Positions 1 through 64,000 of a DNA stretch of 64,000 bases are shown one piece after another. The translations under genes were made by a program, and so were the position numbers. Position 1 is the first letter of the stretch. Each line of letters starts with the position of its first letter. Under the pieces are notes generated by a model, which saw nothing but the letters and a program-made list of their open reading frames with translations, was not told the DNA's origin and searched no databases. This stretch comes from Capsulimonadales bacterium (GTDB lineage: Bacteria > Armatimonadota > Armatimonadia > Armatimonadales > Armatimonadaceae), in NCBI GenBank assembly GCA_033762295.1, contig JANRLW010000018.1, forward strand, positions 32,940 to 96,939, given 5' to 3'.

Positions 1-813
1 CAGGATTCCGTCCGAACCGCTGACGTAGAGGCGGTCGGGCGCGTTCGGCAGGAGACAGAGGCCCCAGACTTCGCCCTCCCGCAGACGAACGAACGTTCGA
101 CCGCCGTCGTCACTGCGGAACAGTCCCGTTTTGCCGCCGAGGAGCACCGAGCCGTTCGTCGGATGCACACGCAGGAGGGGAATCGGAAACCGGTCCGGAT
201 GGATCTCCCGATTGCGCTCGGAGACCTTCGTCCAGGTTGCGCCGCCGTCCGCCGTGCGCAGCAGGCCGCCGATCGGGGAGGCGACGTAGGCGACGGTACA
301 GAAACCCTTCGCCGCATCGTACGATGCCGGATCGATCGCGACCGCCACGCCGGTCCCCTCCCGCAGTTTGTGCGTCTGCTTCCAGGAGGCGGCCTGATCG
401 GTCGAGAGGTAGATTCCGTTGGGTATATTGTCGCCCCAACCTTCGCCCCAGTCCGACGAGTTGGCGGCGACGCCGATTACATGCCGGGGGTTTTTCGGGT
501 CGATGGCGAATCCGTTCGCCCCGCGGGCATTCCATCCGGCCATCGAGCACTGCCAGTTTTTCCCGCCGTCGAGGGAACGGTAGAGTCCGCCGACATCGAT
601 CGGCAGGAGCAGGAAGTCGGGTTCGCGGATGGAGAGGACCACGCCGCCGCGCGGCCACTGACCGCCCTCGCCGCCCGGCGCAACTCCGGCCCGGGCCGCC
701 TCCGGGGGACGGATCGGCATCTTTTCCCAGCGTTCGGGCACGGTCGGGGCCGACGGCCCGAAGAGGACCGCGGTCAGCCACGGCGCGAGCAGGAGAATCG
801 ATCGAGAAAGCAT
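1..813 (-). CDS. Secreted Asp-box/BNR repeat beta-propeller protein (glycosidase-like); runs off the window start
   Basis: Not in the ORF track. Manual translation from ATG 813 gives MLSRSILLLAPWLTAVLFG (signal peptide), then GGLYRSLDGGKNW, GIYLSTDQAASW and LLRTADGGATW (Asp-box repeats). Confidence 0.75.
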   Translation of the reverse strand, partial: MLSRSILLLAPWLTAVLFGPSAPTVPERWEKMPIRPPEAARAGVAPGGEGGQWPRGGVVLSIREPDFLLLPIDVGGLYRSLDGGKNWQCSMAGWNARGANGFAIDPKNPRHVIGVAANSSDWGEGWGDNIPNGIYLSTDQAASWKQTHKLREGTGVAVAIDPASYDAAKGFCTVAYVASPIGGLLRTADGGATWTKVSERNREIHPDRFPIPLLRVHPTNGSVLLGGKTGLFRSDDGGRTFVRLREGEVWGLCLLPNAPDRLYVSGSDGIL

Positions 814-915
814 CGAGGGGCGCTCCCTTTTCCCAGCGTTTTCGTACCTCTTCGATTATAAGCCGTTCCCGCGTCGTTCTCCCGTCGGCGGATGGTCTCC
901 TCGAAGGACGCCGTG

Positions 916-1386
916 ATGCGTTACAATGGAAACATGCCCGTCCCGTTGCGTCTCTACCGAACCATTCCCCTGCTTCCGTGGAACGACGGAGTGCGGGAAA
1001 GGATCATGTCGTACTGGCGTGACCGGCATTTTCTCTTTATCGAAACCGATGGCGATTTTCTCCTGGCGCGCCGGGGCAGTCTGTGGGGCAATTTGACGGC
1101 GTTCGATCCCAGAAAACTGAAGACGGAACTCTCGATCGCACGAACGACCCCGACGGAGGTCATGTGCCTGCTCGAGATCGACCCGCAGTACCAGGTCATT
1201 ACGGAGTGGAATGTTCGTTTCTGGGAACTGGAACTGGAGACGCTGGAAAGTTTCCTCTATCGAAACGACACCAGAGACGCTTTGTGGCAGGAGTTCGAAC
1301 GGGACAGCGCACGGGCGAACGCTCTCTGGGTGGCGACCGGGGGCGTCCTCGGCGGACGCCTCACCGATCGCTGGAAGAAGCATTGA
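916..1386 (+). CDS. Hypothetical protein
   Basis: ORF 892..1386; GAAGGA at 903-908 precedes ATG 916. Protein-like composition, no family recognised. Confidence 0.6.
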   Translation: MRYNGNMPVPLRLYRTIPLLPWNDGVRERIMSYWRDRHFLFIETDGDFLLARRGSLWGNLTAFDPRKLKTELSIARTTPTEVMCLLEIDPQYQVITEWNVRFWELELETLESFLYRNDTRDALWQEFERDSARANALWVATGGVLGGRLTDRWKKH

Positions 1387-1402
1387 TCGCCTGGTAGATC
1401 GT

Positions 1403-2602
1403 CTAATGGAGCAGGCGCGCGCGCAGTTTGTCGATCGTCGCCTTCTCGACACCGCAGACCGTGGTCAGGTAGTTCTCGACGGAGCCGTGCTTCTCCTCGA
1501 CGTAGCGCAGGGTGTCCTCCATCCACTTCGGGTCGGCGATCATCAGCGGCATCATCCGGGCGGAGTTCAGCCCGGACGCGGCCAGCTGCGGATTACGCTT
1601 CGCCTGTTCCATCAGGGCGTCGGTCGCCAGGTTGGTGAGGGAGTAATCCGCGACGATGGTCTTCGTCGGAACGCCGAGGACGCGCAGAACCAGGGCGGTC
1701 GCCACGCCGGTCCGGTCCTTGCCCGCCGTACAGTGGTACAGGGTGGGCAGGTTCGCCGGTTCGGCCAGCGCGCGGACGAACGGACCGAAGGCGCTCTTGC
1801 CATGCTCGTCCAGCATCCGCATATAGGCAACGCCCAGTCCGGTTTTTATCAATGCGCTCAGATCGACCGTCGTCGCGGTCGTTGCGGTGGTCGTCGTGCC
1901 GGTCGTCGTGCCGGTCGCGGACGGCCGCGTGATCGTTCCGGATTCGATCGGGAAAGAGACGGCGCGGGCGGTCATGATCGGAGCGAGTTTATCCGGGGCG
2001 GCCTCGGCCTCGCGATTCCCACGGAAATCGCACACCGTCTTCAATTGCAGCCCGTTCAGGTATTCCCGGTCGGCATCGGTCAGCCGGGCGAGGGCTTCGG
2101 AACGATAAAGCATGCCCCAGCGGACCTGCCGCCCCTCCTCGGTCCGATACCCGCCCGCGTCACGCAGATTTCCGAGTCCTTCGAGCGGAAGACGACGTTC
2201 GCCGACCACCCAGGTTTTCCCCTCCCATGCACCGCCCCGGAATCGCAGAATCGCATACCGACGCCCCTTCGCCTCCAATGTCATCAGGGCGACCCGGCTC
2301 TTTTTGATGGCGATCCGGTCAGCCTTATCGTTCGGTCCGATCGTTCGGTCCGGGTCGGCCACCAGGAACACCTCCACCGAATCGGCGGGCACCGTCCAGG
2401 CGATGATAAACGCGCCCTTCTCATTGCGCGTCATCGTCGCCTCCTCCTCGGGAACGCGGACATACGATTTGGGATCGATGACCGGGGCGACCGGTTGTGC
2501 GGCGGGCGCGGCCTCCTGCGCCTGGGCGGCCAGAGGGACCGTCAGCCCGGAAACGAGACAGCCAATAAGTCGGAGGACGTTACGAACGTCGGCGGAGCGC
2601 AT
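1403..2602 (-). CDS. Secreted protein-tyrosine/dual-specificity phosphatase (Y_phosphatase3/IphP-like)
   Basis: P-loop HCTAGKDRTG, NLRDAGGY, LYRSEAL and DYSLTN motifs; N-terminal signal ending AQA; GGAAGGA SD upstream of ATG 2602. Confidence 0.85.
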   Translation of the reverse strand: MRSADVRNVLRLIGCLVSGLTVPLAAQAQEAAPAAQPVAPVIDPKSYVRVPEEEATMTRNEKGAFIIAWTVPADSVEVFLVADPDRTIGPNDKADRIAIKKSRVALMTLEAKGRRYAILRFRGGAWEGKTWVVGERRLPLEGLGNLRDAGGYRTEEGRQVRWGMLYRSEALARLTDADREYLNGLQLKTVCDFRGNREAEAAPDKLAPIMTARAVSFPIESGTITRPSATGTTTGTTTTATTATTVDLSALIKTGLGVAYMRMLDEHGKSAFGPFVRALAEPANLPTLYHCTAGKDRTGVATALVLRVLGVPTKTIVADYSLTNLATDALMEQAKRNPQLAASGLNSARMMPLMIADPKWMEDTLRYVEEKHGSVENYLTTVCGVEKATIDKLRARLLH

Positions 2603-2787
2603 AGACCCAATCCTTCCTTCCGGAATGCCCCCCGTCCGGCGGACGGACACGGCAGGCAAAGCATCTCATTGTAACCGGAACCCCGGTCGGAAAATTTTAA
2701 GAGAACGTTAAATCCGTTCGTTCTTTCGCGCCGTCCCCCGGGTATGCCCCCCGTGACCGGTGGCTGCGAGCGGGGTATCATACGGTC

Positions 2788-4668
2788 ATGCTTACGGAAT
2801 CCGAACGCAATGCTCTCCTCCTCGGAGACCCGAACCGTCGTCTTCCCGAACGGGTCCCCCTGACCGCCGGACCGTTCTCCCTGACTTACGAGAACGGCGA
2901 CCTGCGCTATCTCCGGTTCGGCGACCGGGAGGTCGTTCGACGAATTTACGTGGCTTTGCGCGGCGAGAACTGGTTCAACGTTCCCGGCGAAATCTCCCGG
3001 GTCGCTCTGCAACACGCACCGGACGGATTTCATATCACCTATCAGGCGCGTTACGTCAACGCGGAACGGAATATCGATCTCTCCGCCGACTTCACGCTTA
3101 CCGGGTCCGCGGACGGCACGGTAACGTTCGATTTCGATGCCGTGGCGCATACCGCTTTCAAGCGGAACCGGATCGGCATCTGTGTTCTGCATCCGGCGAC
3201 GGCCGCCGGAACCCCGGTGACCGTCACCCACACGGACGGGCGGACCGAGTCCGGCATGTTCCCGATCACGATCGAGCCGGATCAACCGTTCTTCGATATC
3301 GCCGCTCTGACGCAGGAGGTCGCTCCGGGCGTTACCACGGTTCTGCGCTTCGAAGGCGACGTTTTCGAAATGGAGGATCAGCGTAACTGGTCCGACGCTT
3401 CCTACAAGACCTACTCCACCCCGCAGGAACGACCGAAACCGGTGGAGGTCGCCGCAGGCACCCGCATCCGTCAGACGGTGCGCTTGACGGTTCACCGCGA
3501 CACCGTGGCCCTCGGCGACGACGCGATCAACGCCGATTCGGAGACCGTCGGGCAATCGACCGCCGCCGGGTCGTTCGTCCTCGATGCGCCGGTCACCGTG
3601 CGGATCGGCGCGGGCGGTATCGCGCCGTTCCCCGGCTTCGGTCTGATGCTCCCGCCCGACAAACTCCCCCTCCCGGAGGCGGCCGAAACGGCTCTGAACG
3701 GCATCCTGCTCAGCCACCTCCGGCTGGATGTCGATGTCACCGCCGACGGATGGCACGAGACGGTGGAACGCGCCAATCAGGTGGCGATCGACCAGGCGCT
3801 GCCGCTCCTTCTCGGCCTGAAAAACTTCGACCGGTTGCGTACGGACGAGCGTGGCCTCGAGTTGAAACAGCCGGTCGGGGCGTTTCTTTTCCTGTCGGCA
3901 TCCGGCGAGTTTATCCGGGATTTCGGAAAGAGCCGTCCGTTCCTGCCGGAAGGCGCGGTTCTCTTCACCGGTTCCTCGAACAACTTTACGGAATTGAACC
4001 GCAACCGTCCGGATATGTCGACCGTGGACGGCATCGTCTTCGCCGGAACGCCGCAGGTCCATGCGTTCGATGACACGTCGATCCTGGAGACGCCGCCGAC
4101 GTACGCCGACCAACTCCTCACGGCCCGGACGTTCGCCGCCGGAAAACCGGTCCATGTCGGCCCGCTGACGCTCTATCGGCCGGGACGCATCGCGGCGGTT
4201 CAGCAGAAAGGGTTGCTCGGGGCGGTCTGGTACGTCGCCGCGCTCTCCTATGTCGCGCAGGGCGGCGCTGCCGGAATCACGCTTTGCGATCTGTCGGGCG
4301 ATCAGGGTCTGCTGTCCGACGACGGGCGGGCGTTCCCGGTCTACGCGGCTCTGTCCGCCGTCGGCACCTCGACCGGCGGGCGCACCCAGAGCGTCACGAT
4401 CAGCGATCCGCTGAGGGTGGCCTGTCTCTCCGTTCTGGCCGAGGGCGCGGCCTGGCAGGACATCTTCCTCGTCAACCTGCAGCCGCAGACCGTCACCGTC
4501 GAGTTATCCGGCATCCAGGGAGTCTCGGCGCGCGTTCGCATGCTGGACGAGACGACCGGCGGACGTTTCTCCGGCGTGGTTCCGACGCCGGTGGTCGGCG
4601 GGTCGCTGGGTCTGTCTCTGCTGCCGTACGCGGTCATACAGGTGATTTCCGGCGCACAGGTTTCCTGA
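2788..4668 (+). CDS. apnL: D-apionate lactonase-like protein
   Basis: LTAGPFSLTYENGDLRYLRFG, FKRNRIGICVLHP, FEGDVFEMEDQRNWSDASYKTY, NFTELNR and PQVHAFDD match the ApnL family as I recall it; adjacent to an apnO-like gene. Confidence 0.75.
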   Translation: MLTESERNALLLGDPNRRLPERVPLTAGPFSLTYENGDLRYLRFGDREVVRRIYVALRGENWFNVPGEISRVALQHAPDGFHITYQARYVNAERNIDLSADFTLTGSADGTVTFDFDAVAHTAFKRNRIGICVLHPATAAGTPVTVTHTDGRTESGMFPITIEPDQPFFDIAALTQEVAPGVTTVLRFEGDVFEMEDQRNWSDASYKTYSTPQERPKPVEVAAGTRIRQTVRLTVHRDTVALGDDAINADSETVGQSTAAGSFVLDAPVTVRIGAGGIAPFPGFGLMLPPDKLPLPEAAETALNGILLSHLRLDVDVTADGWHETVERANQVAIDQALPLLLGLKNFDRLRTDERGLELKQPVGAFLFLSASGEFIRDFGKSRPFLPEGAVLFTGSSNNFTELNRNRPDMSTVDGIVFAGTPQVHAFDDTSILETPPTYADQLLTARTFAAGKPVHVGPLTLYRPGRIAAVQQKGLLGAVWYVAALSYVAQGGAAGITLCDLSGDQGLLSDDGRAFPVYAALSAVGTSTGGRTQSVTISDPLRVACLSVLAEGAAWQDIFLVNLQPQTVTVELSGIQGVSARVRMLDETTGGRFSGVVPTPVVGGSLGLSLLPYAVIQVISGAQVS

Positions 4669-4683
4669 AGGAGGGGAACGACC

Positions 4684-5559
4684 ATGCAAACCGTACAAAC
4701 GGTCGCGTTGATGGGGGCGGGCGGCAAAATGGGCTGCCGTCTGACCGATAATCTAAAAGATCACCCCGAATACCGGATGCGCTATGTCGAGGTCGGGGAG
4801 TCCGGCATCGCCCGTCTGGCGGAGCGGGGGCTTTCGCCGACCCCGCCATCGGAGGCGTTGTCCGCGGCCGATATCGTGATCCTGGCCCTTCCGGACCGGG
4901 TTCTGGGCGAGGTCGCGCGCGAGATCGTTCCGCAGGTGCGCCCCGGTACACTGATCCTGACCCTCGATCCGGCCGCCCCCCATGCCGGAGAGTTGCCGAC
5001 GCGCGACGATATCTCCTACTTTGTGACGCACCCGTGCCACCCTCCGGTCTTCAACTACGACGCCACGCCCGAGGAACGACGCGATTTCTTCGGCGGCGTC
5101 AAAGCACCGCAGGCCATTGTCTGCGCCCTGATGCAGGGGCCGGAAGCGGACTACGCACGCGGAGAGGCGGTGGCGGTCGCCATGTACGCCCCCGTCACTC
5201 GCAGCCACCGGGTGACGGTCGAACAGATGGCGATCCTCGAACCGGCCATGGCGGAGACCGTGGCCGCCTGCTGCATTACGATCATCCGGGAGGCGATGGA
5301 CGAAGCCATCGCCCGTGGAGTGCCGCCCGAAGCGGCGAAGGATTTTCTTCTCGGCCATGTGAATATCCCGCTGGCCATCGTCTTCGGGGAGATCTCCTCG
5401 CCCTTTTCGGATGGCGCGAAACTGATCATCGAGCATGGCCGCCACTATCTGTTCAAGCCCGACTGGAGAGAGCGTATCTTCGCGCCGGAGTCGGTTCTGG
5501 AGCAGGTTCGCGCCATTGTGAACGGGACGCCGCCGCCGAACGAGCGACGGACGGAGTAG
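4684..5559 (+). CDS. apnO: D-apionate oxidoisomerase (Rossmann + PGDH_C domain)
   Basis: GAGGKMG Rossmann motif, HPCHPP, CALMQGPE, QMAILEP and AKDFLLGH; SD GGAGG upstream. Confidence 0.8.
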   Translation: MQTVQTVALMGAGGKMGCRLTDNLKDHPEYRMRYVEVGESGIARLAERGLSPTPPSEALSAADIVILALPDRVLGEVAREIVPQVRPGTLILTLDPAAPHAGELPTRDDISYFVTHPCHPPVFNYDATPEERRDFFGGVKAPQAIVCALMQGPEADYARGEAVAVAMYAPVTRSHRVTVEQMAILEPAMAETVAACCITIIREAMDEAIARGVPPEAAKDFLLGHVNIPLAIVFGEISSPFSDGAKLIIEHGRHYLFKPDWRERIFAPESVLEQVRAIVNGTPPPNERRTE

Positions 5560-5719
5560 AACGAACTCACCCCGCTGACGACCCGACTACGAAGACGTAG
5601 AAATCCGCTATAAAGATAATCCTCATTCTGCCGATACCGTGAATGTCGCCCGGTCCGCTTCAGGACGTACCCGCGATACCGGTCGCCGGTCGGATTGTAA
5701 AATGAGAACGGATAAAAAT

Positions 5720-6532
5720 ATGCGCTTCGGAATCGGCTCCTACACGTACGCCTGGGCGATCGGCGTCCCGGGATTCCCCGCGCCACCCAATCCGCTGGAT
5801 GCCTTTCGCCTGCTGGACAGAACGGTAGGATTCGGCCTGTCGGTCGTTCAAATCTGCGATAATCTTCCCCTGACGGACCTTGCCGAACGCGACCTGCAGG
5901 CGTTCGCGGAACGCGCTTTTTCCGCCGGAGTCCATATCGAGATCGGGACACGGGGAATCGACGAGACCAACCTCCGACAATATCTGGCGCTGGCGCGGCG
6001 TTTCCGCTCTCCGTTCGTACGCGTGGTCATCGACAGGGGAAGCGACGAACCGTCGCCCGAGGAGACCGTTCGTCGTCTGCGTCCGCTGGTCGCCGCCTTC
6101 GCCGCCGAAAACGTCGTCCTCGCTCTGGAAAATCACGACCGGTTCCCCGCCGACATCCTGGCGGATATCGTGGAGCGGTTGGGGCCGGAAACGGTGGGCA
6201 TCTGTCTGGATACCGTCAACTCCTTCGGTTCGCTGGAGGGTCCGGACGTGGTCATTCCGACCCTCGCGCCGTACGCGGTCAATCTGCATATCAAGGATTT
6301 CAGCATTCGTCGCGCAACCCACAACATGGGATTTCTGATCGAGGGCCAACCCGCCGGTCAGGGACGATTGAACATCCCGGAACTCCTCACCAGCCTTCCG
6401 AAATGCCAGACCGCCATCCTGGAACTCTGGACGCCGTACCAGGAAACGATCGCCCGGACCGTCGCTCTCGAAGCGCAATGGGCGGATGAAAGCGTCATCT
6501 ACCTGAAAAGTCTCCTCCCGTCACCGGCGTGA
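5720..6532 (+). CDS. oiaC: Xylose-isomerase-like TIM barrel, probable 3-oxo-isoapionate decarboxylase
   Basis: GIGSYTYAW, QICDNLPL, IEIGTRG, LENHDR, CLDTVNS and HIKDF (AP_endonuc_2 fold); follows apnL-apnO. Confidence 0.6.
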   Translation: MRFGIGSYTYAWAIGVPGFPAPPNPLDAFRLLDRTVGFGLSVVQICDNLPLTDLAERDLQAFAERAFSAGVHIEIGTRGIDETNLRQYLALARRFRSPFVRVVIDRGSDEPSPEETVRRLRPLVAAFAAENVVLALENHDRFPADILADIVERLGPETVGICLDTVNSFGSLEGPDVVIPTLAPYAVNLHIKDFSIRRATHNMGFLIEGQPAGQGRLNIPELLTSLPKCQTAILELWTPYQETIARTVALEAQWADESVIYLKSLLPSPA

Positions 6533-6573
6533 CGGTAGGAAAAACCCGCGATATACTGCGACAGGCACGAACG

Positions 6574-7002
6574 ATGAAACCTAACGCGACCGGTCGGATG
6601 ACCGCTTTCGGAAAAAACGCGTCGAACCTTCCCGGTCTGGTACGACGTCGGTTTTCTCGTCTCGCCCTGCCGCTGGCTCTTCTCTATGCTCTGCTGTTCG
6701 TCGGCATGACCTGGCACCCGCACGAGCAAAACGGAGTCGGAACCGGGGGAACGGTTTCATCGTACGCCTGCGCTCCGGTCGGTACGTCCCAACAGACGGA
6801 GGTACAATCCTCCCATGGCGTGCGAACGGGCTGTCCGGTCTGTGACTTTCTCATCCAACCGGTTCAACAGGCCGGCGTCCCGGAGCGTGCCTCCGAACCG
6901 CTCCTGGTTTTCTTCGATGCGCCGGTTGCCGAACGGCCCCTGCCCTACCTCCCCTATCGCTTCTGCGATCGCTCCGTCTCCCGCGGTCCTCCGGTTTCGT
7001 AG
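6574..7002 (+). CDS. DUF2946-like leader protein: TM segment, HPH, CPVC and C-terminal RGPP arrest-like motif
   Basis: ORF 6529..7002 contains LALPLALLYALLFVGMTWHPHE, GCPVCDF and SRGPPVS*. Start uncertain (6574 or 6598). Confidence 0.65.
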   Translation: MKPNATGRMTAFGKNASNLPGLVRRRFSRLALPLALLYALLFVGMTWHPHEQNGVGTGGTVSSYACAPVGTSQQTEVQSSHGVRTGCPVCDFLIQPVQQAGVPERASEPLLVFFDAPVAERPLPYLPYRFCDRSVSRGPPVS

Positions 7003-7218
7003 TCCTCTTTCCGCCCGCCGGGTAAACGTCCTTCCGTCCTTGAAGGCGTTCCCGAACGGTTCTCACCTCCGGCGCAGGCCCCTTCCGGCCCGTTTTCTGA
7101 GCGTCGAACCGGACGGACCGGCGTCCTGACACTTCTCCTGCCAACCTCTCGCGGCGCGTTCGACGGCCCTCTTCCGTTCGTGCGAGACGGTTCGCAGCCA
7201 GCGACTACGATTCCGGAG
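6989..7218 (+). promoter_or_regulatory. Putative translational attenuator: 6989-7004 pairs with the SD region 7203-7218
   Basis: The reverse complement of CTCCGGTTTCGTAGTC (6989-7004) is GACTACGAAACCGGAG. 7203-7218 reads GACTACGATTCCGGAG (14/16 match) and includes the GGAG SD of the gene at 7229. Confidence 0.6.
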
Positions 7219-7228
7219 ATAGATATTT

Positions 7229-8401
7229 ATGTCTGCCTTGTTTCGTCCGCCCATCGGGGGCGTTTCGATCGTCCGTACGGTTCGATGTTTCATCGGTCCG
7301 TTGATCGGTCTGTTCGTCCTTCTGTTCGCCCTGCCGGCCGGGGCGCACCAGTTTCAGGTGGAGCCGGTCAGTGTCACGATCCGCCCGCAGGCGACCTTCA
7401 TTCACGTCGAATTCGTCGGCAATGTTCAGGACATCACCCAGGCGGTGACGGTTCAGGATTCCGAGAAGCGCGGCGACGAATTCGCGCCCGAAGTTCTCCA
7501 GCGAATGACCGAGTATTTGAACGGTCACCTGTTCATCTCTCAGAACGGCGAGGCGCTTCCGGCCACCGTCACCGTTCTTCGCTTCCAGTCCGGCCTGGAC
7601 CCGACACAGGCGCGCTTCCGAATGGTGGCGCGGTATCCCCGTGCCATCGTCTCTAAGGACGCCGAAAAGGCCCCGATCACGATCACCTCCAACCTGTTCG
7701 ACTACCTGCCCAACGCCGTTTCGATGGTTACGGTCAGCGGACTGGTCCATAAGCTGGTTTCAGGCGACCCGACGAAAAACTCCGCGACGATCGATCCCTC
7801 GGCGTTCGCCTCGAATCTCTTCCGCAATATTCGCGATTTCCTCATCCTCGGGGCCGAGCATATCGTCACCGGTCCGGATCATATTCTGTTTATCCTTGCG
7901 TTCCTTCTCGTCGCTCCGAACCTTCCCTCCCTGATCCGAACGCTGACCGGTTTCACGATCGCACACTCCATCACCCTCGTACTGTCCACTCTCGGAATCG
8001 TTCAGTTCGATGCCCGAATCGTCGATATCGCCGTCGCCGCCTCGATCGTCTATGTCGGCGCGGAAAACTTCTTTCTCAAGGACATGAACCGGCGCTTCTG
8101 GGTCGCCAGCGGATTCGGGCTGGTGCATGGACTCGCCTTTGCCGGGAACCTGCGGGACGCCGGTCTTCCCGAAGGTTCCGCACTGTTCTGGAGTCTGCTG
8201 TCCTTCAACCTGGGGGTGGAGATCGCTCAGGTGATTCTCTGCCTGATCGCGTTTCCGCTGGTGACCCTGTGGCGCACCGGTGTGGAAAAACGCGCCCGAT
8301 CGGGGGCCATGACCTGGCCGGCCGTCATCCGTGTCACTTCCGCCGGGGTTATCATTGCCGGCGTCTACTGGCTCATACAGCGAGCCTTCGGGTCCGCCTG
8401 A
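7229..8401 (+). CDS. HupE/UreJ family protein (extracytoplasmic N-domain plus membrane domain), putative Ni/Co or other metal transporter
   Basis: [34 protein letters not shown] and FNLGVEIAQ motifs; signal peptide ending AGA-H. Confidence 0.85.
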
Positions 8402-8487
8402 AAACGGACCACCGGAAAAGGATTTCACCGAAACTCAATCATCGATTCGTACATCCGTCGTTGGTACATATCGGAAAAGGTAAGAAA

Positions 8488-9276
8488 ATGAAACCGTTGT
8501 TCGTTGGTCGCCCTGTTTGCGCCTCCGGGGCCAGGGCCGCCTTTACGCTGATCGAACTGCTCGTCGTCATCGCAATAATAGCGATACTGGCAGCCATCCT
8601 GTTCCCGGTCTTCGCCCAGGCCCGCGAAAAAGCCCGTCAGACGACCTGTCTTTCCAACCAGAAGCAGATCATGCTCGCTCAGATGATGTACGTCCAGGAC
8701 TATGACGAGCGGTTCTGTGAAACCCATCATGACCTGGAAGAAGGGGAAACGGTGGCGGACCTCTATGTCTGGTACCAGCCGCTGCAGCCCTATATCAAGA
8801 ACGATGGCATCTTCCGCTGCCCGTCGCTCAGCGATACGCCGACCCTCTTCCCGTCGTTTATGACGCCGGACATCTGGCGGACCGTCCGTACCGACTATCT
8901 GATCAACGGCTTTTTCTCCCATGGCATCGCCCTGGCGGCGGTAGCCACTCCCGCCGAACAGATCGTCATCGCCGAGCGGAATCGGAACATCGCGTTCTTC
9001 GATTACCATCCCTGGGCCTCCGCGCCGGACGGTCAGTGGGAGCGGGGCTTCATCGACGGATCGAACTACCGGCTGACCGATCCCGAGTCCGGCGCTCAGG
9101 TGATCGATCCCAGTAACCGGGGTCGCCATTCGGAGGGCAGCAACTACGGGTTCGCCGACGGTCACGTCAAGTATATGAAGTTCACCGCCACCCTCGACCG
9201 GAACAAACCGGTGGACGATGTCACCAACGTCGGCATGCACAACCGGGACAACCTGCCGCCGAACGACGAGCATTAA
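8488..9276 (+). CDS. DUF1559 / prepilin-type N-terminal cleavage-methylation protein with H-X9-DG motif
   Basis: [41 protein letters not shown]-terminal [16 protein letters not shown]. Confidence 0.9.
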
Positions 9277-9328
9277 TCCCCGGTTCCTCCGTCCCGCCGA
9301 TCGTCCGAACGGTCCGTCGGCGGGACGT

Positions 9329-9991
9329 TCACGCCCGTTGCGACCGCCCGCCCGCCAGATTGTGCGCCCGGCGTGTCGTCTCCGGCAAACGATACCCCCG
9401 AACACAGGCCAGCACCAGACGCACCGCCGTTTCAAGATCGATCCGGTGACCGACCGAAACGATCAGCGGATTGGTCCGCTTCTTCGCGCGAACCGCCATG
9501 CCCAGCACCTCGCCCCGGTAGGTCAGCGGCGACACACTGCCCGGTTCCTCACCCGGCTCCTCGTATTTTCCGGTCAGCACCGACTTGGCGACACCGATCG
9601 TCGGACGGTCCAGCAGGACGCCGAGATGACAGGCGATGCCGAACCGCCGGGGATGGGCGATTCCCTGTCCGTCGAGCATCAGGAGATCCGGCAACGCCGA
9701 CAGCTTCGCCAGGGCATCGAGCGCGAGCGGCGACTCGCGAAACGACAGCAGTCCGGGCACATACGGAAATTCGGCGCGGGCGGTCGCGGTCGCCTCCTCG
9801 ACCACGGTCAGGTCGGGATAGGAGAGGACCACGACGCTGGCCTTGCCCTCGTCCCGATAGGAGGCATCGATCCCGGCAACCGTTCGCAAGGCGTCCGGAT
9901 CGAAATCGTTCGTCGTTCGGACCTGCGCGGCGAGTTCCCTCTGTACGGCGATCGCCTCGTCCACGGTCAGGTCCCAGCGATGCCACGGCAT
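9329..9991 (-). CDS. nfi: Endonuclease V
   Basis: VAGIDASY, FPYVPGLLSFRE, DGQGIAHPRRFGIACHLG, IGVAKS, VSVGH and YRLPETTRRAH. Confidence 0.95.
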   Translation of the reverse strand: MPWHRWDLTVDEAIAVQRELAAQVRTTNDFDPDALRTVAGIDASYRDEGKASVVVLSYPDLTVVEEATATARAEFPYVPGLLSFRESPLALDALAKLSALPDLLMLDGQGIAHPRRFGIACHLGVLLDRPTIGVAKSVLTGKYEEPGEEPGSVSPLTYRGEVLGMAVRAKKRTNPLIVSVGHRIDLETAVRLVLACVRGYRLPETTRRAHNLAGGRSQRA

Positions 9992-10015
9992 GGTGATGCT
10001 TCTCTCCTCTCGGGC

Positions 10016-11113
10016 CTATCGGGCGACGGTCGCGGCGTCGGGCAGGGACGCATTCTCCGCAAAGCCGACGAACACCGGTTCCGGGGCGAGCGAGACTTCC
10101 CAGGCGTCCCGAACCCGGTTCTGCACCTCGCGGGCGGTCAGGGCGATATCCTCCCCGGTCGCCCCACCCCGGTTGGTCAACGCCAGGATATGTTTCGTGG
10201 AGAGCGCGACCCGTCCGTCACGGAACGCCTGTCCGCGCGTCAGACCGGCCGTCTCCATCAGGAAAGCGGCGGGCAGCTTGACCGTGCCGTCGGGCTGCGG
10301 ATAGTTCGGAACCGGGTCGATCCCGCGCCGTTTCGCCCGTTCGCGCAACGCCTCAAAGCGTTCCGCGCTCAGGACCGGATTTTTGAAAAAGGACCCGGCA
10401 CTGCGAGTATCGGGGTCCGCCGGGTCGGAAACCATCCCCTTCCGCGCCCGAATCTCCCGGACGGCATGATAGGTTTGCTCCGGCGTCGGCGTGGCGTTCG
10501 CCCCGAAGTATCGCCGCAGGTCTTCGTATCGAAGGGCCGACGTCTCCCCCTCGCATAGTTCGAAGGTGACGGTCAGAAGGATTCGGCGGCCGGGTTCCTC
10601 ATGGTTGAATCGGCTGCGTCGGTAGGCGAAACCGCACTCCGCGCCCGGTATCTCGGCGACCTGTCCCGTTTCCCGGTCGAACGCCCGGACCGAGCGAATC
10701 GTTTCGGAAACCTCCTGCCCGTATGCGCCGACGTTCTGCACCGGGGTTCCTCCGGTCCGGCCGGGGATTCCGGCGAGGCACTCGATCCCGGTCAGGCCGC
10801 GCTCGACACTGGCGCGGACGACCGCATCCCACTCCTCGGCGGCTCCGACCGTCCACCGCTGTCGTCCGTTCCCGATCCGTTCGACCTCGATTCCCCGGAC
10901 TTGCGGTGAGAGGATGACGCCGGGGTAGACGCCGGAACTGAGTACGACATTGCTGCCGCCGCCCAGGAGAAAAACGGGCAATCCGCGGTCGCGGGCAAAG
11001 GCAAGGGCGTCCCGCAGTTCGGTCTCCTCGCGGAATTCGATGTAATGGCGGGCGGTCCCGCCGACCCCGAGAGTCGTCCGGTCCGCGAGCGGGAAACGGT
11101 CATGAACGATCAC
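10016..11113 (-). CDS. murB: UDP-N-acetylenolpyruvoylglucosamine reductase
   Basis: LGGGSN, GIPGRTGGTPVQNVGAYGQE, CGFAYRRSRF, SAGSFFKNP, KHILALTN and LAPEP. Confidence 0.95.
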   Translation of the reverse strand: MIVHDRFPLADRTTLGVGGTARHYIEFREETELRDALAFARDRGLPVFLLGGGSNVVLSSGVYPGVILSPQVRGIEVERIGNGRQRWTVGAAEEWDAVVRASVERGLTGIECLAGIPGRTGGTPVQNVGAYGQEVSETIRSVRAFDRETGQVAEIPGAECGFAYRRSRFNHEEPGRRILLTVTFELCEGETSALRYEDLRRYFGANATPTPEQTYHAVREIRARKGMVSDPADPDTRSAGSFFKNPVLSAERFEALRERAKRRGIDPVPNYPQPDGTVKLPAAFLMETAGLTRGQAFRDGRVALSTKHILALTNRGGATGEDIALTAREVQNRVRDAWEVSLAPEPVFVGFAENASLPDAATVAR

Positions 11114-11173
11114 GCGCCATTATACCGTCATACCGTAAGGGATACCGTCCTCCGCTCCCGCGAACGCGGCGGG

Positions 11174-12844
11174 CTACAGCAGATGCCGGGTGAGATACTC
11201 ACGATAGAGGCGGCATCGAGGACGCGCCGTCGCCACCGAATCACCGACGACCAACCCCGCCCCGCGCAGAATATGAAAATGGTCGGCGCCGGGGATCGGT
11301 TCGCCCTTCAGCAACGTGCGCATCGCCTGAACGAGTTCCGGGTTGTCCGACAGCGAGGCCAGCACCCGCCGCAGATGATCGTCGAACAATCCCCCCTCCA
11401 GAGTCGCCTGCTCCTCGAAGGTCGCGATATCGAGTTTACGGGCGGCGATTTCGTCCAGCCCTCGTGAGGTCAGACCGGGCTGCCCTCCGAGAAGGTCATG
11501 GAACCGATGAAAGTCGGTTTCATCGCGCAGCGGGGAACCGTACCGCCGGTTCATCTCCCACACCTCTTCCGCGCGAAAATCGGACAGCGTCAGCCGCTTG
11601 CCGACATTGAACGGCGACTGGTTCAAATCCGTGATGAAGAGGTGCGCCTCGGTCGCATAGGCGATCGCCATCGTCATTCGCGACCAGGGACCGGTCGGAT
11701 CGAGCGAGCGGCGATTGTGCCAGGAACGAAACAGCCCGAACACCTCGGAGCCGAACGAGCAGGTGAAGAGCCGGTCGACTTCGTCCAGTCCCCAGACCAG
11801 CGGCTGCTCGAACGAACCGAAGACCTCTTTTCGGAGGTAGCGTTCCAGGTTCATGTTCGGGCTGCGTTTTTCGTTCCAGACGTCCTCGGGCAGGACGCTC
11901 AGATCGAGCTGGTCGGCGATCATGTTGGCCAGTTCGCGATAGAGCGCGTCTGCGGAGGCGAGATGGACGGCGGAAAGCGATTGAAAGTCGGTGAAGATCA
12001 CGCGTGCGCCGCGCTCGCGCGCCTGCTGCAGTCCGCGCGCGAGAAGTGAGGTCTTCCCCATCTGTCGTCCGCCCTTGACCAGTACGATGCTTTCCTGATC
12101 GTCGATATGCTGGCGGAAATCGTGGTCGGTCGGTCGGACGATATAGAACTCGGAATCGAGCGGGACCGCGCCGCCGACCGGGCCACGTTTGGTACGCGGC
12201 GCGACGACGGTTCGATCGTCGGAGTAGGCCGGCCGATCGTTTCGAAACCGGACGCGCAGAGGCGTTTCCGGATTGCCGACCTCCCCCTGACGCAGGTTGA
12301 ACAGGTGAATCCGGTCCCCGTGCTTGACCTCCACCTCCCCGATATCGGTCAGGCAGTTGCGCCAGGTCTCGAACTCGGACAGGTCGTTCGCCACCCGTTC
12401 GGAGACCAGAATATGCCCGGCATCTCCGCAGTCCATCACTCGCTGCGCCAGATTGATCCCGCTTCCGGTGACGGTCAGTTGCCCGTTGATATCGATGACC
12501 CGCGACACCGGTCCGCTATGGATACCCATCCGGACCTTCAGCTGATCGTACCTCTCGGACTTCAGAACACGGGCGATTTCGGTGGCGCACTGGGCGGGCG
12601 CGAGCGGGTCGCGGAAAAAGGTCATCCACATGCCGTCGCCGCTGTCGCCACGGAGCAGTTCCCCGGCCGCCTCCGCACGCACAAACTCCGGCGTCTCACG
12701 AACGATCTCTCTCAGTTGACCGGTGATACGCGCCTGGTCCTCGAAGGAAAGGCGGCTATACCCGACGAGGTCCACGAACAGAACATGCGCAATCTCGGCA
12801 TTGATGCGCCCATACCCTTTGGTGACTTCAGGAGACAAATCCAC
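11174..12844 (-). CDS. Class III nucleotide cyclase fused to an AAA_35 (AAA-like) NTPase
   Basis: VLFVDLVGYS, GDG, RMGIHSGPV and GINLAQR (cyclase); GGAVPLDSEFYIVR, GGRQMGKTS (Walker A), LDEVD (Walker B) and QSPFNVG (AAA_35). Confidence 0.85.
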   Translation of the reverse strand: MDLSPEVTKGYGRINAEIAHVLFVDLVGYSRLSFEDQARITGQLREIVRETPEFVRAEAAGELLRGDSGDGMWMTFFRDPLAPAQCATEIARVLKSERYDQLKVRMGIHSGPVSRVIDINGQLTVTGSGINLAQRVMDCGDAGHILVSERVANDLSEFETWRNCLTDIGEVEVKHGDRIHLFNLRQGEVGNPETPLRVRFRNDRPAYSDDRTVVAPRTKRGPVGGAVPLDSEFYIVRPTDHDFRQHIDDQESIVLVKGGRQMGKTSLLARGLQQARERGARVIFTDFQSLSAVHLASADALYRELANMIADQLDLSVLPEDVWNEKRSPNMNLERYLRKEVFGSFEQPLVWGLDEVDRLFTCSFGSEVFGLFRSWHNRRSLDPTGPWSRMTMAIAYATEAHLFITDLNQSPFNVGKRLTLSDFRAEEVWEMNRRYGSPLRDETDFHRFHDLLGGQPGLTSRGLDEIAARKLDIATFEEQATLEGGLFDDHLRRVLASLSDNPELVQAMRTLLKGEPIPGADHFHILRGAGLVVGDSVATARPRCRLYREYLTRHLL

Positions 12845-13183
12845 GCTCCCTCCGACAGAAAAATACGTCGACTCCCCTCGTTTTCGCCCGCGTTGACCGG
12901 CAGGAATAACGATATCAGGTTAAGGAAAATCGGCTTGAATGCTACGGCTTGTCTTCTGATTCTATCGTATTTTGTTCGGTCCGTCGTCGCCCCGGAAATT
13001 CTACCTGCCATAACCTCGCTCGACAGGAATATGGATCTGCTGTAAACTGCAACAACCGTTACCGCAGGATCGGGCAGGACCGGGCCTGCCGTCGTTCCTC
13101 CCCGTTGAAGGACGCGATGTCTCCTCCGGTCTGATCGGTCAGGAGACGGACGCACCACGGTACGTTCCCGGAAGGAGTTTGCC

Positions 13184-13825
13184 ATGTTTCGCATTGCCGC
13201 AGACCGTCGGATCAGGCCCCTCGATCGTACCGCGCTCTGCTTCGCTTGCCTCCTGTTCGCCGGGTTGACTCCCGTATCCGCCCAGGACGCTCCGAACGGG
13301 AAGACACCGGAGATTCCGCCGACCGACCGCACGCCTCCGTCCGCTCCGGAAATGACGCCCGAGGAGTATATCCGGAAGGCGACGATCTATAGCCGGGTGG
13401 GAGACTATACCAAAGCGGTCGCGGTCCTGACCAAAGCGATCGAGGAACAGCCCAATACCGCCCAGTTGTTCCTCCACCGGGGACAGGCGTATATCCGCAT
13501 GGCGGCGGCCGAACAGAGAATTGTCGAATGTACACGGGCGATCAGCAGGAACGGCGAGGATACCGTCTCCTTCCTGCATCGGGGTTTCGCCTACTACAAC
13601 ATCGGAAACTACCTGCAGGCAATTTCGGATTATACCCGGGCGATCGTCCGACAGCCCGACTACGCAGCCGCCTACCTGGGGCGCGGTCTGGCCTTTATCG
13701 CCGCCGGCAAACGCACGGAGGGGATGGCCGATTACGAACGAGCGTTACGGCTCCGCCCGGAACTGCAACGCGCCGATCCCCGCTACCTGTTGATGGTGCG
13801 GTTTGATGATCCGATTCGACGGTAA
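13184..13825 (+). CDS. Exported tetratricopeptide repeat protein
   Basis: Signal peptide; TPR motifs HRGFAYYNIGNYLQAISDYTRAI and YLGRGLAF; SD AAGGAG. Confidence 0.85.
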   Translation: MFRIAADRRIRPLDRTALCFACLLFAGLTPVSAQDAPNGKTPEIPPTDRTPPSAPEMTPEEYIRKATIYSRVGDYTKAVAVLTKAIEEQPNTAQLFLHRGQAYIRMAAAEQRIVECTRAISRNGEDTVSFLHRGFAYYNIGNYLQAISDYTRAIVRQPDYAAAYLGRGLAFIAAGKRTEGMADYERALRLRPELQRADPRYLLMVRFDDPIRR

Positions 13826-13857
13826 GCCGCACACTCCGTAACCCCTTCGACCCGCCG

Positions 13858-15066
13858 TCACGTCGAGACGATCCGTACGGTTTCCAGCGTCTCCGGGTGC
13901 AGGGCGATTTCCAGCGAGCGGCTGTCGGTGACGCTCTCCAGACGGGTTACCAGCAGCGGACCGTCCGCCGACTCCACCCGGAACGGCTCGAGCGTCCGGA
14001 GCCGTGGCGTCGATTGCCAGAACCGCTGAGCGGCGGGCAGATGCCGGGCGATTTCATGGATCTCGATCGCCGTCGCGCTCCGGCAGCGCTCGCACTCGGT
14101 AAACAGCCCGTTCCGACCGTGATAGAACGACCATGGGAACGATTCGGGCGCGACGGTGAAGACCGGAACGGGAAAATGACCGCACCGGAGACAGCGCGCG
14201 GACCGTTCCCGGATCAGACGCGCCGTGTGCTCGCTCCACCAGCGGTTGACCCGGTTGAGCGCGGGTTTGAACCCCTTGACGCCGTCCAGCAACTCGGAAC
14301 AGTGCCCCATAAACAGGAACGCGCCCTCATGCCGACTGCAGCCCGGACAGCGTAGCGAAAACGTCAGTTGCCGGTTTCGTTCAGCCCCTTCGGAGGGGCT
14401 TTTGAACCCGAGAAACCCTTCCAGCCGGTGCATGCCGCAGTCGGGACACCAGAGCCGCGTTTCCTGCCAGAGGAGCGAACCCTCGTCGATCAGGCCGAGC
14501 GCCACCGTTTCCGTACGCATCTCCGAATGGGTCAGCACCCGCCGAAGCGCCTGCCGGCTCCGGTGCAGTTGAACGACCGCCGTCGCCTCGCGGACGCCCC
14601 GCCGGGCCGCAATCTCCTCGATCGGTAACTCGCGGATATACCGATCGACCAGCAGGTCCTGCGCCACGGAAGGCAGACGATCGAGGGCGCGATCCAGCAG
14701 TCGGGAAATATCGTCCCGGTCCAGCAGTTCGCTCAGATCGGGCACCGAGGCATCGACCAGCATCTCGTAGTCCGTGGCAGGATTGTCTCCGCTGGCGGTC
14801 ACCAGACGCTCCCGCTCGACCCCCGCCTTTCGCAGGTAGCGCAGGCAGACGTTCCGGGCGATCCCGTTCAGCCACGCCTGCCATACGTCTCCGTTCTTCA
14901 GCGAATGACGCTGCCGCCAGGCGATGGCCAGGGTCTCCTGCGCCAGGTCCTCGGCGACCTCCGCGCTGTGGACCTGCCGGGCGCAGAGTCGGACGATCCG
15001 TCCACGTTCGGCAGCCAGCCGAAGGGGATCGAGCGCGAACCTTTCACTATGGGGAACTCGATGCAT
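13858..15066 (-). CDS. ECF RNA polymerase sigma factor with Cys-rich C-terminal extension
   Basis: AEDLAQET and WLNGIARN (region 2); EEIAARRG...VQLHRSR (region 4); the extension contains CPDC, CPGC, CLRC and CERC. Confidence 0.85.
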   Translation of the reverse strand: MHRVPHSERFALDPLRLAAERGRIVRLCARQVHSAEVAEDLAQETLAIAWRQRHSLKNGDVWQAWLNGIARNVCLRYLRKAGVERERLVTASGDNPATDYEMLVDASVPDLSELLDRDDISRLLDRALDRLPSVAQDLLVDRYIRELPIEEIAARRGVREATAVVQLHRSRQALRRVLTHSEMRTETVALGLIDEGSLLWQETRLWCPDCGMHRLEGFLGFKSPSEGAERNRQLTFSLRCPGCSRHEGAFLFMGHCSELLDGVKGFKPALNRVNRWWSEHTARLIRERSARCLRCGHFPVPVFTVAPESFPWSFYHGRNGLFTECERCRSATAIEIHEIARHLPAAQRFWQSTPRLRTLEPFRVESADGPLLVTRLESVTDSRSLEIALHPETLETVRIVST

Positions 15067-15208
15067 CCTTTACTCCTCCGCCGTCCTTACCGGGTACGCC
15101 GGTCCTGTGGGAACGGTGACCCTGTCAGCGATCCTGTCGGTATCCGGTATAATCCTTGTCGCGCAATCCGGGCGGAAATAACAAAAAATCCCTCGGTTCC
15201 CAAAAAAC

Positions 15209-15718
15209 TCAGCGTCCGTTTCCCCCGGTTCGCTCTTTCCGTTGTTCGAGCCAGCGAACGTACTCCGGATGGTCCCGCGCCGCCTTCCAGCGTTCGTAAA
15301 AGATTCGCGCGGACTCCGCCTTGATCGGGTCCTCGGGCGAACGCGGCAGTTCGGCGCGTCCGTGCGACCCGCTGCGCCCCTTTTTGTCGTCGGGAACCGG
15401 TCCGTCGTATTTTCGGCCACCGCGATGATTGGCATACCGCCGCGCCCGTGTGTAACCCATTTGGAGAAATTTCCGTGCCATATCGGCCCCGACGTAATCC
15501 CCGAGTTCCAGATAGTGATGAAACATTTGCAGGATCGTGTCCGCCGAACGGCGGGCCAGTTCCGGGGTGGCGAATCTCCAGTGCGGGAGAATTTCGCTTT
15601 TGTAAGGTTCGACGAGCAGGACTCCCTGCTCGCCTTTACCGACGCGATAGAGTTCGGGATGCTTCCGAAAGTCGATCGATCGAAAGTCCAGGGAATAATC
15701 GAAGGTATCGCCGGTCAT
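15209..15718 (-). CDS. DUF4385 family protein
   Basis: YRVGKGEQGVLLVEPYKSEILPHWRF and DMARKFLQMGYTRARRYANH. Confidence 0.85.
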   Translation of the reverse strand: MTGDTFDYSLDFRSIDFRKHPELYRVGKGEQGVLLVEPYKSEILPHWRFATPELARRSADTILQMFHHYLELGDYVGADMARKFLQMGYTRARRYANHRGGRKYDGPVPDDKKGRSGSHGRAELPRSPEDPIKAESARIFYERWKAARDHPEYVRWLEQRKERTGGNGR

Positions 15719-15785
15719 ACCCGAAAGACGGCGGCGGACACGACACGTTCCCGAACGCGTTCCCGAACGCGCCCCGTCATCCCGT

Positions 15786-16925
15786 TCACTCCCAGCGGAA
15801 CGTCCGAACCGCAACAACCAGCGCCAGGACCAGATAGACGCCCAGAACGGCGAAATCCGTGGGCAGTGGGTGCAGACCGCCCGCGTTCAGCATCATCTGC
15901 CGCAAAATATCGCCCAGATAGGTCGTCGGCAGGATCGCCGCGATCGGCCGCACGACATCCGGCAGCATCTCCAGCGGAAGGAGCAGTCCGGAAAGCAACA
16001 TCAACGGGAGATTGATTACCTGAACGAGCGACATTCCGGCGTCCTGAGTGCGTGCCACGGATGCCAGAACCGCCCCGATGGCGATAAAAATCAACAGTCC
16101 GAACAGCAATACCGGCAGTACGTCCAGCGGCGAACAGGCCATCCGGAACCCGAAGACCGCCCGGCCCAACAGAAGGATCAGCGTCGCCTGTACGACTCCG
16201 ACAATCAGCCGTTGCGTCACCTGCGCGGCGACGACCGTCCCGGCGGGTATCGGTGTCGCCCGCAGCCGCTTCAGAACGCCTCGCTCCCGCAGCGTGATCA
16301 ACGGGATCGCCGTGAACAGTCCCAGTTGCATCATGGTCACCGCGAACAGCCCCGGAAGGACGAAATCGAGCGGTCGAATCTCCTCCGACCGTTCTCCCCC
16401 GGTGCGATCCACCGTTTCCTCCCGCGCTTCCAGCAGTGAGGGCGTGTTGGTGATCTGTCGATCCATCGCCGCGATCGCCTGACGCAGGGCGTTGCGCACC
16501 GGTTGAGTGATCGGTTCCGGTTGTGTCGGATCATAGAGCACCCGGACCGGCGTGGTCCGTCCCTGCATCAATCGGACGGCGAAGTCGGGCGGGAAGACGA
16601 CCAGGGCATGGCGGTCTCCGCGCAGCAGCGCCTCCTTCTCCTGTGGCAGCGGTCCGATATGCGTTTCGAAGTAGGGAATACGGCGGAAAGCGTCGGCGGT
16701 GTAGGTCATCTCCGCTCCGACTCTTTCTCCGGAGAACACCAGACCGATCGGAAAACGAGCGGGTTCCTCCCGCCCCATCTTTCCGAAGAGGGAACCGAAG
16801 ACCAGAACCAGGAGCAGAGGCAGCAAAAAACTCCAGACCAGAGCGGCCCGGTCCCGCGAGAACGCTCGCAGGTTCGCCCCGGTCAGGTGCAGGTAAGCCC
16901 GCAGGTTCGCCCGGATCGACATCAC
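15786..16925 (-). CDS. ABC-2 type exporter permease
   Basis: N-terminal TM, extracellular loop, RERGVLKRLRATP and multiple C-terminal TMs; overlaps the ATPase stop. Confidence 0.9.
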   Translation of the reverse strand: MMSIRANLRAYLHLTGANLRAFSRDRAALVWSFLLPLLLVLVFGSLFGKMGREEPARFPIGLVFSGERVGAEMTYTADAFRRIPYFETHIGPLPQEKEALLRGDRHALVVFPPDFAVRLMQGRTTPVRVLYDPTQPEPITQPVRNALRQAIAAMDRQITNTPSLLEAREETVDRTGGERSEEIRPLDFVLPGLFAVTMMQLGLFTAIPLITLRERGVLKRLRATPIPAGTVVAAQVTQRLIVGVVQATLILLLGRAVFGFRMACSPLDVLPVLLFGLLIFIAIGAVLASVARTQDAGMSLVQVINLPLMLLSGLLLPLEMLPDVVRPIAAILPTTYLGDILRQMMLNAGGLHPLPTDFAVLGVYLVLALVVAVRTFRWE

Positions 16926-17710
16926 TCCTCCTCCTGCCAGAGCGCTCGGCCGGTCAGTTTCAGGAAGACATCCTCCAGGGTCGGGCCGGGCGTCGGCGGG
17001 GATCGGTCGGGAAAGTGGGTGCGAATCAGGCCCCGGGGAGAATCGAGCGCCAGCAGATGCCCCCGGTCGAGAATCGCGATCCGGTCGCAGAGCCGTTCGG
17101 CCTCCTCCATGTAGTGTGTCGTCAGCAGGATGGTCGTTTCGTTGCGGCGCAGATCGGCGATCACCTCCCAGAGTCCGCGCCGGGCGTGCGGGTCCAGTCC
17201 GGTCGTCGGTTCGTCCAGAAAAACGATCTCCGGATTTCCGACCAGAGCGAGCGCGATCGAGAGCCGCTGCTGCTGACCGCCGGACAGGGTTTGGACGATG
17301 GCATTGCCTTTCTCCGCGATGCCCAGCCGCTCCAGCAGTCGCCCGGGCGGCGTCGGGTCCGGATAGAAACTGCCCCAGAGCGTCAGCAGTTCGCGGCAGG
17401 TCAGGTTCGGCAGGAGAGTGGACGACTGGGTGGCGACGCCGATCCGCTGTTTGACGCGGGTCGTCTCCTTGCGCAGGTCCATGCCGAGCACCCGGATCGC
17501 GCCGCTATCCGCCGGACGCAATCCCTCGATGATCTCGACGATGGTCGTTTTCCCTGCGCCGTTGGGTCCGAGCAGTCCGAAGACTTCGCCCCGGGCCACC
17601 GTAAAGGAGACGCCGTTCACTGCCGGCGTACGACGGTAGGTCTTGATCAGTCGTTCGACTTCGATTGCGGGAACCTCGGGGGGTCGTTTCGGGGCGGAGA
17701 CAGGTGACAA
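16922..17710 (-). CDS. ABC exporter ATP-binding protein
   Basis: GPNGAGKT, LSGGQ, FLDEPTTGLD and TTHYMEEAE. Confidence 0.95.
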   Translation of the reverse strand: MSPVSAPKRPPEVPAIEVERLIKTYRRTPAVNGVSFTVARGEVFGLLGPNGAGKTTIVEIIEGLRPADSGAIRVLGMDLRKETTRVKQRIGVATQSSTLLPNLTCRELLTLWGSFYPDPTPPGRLLERLGIAEKGNAIVQTLSGGQQQRLSIALALVGNPEIVFLDEPTTGLDPHARRGLWEVIADLRRNETTILLTTHYMEEAERLCDRIAILDRGHLLALDSPRGLIRTHFPDRSPPTPGPTLEDVFLKLTGRALWQEEE

Positions 17711-17751
17711 AGTATCGTATTTTACGGCGTTCGGCGGCCACGTCGCAAAGT

Positions 17752-18690
17752 TCAGGGGTAGACCGCCCGCAGTACCAGACGTGTTTCCGGACGATCGCCG
17801 ATCAGCGCGAATCGGGCGTCCTCGTAGCGTGGCGGTCCCAGGCGGACTTTCGGATTGGAGGACGCTCCGAACCCTTCCAGGGGATAACCGAACGAGGTAT
17901 CGAAACTCCCGCTCCGGTTCTCGTCATGGACGAAGGCGGCGGCGTAGTCTCCCGGCGGCAGGTCCGGGAAAGCGACGGTCGCCGTCGCGTTCAGGACGGG
18001 TACCACAGCGGTGCGGTAGGCCTTTTTCTCATCGCTCGGGAAACCGTCGCCCTCCCGGAAGAGCGAAAGCAGGACCTCCCCTCGATCGTTCCTCAGACCG
18101 GTGCAGAGCAGGGTCAGGGTGGAATTCCGGGCGGGCCCGGAAAGACGGGGATGCGTCTCAAAGAAACGCCAGACCGGACGCGGATCGCGCGCCTCCTCGC
18201 GCACGTCGAGGGCGAACGTCGCTTCGGACGACGGTGGCGGTTCGCCGGGTCCGATGCAGGAGACGGCGGTCACACGCTTTGCCGTCGTCGTCACCGAAAA
18301 GGCCCGGCGATCGGTGACGAGGAAAAGACGGGCCGGGTCGATCGTCACCCGTTCGCCGACCGCCGTGATCAGGCGTTCGGGATCGAGCGGAGAGTCGTCG
18401 GGATCGATCCTCCCGCCGACGACCGCGAATCCGATCCGATCGGACAGATTTTCCCACCCGGTCTTTCGCAGCAGTTCACCGGCCGATCGCTTCTCGGAGG
18501 TAAGCACCAGCACCAGCGGCGCGGGTCGATCGGGCTCGAAATTCGGCGGGATATGCAGGACGAAGCCTGTCTTTCCGGATTCCCCGATCGAAAGGTCGTG
18601 AGTCCCCGCACGGATCGCTTCCTTGGGGGTATCGGAGCCGGGCAGCAACAGGGCCAGAAGGAGAAGGTACGGGGCGCGGTAGTCGGGCAT
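17752..18690 (-). CDS. Exported protein: degenerate esterase-like N-domain plus DUF2141 domain
   Basis: C-terminal RNDRGEV..LF..DGFP, LPPGDYAAAFVHDEN, PLEGFGASSNP and GPP fit DUF2141; the N-terminal LHIPP..PAPLVLVL and IDPARLF are esterase-like. Confidence 0.7.
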   Translation of the reverse strand: MPDYRAPYLLLLALLLPGSDTPKEAIRAGTHDLSIGESGKTGFVLHIPPNFEPDRPAPLVLVLTSEKRSAGELLRKTGWENLSDRIGFAVVGGRIDPDDSPLDPERLITAVGERVTIDPARLFLVTDRRAFSVTTTAKRVTAVSCIGPGEPPPSSEATFALDVREEARDPRPVWRFFETHPRLSGPARNSTLTLLCTGLRNDRGEVLLSLFREGDGFPSDEKKAYRTAVVPVLNATATVAFPDLPPGDYAAAFVHDENRSGSFDTSFGYPLEGFGASSNPKVRLGPPRYEDARFALIGDRPETRLVLRAVYP

Positions 18691-18730
18691 GATCGCTCGG
18701 GACGGATGGAAACTGCGGTATTGTATGGGA

Positions 18731-19132
18731 ATGAACCCAGCTTTGCAAATGTCCCTGAAGGCGGCGGGGTGGTGGTCGGGACTGCGTCGAGGCTCCCTGG
18801 CGACCCGGCGCGCCGGCATCGAGTTCGAGGTATCGGAGGAGCGAGGCGCGGGCGGGCGGACGGAACTGCGTTATCGCTACCGGACCGAAACCACGCTCGC
18901 CGAGGGGGATGTCTCTTTGCCCGCGGACGCCACGCGCGCGATGGTGGAGGACGCGATGACCCAGATCTATCTTCGCGTTCATGAACGCCCGGACCCGACC
19001 CGGGTCTTCGGAGGGGGCAGATCAAGCCATGCCGAACGACGCGCCGAACGACACGCCGCGCCGAACGACGCTTCGACCGCGCAAACGCAGTCCGTCCCCT
19101 CCGACTCTCCACAGGGCGTGCTCGATTTTTAG
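18731..19132 (+). CDS. Hypothetical protein ending in QGVLDF
   Basis: ORF 18689..19132 fills the gap between two minus-strand genes; TATTGT lies 6 nt before ATG 18731. Confidence 0.5.
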   Translation: MNPALQMSLKAAGWWSGLRRGSLATRRAGIEFEVSEERGAGGRTELRYRYRTETTLAEGDVSLPADATRAMVEDAMTQIYLRVHERPDPTRVFGGGRSSHAERRAERHAAPNDASTAQTQSVPSDSPQGVLDF

Positions 19133-19815
19133 ACGCCCGACCGAACCTTGCGACGCCGGAGCGCCAGTCCCCAGCCCGCCCCGCACAGAATCAGCAAAAG
19201 CGACCCCGGTTCCGGCGCGGACGCCCCGCTGGCGGCGATTCGCAACTGGTACGATGTGCTGCCGGTAAAGGTCGGCGGACCGAACACCTCCCAGGTCAGA
19301 CCGGAGGTGGACGATCGAAGGATCGCTCCCTCACCCCCGGTCAGCACCGTCCCTTCGCCCAGGTTGCCCCCGTTGTTCGAATGGAACCAGAAGAAGTCGC
19401 TGCCGACCCCCTCCGCCGCGGTCGAACCGAGCACCGCCCAGTACTTACCGCCCGGATTGAGACCGGTCAGAATATTGGCGAACGTCAGAACCTGCGCGCC
19501 GGTGCCGACCGGGGTGGCGGTGACAAAGTTCGCCGGGACGATCGCCGGAGTTCCGGCAAAGTCGGCAAAAATGCCCAGACGCAGCGGGTCGGTCGTTTTG
19601 GCGTTGACCTGAATCGTCACATCGACGGAAGTATAGGCATTCGGCCCGTTCAAAAACGACTGCGCCAGAAGATTTCCGGAACTCAGAGAGACAAATCCGC
19701 TGCTGAAACCGTTGGCGCCGGGGAAGTTATCCACGATAATTTGCGCATGAGCCTTGCCGACGCCGAGCAAACAGAAGGCGACGCCGACAAAAACGGGAAA
19801 GGTTGCTTTTTTCAC
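19129..19815 (-). CDS. PEP-CTERM sorting domain surface protein
   Basis: Signal peptide (AHA-Q); C-terminal APEPGSLLLILCGAGWGLALRRRK; SD GGAGG. Confidence 0.9.
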   Translation of the reverse strand: MKKATFPVFVGVAFCLLGVGKAHAQIIVDNFPGANGFSSGFVSLSSGNLLAQSFLNGPNAYTSVDVTIQVNAKTTDPLRLGIFADFAGTPAIVPANFVTATPVGTGAQVLTFANILTGLNPGGKYWAVLGSTAAEGVGSDFFWFHSNNGGNLGEGTVLTGGEGAILRSSTSGLTWEVFGPPTFTGSTSYQLRIAASGASAPEPGSLLLILCGAGWGLALRRRKVRSGV

Positions 19816-20034
19816 GTTTTTCCTCCACCGTCATTATGGCCGAAGAGACCACGTATTTCAGGCGGTGTGCATTCTTTCACCGGAAAATCTCTCGCGTCGA
19901 ACCGGTCCGGTAAGGTCGGCGTCCGCCCGGTGCATCTGTGGTATCCTCGAAAAGGAATACAGGCATTCGTAAGGATCGTGCCGGCCGGACTCACTCCGGT
20001 GACGCAGGACGAATCTCATCGAGGAGGAGCAGGT

Positions 20035-20841
20035 ATGTCAGCCATTATTGAAGGCGTGACGATGGAACAGATCGCCGACTTCCATCGCAACGGGTTTATC
20101 GCTCTCGGGCCGATCACCGACGCGGCGGAACTGGAATGGATGCGCGGCGTCTACGACCGCATCTTTTCCGAACGCGCCGGGCGGGAGTCCGGCGATCAGT
20201 TCGATCTGGGCGGCACCGACGAGGAAGGTAAAGAGGCTGTCCTGCCGCAGATCCTGAACCCGTCCCGGTATGCTCCCGAACTCAGGGAAGGGAACTACCT
20301 GAAAAACGCCGACCGGATCGTCAAACAGCTTCTGGGACCGACCGCCTCCGTCGGCATCGCCCACGCCATTTTCAAACCGGCGGGCACCGGCGCGGCGACC
20401 CCCTGGCATCAGGACGAAGCCTACTGGGACCCGGCGCACCTCTACTATTCCGTCTCCGTCTGGATGCCGCTGCAGCCGGCGACGATCGACAACGGCTGCC
20501 TCTGGTTCGTTCCCGGAAGCCACCGATGGGATGTTCTCCCGCATCGCAGTATCGGCGGCGACCCGCGTATCCACGGTCTGGAGTTGGCGGTGCCCGATCC
20601 GGACGTTCTGCTCGCCGGCGCGGTCCCCTGCCCCCTCGAACCGGGCGGGATCACGATCCACCTGAACCGCACTCTGCACTATGCGGGCGCGAACACGTCG
20701 GATATCCCGCGCCGCGCATTGATCCTGGGCGCGGGCCTGCCCTCGCTTCTCCATCCCGGCGAACGGCGTTTCCCCTGGAACGAGGCCAAGATCACCCCGC
20801 GACAGGAGCGGGCGCGGGAAGCGGCCGGAGCCGCCCGGTAA
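20035..20841 (+). CDS. Phytanoyl-CoA dioxygenase (PhyH) family Fe/2OG dioxygenase
   Basis: FHRNGF, TPWHQDEAYW, NGCLWFVPGSH and TLHYAGAN; SD GAGGAGG. Confidence 0.9.
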   Translation: MSAIIEGVTMEQIADFHRNGFIALGPITDAAELEWMRGVYDRIFSERAGRESGDQFDLGGTDEEGKEAVLPQILNPSRYAPELREGNYLKNADRIVKQLLGPTASVGIAHAIFKPAGTGAATPWHQDEAYWDPAHLYYSVSVWMPLQPATIDNGCLWFVPGSHRWDVLPHRSIGGDPRIHGLELAVPDPDVLLAGAVPCPLEPGGITIHLNRTLHYAGANTSDIPRRALILGAGLPSLLHPGERRFPWNEAKITPRQERAREAAGAAR

Positions 20842-20846
20842 CCGCC

Positions 20847-23336
20847 TCAGTCCCAGTTCAGCGTCAGGACCGGACCGAAACGGCCCGAGCCGTGGAATAC
20901 CAGCGGGTCCGGTCCGACACTGACCAGATACAGAGTGACCGCCTGACCGGGATGGGAACGAACCCAACCGGTGACATCGAAGGTGACCGGCAGGACGGCC
21001 TTCCGAAGAGGATCGGCAGCGATCGGGACCGGATGGTTCGCTCCCGGCAGGGCGACGATCTTCGTCTCCGGTCGGTGCCCCGGCGCGTTCGACCAGGTCA
21101 CCTTCCCCGGTTGCCAGAGACCTCCCCCCTCGACACCGGCCACCACGACACCGGCCAGCCTGCCCGCATCGGGGCGCGGCGCACGAAAAACGACCGGATC
21201 GAGACGCAGGGTCAATAACGCGGAGACGGGCGGCTTTTTCCGGTCGAAATCCGGGACGATGAAGCGCAACAGCGCCGCCTGGCGAATCTCTCCTCCCGGA
21301 TCGGTCCGGGTACGAAGCCGTTTCTCCCCTCCGAAGTTGCTTTCCGGCAGGTCACTGTCGACGGTCAGAGCGGCCGTGGCCGGAACGGTCTGTCGGTCCC
21401 GGACCCGCCCGTAGACCGCAAGTACGCCGGTCCGTGTCGGAACAAAGACCTTGCCGCCCGCCACGGTCGGCGCGACATCGGACGGCAGATCGCCCGGGCT
21501 GTCCGCTCCCGACGGGTCCTCTACGCTCGACCAGACCGATCTCAGCGTTGCCCCGTCGGCGTTTCCGGACGGGAGAGCGGCATAGGCGCGAAGAACCCCG
21601 CCGTCCGAACGCGGGTCCCGCTCCTCGCCGGAAAGCAGCGCCCAGAGGAGACCTGAAGACGCTTTCCCGCCATTGGCCGACAGGGCAAGGTTCACCCGTC
21701 GCGGGGCGGGCGTTCCCTCCGCCGTCAGACCGGCCGACGCGACCTCCGCCCAGCGACCGTTTCCACGCCTCAGCAACGCGAGATCGTTATCGGAGGAGCG
21801 CAGATACAGAAGATCGGCGTCCCCGGAGCGTGACCAGCAGACGGGTGTTGTCGGGAACTCCGGTGCGTCACCGGGGCGCAGGGGGACCGGTTCGACGGCG
21901 GGGTTGGTCTTCGGAACGAACGCCCCCAGGCGACCGCCGGAAATCGAATAAAAAGCGTCTCCGAGTCCGGTCGTCAAAACGACGCTTTTACCGCCCGCAT
22001 CGGGGGGCAGGAGGACGACGCCCGCCGCCCCGGACGAATTGGTATTCCCCGATAGCCGCCGCTGATCCGGGGGCGTCAAGTAGTCGGCGACGAAGATGCG
22101 GCCACCGACGGGACGTGTCAGGCGAAGCAGCGTGTTGCCGTAATCGTTTCCCAGCGTCAGATTTCCCTGATCGTCCTGCCGGGTGAACGGCCCGCGCCCG
22201 GTCACGACATAAACCTCGCCCCGGGCGTCGGCGGCGGGGCCGACGCCGCCCATCCCGATTCCCGCCGCGACCGGGTTCGCAAGACGCAGTCCGAAGGGAT
22301 CGTCGATTCGTGGTCGGACCGTCACGGCGTCCGGCGAAGTGCAGAAGACCCCTAACCGTCGGAGAGAGCCGGCGTCATAGGCGAACAACCAGCCATGCGT
22401 CGCCTCAAACCCCCGCAGGTTCCGAACCGTGCCGAAGGCGTCCGCGTCGAACACACTGGCGTACTCGGGACCGGCGCAGGGCATATCCCGTCGTCCATCG
22501 AAGGCCACATAGAGGATTCCGCGGTCGAGCAACAAGCCCGCCCGTTGCAGATGATGATACGGACGAAAGACGACCGTTTTGCCGTTGCTGCCGTCGCCCT
22601 TCCCCGGAACGCCCCCGGCGATCTCGACCGGCTTGCGGGCGACCGCGCCCGTGGCGACATGGAGCGCATGCAACTGATAACGGTAACGGATCGAACCGCC
22701 CGACCGGGTCGCCGTCGCCGCCACCACATAAATCAGCCCCGTTTGCACGTCGATGACCGGCGTTCCCGTAATTCCGATGCGCGGAGCGACGTCCCGAAAC
22801 GGCGTCATCAGGGGAACCTTGACCGTGTTCAGGACCGGTTCGAACGCGGCCGGAATCGGCAGTCGCAGGGAGGTACGGAGAACATAGGCCAGCGGAAAAC
22901 GGACGGTGACGGTGAAAACGGACGAAGGGATGGCCGGACCGAGGTTTTTGACCCAGATCGGCAAAGTGTCAGGACCGACCGCGGCGTCGGCGTCAAACGC
23001 ATAGACGGAGTTATTGCCCGTCGCGACAAACACGAGGTTGCGCCGTCCCTTCCCCGGCACCGGTACGTCGGGCAGGTAGAGCGGTTGGGCGTAGATGGCC
23101 CCGTCGACCGGACGGACACTGCGTTTTCCGAACCGAAGCTTCCCTGACCGTTCCGCGGCGACGGACTCCGGAGTCAGTTCGGTTTCCCGCAGGTTCGCGC
23201 CGGATCGCCGGTTATCGAAGCGATGGGTCGCGACGACAGGCCGGTCCGGCGTGGGTGTCTGCGGACGAACCGCCGGAGAGGAAACGAGAAACAGACAAAG
23301 CGTAACGACAAAAAAACGCAAACGATCCACCCTCAA
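20847..23336 (-). CDS. Large secreted PQQ-like beta-propeller protein with C-terminal DNRLRE/CBM-like domain
   Basis: Signal peptide; RSGANLRETELTP, DGAIYAQPLY, VATGNNSVYAFDAD, GITGTPVID and PTVAGGKVFV; C-terminal SNFG...LLRF...FDVTGWV. Confidence 0.7.
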   Translation of the reverse strand: MRVDRLRFFVVTLCLFLVSSPAVRPQTPTPDRPVVATHRFDNRRSGANLRETELTPESVAAERSGKLRFGKRSVRPVDGAIYAQPLYLPDVPVPGKGRRNLVFVATGNNSVYAFDADAAVGPDTLPIWVKNLGPAIPSSVFTVTVRFPLAYVLRTSLRLPIPAAFEPVLNTVKVPLMTPFRDVAPRIGITGTPVIDVQTGLIYVVAATATRSGGSIRYRYQLHALHVATGAVARKPVEIAGGVPGKGDGSNGKTVVFRPYHHLQRAGLLLDRGILYVAFDGRRDMPCAGPEYASVFDADAFGTVRNLRGFEATHGWLFAYDAGSLRRLGVFCTSPDAVTVRPRIDDPFGLRLANPVAAGIGMGGVGPAADARGEVYVVTGRGPFTRQDDQGNLTLGNDYGNTLLRLTRPVGGRIFVADYLTPPDQRRLSGNTNSSGAAGVVLLPPDAGGKSVVLTTGLGDAFYSISGGRLGAFVPKTNPAVEPVPLRPGDAPEFPTTPVCWSRSGDADLLYLRSSDNDLALLRRGNGRWAEVASAGLTAEGTPAPRRVNLALSANGGKASSGLLWALLSGEERDPRSDGGVLRAYAALPSGNADGATLRSVWSSVEDPSGADSPGDLPSDVAPTVAGGKVFVPTRTGVLAVYGRVRDRQTVPATAALTVDSDLPESNFGGEKRLRTRTDPGGEIRQAALLRFIVPDFDRKKPPVSALLTLRLDPVVFRAPRPDAGRLAGVVVAGVEGGGLWQPGKVTWSNAPGHRPETKIVALPGANHPVPIAADPLRKAVLPVTFDVTGWVRSHPGQAVTLYLVSVGPDPLVFHGSGRFGPVLTLNWD

Positions 23337-23439
23337 TGGCGTCTCTTTCCTTCGGAGTGACGATGCGGGGACATTTTACCGGAAACGACGGAGGTTGTCT
23401 GCCGTGTCTCGTTTCCGCCCGTGTTATAATGCGGCGTCT

Positions 23440-25350
23440 ATGTCACCGAATTCTCGAAACGAGCGGAGTTCCTTCGGAAGTCGCCGCCGCTTCCTGCGCT
23501 CGCTCGCGGGAGGGACGCTGCTCCTTTCCTTTCGGCCGACGCCCGCTCACTCCGCCGCGGGACTCGGAACGTACCGTGATCTGCTCGACCGCGCCCTGAC
23601 CTCGATGGAGCAGGGGGATCATGCGGCCGCGCTCTCTCCGCTGAAAGAGGCCCTGCTTCAGGACCGGACCGAAGCATGCGGTCTTCTGGCGCTCGGAACC
23701 CTCTATCTGCACACCGGCAGCGCGACCCGGGCGCACCAGGAATTCCGCCGCGTTCACCTTTCCTTTCCGAAGGACGAACTGGCCCGGTGGGGCCTGTGCC
23801 TGTCGACTTTCGGGAAAATCCCCTTCGTCGGCAACGAGACGGCTTCCGGGAAGGCCTCGCCGGACGACGAGCCGGAAATTCCCGAGTCGGAGATTCCCGA
23901 GCCTCTTTCCCTGCTTTTTCAGGAGTACCGTATCCTGATGAGCGGCAAGCCCGAACCGGTGCGCAACGCGACCTCGTATGTGACGACCGGGGAAAAGGAT
24001 CTTCTGCGACTGGAGATCGCGGGGTTCGCCGCGCTGCGCAGCGGCGATACGGAACGGGGCCTTTCCCTGCTGCGAACCCTGACCGAGCACCCGTCGATGC
24101 GCCCTCTGGCGGAGGATCGAGCGCTCCTGTTCTCCTTTCTGCCGGAGGCGCCGACGCAGCCGGGCGCACCGACTCTCCCGTCCGCCATCGGTCTGCCGGA
24201 GCCCAAAACGACCGCCACCATCTCCGGCGCGGTCCGATTGACGCCTCCCCAGCCGCTTCCGGACGGTGTGGCTTTTGTTGCCTACGATGTCCGGGGCGGG
24301 GGTGGTTACACGGCCAGCACGAACTACTCGCCATTCACCGCCGAATGGAATTCGACACGGTTCCCGAACGGCCTGTATCTGATCCGGGCGGTGGCCTATG
24401 ACACCAACGGTCGGGAGTTACGGACCGCGGAACGCGCCGTCACCGTCGCAAACCGGGCCGCGCCGCTGTCCCGCTCGCTCACTTCGGACGCCCGCCGGGA
24501 GTTCCGTGAACGTCTGCTCCGACTTCTGACTCCGCGACCGACCCGCAAAGCCGCCCACTACGCCCTGGCACAGGCGGCCGCCCGACGCGGAGACGAGGCG
24601 ACCGCCCTTCGCCATATCGAATCGGTGGTCGCCATCGACCCGCTGTACCAGAATGCCCGGGCGTCTCTCCGGGAGTACAACCGGGAGGTCATCGGCAAAT
24701 GCGCTCCGATCTGGCGCGCCGTCACCCGGGAGAAACTGGTCGCCCTGACCTTCGACGACGGCCCGCATCCGGTTCACACCCCGACCCTTCTCGATGCGCT
24801 CCGGGCGGCGAACGCGGTGGCGACCTTTTTCGTTGTCGGGATTCGTGCCGAAGCGGTGCCGGAAATGCTGCGACGGATGGCGAACGACGGGCATGAACTG
24901 GCGAACCACTCCTACTCGCACCCCAACCTGACCTTCCTGCCGCGGACCGGGATCGAACGCGAGTTATGCCGTACCTCCTGTATCGTGCGGGAAGCGATCG
25001 GGAAACGCCCCCGGTTCTACCGGCCGCCGGGCGGGAACGTTAACCGGATGGTCAGCGACGTCGCCGAAACTCTCGGGATGGCCGGGGCCTACTGGACATT
25101 GGACGGCCTGCGCTACGAACGTCCGCCGTTTTCGGCGAAGCACCTGACGAAATACCTTCTGGACCACGTCCGTCCGGGCGCGATCCTGCTCCTGCATAAC
25201 GCTCCGGCGAACACGATCGCGGCCATCCCGGAGATCGTCCGAGGTCTTCGGGCGAAGGGTTACACCCCGGTCACGATGAGCGAACTGGCGCGCCGCGCCC
25301 GTCCCGCCCCTCCGGATGAAAACTTCCGACCCTCGACCATGCGCGAATAG
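23440..25350 (+). CDS. Tat-exported TPR/Ig-like/NodB polysaccharide deacetylase
   Basis: SRRRFL Tat motif; TPR-like helices; WNSTRFPNGLYLIRAVAYD Ig-like segment; TFDDGP, HELANHSYSHP, RPPGG and LLHN (CE4). Confidence 0.85.
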   Translation: MSPNSRNERSSFGSRRRFLRSLAGGTLLLSFRPTPAHSAAGLGTYRDLLDRALTSMEQGDHAAALSPLKEALLQDRTEACGLLALGTLYLHTGSATRAHQEFRRVHLSFPKDELARWGLCLSTFGKIPFVGNETASGKASPDDEPEIPESEIPEPLSLLFQEYRILMSGKPEPVRNATSYVTTGEKDLLRLEIAGFAALRSGDTERGLSLLRTLTEHPSMRPLAEDRALLFSFLPEAPTQPGAPTLPSAIGLPEPKTTATISGAVRLTPPQPLPDGVAFVAYDVRGGGGYTASTNYSPFTAEWNSTRFPNGLYLIRAVAYDTNGRELRTAERAVTVANRAAPLSRSLTSDARREFRERLLRLLTPRPTRKAAHYALAQAAARRGDEATALRHIESVVAIDPLYQNARASLREYNREVIGKCAPIWRAVTREKLVALTFDDGPHPVHTPTLLDALRAANAVATFFVVGIRAEAVPEMLRRMANDGHELANHSYSHPNLTFLPRTGIERELCRTSCIVREAIGKRPRFYRPPGGNVNRMVSDVAETLGMAGAYWTLDGLRYERPPFSAKHLTKYLLDHVRPGAILLLHNAPANTIAAIPEIVRGLRAKGYTPVTMSELARRARPAPPDENFRPSTMRE

Positions 25351-25380
25351 GTCGTCCGTACGGCGTTCCGAACGACGGCT

Positions 25381-25818
25381 TCACGCCGCGTCCCGGTTTT
25401 CGACCACCGCCTTCCGTACCGATTCGATACGGAGCGCCATCGCGACCCCGGTCAGGCAGACCGCGGCCAGCAGGGCATCGAGATTCAGCAGCAGTTCGTC
25501 CCAGCGGAAGGCGCGGTTCCCGATCCCATACCGGTTGCTGTCGAGGGCCAGCAGAATCAGAACGGCCCAGAGAATGAGGGCATTTCCGGGATGGGGATTC
25601 GGGATCGGAATATCGGATGCGCGACGCGCCACGACGAAAAGGACGCCGAGGGCGATTCCGGCAAAGATCGTCGTAATCGCCGCGAAGATCCCGAAACTGA
25701 TGACGAAATCCATCGGCGGTTCACCTCCCTGAAGCGAACGGCGTCGCCACTGGAGCGCCGCCCACTGCAGGGCGAACCCGATGACGAAATACAGCGCCCA
25801 GATAACTCCCTTCGACAT
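25381..25818 (-). CDS. Hypothetical membrane protein (about 4 TM)
   Basis: Hydrophobic segments; SD GGAGG; directly downstream of the PhyH gene. Confidence 0.65.
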   Translation of the reverse strand: MSKGVIWALYFVIGFALQWAALQWRRRSLQGGEPPMDFVISFGIFAAITTIFAGIALGVLFVVARRASDIPIPNPHPGNALILWAVLILLALDSNRYGIGNRAFRWDELLLNLDALLAAVCLTGVAMALRIESVRKAVVENRDAA

Positions 25819-25835
25819 CGAAACGACCCTCCATC

Positions 25836-26582
25836 CTAAGGAACCGGTCTACGGACCAGCGGAAACGTCGCATGCTTTTGCAATACGCTGACGTGCGGAA
25901 TCCCCTCGTAGAACGGATTGTTCTGATAATGGCAGACGATATTCGATCTTTCCGTCGTCGGATCGGCTTTGGAACCTTTGTGGGGAATATGGGAGAAAAA
26001 GATCACGCAATCTCCCGCCTTCGGGAAAACGACCTCCGTCTCCAGCGACTCGGCCCAGGCATTGAACGCCGCTTCGGAGATCGGCCAGCCGCCGGCGCGG
26101 GTGATGTCCACCGGCGGCGCGATCCGATGCCCGCCTTTTACATAGGTCAACTGCGCGACTCCGGGACCGTTATCCTGAAAATAGAAGGTCGTGTTGATTC
26201 CGGTAGCCCGGGAGGCGTACGGCGCGGTATCGTCCTGCTGCCAGTATCCGTAGAAATCGAGGTGCCATTCCTGATCGTACGGACCGGGATTGATATGTCC
26301 CCGCAGAGAACGAAGCTGACACTGCGGCCCGAACAGAGCATCCAGGTACGGTCGAACGCTCGGATGTCCGACCAGGGGTCCGAACACCTCGGGCATCCGG
26401 TCAAGGAGCGAGTCGAACCACATATTGCCGACGTGGTTGAGTCCCTCCTCCCAGCCGTTGCTGCGTGCGGTATTCAGTGCGACCCGGCAACGCTCGGTCT
26501 CCTCCGGCGTCAACGCCCCCGGAAGCAGCAGCCAGCCTTTTTCCTCGAAAGTCGCCAGGTCCTCGGCGATAATCCGGTTCAT
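25836..26582 (-). CDS. PhyH family dioxygenase
   Basis: FEEKGW, WHLDF, YVKGGH and AGDCVIFFSHIPHKG. Start moved to ATG 26582 because ATG 26654 lies only 2 nt from the -10 box. Confidence 0.85.
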   Translation of the reverse strand: MNRIIAEDLATFEEKGWLLLPGALTPEETERCRVALNTARSNGWEEGLNHVGNMWFDSLLDRMPEVFGPLVGHPSVRPYLDALFGPQCQLRSLRGHINPGPYDQEWHLDFYGYWQQDDTAPYASRATGINTTFYFQDNGPGVAQLTYVKGGHRIAPPVDITRAGGWPISEAAFNAWAESLETEVVFPKAGDCVIFFSHIPHKGSKADPTTERSNIVCHYQNNPFYEGIPHVSVLQKHATFPLVRRPVP

Positions 26583-26656
26583 GGAAAGCCCCTTCGTCCG
26601 GGCGTCACCCGACGGGGCGATTCGACCGGCAATGTCTCTTTCGTCTACTGACATTC

Positions 26657-26685
26657 ATTGTAGTTAACCGCCTTTTGCCTGTCAA
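26657..26685 (-). promoter_or_regulatory. Sigma70-type promoter TTGACA-17-TACAAT
   Basis: tgtcaa 26680-26685 and attgta 26657-26662 on the + strand. Confidence 0.7.
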
Positions 26686-26706
26686 CACGAAACAAGCGTC
26701 CGACGC

Positions 26707-26736
26707 TTGACACCGAAGGTTCGGTGTCGTTATAAT
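26707..26736 (+). promoter_or_regulatory. Sigma70-type promoter TTGACA-18-TATAAT overlapped by a palindrome
   Basis: TTGACA 26707-26712, TATAAT 26731-26736; GACACCGAA-GG-TTCGGTGTC at 26709-26728. Confidence 0.7.
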
Positions 26737-26780
26737 TTCCGGGCGTTCAAACATATTTCGCGCCCTGGAAGCCGGACGAG

Positions 26781-27581
26781 ATGCCGGAACGACCACCGGA
26801 AACGGGCGCTGCGGACGAAATCGGGGAAATCGGGGAAGCGGAGAAGGCGATCCGGGTATGCGATCGGCTCGATGCGGAGTACGGAACGCCGGTCTGGCGG
26901 TCGCATGGGGAACCGCTGGGGACGCTGATCGGGACGATCCTTTCGCAGCATACCTCCGACAGGAATAGCGGGCGGGCCTACGATCAACTGCGCCGCGCTT
27001 TCCCGACCTGGGATGCCGTGCGGACGGCTCCGATCCCGGAGATCGCCGAAGCGATCCGTTCGGGCGGACTGGCCGAGGTCAAGGCGCCGCGGATCCGCGC
27101 GGTTCTGGAACGGCTTTATGAGCGCGAAGGCAAAACGACGCTCGATTTTCTGGAACGGATGCCGACCGGGGAGGCGAAGGCGTACCTGACCGGTTTTCCG
27201 GGCGTCGGCCCGAAAACGACGGCCTGCGTCCTGATGTTTTCGCTGGGGCGACCGGTTCTGCCGGTGGATACGCACGTCTTTCGCGTGTCGCATCGCCTGG
27301 GACTGATACCGAAACGGCTGGGGGAAGCGAAAGCGCACGAGGTCCTGCAGGCTCTTCTGCCGGACGACCGGGTGTATGCGTTTCACGTCCATCTGATCCG
27401 GCACGGACGCCGGGTCTGTACGGCGTCCCTCCCGCGTTGCGGGGCCTGTGTCCTGTCCGAGCGTTGCGACTATTTCCGAAGCGGCGCGGCATCCGCTTCC
27501 GTCGCCCCGGCGAGGGGGGCGACCGCGCCCGGATCGGATTCGGCGGAGACGCTGCACGGGTTGCCGTCGTCGGCGGAGTGA
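26781..27581 (+). CDS. nth: Endonuclease III-like HhH-GPD DNA glycosylase with [4Fe-4S] cluster
   Basis: TILSQHTSD, GVGPKT, PVDTHV and CTASLPRCGACVLSERC (C-X6-C-X2-C-X5-C). Confidence 0.8.
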   Translation: MPERPPETGAADEIGEIGEAEKAIRVCDRLDAEYGTPVWRSHGEPLGTLIGTILSQHTSDRNSGRAYDQLRRAFPTWDAVRTAPIPEIAEAIRSGGLAEVKAPRIRAVLERLYEREGKTTLDFLERMPTGEAKAYLTGFPGVGPKTTACVLMFSLGRPVLPVDTHVFRVSHRLGLIPKRLGEAKAHEVLQALLPDDRVYAFHVHLIRHGRRVCTASLPRCGACVLSERCDYFRSGAASASVAPARGATAPGSDSAETLHGLPSSAE

Positions 27582-27776
27582 CGCCGGGGGAACGTGTCGG
27601 GGTAACTTTCGGTAGGCCGGAGACGTATATCCTGCAGGAAAGGATGGCGTCGCCGCGCCTGAGACAGGAATCGCCTGACGTTCCGGCGAATAGTGTCCGG
27701 ACGACCGGTGGCTTTCGGGTCGGACCGGCGAAAAATTGTGTCCTTTCCGTCTTCGGGCGAACAGGGGAAAACACCG

Positions 27777-28475
27777 ATGATGAGAACGGGGATTCGGGCC
27801 GGCCTTCCGGCGGCAGGTCTGCTGGCGGGGATTGTGGGGACGATGGCGTGCGCGGGAGCGCAGACCGCGGCGGTGCGGAGCAAAACCGCGCCGGGCGGCA
27901 AGCCGCCGCTCAGCATCACGAGAGCGAATCTGGCGCAGCAGGCGGCGTTCACGGTCGTACAGACACTGGCGCCGAAAGGCGGCGACAAGCTGGTTCGAAC
28001 CTACACGGTTCGGGTAAAAGGCAACAAGGCACGGATGGACTACGACGACCCGTCGATGGGTTCGGTGCGTTATCTTGCCAACGAAAAAGGCGTCTTTTTC
28101 TACATACCGGCGAATCGGAGCGCGATGAAGCAAACACTCAAAGGCGGAGTCGAAGGGGCATTGAAAGTCGCATTTGCGCAGTACGCCACTCAACTGGCGG
28201 GCGCGCGGAAGATCGGCGTCGCGACCGTTTCCGGTCAGCCGACCACCGTGTACAAGGAAGCGCAGAGCGGCGCGACGATTTACCTGGGCACTCGACCGGG
28301 GTTTCGCCTGCCGGTCAAGGCGGTCATCGACAACGAAGGGGGGACTTCCACCTTCCTGGTGACCGATATTAAGTTGAATGTTCCGCTGAAGGAGGATCTG
28401 TTCGCTCTTCCGGCCGGGACGCAGATCATGGAATCGAGCGGAGGCGACCCGGCGTTTCCGGGAGTCGCCCCCTGA
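27777..28475 (+). CDS. Exported LolA-like/DUF4412-like fold protein
   Basis: Signal peptide; VKGNKARMD and C-terminal DIKLNVPLKEDLFALPAG are typical of LolA-fold proteins. Confidence 0.6.
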   Translation: MMRTGIRAGLPAAGLLAGIVGTMACAGAQTAAVRSKTAPGGKPPLSITRANLAQQAAFTVVQTLAPKGGDKLVRTYTVRVKGNKARMDYDDPSMGSVRYLANEKGVFFYIPANRSAMKQTLKGGVEGALKVAFAQYATQLAGARKIGVATVSGQPTTVYKEAQSGATIYLGTRPGFRLPVKAVIDNEGGTSTFLVTDIKLNVPLKEDLFALPAGTQIMESSGGDPAFPGVAP

Positions 28476-28564
28476 GGATGACCACCGCGAGGATTCGATG
28501 TCGGTTCGAGGCAGAAAGACGCCTTCCCCTTTCGTATCGGGGTAATTTTGACGGAGGAATGATA

Positions 28565-30601
28565 ATGACGTTCAATTATCGCTCGCATCGGGCAATAGCG
28601 GCAGGAGTGCTGGGGACGGCTGTCTTCTCGGCGGTCAGCCTGGCCGCACCGGTCCGGGCGCAGGTCCCCTTCCGGATCGCCCGCCCCGCCGACGGGCAGA
28701 CGGTCCGTGAGACGATCCGTTTCCGGGTCCCGCGAACGGCGCTGAAGGAAGTGCAGTATATCTCGATCACGGTCGATGATCAGTTCCGAACGAGCGTCGC
28801 CGTGCCGTCCGCCTCGGCGTCCGTCATCCGCCGACGCAATCGGACCCCGCGAAAATACCACACCGACTACGTCGATGCCAACGCGCAGTTTGTCGATATC
28901 CTCTGGGATACCAAGGGCGGTCAGACACGACAGGCCGAGTTCACCGATCCCGAAGCCGACAAGGAAAAACTCGCCCAGTCGAACACCGCTCTGAGCGAAG
29001 GCGCGCATACGTTCGAATTTGTCGCCCATGACGCCTCCGGTCGGCGCATCGGCACCCAGACGCTGACGCTGACGGTGAGCAACCGGGGCGGTCTGGTGAT
29101 GCCCGCCAGCGGTATCCCGATGGCCTATCGCTTCCGGGTCGGAGATGAGACGCGCTACGGACAGACCACCAGCGTCCGCTACATCGGCGAACGCTCCGAC
29201 TTTACGACCCCGGCGGGTCAGGGCTTCGGCGGCGCAGGCTTCCCCGGACGCGGCGGCTTCCCCGGTGGCGGCGCGGGCATTCCGGGAGGCGCCGGATTCC
29301 AGGGCGGCGGTGGCGGCTTCCCCGGCCGGGGCGGGTTCCCCGGTGGCGGTGCAGGGATTCCCGGTGGCGGTGGATTCCCCGGACGCGGCGGAGCGGCCGG
29401 CGGACGGGGCGGACGCGGTGGCTTCCCCGGAGGCGGCGCAGGGATTCCCGGTGGTGGTGGATTCCAGGGTGGCGGCGGCTTCCCCGGCCGGGGCGGGTTC
29501 CCCGGTGGTGGCGCGGGTATTCCCGGTGGCGGTGGCTTCCCCGGGCGTGGAGGCTTCCCCGGCGGCGGAGCCGGATTTGCCGGACGCGGTGGCGGTTTCC
29601 CGGGCGCAGGAACGACCGGCGCGCCCCAGACCGGACCGTTTTCTCTGCCGATTCAGGATGTACGCGCCCTGTACGAACGCAGCACCGAGGATATGGCGTC
29701 GGCCGGCCTCTACTTCCTGCGTGACAAAGTCCTCGATGGCACCATCATCGCCGGCAACGGATCGGCGGCGCTTCTCAACGCGATCTACGACTTCAAATCG
29801 CGCTATCGTCTGGTTTCCAACGCGGGCGCGGTTCGACAGACCGGCGTAGCGAACGCGTCCCACCCGGGCGCGTACGTCTCCCTGCTCATTCCCAACTTGG
29901 GCGGCGCACGACGGAAGATCAACGAGACCTGGGTCACCAATACCCCGGTCCTGCTGGAATGGGCGACGCTCGATACACCGCCGACCGTTCGGGCGACGAA
30001 CCGACTCGTCGGTCTGGAATGGCAGGATAACTACCAGACGGCCCGAATCGAGCAGACCTACAACGGTAAGGCCAACATCCCGATCTTCGGAGGCGCGGGC
30101 ACGATGGAACGCGCCGATGTCAAGATGAACCGCACGATCTGGCTTGCCTGGCAGTCCGGCAAGATCATCCGCACCGAAACCACGATCGAAGTGAGCGGGG
30201 ACGCTCCGGTCAATGTGCTGTCGGCGATGGGAGTGCCGCTTCCCGCCGGTACCGCGGGAGCCGGCGGACTCGGTGGCCTTGGCGGAGGCGGGCTCGGGAT
30301 CGGCGGACGCGGCGGTCTGGGCGTCGGCGGAGGCGGCGGTCTGGGAATCGGCGGTCGGGGTGGTCTGGGCGTTGGCGGATTCGCCGGCGGGTCCGGTTTC
30401 CCCGGGGCTCCCGGCTTTGCCGGCGGCGCACCGTCCTTCGCCGGCGGACCGGGCGGGTTGACCGGACCGGGCGGCGGTTTCGGCGCCCTGCAGCAGGATG
30501 TGGAAGTCCCGGTCGCTCCGGCCAAGTTCCGCTCCATCACGACCGTCACCCTGAACAAACCGACGACGGCCACGACCCGCACGGTCGCCACTCGCCGGTA
30601 A
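28565..30601 (+). CDS. Secreted protein with two Gly-rich low-complexity inserts
   Basis: SD GGAGG, signal peptide ending VRA-Q, Ig-like N-domain and GFPGRGGFPGGGAGIPG repeats. Confidence 0.8.
   Translation: MTFNYRSHRAIAAGVLGTAVFSAVSLAAPVRAQVPFRIARPADGQTVRETIRFRVPRTALKEVQYISITVDDQFRTSVAVPSASASVIRRRNRTPRKYHTDYVDANAQFVDILWDTKGGQTRQAEFTDPEADKEKLAQSNTALSEGAHTFEFVAHDASGRRIGTQTLTLTVSNRGGLVMPASGIPMAYRFRVGDETRYGQTTSVRYIGERSDFTTPAGQGFGGAGFPGRGGFPGGGAGIPGGAGFQGGGGGFPGRGGFPGGGAGIPGGGGFPGRGGAAGGRGGRGGFPGGGAGIPGGGGFQGGGGFPGRGGFPGGGAGIPGGGGFPGRGGFPGGGAGFAGRGGGFPGAGTTGAPQTGPFSLPIQDVRALYERSTEDMASAGLYFLRDKVLDGTIIAGNGSAALLNAIYDFKSRYRLVSNAGAVRQTGVANASHPGAYVSLLIPNLGGARRKINETWVTNTPVLLEWATLDTPPTVRATNRLVGLEWQDNYQTARIEQTYNGKANIPIFGGAGTMERADVKMNRTIWLAWQSGKIIRTETTIEVSGDAPVNVLSAMGVPLPAGTAGAGGLGGLGGGGLGIGGRGGLGVGGGGGLGIGGRGGLGVGGFAGGSGFPGAPGFAGGAPSFAGGPGGLTGPGGGFGALQQDVEVPVAPAKFRSITTVTLNKPTTATTRTVATRR
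29220..29610 (+). repeat. Coding tandem repeats (GGFPGRGGFPGGGAGIPG)
   Basis: Recurrent ggcggcttccccgg units. Confidence 0.85.
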
Positions 30602-30620
30602 ATTACGGAATTGTCCGGCT

Positions 30621-30653
30621 AAAGGCTCCCGAACCCTCGTTTCGGGAGCCTTT
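30621..30653. terminator. Intrinsic terminator hairpin
   Basis: AAAGGCTCCCGAA...TTCGGGAGCCTTT inverted repeat just after stop 30601. Confidence 0.8.
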
Positions 30654-30683
30654 GCGCTTTTCGAGGCGGTATAATGAACTGCT

Positions 30684-31556
30684 ATGCTGCCCTTCGGAAA
30701 CAATAAACCGACCACGCCCGACGCCCAGATGGAACTGGTGGAGCATCTGGCCGAACTTCGCGCCCGTATCCTGCGCAGTCTTCTGTACCTTGCGGTCGCC
30801 ATGTCCGTGACCTGGTTTCTGAACGAATGGGTCTTCTCCGTCCTGGCCTACCCTCTTCAGGCTGAGATGGCGAAACTGGGACAGCGGAACATTCGAGCCG
30901 AGATCAACTACCTCAGCATCGTGCAGCCGTTTCTCCAGAAGATGCAGATTGCCTTCGTTTCCGGGATCGTGGTTGCCTTTCCGCTGGTCGTGCTCGAGTT
31001 GTGGGGGTTCATCGCCCCGGCGTTGACCGAGGAGGAGCGTAAGCCGGTCTACTTCCTGGCGCCGTTTTCGACCCTGCTCTTTATTGCCGGAACCGGGCTC
31101 GGTTATGCGAGTCTGCGTCCCGCATTCGCCTGGATGGCCTCTTTCATCCCCTCCGGCACCTCCTTACTGCAGAGCGCGTCCGACTACGTCCTTCTGGTCG
31201 TCAAAATCCTGCTGGGCTTTGGCATCTCCTTTCAACTGCCCATCGTCCTGCTCTTCCTCGCCCGTGTCAATATCATCAATTCCCGGATGATGACGACGTA
31301 CTGGCGACATGCGGTCGTCATTATCGCCGCTTTCGCCGCCATTCTCACTCCGTCCAACGATCCGCTCACCATGCTGATGATGGCGGTCCCGATGAGCGGA
31401 CTCTATCTGCTCTCGATCAGCCTGGTCAAGGCGTTCGAACCCAAACCGGACGGCACCCGGTCGCTCTCCTTCGCCACCATGATTACCGTCGCCATGGCCC
31501 CGGTCGCCATTCTCGCCGCGGTCGGCTACTGGCTCTGGCGGTCGCGAGGCGCGTAA
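30684..31556 (+). CDS. tatC: Twin-arginine translocase subunit TatC
   Basis: MELVEHLAELRARI, WGFIAPAL, FGISFQLP, WRHAVV and AAILTP.NDP. Confidence 0.95.
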   Translation: MLPFGNNKPTTPDAQMELVEHLAELRARILRSLLYLAVAMSVTWFLNEWVFSVLAYPLQAEMAKLGQRNIRAEINYLSIVQPFLQKMQIAFVSGIVVAFPLVVLELWGFIAPALTEEERKPVYFLAPFSTLLFIAGTGLGYASLRPAFAWMASFIPSGTSLLQSASDYVLLVVKILLGFGISFQLPIVLLFLARVNIINSRMMTTYWRHAVVIIAAFAAILTPSNDPLTMLMMAVPMSGLYLLSISLVKAFEPKPDGTRSLSFATMITVAMAPVAILAAVGYWLWRSRGA

Positions 31557-31592
31557 TCGCCGAATCGTCATCAACGAATAAGGACGTCGAAC

Positions 31593-32777
31593 ATGCAGGG
31601 AACAGGCGCCGTCGTCGGGGCGCAGGTGGTCACACCTGACGGTCTTCTCGAACAGCACACCGTACGGTTCGCCGATGGCCGGATCACCGATATCACACCG
31701 GAACCGTACTCGGGGCCGGGTGTCGTCCTCACGGCAGACGGCGCGACACTGCTTCCGGGCTTTCTGGATGTACATATCCACGGCGGCGGGGGTTCGGACA
31801 CGATGGACGCCACACCGGACGCCCTCCGGACGATCTGCCGCACGCACGCACGCTACGGGACGACCGGCCTGCTGGCGACGACCATGACCCAGAGCCGGGA
31901 ACGGATCACCGCCGCCCTGGACAATGCGCGTCGGGCGTACGAAGCCGGACCGGCATTCTGCCCGGACGGAGCGCAGGTTCTCGGCATTCATCTCGAAGGT
32001 CCCTACATCAGTCCCGAACGTCCGGGGGCGCAGCCACGGCAGTTCGTTCGCGATTACGATCCGGAGGAGTTCGCCGAATGGCTGCGCGTCTCCGGGGGCG
32101 CGATGAAGCTGATCACGCTCGCTCCCGAACGGCCCGGCGCGGATGCCCTGATCACGGCCTGTCGTCAGGCCGGCATCGTGATCTCGACCGGGCATACCGA
32201 CGCGGACGCGGCGCAAACACGGGCCGCGCTGTCCGAAGGCGTCACCCACGCCACCCATCTCTTCAATGCGATGCCGTCGATCCACCATCGTAAGCCCGGA
32301 CCGATCCCCGTTCTGTTGAGCGATCCCCGTGTTCTCGTCGAGATCATTGCCGACGGGCATCATGTGTCGCCGGAGATTATCGGGATGACCTTCGCCGCCC
32401 GGGGTCCGTCCGGTATCGCGTTGATTACCGACGCCATGAGCGGGGCGGGTGCGCCCGAGGGCCTGTATGATCTGGGCGGACTCGCGGTCACGGTTTCCGG
32501 GGGCAGGGCGACGCTCGCCGACGGCACCCTGGCCGGTTCGGTGCTGACAATGGCGCAGGCGGCCCGGAATGTCGCCGACTGGGTGGGAGCGAACGGTTCG
32601 GAAAGGTGGCCGATCCTGGCCGCGCTGACCTCCGGAAACGTCGCCCGGGAGATGGGTTGGGTGACGAAAGGCGCGATCCGTCCGGGCAACGATGCCGACC
32701 TGACGTTACTGTCCGATCGGGAGGAAGTCATAGCGACGATGGTCGCCGGACGCCTCGTCTATCGGCGAGAATCCTGA
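31593..32777 (+). CDS. nagA: N-acetylglucosamine-6-phosphate deacetylase
   Basis: PGFLDVHIHG, HLEGP, THLFNAM, IADGHH and LAGS. Confidence 0.95.
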   Translation: MQGTGAVVGAQVVTPDGLLEQHTVRFADGRITDITPEPYSGPGVVLTADGATLLPGFLDVHIHGGGGSDTMDATPDALRTICRTHARYGTTGLLATTMTQSRERITAALDNARRAYEAGPAFCPDGAQVLGIHLEGPYISPERPGAQPRQFVRDYDPEEFAEWLRVSGGAMKLITLAPERPGADALITACRQAGIVISTGHTDADAAQTRAALSEGVTHATHLFNAMPSIHHRKPGPIPVLLSDPRVLVEIIADGHHVSPEIIGMTFAARGPSGIALITDAMSGAGAPEGLYDLGGLAVTVSGGRATLADGTLAGSVLTMAQAARNVADWVGANGSERWPILAALTSGNVAREMGWVTKGAIRPGNDADLTLLSDREEVIATMVAGRLVYRRES

Positions 32778-32919
32778 GGAGAGGCCGGTCAGGAGACGGC
32801 CCGCCGCCCTGTCACTTTGCGATATTTCACTAAATAGTTTAGTAAAACAGGTATTTCTCTCAGGTAAAATCGACGACTGGCCACGTAATTTTCGCAGGAG
32901 TTTCGTGTAGAATAGGCCT

Positions 32920-33987
32920 GTGTATAAAGCTGTTCCACTGGACTCAACAAAGGCTGAACACGGCCTGGATCACAAATCTTTCCTCTTTCTGGCGGGCGCC
33001 CTCCTCGGAGTTCCCCTCGCCGTCTGGTTCCGCTTCTCCGTGACCGTGGACCCGGCTACCGGTGGTCTGCGCTATCAACCCCTGGGTCCGGTGGAGACGC
33101 TGGCCAAATCGGCGCTGCTCGTCGGCACCCTCTGTCTGATCGGGTTCTTTTTCTGGCTGGTCGAACGCACCTGGCCGGAGGACGCCGAACAGACGGTCGC
33201 CGCCGACGATCGCCGTTTGAATGCCCTCTATCTGGTTCTGAATCAGTGTGTCATGGTCCGGGTAGCGGCGACCGTTCTGGTCGCGGTCGCCTCCGGCTTC
33301 ACCCTGATGCACCTGCCGCGCATTCCTTCGTCCTGGATCGAAATGCAGCCGATCTGGCTTCAAACGCTGGAGATCGCTCTCCTGAAAGATTTTCTCGGAT
33401 ACTGGAATCACCGTATGTTCCATACGGTGCCCGCTCTCTGGCGATTCCATGCCGTCCACCACAGTTCCGAGCAGGTTCACTGGTTCTCGGCAACCCGCGA
33501 GCACCCCTTCGAGCAGATCGTCGGCAAGATGGTGACCGTCCTCCCGCTCTATCTTCTGGGCTTCCCCCTGACGGTTCTCGGTCCCTTCGTCGGCTTCTGG
33601 CTGATCTACCTGATGTTCCTCCATGCGAACGTCAACTGCTCCTTCGGTCCGATCGTTCGCTACCTGGTGGTCAGCCCGGCATTTCATCGCTGGCACCATA
33701 CCAATGAGGAGCAGGCGCTCGATCGAAACTACGCCACGCTGCTGCCGATCTGGGATTTCCTCTTCCGAACGGCCTACTTCCCCAAGAACGCTCATCCGAA
33801 GAGCTACGGACTCTATAAGGAAACGATGCCGACCGGTTTCTGGGCGCAGTTCCTCTACCCGTTCCGGCGCGCTGCCCGACCGGCCGATGTCGACCTGCCG
33901 GCGAAAACCGTGCCGACCGCACCGCCGGTTCCCGAACCGAACAAAGAACCGATCACCGCACCGGATCGCACACATCAGCCGGTCTGA
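32920..33987 (+). CDS. Sterol desaturase / fatty acid hydroxylase family protein
   Basis: His boxes HRMFH, FHAVHHS, FLHAN and FHRWHH; NYA..LPIWDFLF. Confidence 0.9.
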   Translation: MYKAVPLDSTKAEHGLDHKSFLFLAGALLGVPLAVWFRFSVTVDPATGGLRYQPLGPVETLAKSALLVGTLCLIGFFFWLVERTWPEDAEQTVAADDRRLNALYLVLNQCVMVRVAATVLVAVASGFTLMHLPRIPSSWIEMQPIWLQTLEIALLKDFLGYWNHRMFHTVPALWRFHAVHHSSEQVHWFSATREHPFEQIVGKMVTVLPLYLLGFPLTVLGPFVGFWLIYLMFLHANVNCSFGPIVRYLVVSPAFHRWHHTNEEQALDRNYATLLPIWDFLFRTAYFPKNAHPKSYGLYKETMPTGFWAQFLYPFRRAARPADVDLPAKTVPTAPPVPEPNKEPITAPDRTHQPV

Positions 33988-34010
33988 GTCGGTCTGAGTC
34001 GGTCTGAGTC
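33981..34010 (+). repeat. 3 x 10-bp direct repeat GGTCTGAGTC
   Basis: Exact triplication beginning across the desaturase stop codon. Confidence 0.9.
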
Positions 34011-34020
34011 ACCGGAACGA

Positions 34021-35340
34021 TCAGCGGTACAAAACCGTCAGCAGTTCCACATGGGCGGTCTGCGCGAACATATCGAACGGCGTCACTGTTTCCACGTGCC
34101 ACCCCTCGGCTTCCAGAGCCTTCAAGTCCCGTACGGCGCTCGGCAGGTGACAGGAGATGAACGCCATGCGGGGAGCGAAACCCAGGTCGCCGGTCAGTTT
34201 GCCAAGGCCCGCCCGCGGGGGATCGGCAACGATCAGATCGGTCGGACGGGGTTTCCGGCGCAGGTAGTGGGCGACATCGCTTCGAACGAACTCCAGCCGT
34301 TCGGCAAGTCCCCGTCGGGTCGCCTCGGCTCTTCCCGCCGTAACCAGTGCGGAAACCCGCTCCACCGCCGTCACCCGCCGCCCCCCGGCGGCCAGCGGCA
34401 ACGCGAAGTTGCCCGCTCCGGCATACAGATCGCAGGCCGATTGCGCGCCGGTCCGCTCCGCCAGCCCGACCACCCGTTCGACGAGTTGTTCGTTAATGAC
34501 CGGGTTGACCTGAGAGAAGACGCCGGGAGCGGCCTCGCCCGCCTCGTCCTCCGCCATTCCGGCCATCTTTCGAAGCATCGCCGCCTCGCCGAACTGCGCC
34601 ATTCCCCGCCCCTCCGCCTCGATCAGCGCTCCGGTCACCAGCGGTCTCAGCCGCTCGAGCAGCCGGCCCGCCTGCCGTTCGGTCAGGTGTCCGGTCGTTT
34701 TCAACACCGCGAACAGACCGTTCTCACCGGTCTCGATGTGCAGTTCGGCGTTCTCCGAAAAGGCGGTCTCGCCGAACTCGATTCCGGCCGCCAGAAATTT
34801 TCGAATCTCCGGTCCGGAGATCGGGCAGTCGACGACAGGCAACACCGTGTGGGATTGACGCCGGTAATATCCGGCCCGGCCCTCGCCATCGATATGGAGA
34901 ATGATACGGCGGCGATAACCGAAAGGAGGACCGGGCACCACCGCTTCGATCCGGTCGGCGGCCTCCGCGAGTCCCCCGCTACGAAATGCGCCGCGCACCA
35001 TATCATGTTTGGCGGCCAGCTGCGCCTCGTACGTCATATGCTGGAGATCGCAGCCGCCGCACGCGCCGAAGTACGGACAGGGCGGGGTCGTCCTGTCCCC
35101 GGACGGCGTCCGAATCGCCGACAGTTCGGCATCGAGGTAACGGGCGTGAACTCTCCGAACCCGCGCCTCGACCACCTCTCCGGGCGCGACAAACGGCAGG
35201 AATATAGTCATTCCGACGCGCGGGGAACCCTCCGGCCCGGTCACCCGTCCGACCGCCGTTCCACCGACCGCCAGCCCCCGGATCTCCGCCCGCACGGTCT
35301 CCCCTTCCGGTTCCTCCGACGGCAATCTCTTTGAATCCAT
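34021..35340 (-). CDS. rlmD: RlmD/TrmA-family RNA (uracil-5)-methyltransferase with TRAM domain
   Basis: CPYFGACGGC, FSQVN, DLYAGAGNF, DPPRAG, ISC and FDMFAQTAHVE; TATAAT lies 7 nt before ATG 35340. Confidence 0.8.
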   Translation of the reverse strand: MDSKRLPSEEPEGETVRAEIRGLAVGGTAVGRVTGPEGSPRVGMTIFLPFVAPGEVVEARVRRVHARYLDAELSAIRTPSGDRTTPPCPYFGACGGCDLQHMTYEAQLAAKHDMVRGAFRSGGLAEAADRIEAVVPGPPFGYRRRIILHIDGEGRAGYYRRQSHTVLPVVDCPISGPEIRKFLAAGIEFGETAFSENAELHIETGENGLFAVLKTTGHLTERQAGRLLERLRPLVTGALIEAEGRGMAQFGEAAMLRKMAGMAEDEAGEAAPGVFSQVNPVINEQLVERVVGLAERTGAQSACDLYAGAGNFALPLAAGGRRVTAVERVSALVTAGRAEATRRGLAERLEFVRSDVAHYLRRKPRPTDLIVADPPRAGLGKLTGDLGFAPRMAFISCHLPSAVRDLKALEAEGWHVETVTPFDMFAQTAHVELLTVLYR

Positions 35341-35483
35341 GCCGCTCATTATACGCCGGAACGCCCGGATTTCCGATCACCGTGCCGCCGACCGGACCGG
35401 TTGCCATTTAACGCCCTTTTAACGAAGACCCGTCATAACGGAGAGTGGGTGTCGACGGCGCTTGACAGAGTATCGGAGGAACT

Positions 35484-36047
35484 ATGTACGGCCTGGTAAA
35501 TCTGGCGATCGAACAAATGGTGACGGAGACCTTCGGGGAAGCGACCTGGGAGCGGATACGAACGGAGGCGGACGTCGAGATCGAAACATTTATCAGTCTG
35601 GAAGCCTATCCCGACGAACTGACCTATCGACTGGTCGCCGCCGCTTCGCGCGTTCTGGACACGCCGCCGAACGATCTTCTCGAACGGTTCGGGGAGTACT
35701 GGGTCCTCTATACGGGCAAAGCCGGATACGGCTACCTGATGGACCCGTCGACCAGCACGATGGCCGAATTCCTTATGCACCTGAACCAGATGCATCGCCG
35801 GATCGGCATGGCCTTTCCGCATCTTCAACCACCCCGGTTTGACTGCACCCATATCACCGAGGACTCGCTCCGCCTGGAGTACCGTTCGGATCGGCCGGGC
35901 CTGGCTCCGATGGTTCGGGGATTGATCCGGGGACTGTCCGTTCTCTTCTCACAGCCGGCGGAGATCGAACATATCGTCGTCCGGGAGGACGGCAACGACC
36001 ATGACGCTTTCCTGATCCGCTACCGATCGGGGTCGCTCCATGCCTGA
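35484..36047 (+). CDS. H-NOX heme nitric-oxide sensor
   Basis: MYGLVN, proximal His in LNQMHRR, PP, YRSDR (YxSxR) and GLAPMVRGL. Confidence 0.95.
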   Translation: MYGLVNLAIEQMVTETFGEATWERIRTEADVEIETFISLEAYPDELTYRLVAAASRVLDTPPNDLLERFGEYWVLYTGKAGYGYLMDPSTSTMAEFLMHLNQMHRRIGMAFPHLQPPRFDCTHITEDSLRLEYRSDRPGLAPMVRGLIRGLSVLFSQPAEIEHIVVREDGNDHDAFLIRYRSGSLHA

Positions 36048-37662
36048 TGCCGGTTCACCACTGACGGCGGCGCATCTGGATGCTCTCTACCCGTATCATC
36101 TGATTCTTTCGGAGGAATCGACCATCGTGGGCCTGGGCACGCGGTTACGCGCCGCCCTTCCGTCCTCGGCGATCGGTGCGCCGTTCGCCGAGTACTTTCG
36201 TGTTCTCGATCCGGAGGGCGGTTTTTCGGCGCTCCGGGCCGACCGGCCGGTGCCCCTGCTGATGGTCTCGGACTGTCTGCCGCTACCGCTGCGCGGTACC
36301 GCCCTGTACGACTCCGAACGGCGGCAGTCTCTTTTTCTGGGCAGCCTCTATGTTCGAACGATCGAGGAACTGGCCCGGGTCGGCCTGACGCTGGCGGATA
36401 TTCCCCGGCATGACTCCTCCCTGGATTACCTTCTCGCCCTTCAGGCGCATGGGGCCGCCTTCGCGGAGGCGCGTACCCTCGCCGCGAAACTGACCGAGGA
36501 AAAAACCCAGCTTCGTGAGGCGAACCGACGTCTGCGCGAAAGCGAGGCGATGTACCGGTCGGTCGTGGAGAATGTCCGTGAGATCATTTTCCGGACCGAC
36601 GCCGACGGAAACTGGACCTTTCTGAACGTCGCCTGGGAGCGGATCACCGGTTTTTCGGTTACCGATTCCCTCGGAAGAAATTTCCGCTCATTTCTCCACC
36701 CCGACGACGGCCCGGCCTACGAAGCGCGGTTCCGTGAGTTGATGGAAGGACGTCGGGATTACACGCGTCTGGAAGCCCGTTTTATCACGCGCGACGGCAG
36801 CCAGCGCTGGATCGAAGTGCTGGCACAGTCGACGCGCAACGACCGCGAAGCGATCTGCGGGACGACCGGCACCCTGTTCGACATCACCGAACGCAAACGG
36901 GTCGAGGAACAACGAACCGCGTTGACACGGGAACTGCAGCGCAGCAATCGCGACCTGAGTGAGTTCGCCGCCGTCGCCTCGCACGATCTCCAGGAGCCGC
37001 TGCGCAAAATCATCCTCTTCGCCGAGCAGTTGCGCACGACGCCGGAGGAGCTGACATCGGAACAGACGGCGGAGTGCGCCGGGCGTATCTCGCGGGCGGC
37101 GCGCCGGATGCGTTCCCTGGTTCGCGGTCTGCTGGACTACTCCCGCGTCACGTCCGGGGCGCGTCCCTTCCGGCAGGTCTCGCTCGACCGGATCGTGACG
37201 GAGGCGGTCGCCGATCTTGAAGCGACCATTCGTCGCGTCGGCGGCGTCGTCCTTTGCGACCCCCTGCCCGATATCGAAGCGGACCCGGTGCAGATGCGTC
37301 AGCTGATGCAGAACCTGATCGGAAACGCCCTGAAGTTTCACCGTCCGGGAGTGCCGCCGGAAGTGCGGGTCTATGCCGAACGCCGGGTTCTGCCGGATGA
37401 TTCGGAGGTTCTCCTCCTGCATTGCCGGGACAACGGCATCGGATTCGAGAGCCAGTTCCGCAACAAAGTCTTCGAGGTGTTCGAACGGTTACACCCGGAC
37501 AGCGAATACGAGGGGACGGGCATGGGACTGGCCATTTGCCGGAAGATCATCGAACGCCACAACGGACATATCGAGGCGTACAGCGTTCCGGGCGAGGGCA
37601 CGGATTTCCTCGTCTCCCTGCCGCTCCCCCGTCCGGCCGCCGATGTCCGTCCGGTTCGCTAA
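36040..37662 (+). CDS. HNOBA-PAS histidine kinase
   Basis: LYPYHL..LFLGS..GLTLADIPRHD (HNOBA-like), PAS, ASHDLQEPLR, NLIGNALKF, DNGIG and GTGMGL; overlaps the H-NOX stop. Confidence 0.9.
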   Translation: MPDAGSPLTAAHLDALYPYHLILSEESTIVGLGTRLRAALPSSAIGAPFAEYFRVLDPEGGFSALRADRPVPLLMVSDCLPLPLRGTALYDSERRQSLFLGSLYVRTIEELARVGLTLADIPRHDSSLDYLLALQAHGAAFAEARTLAAKLTEEKTQLREANRRLRESEAMYRSVVENVREIIFRTDADGNWTFLNVAWERITGFSVTDSLGRNFRSFLHPDDGPAYEARFRELMEGRRDYTRLEARFITRDGSQRWIEVLAQSTRNDREAICGTTGTLFDITERKRVEEQRTALTRELQRSNRDLSEFAAVASHDLQEPLRKIILFAEQLRTTPEELTSEQTAECAGRISRAARRMRSLVRGLLDYSRVTSGARPFRQVSLDRIVTEAVADLEATIRRVGGVVLCDPLPDIEADPVQMRQLMQNLIGNALKFHRPGVPPEVRVYAERRVLPDDSEVLLLHCRDNGIGFESQFRNKVFEVFERLHPDSEYEGTGMGLAICRKIIERHNGHIEAYSVPGEGTDFLVSLPLPRPAADVRPVR

Positions 37663-39350
37663 TCCGGCTCCCGGACCGTGACCGTTTTGCCGGGCGCGAC
37701 GTCCTTCAGTTCGGACTTTTTCCCGCTCGGCCAGTAGACGGTGACGGTCTTCGCGGACGGTGCCGTGCCCAGGCCGATATGGACCCGTTTATCGGACGAC
37801 GAGAGATAGGAGCCGTCGCTGCCGCACCGTCGAACGATCTGTTTTCCGTCCACGGAGGCGACGATCCGCGCCCCGTAGCCATCACGGTTGCTCTTTTTAC
37901 CGACCAGAGAGAGAGTGATGGCGTTTCCGGCGTCCGGCGTCTCGTTATGGAGCAGGATCGGCGTTCCCTCGCTGTCGACGACCAGCGCATCGACCTTGCC
38001 GTCGTTATCGTAATCGCCGACCGCCAGCCCGCGTCCGACGATCGGTCGCCGTCCGCTCTCCTCGATCCGGGACGTGACATCCTCGAACCGTTCCGCGCCG
38101 TTGTTCCGGAAAAGCATCGTCGGCTGTTTGTAGGACGCGGTCTTGTCGATCTCGGAGATGTTATCCTGTACGTGTCCGCTGGCCAGAATCAGGTCGAGAT
38201 AGCCGTCGTTATCATAGTCGAACCATTTGATCCCGAAGGTGACGAGCGGTGTGGCAGGCGCCATTCCGAGCATCGCGGACTTGTCGGTAAACAGATTCTC
38301 GCCATCGTTATGGTAGATATTCTTCGTCTCGTTCTGGAACGTGGCGACGACGAGGTCCAGTTTGCCATCGTTGTTGTAGTCCCCCCAGTCGATGCCCATG
38401 CCACCGTGGACGTTCCCGTTGTCATCGTAGGCGGTTCCGGAGGTCTTGCCGATATTCTCAAACTTTTCGCCCCGGTTGTGCAGAAGGTCGCCCGGCATCT
38501 CATCGTTGGCGATCGCCAGGCTCACCTTTCCGTTACCGTCGAAATCGGCGACGCTCACTCCCAGGTTCTTGCCCTCCACAAGGTGCGCATCCCACCGGTT
38601 CGTCACATCTCGGAACACGCCGCTCGGGCCGCCAAGATAGAGTTTGCTCTTGATCGGCTTGTAGAAGCGCGGTCCGCACGCGCTTTTGATGCCGTTGTTA
38701 TCGCAGAGCTGCGGCTCGGTCTTCGGGCCGAAATCGACATAGTTCCCGACATACAGATCGAGCAGGCCATCGCCATTGAAATCGGCGAAAGCGGTCGACG
38801 TTCCCCAGGCTTGCGGCGGAATTCCGGCCCGTTTGGAAACGTCCTCGAACCCCTTGCCCTGCCGGTTTCGCAGCAGCGCACCGCCCCGATAGGCGGAAAG
38901 GTAGATATCGGAGTAGCCGTCGTTGTCGTAATCGCCGATCGCACAGCCGAGGAAGTTGCCTTTGAGCGAGTTCAGACCGACCTCGGCGGAGACGTCGGTA
39001 AAAATTCCCTTGCCATCGCCCCGATACAGGGCGGTTTTCGGGCCGACGAGCAACAAATCGAGGTTTCCGTCTCCGTCGTGGTCGAAAAATCCCGCGCCGT
39101 TTCCGATGGTCTGGAGTATATTGAGCGGACGGTTTCCGGCCACGCTCCACCGGTACGTGATGCCCGCCGCTTTGGTGACGTCCGCAAACGACGTAGCGGC
39201 GGAAGCGGTCGGGGCCGCCGAGGACGGCGCAGGCGACTCCGTTTTTCCGGAGATATTCGCCGGATCGCCGGTGACGCCACAACCGCCGCTATGGATTGCG
39301 CCAACAGCGCCGAAGAAGGCGATCAGGGTAAAGAGATGACGTTGATTCAT
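37659..39350 (-). CDS. CRTAC1/ASPIC-UnbV family FG-GAP repeat (lipo)protein
   Basis: Repeated DxDxDGxxD motifs, GMGIDWGD, GRGLAVGD, SNRDGYGA, SYLSS..RVHIGLG and WPSG. Confidence 0.9.
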   Translation of the reverse strand: MNQRHLFTLIAFFGAVGAIHSGGCGVTGDPANISGKTESPAPSSAAPTASAATSFADVTKAAGITYRWSVAGNRPLNILQTIGNGAGFFDHDGDGNLDLLLVGPKTALYRGDGKGIFTDVSAEVGLNSLKGNFLGCAIGDYDNDGYSDIYLSAYRGGALLRNRQGKGFEDVSKRAGIPPQAWGTSTAFADFNGDGLLDLYVGNYVDFGPKTEPQLCDNNGIKSACGPRFYKPIKSKLYLGGPSGVFRDVTNRWDAHLVEGKNLGVSVADFDGNGKVSLAIANDEMPGDLLHNRGEKFENIGKTSGTAYDDNGNVHGGMGIDWGDYNNDGKLDLVVATFQNETKNIYHNDGENLFTDKSAMLGMAPATPLVTFGIKWFDYDNDGYLDLILASGHVQDNISEIDKTASYKQPTMLFRNNGAERFEDVTSRIEESGRRPIVGRGLAVGDYDNDGKVDALVVDSEGTPILLHNETPDAGNAITLSLVGKKSNRDGYGARIVASVDGKQIVRRCGSDGSYLSSSDKRVHIGLGTAPSAKTVTVYWPSGKKSELKDVAPGKTVTVREPD

Positions 39351-39391
39351 AGAGGGCCTAACTCCGTTGTTGTCATCCTATTCTATCGTGT

Positions 39392-41803
39392 CTATCGTGT
39401 TCGCGGCCCGGTGGTCGAATCGTCGGACGCGGTTTTCTCACGATTGCGCAGCGCGAGGGAGCCGGAAACGATCCCCTGGAAGGCATCCATTCGGGGATTT
39501 CTGCCCTGCTTCCGCAGCGTCTCGACAAGCGCGTCCATCTCCTTTTTCGCGACCGGGTTCCCCGGTTTCAGGGAAAGCGCGACCTGATACTGGTTGATCG
39601 CCCGTTCGAAATCGCCGCCCTCGGCGTAGATTCTCGCCAGTTTGACCCGCAGGTCGGGGTCCTTGATCCGTTCACGGGTCAGCATTTCGGTCGCGTTACG
39701 CCGGTCGGAATACTCCTGACGCCGGCGGAACTCCTGACGATAGTAATCGGTCTTCGCCCGGTCTCCGAGCCGGGAATAGGCGAGCGACAGCCGATACCAG
39801 GGCTGGATCAGGTCCGGCTGGGCCTCGTTCGCCATCGTCAGGTAGGGAATCGCCAGTGCGGCCTCGTTCCGGTTGAGATAGAGGTTGCCCAGCGCGAAAG
39901 CGGCGGTGAAGTTCTTCGGTACCAGTGACAGCGAGCGTTTCAGGATCTCCTCGGCCTCGCGCACAAGGGCGTCGTCCTTCCTTTCCGTTCCCAGGTCGCT
40001 CAAAAAACTGCCGAAAAACGCCAGCAGAGTGCCGTTATCCGGCGCGCGTTTCGCCGCCTCTCGATAGTGCCGTTCGGCTTCCGCATTCTTCCGGTTCTTC
40101 GCTTCGACGAACGCCAGATTGACGAGGTAATCCACCTCGTTCGGGTCGGCGGCGACGGCGCGGGCGAAATGCCGCTCGGCCATGCCATAGACCTCCACCC
40201 GCTGATATCCGAGTCCGAGCAGGTTCTGATAGGCCGCGTTTTCCGGACGTTTTTTGACGATCGGTTCCAGATGCTTGATCGCCTCATCGCCGAACCCGAG
40301 ATTCAGGTAGATCTGCGCGATCCAGTACTCGGCGACATCGAGTTCCGGGTCCAGGGCGGCCGCCTTTTGAAACGCACGGAAGGCGTCGGGCTGATTCCCT
40401 TCGGCCATCAGCGCCTGTCCGAGGCCGAGAAAAGCGATCGCCCGTTTCGGATTTTTGACCAGCGCCTGCGTATAAAACCGCTTCGCCTGACCGAACTGGC
40501 GACGCTGCATCTGATCGTCGCCGAGACGCAACAGTTCCTCGACGGAGAGTTTGGCCGGGTCGGCCGCGGCGAGCGGAGGAACCCCGGATCGGATCGCTTC
40601 CTGCGCCGCCTGCAGTTCCCGGCTCACCACGACGTCGCCCGGAGTGCGCGCCAGCAAATGGCGGTATTCACGGACCGCCAGTTCATAGTCCCCGTACCGG
40701 GCGAAAAGCCGCGCCAGTTCCAGTCGCCGGGCGTTGTTCTTTGCCGTATCGCCTTTATCCTGAAAGATCAGGCTCTGCAGATTGAATCGCGCCAGCCGGT
40801 AGGCGCGCAGTTCGTCATGCCGTTTCTGCGTCGCCTGCTCGCGCGGTTTATCCCCGACCTGTCGATAAACCTTGGCCAGTTCGAAGAACCCGTCCGGGTC
40901 GGTCGGCTGCGCCTGCACCACCGCTTCCAGATGCCGGCGGGCTTCCGGCCAGTTCCGCAGACGGATGGCGGTCCGACCGAGAAGCAACCGGACCCCGGCA
41001 TCGTCCGGAGTTTTCTCGAACGCCTGTTTCAGAACGATTTCCGCCCGCTTCGCCCCCTCCTCGTCGGCGGAACGATCGAGTTCCAGCCGTCCGATCTCGC
41101 GCAGCGGCGCGGACTCGGTCGGGGCGAGTTCGGACGCTTTTCGCAGGGAGGTCAGCGCATCGTCGGGACGACGCAATTTGACCAGGATCGTTCCCAGAAG
41201 ATAATGGGACCGCCAGTCGTTCGGAACCAGCGTCAGCGCCGTTCGAATCGCGGTTTCGGCTTCGGCGAACACCTGCAGCGAGTAGGCTTCGGTCGCCTGA
41301 CGTCGCCAGGCGCGAACATTTTTCGGGTCGCTCGCGGTCGCCTTTTTCACGGTTTCGTAGGCGCGAGTGACCGCGTCCTGATTGTGATAGAAGGTGGCGA
41401 GGGCGATCAAAGCGTCCGCATCGTTCGGGTGCGACTTCAGGAAGACATCGAGAACGGCGAACGCCTCCTTCAGTTCTCCCTGCCCCTCGGCGACCCGTGC
41501 CCAGGCGACCCAGGCGTCGGTAAAATCGGCGTCTATTTCGGCGGCCTTCTTCAGAGCGGTCTTGGCTTTCTCGGCCTCGCCTTTCTCCTGATAGCGCAGA
41601 CCCAGCCGGTAGAACGCCTCCGCATTGCCGGTCTCCTTTTGCGTGATCCGTTCGAGTTGTTCGGCGGTCGCCGTTTCCAGCGTCCGGCGAGACCGCTCGC
41701 GGACGAACCAGAGCGTACCGCCGATCAGGCAGCAGAGGACCAGGAGACCGATCTCCAGAACGAGTCGACGACGATGTTTCGTGGATGGGGCGGGAGCGTT
41801 CAT
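39392..41803 (-). CDS. Membrane-anchored multi-TPR protein
   Basis: N-terminal TM followed by many TPR repeats; start 41803 or 41824. Confidence 0.9.
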   Translation of the reverse strand: MNAPAPSTKHRRRLVLEIGLLVLCCLIGGTLWFVRERSRRTLETATAEQLERITQKETGNAEAFYRLGLRYQEKGEAEKAKTALKKAAEIDADFTDAWVAWARVAEGQGELKEAFAVLDVFLKSHPNDADALIALATFYHNQDAVTRAYETVKKATASDPKNVRAWRRQATEAYSLQVFAEAETAIRTALTLVPNDWRSHYLLGTILVKLRRPDDALTSLRKASELAPTESAPLREIGRLELDRSADEEGAKRAEIVLKQAFEKTPDDAGVRLLLGRTAIRLRNWPEARRHLEAVVQAQPTDPDGFFELAKVYRQVGDKPREQATQKRHDELRAYRLARFNLQSLIFQDKGDTAKNNARRLELARLFARYGDYELAVREYRHLLARTPGDVVVSRELQAAQEAIRSGVPPLAAADPAKLSVEELLRLGDDQMQRRQFGQAKRFYTQALVKNPKRAIAFLGLGQALMAEGNQPDAFRAFQKAAALDPELDVAEYWIAQIYLNLGFGDEAIKHLEPIVKKRPENAAYQNLLGLGYQRVEVYGMAERHFARAVAADPNEVDYLVNLAFVEAKNRKNAEAERHYREAAKRAPDNGTLLAFFGSFLSDLGTERKDDALVREAEEILKRSLSLVPKNFTAAFALGNLYLNRNEAALAIPYLTMANEAQPDLIQPWYRLSLAYSRLGDRAKTDYYRQEFRRRQEYSDRRNATEMLTRERIKDPDLRVKLARIYAEGGDFERAINQYQVALSLKPGNPVAKKEMDALVETLRKQGRNPRMDAFQGIVSGSLALRNREKTASDDSTTGPRTR

Positions 41804-41848
41804 ACGATGCTTCGATTCTATCAAACTCGGAAGAACTCCGAAAATGTC

Positions 41849-41885
41849 AAAAAAATGGGCGGGACGGAGTTGACTCCGCCCCGCC
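41849..41885 (-). terminator. Intrinsic terminator after the DUF1559 gene
   Basis: On the minus strand, a GGCGGGGCGGAGT-CA-ACTCCGTCCCGCC hairpin followed by a U-tract. Confidence 0.75.
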
Positions 41886-41913
41886 GTCCGGCTTCACCGG
41901 GGTTCGGGAAGGT

Positions 41914-42879
41914 TTAGTTCCAGTTGCCGCCGTCCGCGTTGTTGATCGGGTTGTTCGGGTCGTTGCACTGGTTGCCACCGTTGGCGCCGAGCATCCGCTG
42001 CTGCGGGTCGATGTTGCGGTTGACCGGCAGGGTGGAGCAGAGGACCGGGTTGCCCTGCGCATCGGCGGTGCGGACCCACTTGGCATGTCCGTCGGCGAAG
42101 CAGGCGTTGCTACCACCGTTATAGAAGGGCAGACCGGAGATACCGGCCCAGCCGCCGTAGTTGCGGCCGACGATCAGGATGGTCTGAACGCCGGACATGG
42201 TCTGTTCCTTGAAGAACTTGCTCTGGGCGAACGCCGGATTGGCGGTGACGTTGCGTCCGTCGAAGAGGCGGGCTTCCTCCGGGACCAGGCTGGCCGCGTT
42301 CTTGTTCCAGCCGTTGTGGCCCTCGATCAGGAGAACGCAGTCGGCCGGAGCGTTGACCGCCGCCTGCGAGCCACCGTCGGAGAAGCGGGACTGCTGGGTA
42401 AAGACCGCGGGATAGCCAGCGGCGTTGGTGCCGACCCGATGGGTCAGGAGGTCGTTGTACAGGATGCTGAACTGGCCGTCGTTGTGGGTCCAGTCGCCGC
42501 CGGCCGGCTGACCGCCCGCGACGGAGCCGTCACCGGGGGAGACGACGATGTTGGCGTTCTTGATGTACGGCTGGGTGACGTTCTGCCAGTTGGTGCCGCC
42601 GCAGGCGTTGCGGCCGCCCGCAGGGCCATCCCATTCACCGGCGTTATCCACGGAGTTGATGCACTCCCAGCCGGCGCGGGGCCACTTCTCATCGTAGTCC
42701 TGGCTGTACATCAGGATGGCGAGGCCCACCTGCTTGATGTTGGAGAGACCGGACGCCTGGCGGGCCTTGGAGCGAGCCTGGGCGAAGACCGGGAAGAGAA
42801 TCGCGGCAAGAATGGCGATAATGGCGATGACGACGAGCAGCTCGATCAGGGTGAAGCCGCTGAGTTTGCGGTTACGCAT
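41914..42879 (-). CDS. DUF1559 / prepilin-type N-terminal cleavage-methylation protein
   Basis: [34 protein letters not shown]-terminal [16 protein letters not shown] (Tyr in place of the His of H-X9-DG). Confidence 0.9.
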
Positions 42880-42984
42880 AAAGGAACAAACCTCCGTTGT
42901 TAATGGTTCTGCGCCGATGGCAGAGAGTTGAGAGACGCGACGGGAAAATATGAAAGCAGGGGAACGACACCGTTCCCCCGCACG

Positions 42985-43284
42985 CTACTTGATGATGCCC
43001 AGTTTGCGGGCCGTATTGTTGATGACCATCGGGGCGTACGGCCCGGTGGCTTCTCGCACCTTCGCCTGTTCTTCAGGAGATAGCTTGCTGAAGTCCCCCT
43101 TGCTCTTCTTGGCCATCTCTTCGAGCATGTTGTTCGTCGCCACGTTCTTGGCCGTAAGCGGCGGGTCCTGAGGACCGAAATTCTTGTATCCCCACCAGCC
43201 CAGCAGTGCGAGCAGCGCGACGGCGGCCACAATCAGCATCCACGGGGCAACTTCCTTCTTTTCACCACCAGCCTGGGACACCAT
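42985..43284 (-). CDS. Small single-TM protein upstream of the DUF1559 gene
   Basis: SD AGGAGG before ATG 43284; APWMLIVAAVALLALLGWWGY TM. Confidence 0.75.
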   Translation of the reverse strand: MVSQAGGEKKEVAPWMLIVAAVALLALLGWWGYKNFGPQDPPLTAKNVATNNMLEEMAKKSKGDFSKLSPEEQAKVREATGPYAPMVINNTARKLGIIK

Positions 43285-43613
43285 GGTTCCCAACCTCCTA
43301 ACGAAAACGGTCGGTCGACGACCGCTCGTGCAACGATATCGGATAAGCCCCTTCCGCAGAAGGGGTCTGTCTGGCAATAACCGCAACAAACACAATCGCT
43401 TTTGCACCGAACATGCGGGCCGTTTTCGCGGGAATGCGGCTCGTTTCGCTTCGGGCTTTGTTGCGAACGCGTGATACCTGATAGGAGACGCAACTTACGG
43501 GAAAAGGGAGAAGGAGAAAAAAGGACTTCACTCTTCTTTGCCGTGGTCGCCTCGCCGTCTGGGTTGGTTGTGAGACATTCTTCAACGAAATACCAACACC
43601 CGACAACAATCGT

Positions 43614-43643
43614 AATATACTTTATCTGCGGAACCCGTGTCAA
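43614..43643 (-). promoter_or_regulatory. Sigma70-type promoter TTGACA-18-TATATT giving a ~320-nt leader
   Basis: tgtcaa 43638-43643 and aatata 43614-43619 on the + strand. Confidence 0.5.
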
Positions 43644-43734
43644 GGTTCACGGCATGTATTTTTCGTCATCCACGGCGGAGGATTCGCGGTTTTTTACTTC
43701 ATTTCATTAAAGAAACGCGTGTTCGCGCCGCTCC

Positions 43735-44820
43735 TCATCGCCGTGCGAACGCGTGTAGCAGTTCCGCCAGCGCGGCACAACCCTCGACCGGGAAGGCGTT
43801 GTAGATCGACGCGCGAAACCCTCCGACGTTGCGATGCCCCGGCAATCCGTCCATGTCCCGTTCCTTCGCCGCCGCCAGAAACTCCGCGTTGCGTGTCTCA
43901 TCGACCAGACGGAACGTGATATTCATCAGCGAGCGATCCTCCCGAACGGCGACCGCCGGCACGTAGACCGCCGGATAGGCGTCCAGCGCGTCGTAGATCA
44001 GCTGCGCCTTTTCCCGGTTCCGCTTCTCCAGAGCGGCGATGCCGCCTTCCGCCCGTACCCACTGCGTGACCAGACCGAGCAGATAGACGGCGAACACCGG
44101 CGGGGTGTTGTACAGCGACTGTTTCTCGGCCTGCACGACATAGGAGAGCATGGGCGACAGATCCTTTTTCGCCGTCTCCAGGAACGCCTTTTTCGCCACG
44201 ACCACCGTCACTCCCGCCGCTCCGGCGTTCTTCTGTGTGCCGAAGTAGAGGAGGGAGAACCGCGAGAAGTCCCGTTCGACGGCGAAGATATCGGAGGACA
44301 TGTCGGCGGTCAGCGGCGCGCCGTTCGTATCCGGCAGGGAGAAGACCTGCGTCCCCTCGATCGTGTTGTTGGTGGTGATATGCGCGTACCGGGCCGTACC
44401 GGGCGCGGAGAAGTTCAGGTCCACGGGCAGGCGGTCGTACTTCGTCGTGGCGGACGACCCCGCGACATGCACCTTGCCGAAACGCTTCGCATCCTTGATC
44501 GCCTTGCCGCCCCACTCCCCGCCATCGACGTAATCGGCGACCTCGTCCGTCCCGAGAAAGTTCATCGGCAGCATCGTGAACTGGAGCGATGCCCCCCCGC
44601 CGAGCAGCATCACGACATACTCGTCGGCCGACAGATTCAGCGTTTGCAGCACGCTCTCCATCGCCCCGGCATGCACGGCGTCGTAGACCTTGCTGCGGTG
44701 GCTGACTTCGAGAACGGACATGCCGGACCCGTTGATTTCGAGAAGGCCACGGCTGGCCTCCTCCAAAACGGGAACGGGCAGAATGGCGGGACCGGCGCTG
44801 AAATTGTAGATACGTCGCAT
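43735..44820 (-). CDS. serC: Phosphoserine aminotransferase
   Basis: NFSAGPA, EVSHRS, GGASLQF, NNTIEG, DMSS, QKN, YNTPP and GHRNVGGFRASIYNA. Confidence 0.97.
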   Translation of the reverse strand: MRRIYNFSAGPAILPVPVLEEASRGLLEINGSGMSVLEVSHRSKVYDAVHAGAMESVLQTLNLSADEYVVMLLGGGASLQFTMLPMNFLGTDEVADYVDGGEWGGKAIKDAKRFGKVHVAGSSATTKYDRLPVDLNFSAPGTARYAHITTNNTIEGTQVFSLPDTNGAPLTADMSSDIFAVERDFSRFSLLYFGTQKNAGAAGVTVVVAKKAFLETAKKDLSPMLSYVVQAEKQSLYNTPPVFAVYLLGLVTQWVRAEGGIAALEKRNREKAQLIYDALDAYPAVYVPAVAVREDRSLMNITFRLVDETRNAEFLAAAKERDMDGLPGHRNVGGFRASIYNAFPVEGCAALAELLHAFARR

Positions 44821-44928
44821 AACGCCCCTTCATGTATCATACGTGCGAGTACCGTGCTACAGCGGGTTTCCGTCAGGTACGCCCGAAACGGAGATATAAT
44901 GTCAGCGTCCCATTTCGGAGGATAGATT

Positions 44929-45525
44929 ATGTCGGTTACTCTCACCTTCCAATCCTCACTCTCCGTCCCTCCCACCGCCAGCGGGCGGAAACGGTGGACG
45001 CGTGACGATGTCGCGTTCCTGAGCAACGCCGGTCTGCTCAACGGGCGTTACGAACTGATCGACGGGGAGTTAATCGATAAAATGGGACAGAACCGCCCGC
45101 ATGCTCTTGCGGTTTCTCTCGTACTCAGCTACCTGTACCTCCGTTTCGGGCCGCGTCGCGTTCAAACACAGGCGACGATGGAAGTTCGGGAGGACGATCG
45201 CCTGACAAATCGCCCGGAGCCGGATGCTGTCGTTCTTCGCACGGAGATCGACCGAAATCCGGAGGGTACGGATGTCCTGCTGGCGGTCGAGATTTCGGAC
45301 ACGACGGCCGCCGACGATCTGGGCTTCAAGGTCGGCCTCTACGCTCGGGCAGGAGTCGCCGAATACTGGGTGCTCGACCTGAACCGACGTCTGCTGATCG
45401 CCTTCCGGCAGCCCGATGCGACGACCGGCGAATGGCGCGAACGTTACGAACGCCGGGAAGGCGACACAATCGCTCCCCTGTCCATGGCTGACCACCCCAT
45501 CGCCCTCGCCGATCTGCTGGCCTGA
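44929..45525 (+). CDS. Uma2 family (DUF820) putative endonuclease
   Basis: YELIDGEL, PEPD, LAVEISDTT and K..LYARAGVAEYWVLD. Confidence 0.9.
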   Translation: MSVTLTFQSSLSVPPTASGRKRWTRDDVAFLSNAGLLNGRYELIDGELIDKMGQNRPHALAVSLVLSYLYLRFGPRRVQTQATMEVREDDRLTNRPEPDAVVLRTEIDRNPEGTDVLLAVEISDTTAADDLGFKVGLYARAGVAEYWVLDLNRRLLIAFRQPDATTGEWRERYERREGDTIAPLSMADHPIALADLLA

Positions 45526-45560
45526 CCCCTGCCTCCTCTCCCCGGTTGAGAGGAGAGGGG
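45526..45560. terminator. Hairpin between convergent genes
   Basis: CCCCT-GC-CTCCTCTC...GAGAGGAG-AGGGG inverted repeat. Confidence 0.55.
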
Positions 45561-45574
45561 CGCCCGCAGGGGTC

Positions 45575-46990
45575 TCAGAAGGTGCTTTTCGGCGTCGTGA
45601 TCGGACACCAGCGCATTGCCTGCAGGTGCTGCAACAGGGTGCGCAACGCGCCGGGCGTTCCGATCCGTTCGAGCGCGATGGCCGCATGACCCCGGACATA
45701 ACGGTTCTCGTCGTCCAGTGCGGCGGCGAGCGCCGGTACGGCGGGGGCCGCCGCCTCGCCGAACTTCGCCAGGCCGTAAGCCGCGTTGAACCGGGTCTGG
45801 CCGTCCGTGTCCCTGAGCAGTCGGATCAGGACGGGAACCGACGATCCGGCATCGTGCCGGACCTGCCCGAGCGCATCGGCGAGATGGCGGCGAACGAACT
45901 CGGACGGATCATCGACAAGAGCGGTCAGCGCGGGCACGGCATCCGCCGCCCTGCCTCCCCGGTCGCCGAGGGCATAGACGGCGTATCCGCGCGTCCGGTC
46001 GTTGTCGGCGCTCAGCGCGGCGACCAGGTCCGGCAGCGAGGCCGCGCCGGTCGTCGTCAGTCCGTAACAGGCCGCCCGTCGCACCTCCTCCCGGTCGTCG
46101 CGCAGTCCCGCGTTCAGAGCGTCACGCCCCGCATCGCCGAGTCCGCCCAGCACATAGGCCGCGCTCAGCCGTCTCTCCTCGGATGCGTCGCGCAACGCAT
46201 CGGCCAGCCGTCCGGCGTCACCGGTCGTCTCCCAGGTCGGGTCGCCGGACAGCCAGCGCCACATCTGCCGCCAGATCGGCGCGCGCGGATGATCGGCCAG
46301 TTCTCCGAGCGGTATCTCCTCGCTCGTCCGGTTCCAGGTCGGCCCCGACGGTTCGTCCATACGGGTGAACTGGAACTTGAACATATAGCGTTCCTGATCG
46401 GAGTGATTCGGGTACGCCCGGTGCCAGAGGTCGAAATGGATCAGCAGGACGGTTCCCGCCTCGCCGACACCCGGCAGACCGATCCCCTCCGGATCGGGCG
46501 GCGCATCGGCGGCCAGAGGCAGGGTCGGCACCCGCGTCTCGAAATACTGACTGCCGGGCACGGTCCCGGTCGGGCCGAGTTCGACCGGCGTATCCTGCGG
46601 GTAGTAGATCGCCATCAGCCAGCGAGGATGGTGGTCCCGAATCTTGCCGTACCCCCAGTAGCTGTCCTTATGCCAGCCGCCGCCGTTGCCGCGCGGCGTG
46701 TTGCTGTGCATGTGGCGATGGACATGCATCACGTAATTCGGCCCGAGCAGTCCGGTCAGCGCGCCCCGGATCGCCGGATGCTCGTAGACCCGGTTCACCT
46801 CCGGCAGACGGGGCAGGATATTGTTCCCCGGATTTCCCTCCTCCGTCAGGATCGCCCTCGTCCGGTCGTAGATACCGCGATGGAAATCGGCGGGAAGGTC
46901 CGCCTTCAGCACACAAAAACCGTTGATAAGAAACTCCCGCACCGTCTCGTCGTTTGCCAGATACCGCTCCAGGTCCGGTTCCACAGCCAT
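45575..46990 (-). CDS. PhyH-family dioxygenase fused to HEAT repeats
   Basis: FLINGF, WHKDSY, GTVPGSQ and FDLWHRA; C-terminal repeats such as L.D....VR..A..ALG. Confidence 0.85.
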   Translation of the reverse strand: MAVEPDLERYLANDETVREFLINGFCVLKADLPADFHRGIYDRTRAILTEEGNPGNNILPRLPEVNRVYEHPAIRGALTGLLGPNYVMHVHRHMHSNTPRGNGGGWHKDSYWGYGKIRDHHPRWLMAIYYPQDTPVELGPTGTVPGSQYFETRVPTLPLAADAPPDPEGIGLPGVGEAGTVLLIHFDLWHRAYPNHSDQERYMFKFQFTRMDEPSGPTWNRTSEEIPLGELADHPRAPIWRQMWRWLSGDPTWETTGDAGRLADALRDASEERRLSAAYVLGGLGDAGRDALNAGLRDDREEVRRAACYGLTTTGAASLPDLVAALSADNDRTRGYAVYALGDRGGRAADAVPALTALVDDPSEFVRRHLADALGQVRHDAGSSVPVLIRLLRDTDGQTRFNAAYGLAKFGEAAAPAVPALAAALDDENRYVRGHAAIALERIGTPGALRTLLQHLQAMRWCPITTPKSTF

Positions 46991-47055
46991 TTGCCCCGCT
47001 CCTTATCCTCGTTCGGTGAACGTTCGACCCTTATGATAGCAAAAATCGCCGCGCC

Positions 47056-47084
47056 TTGACAGTGGTACGCCCCGGACCTATCAT
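47056..47084 (+). promoter_or_regulatory. Sigma70 promoter TTGACA-17-TATCAT, leaderless murJ transcript
   Basis: TTGACA 47056-47061, TATCAT 47079-47084, start codon at 47090 or 47093. Confidence 0.75.
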
Positions 47085-47089
47085 GCAGG

Positions 47090-48703
47090 GTGATGTCGAC
47101 CCAGTCCCTGGCACCCTCGCCTTCCGCCGCGAGCGCGACGGCCCGCGCGGCCGGACGCAACACGTTGATGATGATGGGGTTCGTTCTCCTGTCGCGCATT
47201 CTCGGCATCGTCCGCGACCTCGTCATCTCGCGCCTGTTCGGCCAGAACGATGTCACCGACATCTATACCGCCGCCTTTCGCGTTCCCGATATCCTGGCGC
47301 TGCTCGTCGCCGGGGGAACCATGGCTTCCGTGTTCGTCCCCATCTTCGCCGAATACTGGAAGGACGACGACCCGGAGGCGCAGAGGGAGTCCTGGCATAT
47401 CTTCAGCAGCGTGATCACCATCGTCTCGCTGCTGGCGGCCCTCCTGGTCGTCGTGATGGAGTTTCTGAATCTGCCGCTGACACGTCTGCTGAACCCGCTG
47501 ATGAATGAGGCGAGCGTCCGTGAGACGGCGCGTCTCTCGGCGATCCTGCTGCCCGCCCAGTGGTGCTTCTTCGTCGGCGGACTGATCATGGGAACGCTGA
47601 ACGCCCGTCATCGCTTTCTGATTCCGGCGATCGGTCCGGTCGTCTACAACGGCGGCATTATTCTCGGCGGCCTGCTGCTGCACCGGCAGATGGGCATCGC
47701 CTCGATGACCGTCGGCGCGGTCGTCGGCGCCTTCGCCGGAAACTTTCTGCTTCCCCTGCTCGAACTGCTGCGCACCGGGACCCGGTACCGCCCGATATTC
47801 GACATCCGGCATCCGGGCGTCCGCACCTTCGGGAAGAACATGCTTCCCGCGTTGATCGGTCTGTCACTGTCGCAGTTTATCTTCTGGATCACGCCGACCT
47901 TTCTGACCAACGACGGTTCGATCTCGGCGCTTCGGAACGCCTATAACATGACGCAGGCCCCGATCGGCATCTTCGCGCAGGCGGCGGCCATCGTCCTCTT
48001 TCCGACCATCTCCGTCCTGGCCGCGCGAAAACGCTGGGAGGAGTTCCGGAACGAGGTCAGCTTCGGCATCCGCCGGATTCTTTTCCTGACCGTCCCCGCC
48101 TCCGTCCTGATGGCCGTGCTGGCGCAGCCGCTGTTCCTGCTCTACTCCGGCGATAGGTTCGGCGCGAACGAGGTCGAAGTGGCCGCCGCCGCTCTCTGGT
48201 GCTACTCGCTCGCCACCTTCGCCTGGTCCGCGCAGGCGGTGCTGGCGCGCGGCTTCTATGCGATGCAGGACACGCGCACCCCGCTGATCATCACCACGAG
48301 CATGGTCGCCGTCTTCTACGGGCTCTGCTACCTGACCATCCACGTTTTCCATCAGGACTATCGCGGGATCGCCGCCGCCACCAGCCTGATTTCGACCCTG
48401 AACATGGCGATCTTTCTGATTGTCCTGCAGAAAAAGGCCGGGGGGTTGAATCTGCGCGGCATGTTCGACAGCGCCTGGCGGATCACGCTGGCCGCGGGTC
48501 TGGCCGGAGCCGTCGCGTACGTCGTCTCCCTGCCCGTCCTGGCGCGCCTGCCGCACAACGCGCTCGGCGGACTGGTGACCCTGGCGGTTGCGGGCGGCGC
48601 GGGCCTGGCGCTGTATATCGTTCTCTGCTTCGCTCTGCGTGTCCCCGAACTGAAAACCATACGAGAAATGTTCCGGCGAAAACCGGCAAAGGAAACCGCC
48701 TGA
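47090..48703 (+). CDS. murJ: Lipid II flippase MurJ (MviN)
   Basis: LSRILGIVRD, AFRVPD, PIGIFA, LARGFYAMQDTRTP and many TMs. Confidence 0.93.
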   Translation: MMSTQSLAPSPSAASATARAAGRNTLMMMGFVLLSRILGIVRDLVISRLFGQNDVTDIYTAAFRVPDILALLVAGGTMASVFVPIFAEYWKDDDPEAQRESWHIFSSVITIVSLLAALLVVVMEFLNLPLTRLLNPLMNEASVRETARLSAILLPAQWCFFVGGLIMGTLNARHRFLIPAIGPVVYNGGIILGGLLLHRQMGIASMTVGAVVGAFAGNFLLPLLELLRTGTRYRPIFDIRHPGVRTFGKNMLPALIGLSLSQFIFWITPTFLTNDGSISALRNAYNMTQAPIGIFAQAAAIVLFPTISVLAARKRWEEFRNEVSFGIRRILFLTVPASVLMAVLAQPLFLLYSGDRFGANEVEVAAAALWCYSLATFAWSAQAVLARGFYAMQDTRTPLIITTSMVAVFYGLCYLTIHVFHQDYRGIAAATSLISTLNMAIFLIVLQKKAGGLNLRGMFDSAWRITLAAGLAGAVAYVVSLPVLARLPHNALGGLVTLAVAGGAGLALYIVLCFALRVPELKTIREMFRRKPAKETA

Positions 48704-49542
48704 TGACCCTGCAAACGTCGCGCCGTGTCTCCGTATCGACCTGGGCGCTGCATCCCCTGATTCAAACGGTCGCTCCGGGACGACCGCCAAGCGCCAATCC
48801 GGACCAACTTCCGAACGTGCGCCTGATGGAGCATCGGGAAGGAACGCTCGACCTGCTCGATGTTCCCGCGCAACTGGCCGCGCACGGCTTCACAACGATG
48901 GAACTGTGCCATTTCCACCTGCCGTCGCGCGATGAGGAGTTTGTGGCGCGTTTCCGGGCGGCGCGCGAAGCGGCCGGTGTCGAACTCTGGTCGGTGCTGA
49001 TCGACGACGGCGATATCAACCATCCGGAATATGGCGATGCCGACCGGACCTGGATTCTGGGCTGGATCGATACCGCCGCCGCGCTCGGCGCGCGCTGCGT
49101 GCGCGTCATCGCGGGCAAGCAGCCGCCGACTCCGGAGATGGTGCGCCGAAGCCACTTCCAGCTCAAACAGCTGATGGTCGACGCCTATATGCGCGGCGTC
49201 CACCTGATGACCGAGAACTGGTTCTCCACACTTTCGAGTCCGGCGCAGGTGCATCAGGTCTTCGCCGACCTCGGCGGTTCGGTCGGTCTTTGCCTCGATT
49301 TCGGCAACTGGGGCGGCCCCGACAAGTATGCCAACCTGACCGACATCGCGGAGTACGCCGAATCCTGTCATGCCAAATGCCACTTTGCCGATGGTCAACC
49401 CGATGTCGAGGACTACCGACACTGCCTGGAAATAACACGGGAAGCAGGTTTCTCCGGCCCCTACACGCTGGTTCACGGAGAACCGGGCAACGTCTGGGAG
49501 AGCCTGGACATTCAGAGGAATCTCGTTGCCCCGTATCTTTAA
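48703..49542 (+). CDS. Sugar-phosphate isomerase/epimerase family TIM barrel
   Basis: TGATG overlap with murJ; VRVIAG, TENW, CLDFGNW and HAKC. Confidence 0.8.
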   Translation: MTLQTSRRVSVSTWALHPLIQTVAPGRPPSANPDQLPNVRLMEHREGTLDLLDVPAQLAAHGFTTMELCHFHLPSRDEEFVARFRAAREAAGVELWSVLIDDGDINHPEYGDADRTWILGWIDTAAALGARCVRVIAGKQPPTPEMVRRSHFQLKQLMVDAYMRGVHLMTENWFSTLSSPAQVHQVFADLGGSVGLCLDFGNWGGPDKYANLTDIAEYAESCHAKCHFADGQPDVEDYRHCLEITREAGFSGPYTLVHGEPGNVWESLDIQRNLVAPYL

Positions 49543-49633
49543 TGTAATTAACATTTTTCAATCGTTTTTAAAAAATGTATGGGAAATCAGTTGAGCGGTA
49601 AGGAAGAGATAAGCGTAAGGCACGTTCGCAACC

Positions 49634-50857
49634 ATGATGAAAAACGCTTACCCTTCCAACCCGACTTCGCCCGTGAAAAACGGGGTTCTGTCCGCCCTGT
49701 TCTTCTTTGCGCTCAGCAGTTCGTTGGTCACACTGGTGCTGTGCCTGGGCAAACTCGTCAATGACAGCCGGCTCTACGCCGTCTCTTTCGCTTTCTTCGT
49801 TACGAGCCTCGCCCTGTATCATCGGATGGCGAATCCTCCCCGACCCCGCTTCTCCGGCGGGTACGGTCCGGAATACGAAAACGCTCCGGTGGTCAGTACC
49901 TCCGCAAACCCCACCGCGCCGCCGGCGCGGCCGACCGTCGTTCCGGCGGAACCGACCCTCGCCGTTCGACCCGCCGAACCGACCCTTGCCGTACGACGCG
50001 CCGAACCCACTATCGCCGTACGACGCGAGGAGCCGACCATTGCCGTTCGACGCGCCGAGCCCACGATTGCGGTCGGACCGCAGGGATCGAACGGATCGAA
50101 CCCCGAGGAAGAGGCGGCCCGACTGGAGCAGCAGCGGGAGTCGACCTTCATGTCCATGGCGGAGTTCACCGGTGAGACTGTCTCCCTGAGCGAGAACACC
50201 ATCGCCACCGCGCCGGCCCATCCGGTCCCCTTTACCCGCGAACGGCTTCAGCCGATCCTGACGGCTCACCTTGCCTGGCTGGAGCGGGGCGCGCTGCCCG
50301 ACGCCGATGGCCGCGCGGTGCTTGTGCGCTGTGATTTCTCCGGTCTGCCGCTCCGTGGCGCGGTGCTCGTCCGGGCCAACCTGACCGGCAGCGTGCTGGT
50401 CGGCACCGACCTGTGCGAAGCCAACCTGAGCGGAGCCACCCTCTGCCAGTCGGATCTGGCCGAAGCCGACCTGCGCGGCGCGGACCTGCGAGAAACCGAC
50501 CTGCGGGAAAGCCACCTGTGCCGCATCGACGGACGGGGGGCGGACCTGCGCGGCGCGGAACTGATCCAGGCGCAGCTGGCCGGGGCCAATCTGGCCGGGG
50601 CCGACCTCTGTGAGGCGTACCTGAGCGGAGCCGACCTGAGCGGGACCGATCTCTCCGGCGCGAAACTCGACGGGGCGTACCTTTCCGGTTCCCTGCTCCT
50701 CGGGGCGGACCTGACCGGCGCGAGCCTGGAAGGCATCGATCTGCGCCGGGCTCGCTACGACGAGCGGACGCGCTGGCCGGCCCGGTTCGAGCCGCGGATC
50801 TGCGGCGCCCTGCTGATGGGCGAAGCGACCACCGGAGGCGGACGACTCGCCGCCTGA
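49634..50857 (+). CDS. Membrane-anchored pentapeptide repeat protein
   Basis: Two N-terminal TMs, a 9-aa repeat linker and a long A(D/N)LxG pentapeptide run ending [10 protein letters not shown]. Confidence 0.9.
49946..50080 (+). repeat. 5 x 27-bp coding repeat ((A/E)EPT(L/I)AVRR-like)
   Basis: [45 protein letters not shown]. Confidence 0.9.
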
Positions 50858-50914
50858 GCTACGCCACCGAAAAGCAGGACGCCGTCGCCGCGGTAACGCG
50901 GTAAGATAGGCGGA

Positions 50915-52111
50915 ATGCCACGTGAGATTCGATTTCTGATTACCGGCGGGGGAACGGGCGGACATGTCGGCCCGGCCCTCGCCATCGTCCAAAAACTACG
51001 GGAGCGCGCCGCCACGCCGGACAGCCCGTTTACCCCCGTCTTCTGCTACATGGGCAGCGCGAACGGCGTCGAAGCCGGCCTCGCCCGCGAAAACGGTCTC
51101 CCCTTCGTCGGAGTCGCCACCGGCAAGTTCCGCCGCTGGTCGAACGCCCGCCGCTTCTTCGAGTTTCTTCTGCCCAATCTCCGCGATGGTCTGAAACAGC
51201 CGCTCGGTCTTCTGGAGGCGCTGACCGCCGTCCGCCGCTTCCGCCCCGACGTCACCGTCTCGACCGGCGGCTATGTCTCGGTCCCGCCCGTCATCGCGTC
51301 GCGCCTGCTCGGTGTCCCGGTCCTGACCCACGAGCAGACGGTCACGATCGGTCTGGCGAACCGCATCACCGCCCGGTTCGCCACCCGGATCGCCCTGACG
51401 TTCGAGGGGGCGGCGGAGGAGTTGCCTCCTTCCCTTCGACGCAGAACCTTTGTGACGGGCAATCCGGTACGCGAGGCGATCTTTCAGGGCGACCGGACGC
51501 GCGCCGCGCGCCGGTTCGGTTTCGTTCCGGAGGAGGATGATCTTCCCTGTCTGTACGTCACCGGGGGGGCGCAGGGCGCGGCCCTGATCAACCGCTCGGT
51601 CGAATCCGTTCTCGGCGATCTGCTCGCTCTCCCCTGCCGGATCGTGCATCAGTGCGGAAAACAGCCCGAGGACTGGGAGCAGGACTTCGACCGGCTGACT
51701 CGTGCCGCCGCCGCGCTGACGCCCGCGCTTGCCGCCCGATTCCATGTGACACGGTTCGTCGGTTCCGAGGCGATCGGCGATGCCTACGCCCTCTGCGATC
51801 TTCTGGTCGGGCGCAGCGGCGCGGGGACGGTCACCGAGGTCTGCGCCCTGGGCAAACCGGCGATCTTCGTGCCGAAGGTACCGACCGGGGGGGATGAACA
51901 GACGCGCAACGCCCGTCGGTTGGCGGACGCGGGCGCCGCCCTCCTGCTGCCCCAGAAGGAGTGTGACGGTCCCCGTCTGCTCCGGGAGATCACCTCGCTG
52001 GCGAACGACCCGACGAAACGCGCGGCCATGCGCGAGGCCGCCCTGCGTCTTGCCCGGCCGGACGCCGCCGACGCGCTGGCGGACGCCGTTCTCGGCCTGG
52101 TTCGCCGTTGA
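50915..52111 (+). CDS. murG: Undecaprenyl-PP-MurNAc-pentapeptide GlcNAc transferase
   Basis: TGGGTGGHVGP, STGGYVS.P, HEQ, GLAN, TGNPVR, GGAQGA, RSGAGT and Q..NA. Confidence 0.9.
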   Translation: MPREIRFLITGGGTGGHVGPALAIVQKLRERAATPDSPFTPVFCYMGSANGVEAGLARENGLPFVGVATGKFRRWSNARRFFEFLLPNLRDGLKQPLGLLEALTAVRRFRPDVTVSTGGYVSVPPVIASRLLGVPVLTHEQTVTIGLANRITARFATRIALTFEGAAEELPPSLRRRTFVTGNPVREAIFQGDRTRAARRFGFVPEEDDLPCLYVTGGAQGAALINRSVESVLGDLLALPCRIVHQCGKQPEDWEQDFDRLTRAAAALTPALAARFHVTRFVGSEAIGDAYALCDLLVGRSGAGTVTEVCALGKPAIFVPKVPTGGDEQTRNARRLADAGAALLLPQKECDGPRLLREITSLANDPTKRAAMREAALRLARPDAADALADAVLGLVRR

Positions 52112-52130
52112 CCGCGCCCGCCCCGGTCGT

Positions 52131-53645
52131 TCACCCCTGTCCGACGTTCTGCATCAGGTGATAATAAACCTCATTATTTCGCAAATCCTGCCGGAATCCG
52201 CGCAGGTCGGTCGCCGCATCGATGACCGCCAGTTCGATGCCGGCGATCTCCGCGAAATCCTCAAGGTGCTCGGTCCGAAGCGCCTGCGAGAAACCGGTGT
52301 GGTGCGCTCCGCCCGCCAGAATCCAGGCGGCGCAGCCGACCTTGAAATCCGGCTTCGGAATCCAGACCGCGCGCGCCACCGGCAGTTTCGGCAGCGGTTC
52401 CTCCGGCGCGACGACCTCCACCTCGTTCACCAGCAGGCGGAACCGGTTGCCCAGATCGATCAGCGACACGTTCAAACCGGGGCCGGGCGGCGTATCGAAG
52501 ACCAGGCGCACCGGATCGGCCTTCCCCCCGATCCCCAGCGGATGGATCTCCAGCGACGGCGTCCCGGCCGCGATCGATGGACAGATTTCCAGCATATGCG
52601 CCCCGAGCACCCGCTCCTGCCCCGGAACCAGATGGTACGTATAGTCCTCCATGAACGACGTCCCTCCCGGCAGGCCCGCCGCCATCGTCTTCATCGCCCG
52701 GAGGAGCGCACAGGTCTTCCAGTCGCCCTCCGCGCCGAACCCGTAACCGTCGGCCATCAGCCGCTGTACGGCCAATCCGGGCAACTGCTCGATTCCGTGC
52801 AGCATTTCGAACGTGTCGGTGAACCCCTTGAACCCGCCCTCCTCCAGAAACGATCGCAGCGCCCGCTCGACCCGCGCCTCGTAACGCAGTGACGCATGCC
52901 GTTCGCCGCCCTTGCCCAGCACCGGTGCGACCGTGTACCGTTCCTCGTACTCCGCTACCAGCGTATCGACCTCACCCTCGGGAACCGTGTCGATCCGGGC
53001 GGCCAGGTCACCGACCCCGTACCCGTTGACGGAGAACCCGAACCGGATCTCGGCCGCGACCTTATCCCCCTCGGTGACCGCGACACTGCGCATGTTGTCC
53101 CCGAACCGCGCGAATTTGGCTCCCTGCCAATCCTGCCACCCGGCGGCCGCCCGCACCCAGGCGGCGATCCGTTCCCGGACCGCCTCGTCCGCCCAGTAAC
53201 CGACGACCACCTTCCTTCGCTGGCGCAGGCGTGCGCCGATAAACCCGAACTCCCGGTCGCCATGCGCCGCCTGGTTCAGGTTCATGAAATCCATGTCGAT
53301 CTCCGACCAGGGCAGATCGCGGTGGTACTGCGTATGCAGGTGTAGCAGGGGCTTGCGCAGAGCGGTCAGCCCGTTGATCCACATTTTGGCCGGCGAGAAG
53401 GTGTGCATCCAGGCGACGATTCCCAGACATTTCGCTGCCTGATCGGCGTCCCGACAGATCGCGCGAATCTCCTCGGGCGTCGTCAGGACCGGCTTGAAGA
53501 CGACCCGCGCCGGGATCGTTTCCGACCTATCCAGGGCCTGCGCCATCTCCTGCGCATGGGCGGCCACCTGCCGCAGGGTCTCCTCACCGTAAAGATGCTG
53601 ACTTCCGGTCAAAAACCAGATTTCCAAATCCTTCCAGGGCTTCAT
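52131..53645 (-). CDS. araA: L-arabinose isomerase
   Basis: [55 protein letters not shown] and GGAHH. Confidence 0.97.
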
Positions 53646-53763
53646 CGGTAGTTTCCTCACTTCCTCAGGCAGTACAATACACCGCCGTTTCCTTCGTTAC
53701 GTTCACGAATCCTCGACAAAAACCTTCCGAAATGGGTGAACCGGAAGCGACCTGTATCGTGGT

Positions 53764-53792
53764 TTGACCGAACCAATTGGTTTATGTACGAT
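53764..53792 (+). promoter_or_regulatory. Promoter TTGACC-17-TACGAT with palindrome AACCAATTGGTT in the spacer
   Basis: -35 at 53764-53769, palindrome at 53771-53782, -10 at 53787-53792, between divergent araA and the GH51 gene. Confidence 0.6.
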
Positions 53793-53832
53793 GGGACGAA
53801 TCCTCCGGATCGGAGCAAAAAGGAACCTATTG

Positions 53833-55314
53833 ATGGCAGAAGCGACATTGACGGTCCTCGCCGACGGCGCCGGGCCAACCATCCATCCGAATATCTACGG
53901 GCATTTCGCCGAACATCTGGGCCGCTGTATCTACGAGGGCTTCTGGGTGGGCGAGGACTCGCCGATCCCCAACACGCGCGGCATCCGGAACGATGTCGTC
54001 TCCGCGCTGAAACAACTGAACCTGCCCGTGCTGCGCTGGCCCGGCGGCTGTTTCGCCGATGAGTACCACTGGAAGGACGGCGTGGGTCCGCGAGAGAAAC
54101 GCCCGTCGATGATCAACACGCACTGGGGCGGCGTGGTCGAGAACAACCACTTCGGTACGCACGAGTTCCTCGATCTGTGCGAACAGATCGGGACCGAACC
54201 GTATATCTGCGGCAACGTCGGCAGCGGCACCCCGCAGGAGATGATGGAGTGGGTCGAGTACCTGACCTCCGACGCCGATACTCCCATGACCCGGTGGCGC
54301 AAAGAGAACGGACGGGAACACCCCTGGAAGATCACCTATTTCGGAGTCGGTAATGAAAGCTGGGGCTGTGGCGGGAACATGCGCCCGGCGTTCTATGCCG
54401 ATAACTATCGACGTTACAACACGTTCGTCAAGAACTACGGCGGGAACCGCCTCTTCCGGATCGCGTGCGGCCCCAATGTCGATGATTACCGCTGGACGGA
54501 AACGCTGATGGAGATTGTCGGCGGGCAGATGAACGGGCTTTCCCTCCACTATTATACGACGCCGACGCCGGACTGGAACCGAAAGGGTCCGGCTACCGGG
54601 TTCGACGAAGCCCACTGGCACTCGACCCTGCGCCGCGCCCTGCATATGGACACCCTCATCGCGCGACACTCCGAGATCATGAACCGTTTCGATCCGCAGA
54701 AAAAGATCGGACTGATCGTCGATGAATGGGGTACCTGGTACGATGTCGAACCCGGCACCAATCCGGGCTTCCTCTACCAGCAGAATACGCTGCGCGACGC
54801 TCTGGTCGCCGCCCTGCACTTCCATATCTTCCACGCGCACGCCGACCGGGTGGTGATGGCCAATATCGCGCAGACGATCAACGTTCTCCAGGCGATGATC
54901 CTGACCGACAAAGAGCGGATGCTGTTGACGCCGACCTACCATCTTTTTGAGATGTACCGGGCGCACCAGGGCGCGACGACCGTTCCCGTTTTCGTGGATA
55001 GCCCGGACTATACGTTCGGGGACGCCTCCCTGCCGCAGGTCTCTGCGTCCGCCAGTCGCGGCGGGGACGGACAGGTTCGCCTCTCCCTGGTGAACACCCA
55101 TCCGTCCGCCCCGCTGACCGTTCATCTCCGCCTGAGCGACGGGTCCGATCGGACGCTGACCGGGCGTGTTCTGACCGGCGACGCCATCGACGCCCACAAC
55201 ACGTTCGACGCGCCGGAGACCGTTCGCCCGTCCGATTTCGAACCGGTCACGGTCTCGTCGGGTTCGGCCACTCTCCTGCTGCCGGCGAAGTCCGTCGTCC
55301 TCATCCGGGGTTAA
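53833..55314 (+). CDS. GH51 alpha-L-arabinofuranosidase (Abf2/AbfB type)
   Basis: [49 protein letters not shown] and [12 protein letters not shown]. Confidence 0.95.
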
Positions 55315-55320
55315 TGAAGT

Positions 55321-55362
55321 GACGCCACCCGGGAGCGTTCGTGTCCCCGGGTGGCGTCTTTT
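55321..55362 (+). terminator. Intrinsic terminator
   Basis: GACGCCACCCGGG...CCCGGGTGGCGTC followed by TTTT. Confidence 0.8.
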
Positions 55363-55408
55363 CACGCGGAATAGGAACGAGATCGAGTCCGTTCGTTTTA
55401 CACCGTTC

Positions 55409-56068
55409 TTACACCGTCAGAACCGCACCGGTCGTATTCCGGTGGGCAAGATATTCGTTGACTTGATTTCGAAACGCGACAATCTGTTCCGTCGAACAGA
55501 CGACAAGCCCCTGCCCAATGACACGGTTATTTTTGTCTACAATTGTAAAACGATAGCCAGCCTTCCAGCGCAAAAGTGCTATACGGAAGTCTGCAATATC
55601 TTCCCAGGGCAGGAAAACGGGCATAACGACGGCGCGATTCGGCAGCCATTGTGCAGGGAGGGAAAGATACGAAATGCCCCGTTGATCCACCTGAACAAAT
55701 GAGCGAAGAAACGTCAGCAGCAGTACTCCCTTCGTTACCCAGAGCAATAAACCAAAAGCCGTCAGCAGAAACATGGATGTTGCGGCTTCACGGGAGACAG
55801 GGAAGTTATTGTTTTCCGCATAATCATAATAACTCTGTATTCCGGAATGAGGCGTACTTACCTGGAGCCGCTCCAGGATTATATGAAGAGTTAATTCCGA
55901 AACACTCTCCCCGGGAGTCATCTGCAACACGAGGTCTATCAGTCCTACACCCATACTACCCAGATAGAGAAAAGCAGGCAGTTTGGCAAAGAATGTGGGC
56001 GAGATGCGGACCATCCCATCCCCTGCTACAAAGTCCGCCACACAATGTTTTAAGTACGTTTGTTTCAA
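55409..56068 (-). CDS. AT-rich hypothetical membrane protein (possible bacterial PH-like C-domain)
   Basis: AGGAGG SD 5 nt before TTG 56068; two TMs; VQVDQRGISY...LPWEDI. Confidence 0.55.
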   Translation of the reverse strand: MKQTYLKHCVADFVAGDGMVRISPTFFAKLPAFLYLGSMGVGLIDLVLQMTPGESVSELTLHIILERLQVSTPHSGIQSYYDYAENNNFPVSREAATSMFLLTAFGLLLWVTKGVLLLTFLRSFVQVDQRGISYLSLPAQWLPNRAVVMPVFLPWEDIADFRIALLRWKAGYRFTIVDKNNRVIGQGLVVCSTEQIVAFRNQVNEYLAHRNTTGAVLTV

Positions 56069-56183
56069 TTTCACCTCCTGAAGGTTGGACAGATGATGAG
56101 AAAACGGGTTGCCATACATCACGCACATTTTTTCGCCGGGGCGGTTCCGAACGTACCGCGCAGGTCTTCGCGACAGGGCGTGA

Positions 56184-56224
56184 TTGACATCGCTCCGGGC
56201 TCCCCGTATACTGGTTCCAACCGG
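56184..56224 (+). promoter_or_regulatory. Promoter TTGACA-17-TATACT with adjacent TGGTT-CC-AACCG operator-like site
   Basis: TTGACA 56184-56189, TATACT 56207-56212, CTGGTTCCAACCGG 56211-56224. Confidence 0.65.
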
Positions 56225-56245
56225 TCATACCGGAGAGAACCGAAC

Positions 56246-57319
56246 GTGAACCGTTTTTCCCTGCCTCACTCCTCCCCGGACCGAAGTCTCCACCCGGAAC
56301 GACGCGCCGCTCTGGAAGCCCTCCGTCAACTCGCCCGCGAGATGGCCGGAAAAAAACTGCCCGGCGAACGCGAACTGTCCCAGCGGCTCCATATCAGCCG
56401 CCAGCAACTGCGTGGTCTGCTCGATGTTCTGGAGACCGAGGGGGTGGTGGAACGTCGGCAGGGCAGCGGCACCTACGCCACCGACGCCCGCCATTTCGAA
56501 CTGCATCATGTCGGACTGGTCATCGACGCCCATCTCAAACTGGGCAACGATCCGTTCTTCTCCCTGCTGACGGAACGACTGCAACTTGGTCTGCAGGCCG
56601 CCGGAATCCACTGCGTCGTCGAGCGAACCGGCGGCGCTTCGCGGCCCCGCTTCCTGGGGAACGGCGTGATCGCTCTCGGACTGGCCGGATTGGGTGCGCT
56701 CTCCCATCTCCGCGTCGAGGACCCGCCCGCGCTCAGCCTCCTCGCCGAGGAACAGTATCCCCATCATTTCGCCGGGGCGGTGTCGGTACTGCTGATGGAG
56801 GATCACGGAGCCGGTCTGGAAGCGGGGAAGCGCGCGATCGAGGAAGGGTGTCGCCGCCTGTTCTTCTTCGGACGGGGTCACATTCCCGCCTCACGCGGAC
56901 GATGGGAAGGTATTCAACAGGCGGCGCTCCGGGCGGAGGAGCCGATTACCGCCGAAATCCATGAGTGCGCGATGAATTTTAACGCCGGACGCACCGCCGG
57001 TCAGGCGATGGCGGAACAACTGCGCGGAGTGCCGGTCCGGGAAGTGGGACTGATCGCCTCCAATGACTGGCTCGCCGTCGGGCTGCGGGCAGGACTGACC
57101 GAGTCCGGTTCGCCGCTGCGCGAGCGGCCGATCTACAGCTTCGACGGGCTATCGATCGCGCAGGACCCGGCCCAGAATATCCGCTCGCTCTGCTTTCCCG
57201 TCAGTATCTTCGTCGAGGATACTCTGGCCGAACTGCGTCGCCTGACCGGGCAGCGCATCGGACGGGTGATCCGGTACAACCATTCCGGCTGGTCCGACCG
57301 CCTCCCGCCGGACCCCTAA
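56246..57319 (+). CDS. GntR-HTH plus LacI-type sensor regulator (AraR-like)
   Basis: LPGERELSQRLHISR..LR, RRQGSGTY; periplasmic-binding-like C-domain with ASNDWLA and SFDG; lies inside the arabinan locus. Confidence 0.8.
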   Translation: MNRFSLPHSSPDRSLHPERRAALEALRQLAREMAGKKLPGERELSQRLHISRQQLRGLLDVLETEGVVERRQGSGTYATDARHFELHHVGLVIDAHLKLGNDPFFSLLTERLQLGLQAAGIHCVVERTGGASRPRFLGNGVIALGLAGLGALSHLRVEDPPALSLLAEEQYPHHFAGAVSVLLMEDHGAGLEAGKRAIEEGCRRLFFFGRGHIPASRGRWEGIQQAALRAEEPITAEIHECAMNFNAGRTAGQAMAEQLRGVPVREVGLIASNDWLAVGLRAGLTESGSPLRERPIYSFDGLSIAQDPAQNIRSLCFPVSIFVEDTLAELRRLTGQRIGRVIRYNHSGWSDRLPPDP

Positions 57320-58215
57320 GTGAGTGGTTCCCCGACGGAGGGCCATCCCTCCCGGTCCCAGTTCAGCCGGCGTACCTGGAGTTTCGGCACTCCGTTCTCC
57401 TCGACATCGTAGTAATGGTGCGCCAGGAACGTCTGCTTGACCACGGTCAGCACCGCGCAATGCCCCGGCCCGGCCATCCGTCCCGCCCCCTGCAGCACGA
57501 CCGTTCCGCCCCCGTCGAGCATCGAAACGCCCTCCCGGTCCAGGTACGGTCCGGCCACGTCCTTCGAGCGTCCCACCCTCAGGTTATAGGTGCTACGCGC
57601 CCCCCGGCAGCAGAAATCGAAGGAGACGAACAGGTAGAACCAGTCCCGGTACTCGATCAGAAAAGGCGCTTCGACCGCGCCCGGCGACGGGCGACGCGCC
57701 AGGCTGACCACCGGCGCGCCGGCGATCGGGCGGCCCGTCTTCCGGTCCGCTTCCACCATCTTGATGCCGCTCCAGAACGAACCGAAGAGGAAGACCAGGC
57801 GGTTCTTCAACGCCAGCACGTTGGAGTCGATCGCGTTGTAGTTGTCCGACGGGAACGACTCAAAAACCTTCCCCTGATCCTTCCAGGCATAGTCCTTCGA
57901 CGCCGGATCGAGGGTCTTATTGGTCGCCAACCCGATCGCCGATCGATTTTTGCCGAACGTCGAGACCGAGTAGTAGAGGTGGTAGAGTCCGTTCAGGTAG
58001 GCGATGTCGGGCGCCCAGGGAAAAACGCTGCCGGGGATCTCGGTCTTCGTCCACTCCGGGATATCCTCGACGAACACCCGTCCGAGGTTCTCCCAGGTCT
58101 TCAGATCGCGGGAGCGGCGGATCGGAATCCCGTGCCCCGTCGAATAGACGTAGTACAGGTTCTTTTCCCGGATGATACAGGGATCGTGCACAAACTTAAC
58201 GACCTCGTTTTGCAT
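57316..58215 (-). CDS. GH43 endo-1,5-alpha-L-arabinanase, no signal peptide
   Basis: HDP, WAPD, YYSVSTFG, NAIDSN, FGSFWSGI, VEAPF, SFDFCC and GPGH. Confidence 0.9.
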   Translation of the reverse strand: MQNEVVKFVHDPCIIREKNLYYVYSTGHGIPIRRSRDLKTWENLGRVFVEDIPEWTKTEIPGSVFPWAPDIAYLNGLYHLYYSVSTFGKNRSAIGLATNKTLDPASKDYAWKDQGKVFESFPSDNYNAIDSNVLALKNRLVFLFGSFWSGIKMVEADRKTGRPIAGAPVVSLARRPSPGAVEAPFLIEYRDWFYLFVSFDFCCRGARSTYNLRVGRSKDVAGPYLDREGVSMLDGGGTVVLQGAGRMAGPGHCAVLTVVKQTFLAHHYYDVEENGVPKLQVRRLNWDREGWPSVGEPLT

Positions 58216-58229
58216 GGCGGAGCGTCCTT

Positions 58230-59060
58230 TCAGTCCTTCAATCCGGTCAGGGCGATACTTTGAATGATATTCCGCTGAAAGATAAGGAAGGCCAGCACCA
58301 CCGGCAGCGTGCACAGCACCGCCGCCGCCAGCGTCAGGCCGTACTCGGCATAGTACGAGGTCTGAAACAGCGCCACCCCGACCGGGAGCGTGTACTTGTC
58401 CACCGAATCGAGGAACACCAGCGGGCCGAGGAAGTCATTCCAGGAACCGACGAAGGTAAAAATCGCCAGGGTCGCCAGCGGTGCGCGCGACAGCGGCAAC
58501 ACCACATTCCGGAAGATTCCCCAGCGCGAACAGCCGTCCAGTTCCGCCGCCTCCTCCAGGTCCTTCGGAATCCCCTGAAAAAACTGATGGAGCATGAAGA
58601 AGCCGAACGCGCCGCCGCCCGCCGGCACGATGATCGCGAGCGGGGTATCGAGCCAGCCGAGACGGTTCAGGATCAGATAGACCGGCACCAGTAGCACCTG
58701 ACCGGGAACCATCAGCGTGCCGACGATCAGCGGAAACAGCCACTTACGGCCGGGCAGGTCCAGCCGCGCGAACGCGTACGCGGCCAGCGAACTGACGCTG
58801 ACCACGAGCAGAGAGATGGCGGTCGAGTTGAACACGCTGTTGCCAAACCAGCGGAAGATCGGGATCTCCTCGCCGTTGCCCAGAATCTCCCGGAAGTTTC
58901 CGAGCGTCACCTGCTTCGGCAGTATGCCGTTGAAATGCACGATCTCGGAATCGGGTTTGAACGCCGTGATGCCGATCAGCAGCACCGGCGCGATAAAGAA
59001 AACCGCGCCGAGCAGCAGCAGAACCTCCCCGATGCCGATCTTTCGCTTTTCCGTTTCCAT
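58230..59060 (-). CDS. Carbohydrate ABC transporter permease
   Basis: IPKDLEEAAELDG EAA loop and WNDFLGPL. Confidence 0.93.
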   Translation of the reverse strand: METEKRKIGIGEVLLLLGAVFFIAPVLLIGITAFKPDSEIVHFNGILPKQVTLGNFREILGNGEEIPIFRWFGNSVFNSTAISLLVVSVSSLAAYAFARLDLPGRKWLFPLIVGTLMVPGQVLLVPVYLILNRLGWLDTPLAIIVPAGGGAFGFFMLHQFFQGIPKDLEEAAELDGCSRWGIFRNVVLPLSRAPLATLAIFTFVGSWNDFLGPLVFLDSVDKYTLPVGVALFQTSYYAEYGLTLAAAVLCTLPVVLAFLIFQRNIIQSIALTGLKD

Positions 59061-59066
59061 CGTTCG

Positions 59067-59936
59067 TCACCGCTCCCGCATCATCCGGAACTGAATCACC
59101 GAAAAGAAGCCGATCACCAGAAAGAGCAGCCAGCTCAATGCGGCGGCGTAGCCCATCCGGTAGTTGTTGAACGCCGTTTCGTAGATGTACTGCACCAGCG
59201 TCCGCGTCGATAGTTCCGGGCCGCCCCGCGTAATCATGTACACCTGCCCGAACACCTGGAACCCGCCGATGACGTTGAGCACCAGAACGAAGACCAGCAC
59301 CGGGCGCAGCAGCGGCAGAGTGATGCTCCGGAAGCTCTGCCAGCCGGTCGCCCCGTCGAGAGCGGCGGCCTCGAAGTAGGCGGGCGAAATATTTTGCAGT
59401 CCGGCCAGCAGCGCCACCATCGGCCCGCCGACCGTCCACCAGAGGGTCATCAGGACCAGCGACGGCATCGCCCAGTTCGGGTCGGTGATCCACGGAATCT
59501 TGATACCGAACGGTGCGAGCGAGGCGTTGAACAGACCGAACTCGCTGTTGTAGAACCAGCGCCAGAGAATGCCCGTGACCGAGATCGTGATGACCGTTGG
59601 CAGATAGTAGGCGGCCCGGTAGAACGCCTGCCGACGCCGGGGCACCCGGTTCAGACCGACCGCCAGCGACAGCGCCAGCACGATGGTCAGCGGGACGGCC
59701 AGCACGACGAAGCGCACCGTCGCCATCAACGCCCGCCAGAAATAGGCATCGGCGAACGCCTCGCGGAAGTTCTCCAGCGCGACGAACCGCGCCGGGTTCG
59801 GCGACAGCATATCCCAGCGGAAGAAGCCGAGGACCAGTCCGTAAATCAGCGGCAGGATCACGAAGGTCGTGAACAACAGCAGAAACGGCAGGGCGAACAG
59901 ATAGGCAAGATACCCCGCGCGCCGTCGGTAGTTCAT
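59067..59936 (-). CDS. Carbohydrate ABC transporter permease
   Basis: LAGLQNI..FEAAALDGA, TRGGP and GYAAA. Confidence 0.93.
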   Translation of the reverse strand: MNYRRRAGYLAYLFALPFLLLFTTFVILPLIYGLVLGFFRWDMLSPNPARFVALENFREAFADAYFWRALMATVRFVVLAVPLTIVLALSLAVGLNRVPRRRQAFYRAAYYLPTVITISVTGILWRWFYNSEFGLFNASLAPFGIKIPWITDPNWAMPSLVLMTLWWTVGGPMVALLAGLQNISPAYFEAAALDGATGWQSFRSITLPLLRPVLVFVLVLNVIGGFQVFGQVYMITRGGPELSTRTLVQYIYETAFNNYRMGYAAALSWLLFLVIGFFSVIQFRMMRER

Positions 59937-61246
59937 ACCGGCATCTCCCCGACCGGATTCCCGGCGTTCCGCTCCCGCTCGATGATCCGATTGATGTTGG
60001 ACTCCGCCACGGCCAGCGATTCGGACGGGGTCGCGCGTTTGCGCAACGCCTTCTCGACCGCCAGCCCGAACTCCGTCTGAAACTCGAAAATGAACGGCAA
60101 CCGGGGCAGGTAGTGGACGTACGGTATCTGGCGCGCGAACTGCGCCTGGACCGCCATCGTTTCAAACCGGGGAGTTCGCCGCAGGCTCCGTCGTACGGGC
60201 ACCTGCCCGCCCTCCGCCCAATCCAGGCTGTTGTCCGAAACGAACCGAACGAACCGCCAGGCCGCCTCCAGGTGTTTCCCCTCCAGATCGCCGCGCAGGC
60301 AGAGATTGTGCGACCCGCTCCAGACCGCCGCCTCCGTACCCAGTACCGGGACCGGCGCGCCTGCGAAATCCAAATCCTTCTGTTTCTGCAGGTCCGCCAG
60401 CATGTAGATGCCCTCGAAGGCCATCCCGATCTTGCCCTGTCGGAAGCCGATCCAGGCATCGTAGTTCTCCGGCGGCGGCGCGACCTTATACCGGTGGATC
60501 AGATCGACGCCGAACTGCAGGGCGGCGATGTTGTTCGGATCGTTCAGGACGCAACGCGAATAGTCCGGAGTGAAGAACCGTCCGCCGAACTGAAGCATCA
60601 GCGTATAGACGTTGGATTCGAAGTTCGTGAAGACGAATCCCCAGCGATCGGTCTGCCCGCCGCTCCCCCGGCGAGTGATCTTTGAGGCCGCGTCGAGAAA
60701 CCCGTCGGCGTCGGTCGGCGGTTTCGCCTGCCCTCGCTCGTCGACGACTCCCGCCTCCCGGAACAGTTGCCGGTTGTAGTACATACCGAGCGGCCATAGG
60801 TCGATCGGAACGCCATAGTGTCGGTCCCCGATATGCACCGCCTCGAACACGTTGGAGTCCAGATCGGCGACCGGCAAACCGTTCGGAACGGCGGTCAGAT
60901 CGTCGATCCCGCGAACGAACCGGGCGCGGGCGAACCGGGGCACGGCATGGGTCTGCAGAACGAACACCTCCGGCGCACGTCCCCCCAGACCGGACACAAA
61001 AAGCTTGTTGTAGTAGGTGGCCCAGTCCATCCGCTGCATCAACACCTCGATATCGGGGTTCGCCGCGTTGAACCGCTGCACCATACGCAGCATCGTGCGC
61101 CCGTCCGGGCCGGTAAAGCCGTTCCGGAAGCGGAGGACGATTTTCCGTCCCCCGCTTCGGCCACAGCCCGACAGCGAGGTCGTCGCGATCGGCAACGTCA
61201 GCGCCGTGGTCAGAAACTGACGGCGACTCCGGTTTGGTTCGCTCAC
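59933..61246 (-). CDS. Tat-lipoprotein sugar-binding protein (SBP family 1)
   Basis: From GTG 61246: SRRQFL twin-arginine motif, LSGC lipobox, GFTGPDG and YYNRQLF. Confidence 0.88.
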   Translation of the reverse strand: MSEPNRSRRQFLTTALTLPIATTSLSGCGRSGGRKIVLRFRNGFTGPDGRTMLRMVQRFNAANPDIEVLMQRMDWATYYNKLFVSGLGGRAPEVFVLQTHAVPRFARARFVRGIDDLTAVPNGLPVADLDSNVFEAVHIGDRHYGVPIDLWPLGMYYNRQLFREAGVVDERGQAKPPTDADGFLDAASKITRRGSGGQTDRWGFVFTNFESNVYTLMLQFGGRFFTPDYSRCVLNDPNNIAALQFGVDLIHRYKVAPPPENYDAWIGFRQGKIGMAFEGIYMLADLQKQKDLDFAGAPVPVLGTEAAVWSGSHNLCLRGDLEGKHLEAAWRFVRFVSDNSLDWAEGGQVPVRRSLRRTPRFETMAVQAQFARQIPYVHYLPRLPFIFEFQTEFGLAVEKALRKRATPSESLAVAESNINRIIERERNAGNPVGEMPV

Positions 61247-61259
61247 GGATGTCCCGACC

Positions 61260-62336
61260 TCATGCTTCCCTGCCCCCTCGCCCGAGCGTTCGCACGTCGC
61301 CCGCGAAATCGATCCAGGTCGCCAGCAGTTCGCCGCCCCCCGTCTCGACCAGACCGGGCAGGTACGTCCGGTGGCTCTCGCCGGCCACGGTTTCCGAAGC
61401 GGACCAGGTTCGACCGCCGTCGACGCTCGTGACCGCCTTGACATCCATGTTCAGTCGATGGGGCGGTGTCCCCGAGATATCCGGGCGTTCGCGGTCCTCA
61501 TCGGTGCAGAAGATACAGACCAGCCGACCGCTTTTGAGCCGCGTCAGCATCGGCGACAGCGCCATGAAGTTCGCCTTCGACGGCTGATAGAGCGTCTCCC
61601 GTTCCCGCGTCTGCCAGCTCCAGGTTTTTCCGTCGTCGTCGGATCGGACCGAACGGATCAGGTTGGCATGGGGCGGCGAGGTCCGAACGCTTTCCAGGGC
61701 GCAGAGCAGTCGCCCGGGCGCGAGTTCGATCATCGTCCCCATGCCGTCCCGCGACAGGTGACCGGCATCGTTCGCCCGGCTGACGACCGTCGGGTTTTCC
61801 CACTGCCGGTTCCGCGCGTTCCAGGTGCGTAGCATCAGCCACTGGTGGCCGCGAAACCCCGCCTCGTACGGCGTTTTCTCATCGTCATAAACGCACAGAA
61901 CCCGTCCGGAGGCCGTTTCCAGCAGGGAGGGCGCCCACAGGCCACGGCTCGGCGCTCCCCCGCCCGGAATCGTATGCCCGGTCACCACCGAGTGCCGTTG
62001 CCAGAGATGGCCGTCGTGCTTGCTGAACGCCACCTCGATCGCGTAGTCGGGCGACGCGGCCTTCCCTCCGGCGTAGTGGTTGCGGCGGAAAACGTGCAGG
62101 ATTTGTCCGGCCTTCGTTTCCAGGAACATTCCGTCACCGAGGTCGACGGTCGGGTCCGGGTCCGTGGCAATGGCCCCACGCTCCTTCCACGTCTTCCCAC
62201 CGTCCGCACTGCCGAAACAGAACAGGGCGCGCCCGACGACCGTCGGGCGCGGGTGGGCGGTCAGCAGTTCCCCATTCTTCCGGCGAAGCAGGCAGCGGGT
62301 GCCCGGTACCGGCGACGTTTCCCTGTTCCAGCGCAT
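61260..62336 (-). CDS. Asp-box (BNR/sialidase-fold) glycosidase-like protein
   Basis: SADGGKTW, SDDDGKTW, SVDGGRTW, GLWAP and RDGM. Confidence 0.75.
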   Translation of the reverse strand: MRWNRETSPVPGTRCLLRRKNGELLTAHPRPTVVGRALFCFGSADGGKTWKERGAIATDPDPTVDLGDGMFLETKAGQILHVFRRNHYAGGKAASPDYAIEVAFSKHDGHLWQRHSVVTGHTIPGGGAPSRGLWAPSLLETASGRVLCVYDDEKTPYEAGFRGHQWLMLRTWNARNRQWENPTVVSRANDAGHLSRDGMGTMIELAPGRLLCALESVRTSPPHANLIRSVRSDDDGKTWSWQTRERETLYQPSKANFMALSPMLTRLKSGRLVCIFCTDEDRERPDISGTPPHRLNMDVKAVTSVDGGRTWSASETVAGESHRTYLPGLVETGGGELLATWIDFAGDVRTLGRGGREA

Positions 62337-62358
62337 CGTCCGGACCTTGCCGCTTCCC

Positions 62359-63861
62359 TTAAAACCTCACCCGGAGCACGTTCCAGGAGAACGGGGGGAG
62401 GACGGCGGTCAGCCCCTGCTCGCTCGTGCTCGGCGGCTGTTCGGCGGATCGCGGCGCGACCTTGTTCGGTTCCCCGGCGGAGTTCGTCGCTTTCAGGTCG
62501 GCGTGGGTCAGAGTCATCTGCTCCGCCGATATCGGCGCGCCGATCCCGCGCAGAATGCCGGACAGCGTCACCGGTTCCCCGGCCGGATCGCGGTTGACGG
62601 CGAAGATCGTCAGTCCGTCGTCGTTCAGCACGGACGCGATTCGAACAATATCGACCTTTTCCCGAACCTTGCTGTCGTAGACCGGCGATTTTACCACCGA
62701 CTGCAGGACGGTGCCGCGCCCGAACGCCGACGCCTGTGCGAACGGATGGAAGATGGTCTGCCGCCAGGCGCGCCCGTTCGGCTCGGTCATGATCGGACCG
62801 ATGACGTTCACCACCTGCGCGATACAACCGATCCGCACCCGGTCGGCGTGGGACAACAGCGTGATCAGCATGCCGCCGACCACCAGTGCATCCTCCATCG
62901 TATAGATGTCCTCGAGGATCGGGCGACCGACGCTCCACTTCTCGCTGTTGCTCTCCTGCCCGTGCGAATGGAACCAGACGTTCCACTCGTCGAAACTGAG
63001 GTCGATCCGTTTCTTCGCCTTGCGCGATGCCTTAACGCCATCGCAGAGAGCGATCGACTCGCGAATGAAGTCGGACATGTTGTCCGGTTCGGCCAGGAAG
63101 GCGGGCGTGTCGTTCTCCCGGTTTCCGTAGTAGGTGTGGAGTGACAGGTAATCGGTATGATCGTAGGCTTCGTGCAACGCCTCCCATTCCCACTTACCGA
63201 ACGTACGCATACCGCGCCCGGACGACCCGCAGAGGACCGTCTCGATCGTCGGGTCGGTCCACTTCATCATCTTGGCGGCTTCGTTGGCGACCCGTCCGTA
63301 CTCGGTCGCCGTCCTCGCCCCCATCTGCCAGGGGCCGTCCATCTCGTTCCCCAGACACCAGACACGGATATTATGCGGTTCGGCCCATCCGTGACTTTTG
63401 CGCCAGTCGCTCCAGTAGGTCCCGCCGGGGTGGTTACAGTACTCCACCAGCGCCTGCGCCTCGGCCGGGCCGCGTGTCCCCAGGTTCACGGCCATCATCG
63501 GCTCGGTACCGACTTTTTTACACCAGTCCGCGAACTCATTGGTGCCGATCGTGTTCGGTTCCTTCGCCCCCCAGGCCAGGTCCAGTCGTGCGGGCCGCTG
63601 ATCCACCGGTCCGACTCCGTCCTCCCAGCGATAGCCGGAGACGAAGTTGCCGCCCGGATAGCGCATGATCGGCATCCGAAGTTCGCGGGTCAGTTCGATC
63701 ACGTCCTGACGCCAGCCCTGCTCGTCGGCGGTCGGATGGCCCGGTTCGTAGATGCCGGTGTAGATATGGCGACCGAGATGTTCGACGAACCCGCCGAACA
63801 GGCGCGGATCAACCTCGGCGATCGTGAAATCCTTATCCAGTGTCAGGGTCACGTTCTTCAT
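62359..63861 (-). CDS. abfA: GH51 alpha-L-arabinofuranosidase (AbfA type)
   Basis: FVEHLGR..YTGIYEP, RYPGGNFVSGY, WCLGNEMDGPWQ, SLHTY, FDEWNVW and AQVVNVIGPI. Confidence 0.93.
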   Translation of the reverse strand: MKNVTLTLDKDFTIAEVDPRLFGGFVEHLGRHIYTGIYEPGHPTADEQGWRQDVIELTRELRMPIMRYPGGNFVSGYRWEDGVGPVDQRPARLDLAWGAKEPNTIGTNEFADWCKKVGTEPMMAVNLGTRGPAEAQALVEYCNHPGGTYWSDWRKSHGWAEPHNIRVWCLGNEMDGPWQMGARTATEYGRVANEAAKMMKWTDPTIETVLCGSSGRGMRTFGKWEWEALHEAYDHTDYLSLHTYYGNRENDTPAFLAEPDNMSDFIRESIALCDGVKASRKAKKRIDLSFDEWNVWFHSHGQESNSEKWSVGRPILEDIYTMEDALVVGGMLITLLSHADRVRIGCIAQVVNVIGPIMTEPNGRAWRQTIFHPFAQASAFGRGTVLQSVVKSPVYDSKVREKVDIVRIASVLNDDGLTIFAVNRDPAGEPVTLSGILRGIGAPISAEQMTLTHADLKATNSAGEPNKVAPRSAEQPPSTSEQGLTAVLPPFSWNVLRVRF

Positions 63862-63895
63862 AACGTTGCGAATGGTTTCCTTTCCGGAGTTCGAT

Positions 63896-64000
63896 CTATT
63901 GTCCGGCCGGCGGATTGGCCGGCGGATTGGCGGCGGGCGGATTGGCGGCGGGCGCGGTCGTCGGCGGGACCGGTTTGCCGTCCTGACCGCCGGGATACCC
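63896..64000 (-). CDS. C-terminus of an upstream gene with a Pro/Ala-rich tail
   Basis: Minus frame reads GYPGGQDGKPVPPTTAPAANPPAANPPANPPAGQ*, which explains the GGCGGATTGG repeats. Confidence 0.5.
   Translation of the reverse strand, partial: GYPGGQDGKPVPPTTAPAANPPAANPPANPPAGQ

Follow-up and report, generated by a model that had tools for sequence, protein, structure and literature searches.

A long-range RNA helix predicted to join the proline and stop codons of a CruR/CutF-like leader to the Shine-Dalgarno sequence of a HupE/UreJ-like gene

In the SecM-secA, MifM-yidC2 and VemP-secDF2 systems, the downstream Shine-Dalgarno (SD) sequence lies masked in a structure until a stalled ribosome breaks it open, and ApdA, ApdP and ApcA are arrest peptides with RAPP or RGPP cores (the RGPP core described below being the same as that of ApcA). 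The two members of the DUF2946 family that have been studied differ in output: CutF uses a local stem-loop placed over the SD, CruR reportedly uses Rho across a long spacer. For CutF, a DUF2946 protein of Rhodobacter capsulatus, a stem-loop shields the SD of cutO and stalling opens it (Ozturk et al, 2023, PMC9973294, available sections). In the accessible parts of the CutF literature (PMC9973294; bioRxiv 10.1101/2025.02.05.636593), the protein is described as carrying a CxxxC and a PPP motif, with copper inducing the stall such that a detoxifying oxidase is switched on; some CutF-like proteins are encoded next to HupE/UreJ genes, these belonging to His-only clusters, and the authors expected a stalled ribosome to unmask the SD only where the spacer is short. 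In CruR, a CXXC (the Cu-sensing motif of the protein) is separated by 45 residues, kept within 1–2 residues, from a RAPP sequence three residues from the end (PMC9426467, available text, in which the words “Shine” and “hairpin” do not occur). CruR has been shown to arrest translation in vitro, and toeprinting finds the stalled ribosome with the first proline codon of RAPP in its P site and the second Pro codon in its A site (PMC12992588, available sections).

We analysed, by computation throughout, a 64,000-nt stretch of DNA (hereafter the window; coordinates are relative to it and refer to the + strand). An ORF at 6574–7002 encodes a 142-aa leader with a basic N-terminus and a hydrophobic anchor (RRRFSR followed by LALPLALLYALLFVGM, which aligns with the hydrophobic segments of all relatives), His48/His50, a CPVC motif (C87–C90, codons 6832–6843, a putative metal-binding CxxC), a stretch of 46 residues, RGPP at residues 137–140 (codons CGC GGT CCT CCG, 6982–6993), Val-Ser and the stop. 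Residues H48, C87, C90, R137, P139 and P140 are invariant in both leader alignments (A1, 9 sequences; A3, 10 sequences), and relatives end in RAPP or RGPP followed by 2–5 residues. The distance from CxxC to RGPP, counted by hand on translations, is 46 residues in the window leader and 44–47 in four relatives, and a tail of the form PYLPYRFCDRS-SR[AG]PP is common to the window leader and a subgroup of its relatives (alignment A3).

The leader has no Pfam match, DUF2946 being absent even at E 10; it lies below the gathering score of PF11162 (DUF2946, 23.7 bits) and is missed by a family scan of the whole genome. A link to the family is provided by the protein P0038, which matches the leader at 37% identity (E 5e-20) and itself passes the Pfam DUF2946 model at 27.1 bits. 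A leader-family profile search of a 1.84-billion-protein library returned 39 proteins, 23 of which match DUF2946 at E ≤ 0.01 (for all 23, DUF2946 is the best Pfam match at that level), 10 of them above the cut-off. As this link is indirect, with no direct match, we file the leader as a divergent sub-threshold relative of DUF2946 and not as a Pfam member; judged from its sequence features, it is a divergent, putatively metal-sensing leader of CruR/CutF type (DUF2946-like). Direct searches found little else: a protein search of 41 genomes returned the leader itself and one marginal match, a word-indexed search of 5.8 billion proteins returned the leader only, no close relative was found at class level (71 genomes, the same as for the order), and two metagenome scans with the leader alignments confirmed no locus. 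With neither a Pfam match nor a close relative available, further relatives were sought through the downstream HupE_UreJ_2 gene. A paralogous leader (L062) is present elsewhere in the same genome.

That downstream gene (7229–8401) encodes a 390-aa HupE/UreJ-like membrane protein with a signal peptide and an extra N-terminal domain (Pfam HupE_UreJ_2, E 1.7e-39); its ATG lies 226 nt beyond the leader stop, and we propose it, with moderate confidence, as the regulated gene. A third gene (8482–9276) encodes a DUF1559/N-terminal-methylation (pilin-like) protein (Pfam SBP_bac_10, N_methyl). Matching to the sigma-70 consensus, which may not be that of the host since promoters of the phylum are uncharacterised, located a single + strand promoter match in 6300–7400, directly 5′ of the leader ATG (6529–6557; GTGACG, 17-nt spacer, TATACT). 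The same scan found no sigma-70-like promoter within 7003–7228, which is weak evidence, and the leader and HupE/UreJ-like gene would appear to share one transcript as an operon. A look-up of sequencing runs for 6500–7500 returned none.

The HupE-like protein has matches at E ≤ 1e-10 in 38 of 61 related genomes, around 20 of these being near full length at 44–59% identity; against the genome contigs it gave two irrelevant short matches only. Its orthologues carry GGAGGAG similarly spaced from their ATG, and in related genera the same three genes occur in a different order. Eight of the 18 near-full-length HupE-like loci (L006–L023) have an upstream ORF of 108–143 aa ending in R[AG]PP plus 2–5 residues, all eight with a basic N-terminus, a hydrophobic segment, His residues and CxxC. 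The genes 3′ of sister leaders encode a TonB-receptor Plug domain, MotA_ExbB or DUF1559, and in genus g6 a FUR-family gene lies upstream of the leader.

The feature that concerns us here is a pairing between the end of the leader ORF and the ribosome-binding region of the HupE/UreJ-like gene. The initial annotation of this DNA had noted that 6989–7004 and 7203–7218 are complementary at 14 of 16 positions with two central U-U mismatches, and this is borne out by the sequence and by a repeat search, which returns the two arms as a 16-nt inverted repeat (88% complementary, 14/16 positions); the helix comprises 6 bp, a 2x2 U-U internal loop and 8 bp, with a duplex energy of −24.4 kcal/mol. The 5′ arm (CTCCGGTTTCGTAGTC), which serves as the anti-SD strand, consists of the Pro-Pro-Val-Ser-stop codons and 2 nt. 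The reading frame (CGC 6982–6984 for Arg, GGT for Gly, CCT 6988–6990 and CCG 6991–6993 for the two prolines, GTT for Val, TCG for Ser, TAG 7000–7002) sets its limits, such that the arm begins at the second base of the first Pro codon and ends 2 nt beyond the stop. The 3′ arm (GACTACGATTCCGGAG) holds the GGAG (7215–7218) that was likewise annotated as the SD of the ATG at 7229, at a distance of 10 nt; this ATG is the first start of its frame, which opens at 7223, because of an in-frame TAG at 7220–7222. Between the arms lie 198 nt (7005–7202), in keeping with the separation of about 200 nt and the unusually long loop claimed earlier, and the element is not a compact local hairpin: the intervening domain is C-rich and is predicted to adopt a multibranch fold that the helix closes.

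Folding supports the helix strongly. The minimum free energy (MFE) fold of 6950–7250, proposed at the outset as a check, contains it; its 14 pairs have probabilities of 0.94–1.00 in folding windows from 260 to 730 nt, and the mean pair probability stays at 0.88–1.00 between 20 and 55°C. GGAG 7215–7218 is paired at a probability of 0.99–1.00, so the suggestion that the helix occludes the SD finds support in the predicted ensemble. Before the 3′ arm has been transcribed, the 5′ arm is predicted to have weaker, shifting partners only (probability ≤ 0.7).

A structured domain of 198 nt whose closing stem contains the SD resembles a riboswitch, and HupE/UreJ genes are sometimes riboswitch-controlled; the helix might then close a ligand-binding RNA of unrecognised kind within the 226-nt spacer, or else be a chance match in GC-rich DNA. 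We regard this pair of explanations as very improbable. An Rfam search of 6400–7500 at E ≤ 10 gave two chance-level matches only, neither of them inside 7003–7228, and across genera the spacers (78 to 226 nt long) share no sequence, both of which speak against a riboswitch. As for chance, 11.5% of random GC-rich segment pairs at equal spacing do reach a duplex energy of −27 kcal/mol, but this null is not discriminating, and more specific tests reject a chance origin. The 24 nt 5′ of the ATG pair with the stall zone (the 31 nt around the first Pro codon, 6973–7003) at −21.9 kcal/mol, a value matched by none of 3271 other locus windows on both strands, and the −27.0 kcal/mol obtained against the true ribosome-binding region is reached by 1 of 1190 other CCNCCN-containing 36-mers of the window. 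The CCNCCN control corrects for the inherent resemblance of Pro-Pro codons to an anti-SD. Among the 600 nt upstream, the stall zone is the best partner of the ribosome-binding region, which is itself AT-rich, the stall zone being exceptional as its partner. That the 5′ arm is the coding sequence of a conserved motif argues against riboswitch and chance alike. We conclude that the helix element is real and probably functional.

The reading we favour, and hold to be reasonably probable, is that of an anti-SD switch opened by a stalled ribosome, combining the logic of SecM and CutF with a CruR-type sensor and a 198-nt loop. The leader would act as a nascent-chain metal sensor of CruR/CutF type whose translation pauses on the C-terminal RGPP. 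Pairing of 6989–7004 with 7203–7218 across the structured loop would make the GGAG of the HupE/UreJ-like gene inaccessible. With its P site at 6988–6990, a ribosome arrested on RGPP would occupy the 5′ arm and block the helix, already during transcription of the spacer, leaving a second ribosome able to load at 7215–7231. Upon release of the arrest, termination at 7000–7002 and departure of the ribosome would let the helix close, and the transporter gene would be poorly translated.

By analogy with CruR, stalling on RGPP would be expected in this organism, with CCT 6988–6990 predicted to sit in the P site and CCG 6991–6993 in the A site, and control of the stall by metal at the CxxC/His site seems plausible. 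The likely polarity is also that of CruR (metal bound, arrest released, gene OFF), since the neighbouring genes look like uptake functions. Following the same analogy, CxxC points to Cu as the metal; HupE/UreJ proteins are usually tied to Ni/Co (PMC9973294; bioRxiv 10.1101/2025.02.05.636593, available parts).

The footprint of the stalled ribosome extends from −15 to +15 nt. Placed around a P site at 6988–6990, as analogy with CruR suggests, it spans 6973–7003 and includes 15 bases of the 16-nt 5′ arm, such that the first half of the earlier proposal (a ribosome stalled on the Pro codons covers the 5′ strand) stands on this placement. The second half, that the SD is thereby freed, fares less well: in the model, blocking 6973–7003 costs 12 kcal/mol and lowers the cost of opening 7211–7241 from 11.5 to 8.3 kcal/mol, a modest gain of 3.2 kcal/mol, and GGAG remains largely paired (mean unpaired probability 0.16). 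This limited gain arises because a weak AU-rich local hairpin (7217–7221/7230–7234) replaces the long-range helix. The comparison with secM-secA and mifM-yidC2 likewise holds in one respect, the SD-masking geometry, and fails in the other, the leader being of CruR/CutF type. Its candidacy as a monitor of Sec or YidC is rejected by its CxxC, 46-residue spacing, RGPP, link to DUF2946 and HupE_UreJ_2 target.

Would a regulated arrest be needed at all? Under plain translational coupling, for which the long-distance coat-replicase interaction of phage MS2 is a precedent, any ribosome crossing 6989–7002 would briefly open the helix. The geometry of the helix suffices for this, and a ribosome terminating at 6997–7002 also covers the 5′ arm; R[AG]PP, CxxC and their spacing of 44–47 residues are nevertheless invariant across otherwise very divergent leaders, which argues for a sensing arrest peptide, and RAPP and RGPP act as robust cores of arrest peptides (PMC12992588, available sections). 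We therefore consider coupling without arrest improbable, and retain the stall-opened switch as the better account.

If the switch is a feature of such leaders, it should be visible elsewhere, and the initial annotation had looked to orthologous loci for covariation. We folded 21 related loci (8 genera of the phylum, 14 sequence-distinct groups), each with ~420 nt of upstream context, defining the stall zone as −15 to +15 around the first Pro codon and the SD window as 13 nt; downstream starts were picked by eye (SD plus signal peptide). In the full-context ensemble, the SD window pairs with the stall zone in 12 of the 21 loci (the window locus, L051, seven of the eight g6 loci, L046, L052 and L058), which amounts to 6 of 14 groups; 6 of the 8 genera have one or more such loci, the stall zone being merely 5–6% of the folded RNA. 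The paired sequences vary by genus (CUCCGG/CCGGAG in the window, UCCACC/GGUGGA in g6, GCCUCGC/GCGAGG in L051), and BLAST found no similarity between spacers of different genera, whose lengths run from 78 to 226 nt; the loci thus have an architecture in common and not a sequence. The remaining 9 loci essentially lack the pairing in the full-context ensemble. Among these, L049 and L050 pair in short-context folds only, and no such helix is found in L048, the sole other locus with the leader directly 5′ of the HupE-like gene. Little covariation is seen within g6: RNAalifold on its 8 sequences recovers the closing helix, for which the covariation term is +0.59 and no pair has changed on both sides. 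The check in orthologues proposed at the outset is answered by recurrence of the pairing with differing sequences, at some of the loci.

Within-locus nulls gave p ≤ 0.05 in 7 of 14 groups, with a Fisher combined P of 5.6e-9 (5.4e-7 without the window locus), groups of one genus not being independent in these statistics. Permutation of cognate and non-cognate segments gave P values of about 5e-5 to 1.5e-4, which are inflated; we discount these tests because segments of one genome share base composition. Among 27 canonical R[AG]PP DUF2946 loci of one proteobacterial order, with starts called automatically, a composition-controlled test reached p ≤ 0.05 at 5 (Fisher P 0.007), a weak signal. Clear helices do occur at individual loci of this proteobacterial set; in L071, for instance, the codons that follow PP match the SD perfectly over 10 bp.

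Absence of anti-SD pairing from 9 of 21 loci means that some other output must exist there, and the Rho route could be the main output at loci without the helix. Could Rho-dependent attenuation also be the real output in the window, with the stalled ribosome shielding a C-rich rut site and the helix shaping the spacer or adding a minor second layer? The published model of CruR is one of Rho-dependent termination (PMC9426467, available text), and composition is suggestive: a 78-nt stretch (6934–7011) has a C/G ratio of 2.4, above the 99th percentile (2.0) of the 64-kb window, the spacer has a C/G ratio of 1.42, and C exceeds G in the spacer of 13 of 15 related loci. An excess of C over G is not equal to a rut assay, however, and the spacer is largely base-paired in prediction. 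Nor does this explanation account for why, in the window and in 6 of 14 groups, the SD has the stall zone itself as its partner. We think it unlikely that Rho is the real output here; the two modes of control are in any case compatible with each other, and Rho-dependent attenuation may act alongside SD masking.

Taken across the phylum, these observations lead us to a broader proposal, which we put forward tentatively and consider somewhat less probable than its negation: that CruR-type arrest leaders directly control translation of HupE-like, DUF1559 pilin-like, ExbB and TonB-receptor genes, with an anti-SD strand formed by the stall and stop codons themselves and its partner lying up to ~200 nt downstream. 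Were this so, the spacer may serve as a timer, as the stall must outlast its transcription for the gene to be ON; a stalled ribosome could unmask an SD even across a long intergenic region, against what was expected for CutF-like genes; and CruR-type loci would combine translational with Rho-dependent control. The distance of 198 nt matters precisely because the CutF authors expected unmasking only across short spacers. A HupE/UreJ-like transporter and the very large, uncharacterised family of DUF1559 pilin-like proteins would moreover be tied to metal-responsive control, in a phylum without genetics.

In the available parts of the literature on arrest peptides and on DUF2946/CruR (supplementary tables aside), we found no account of a CruR-type locus whose SD is paired over a long range. 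The locus differs in how sensor and output are combined, in the 198-nt distance, in its targets and in its phylum; the logic of SD unmasking and the architecture of the CruR sensor are already known. With this class of mechanism established, the locus extends known biology and introduces no new principle.

The relationship of the locus to described systems is best appreciated by separating its sensor from its proposed output. With SecM, MifM, VemP, ApdA, ApdP and ApcA the locus shares a leader, exported or anchored, that carries a C-terminal arrest motif; unlike in those systems, the downstream gene is a HupE_UreJ_2 gene and no protein-localisation factor, and the leader bears the signature of a metal site. 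A loop of ~200 nt between the arms further sets the window locus apart from the compact hairpin of SecM type.

On the side of the sensor, the closest counterpart is CruR (bp2923)-bfrG of Bordetella pertussis (Roy et al, 2022, PMC9426467, available text), which has the same succession of signal/anchor, CXXC, ~45 residues and R-A/G-P-P placed 2–3 residues from the end. As with CruR, the leader appears to be the first gene of a metal-uptake operon and is followed by a long G+C-rich spacer (162 nt in CruR). The two differ in that the published output of CruR is Rho-dependent termination and not SD masking (PMC9426467, available text), in that the window targets are HupE/UreJ-like and DUF1559 pilin-like proteins, and in that the window leader falls below the DUF2946 threshold.

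On the side of the output, the locus resembles CutF-cutO: a small exported or anchored leader, a Cys metal site, a C-terminal proline stalling motif and an SD-shielding structure that a stalled ribosome would open. Unlike the local stem-loop and short spacer of CutF, the window has a 226-nt spacer and a long-range helix whose 5′ arm is made of the stall and stop codons themselves, and in place of CxxxC and PPP its leader carries the CruR set of motifs (CxxC, 46 residues, RGPP). The locus would thus join a CruR-type sensor to an SD mask of CutF/SecM type spanning 198 nt, and offers an easily mutated test case for translational gating of CruR-like loci with long spacers.

The C-terminal tail of the leader (the CruR/CutF-type ORF at 6574-7002, residues 121-142, window 6934-6999) reads PYLPYRFCDRSVSRGPP, and alignment of the library proteins that match the leader-family profile shows this tail to be common to the leader and to P0038, P0042, P0050 and P0052, with a looser likeness in P0040, P0047 and P0051. 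The approximately 18 conserved residues that precede the Pro-Pro pair would, judged from sequence, look as expected of an arrest segment contacting the ribosomal tunnel.

Downstream of the leader, a repeat search returned a second long-range inverted repeat (7104-7118 with 7271-7285; 15 nt, 93% complementary, 152 nt between arms), one arm of which lies in the spacer (7003-7228) while the other comprises codons 15-19 of the HupE-like gene (7229-8401, forward strand). Pairing of these arms could be a further contributor to masking of the initiation region.

Related loci in two other genera differ in their arrangement. At the genus g6 loci (L014, L016, L017, L019, L020 and L037-L045), the cluster runs leader, DUF1559 (pilin-like) gene, HupE-like gene, an order different from that of the window, where the DUF1559 gene (8482-9276) comes last, and a gene for a FUR-family regulator sits immediately upstream. 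In the predicted fold of the g6 spacer, two inner hairpins are conserved, and the leader stop codon lies within one of them. In genus g7, the HupE-like genes at L009, L011 and L012 begin 10-12 nt after the end of a pilin-like gene, whose product carries an N-terminus of the type FTLMEIVV or FSLVELMV; no leader bearing the arrest motif R[AG]PP was found in the approximately 1.4 kb upstream at these three loci, and a leader-family profile search of six g7 genomes gave no match.

The window's own contig also encodes a paralogous CruR-like leader (L062), approximately 28 kb ahead of the window start, with the motifs CPFC and, at its C-terminus, RAPPLA-stop (DUF2946 match of 20.7 bits, sub-threshold). 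The next ORF follows after 375 nt and contains a Walker-A-like GVNGAGKT; by eye, its sequence looks like that of an ABC ATPase.

At a canonical DUF2946 locus from a gammaproteobacterial genome (L071), the codons directly after RAPP (CCUGAAAAUC) and the segment GAUUUUCAGG show perfect complementarity across 10 nt; the latter segment overlaps the AGGAG belonging to the following gene, 88 nt downstream.
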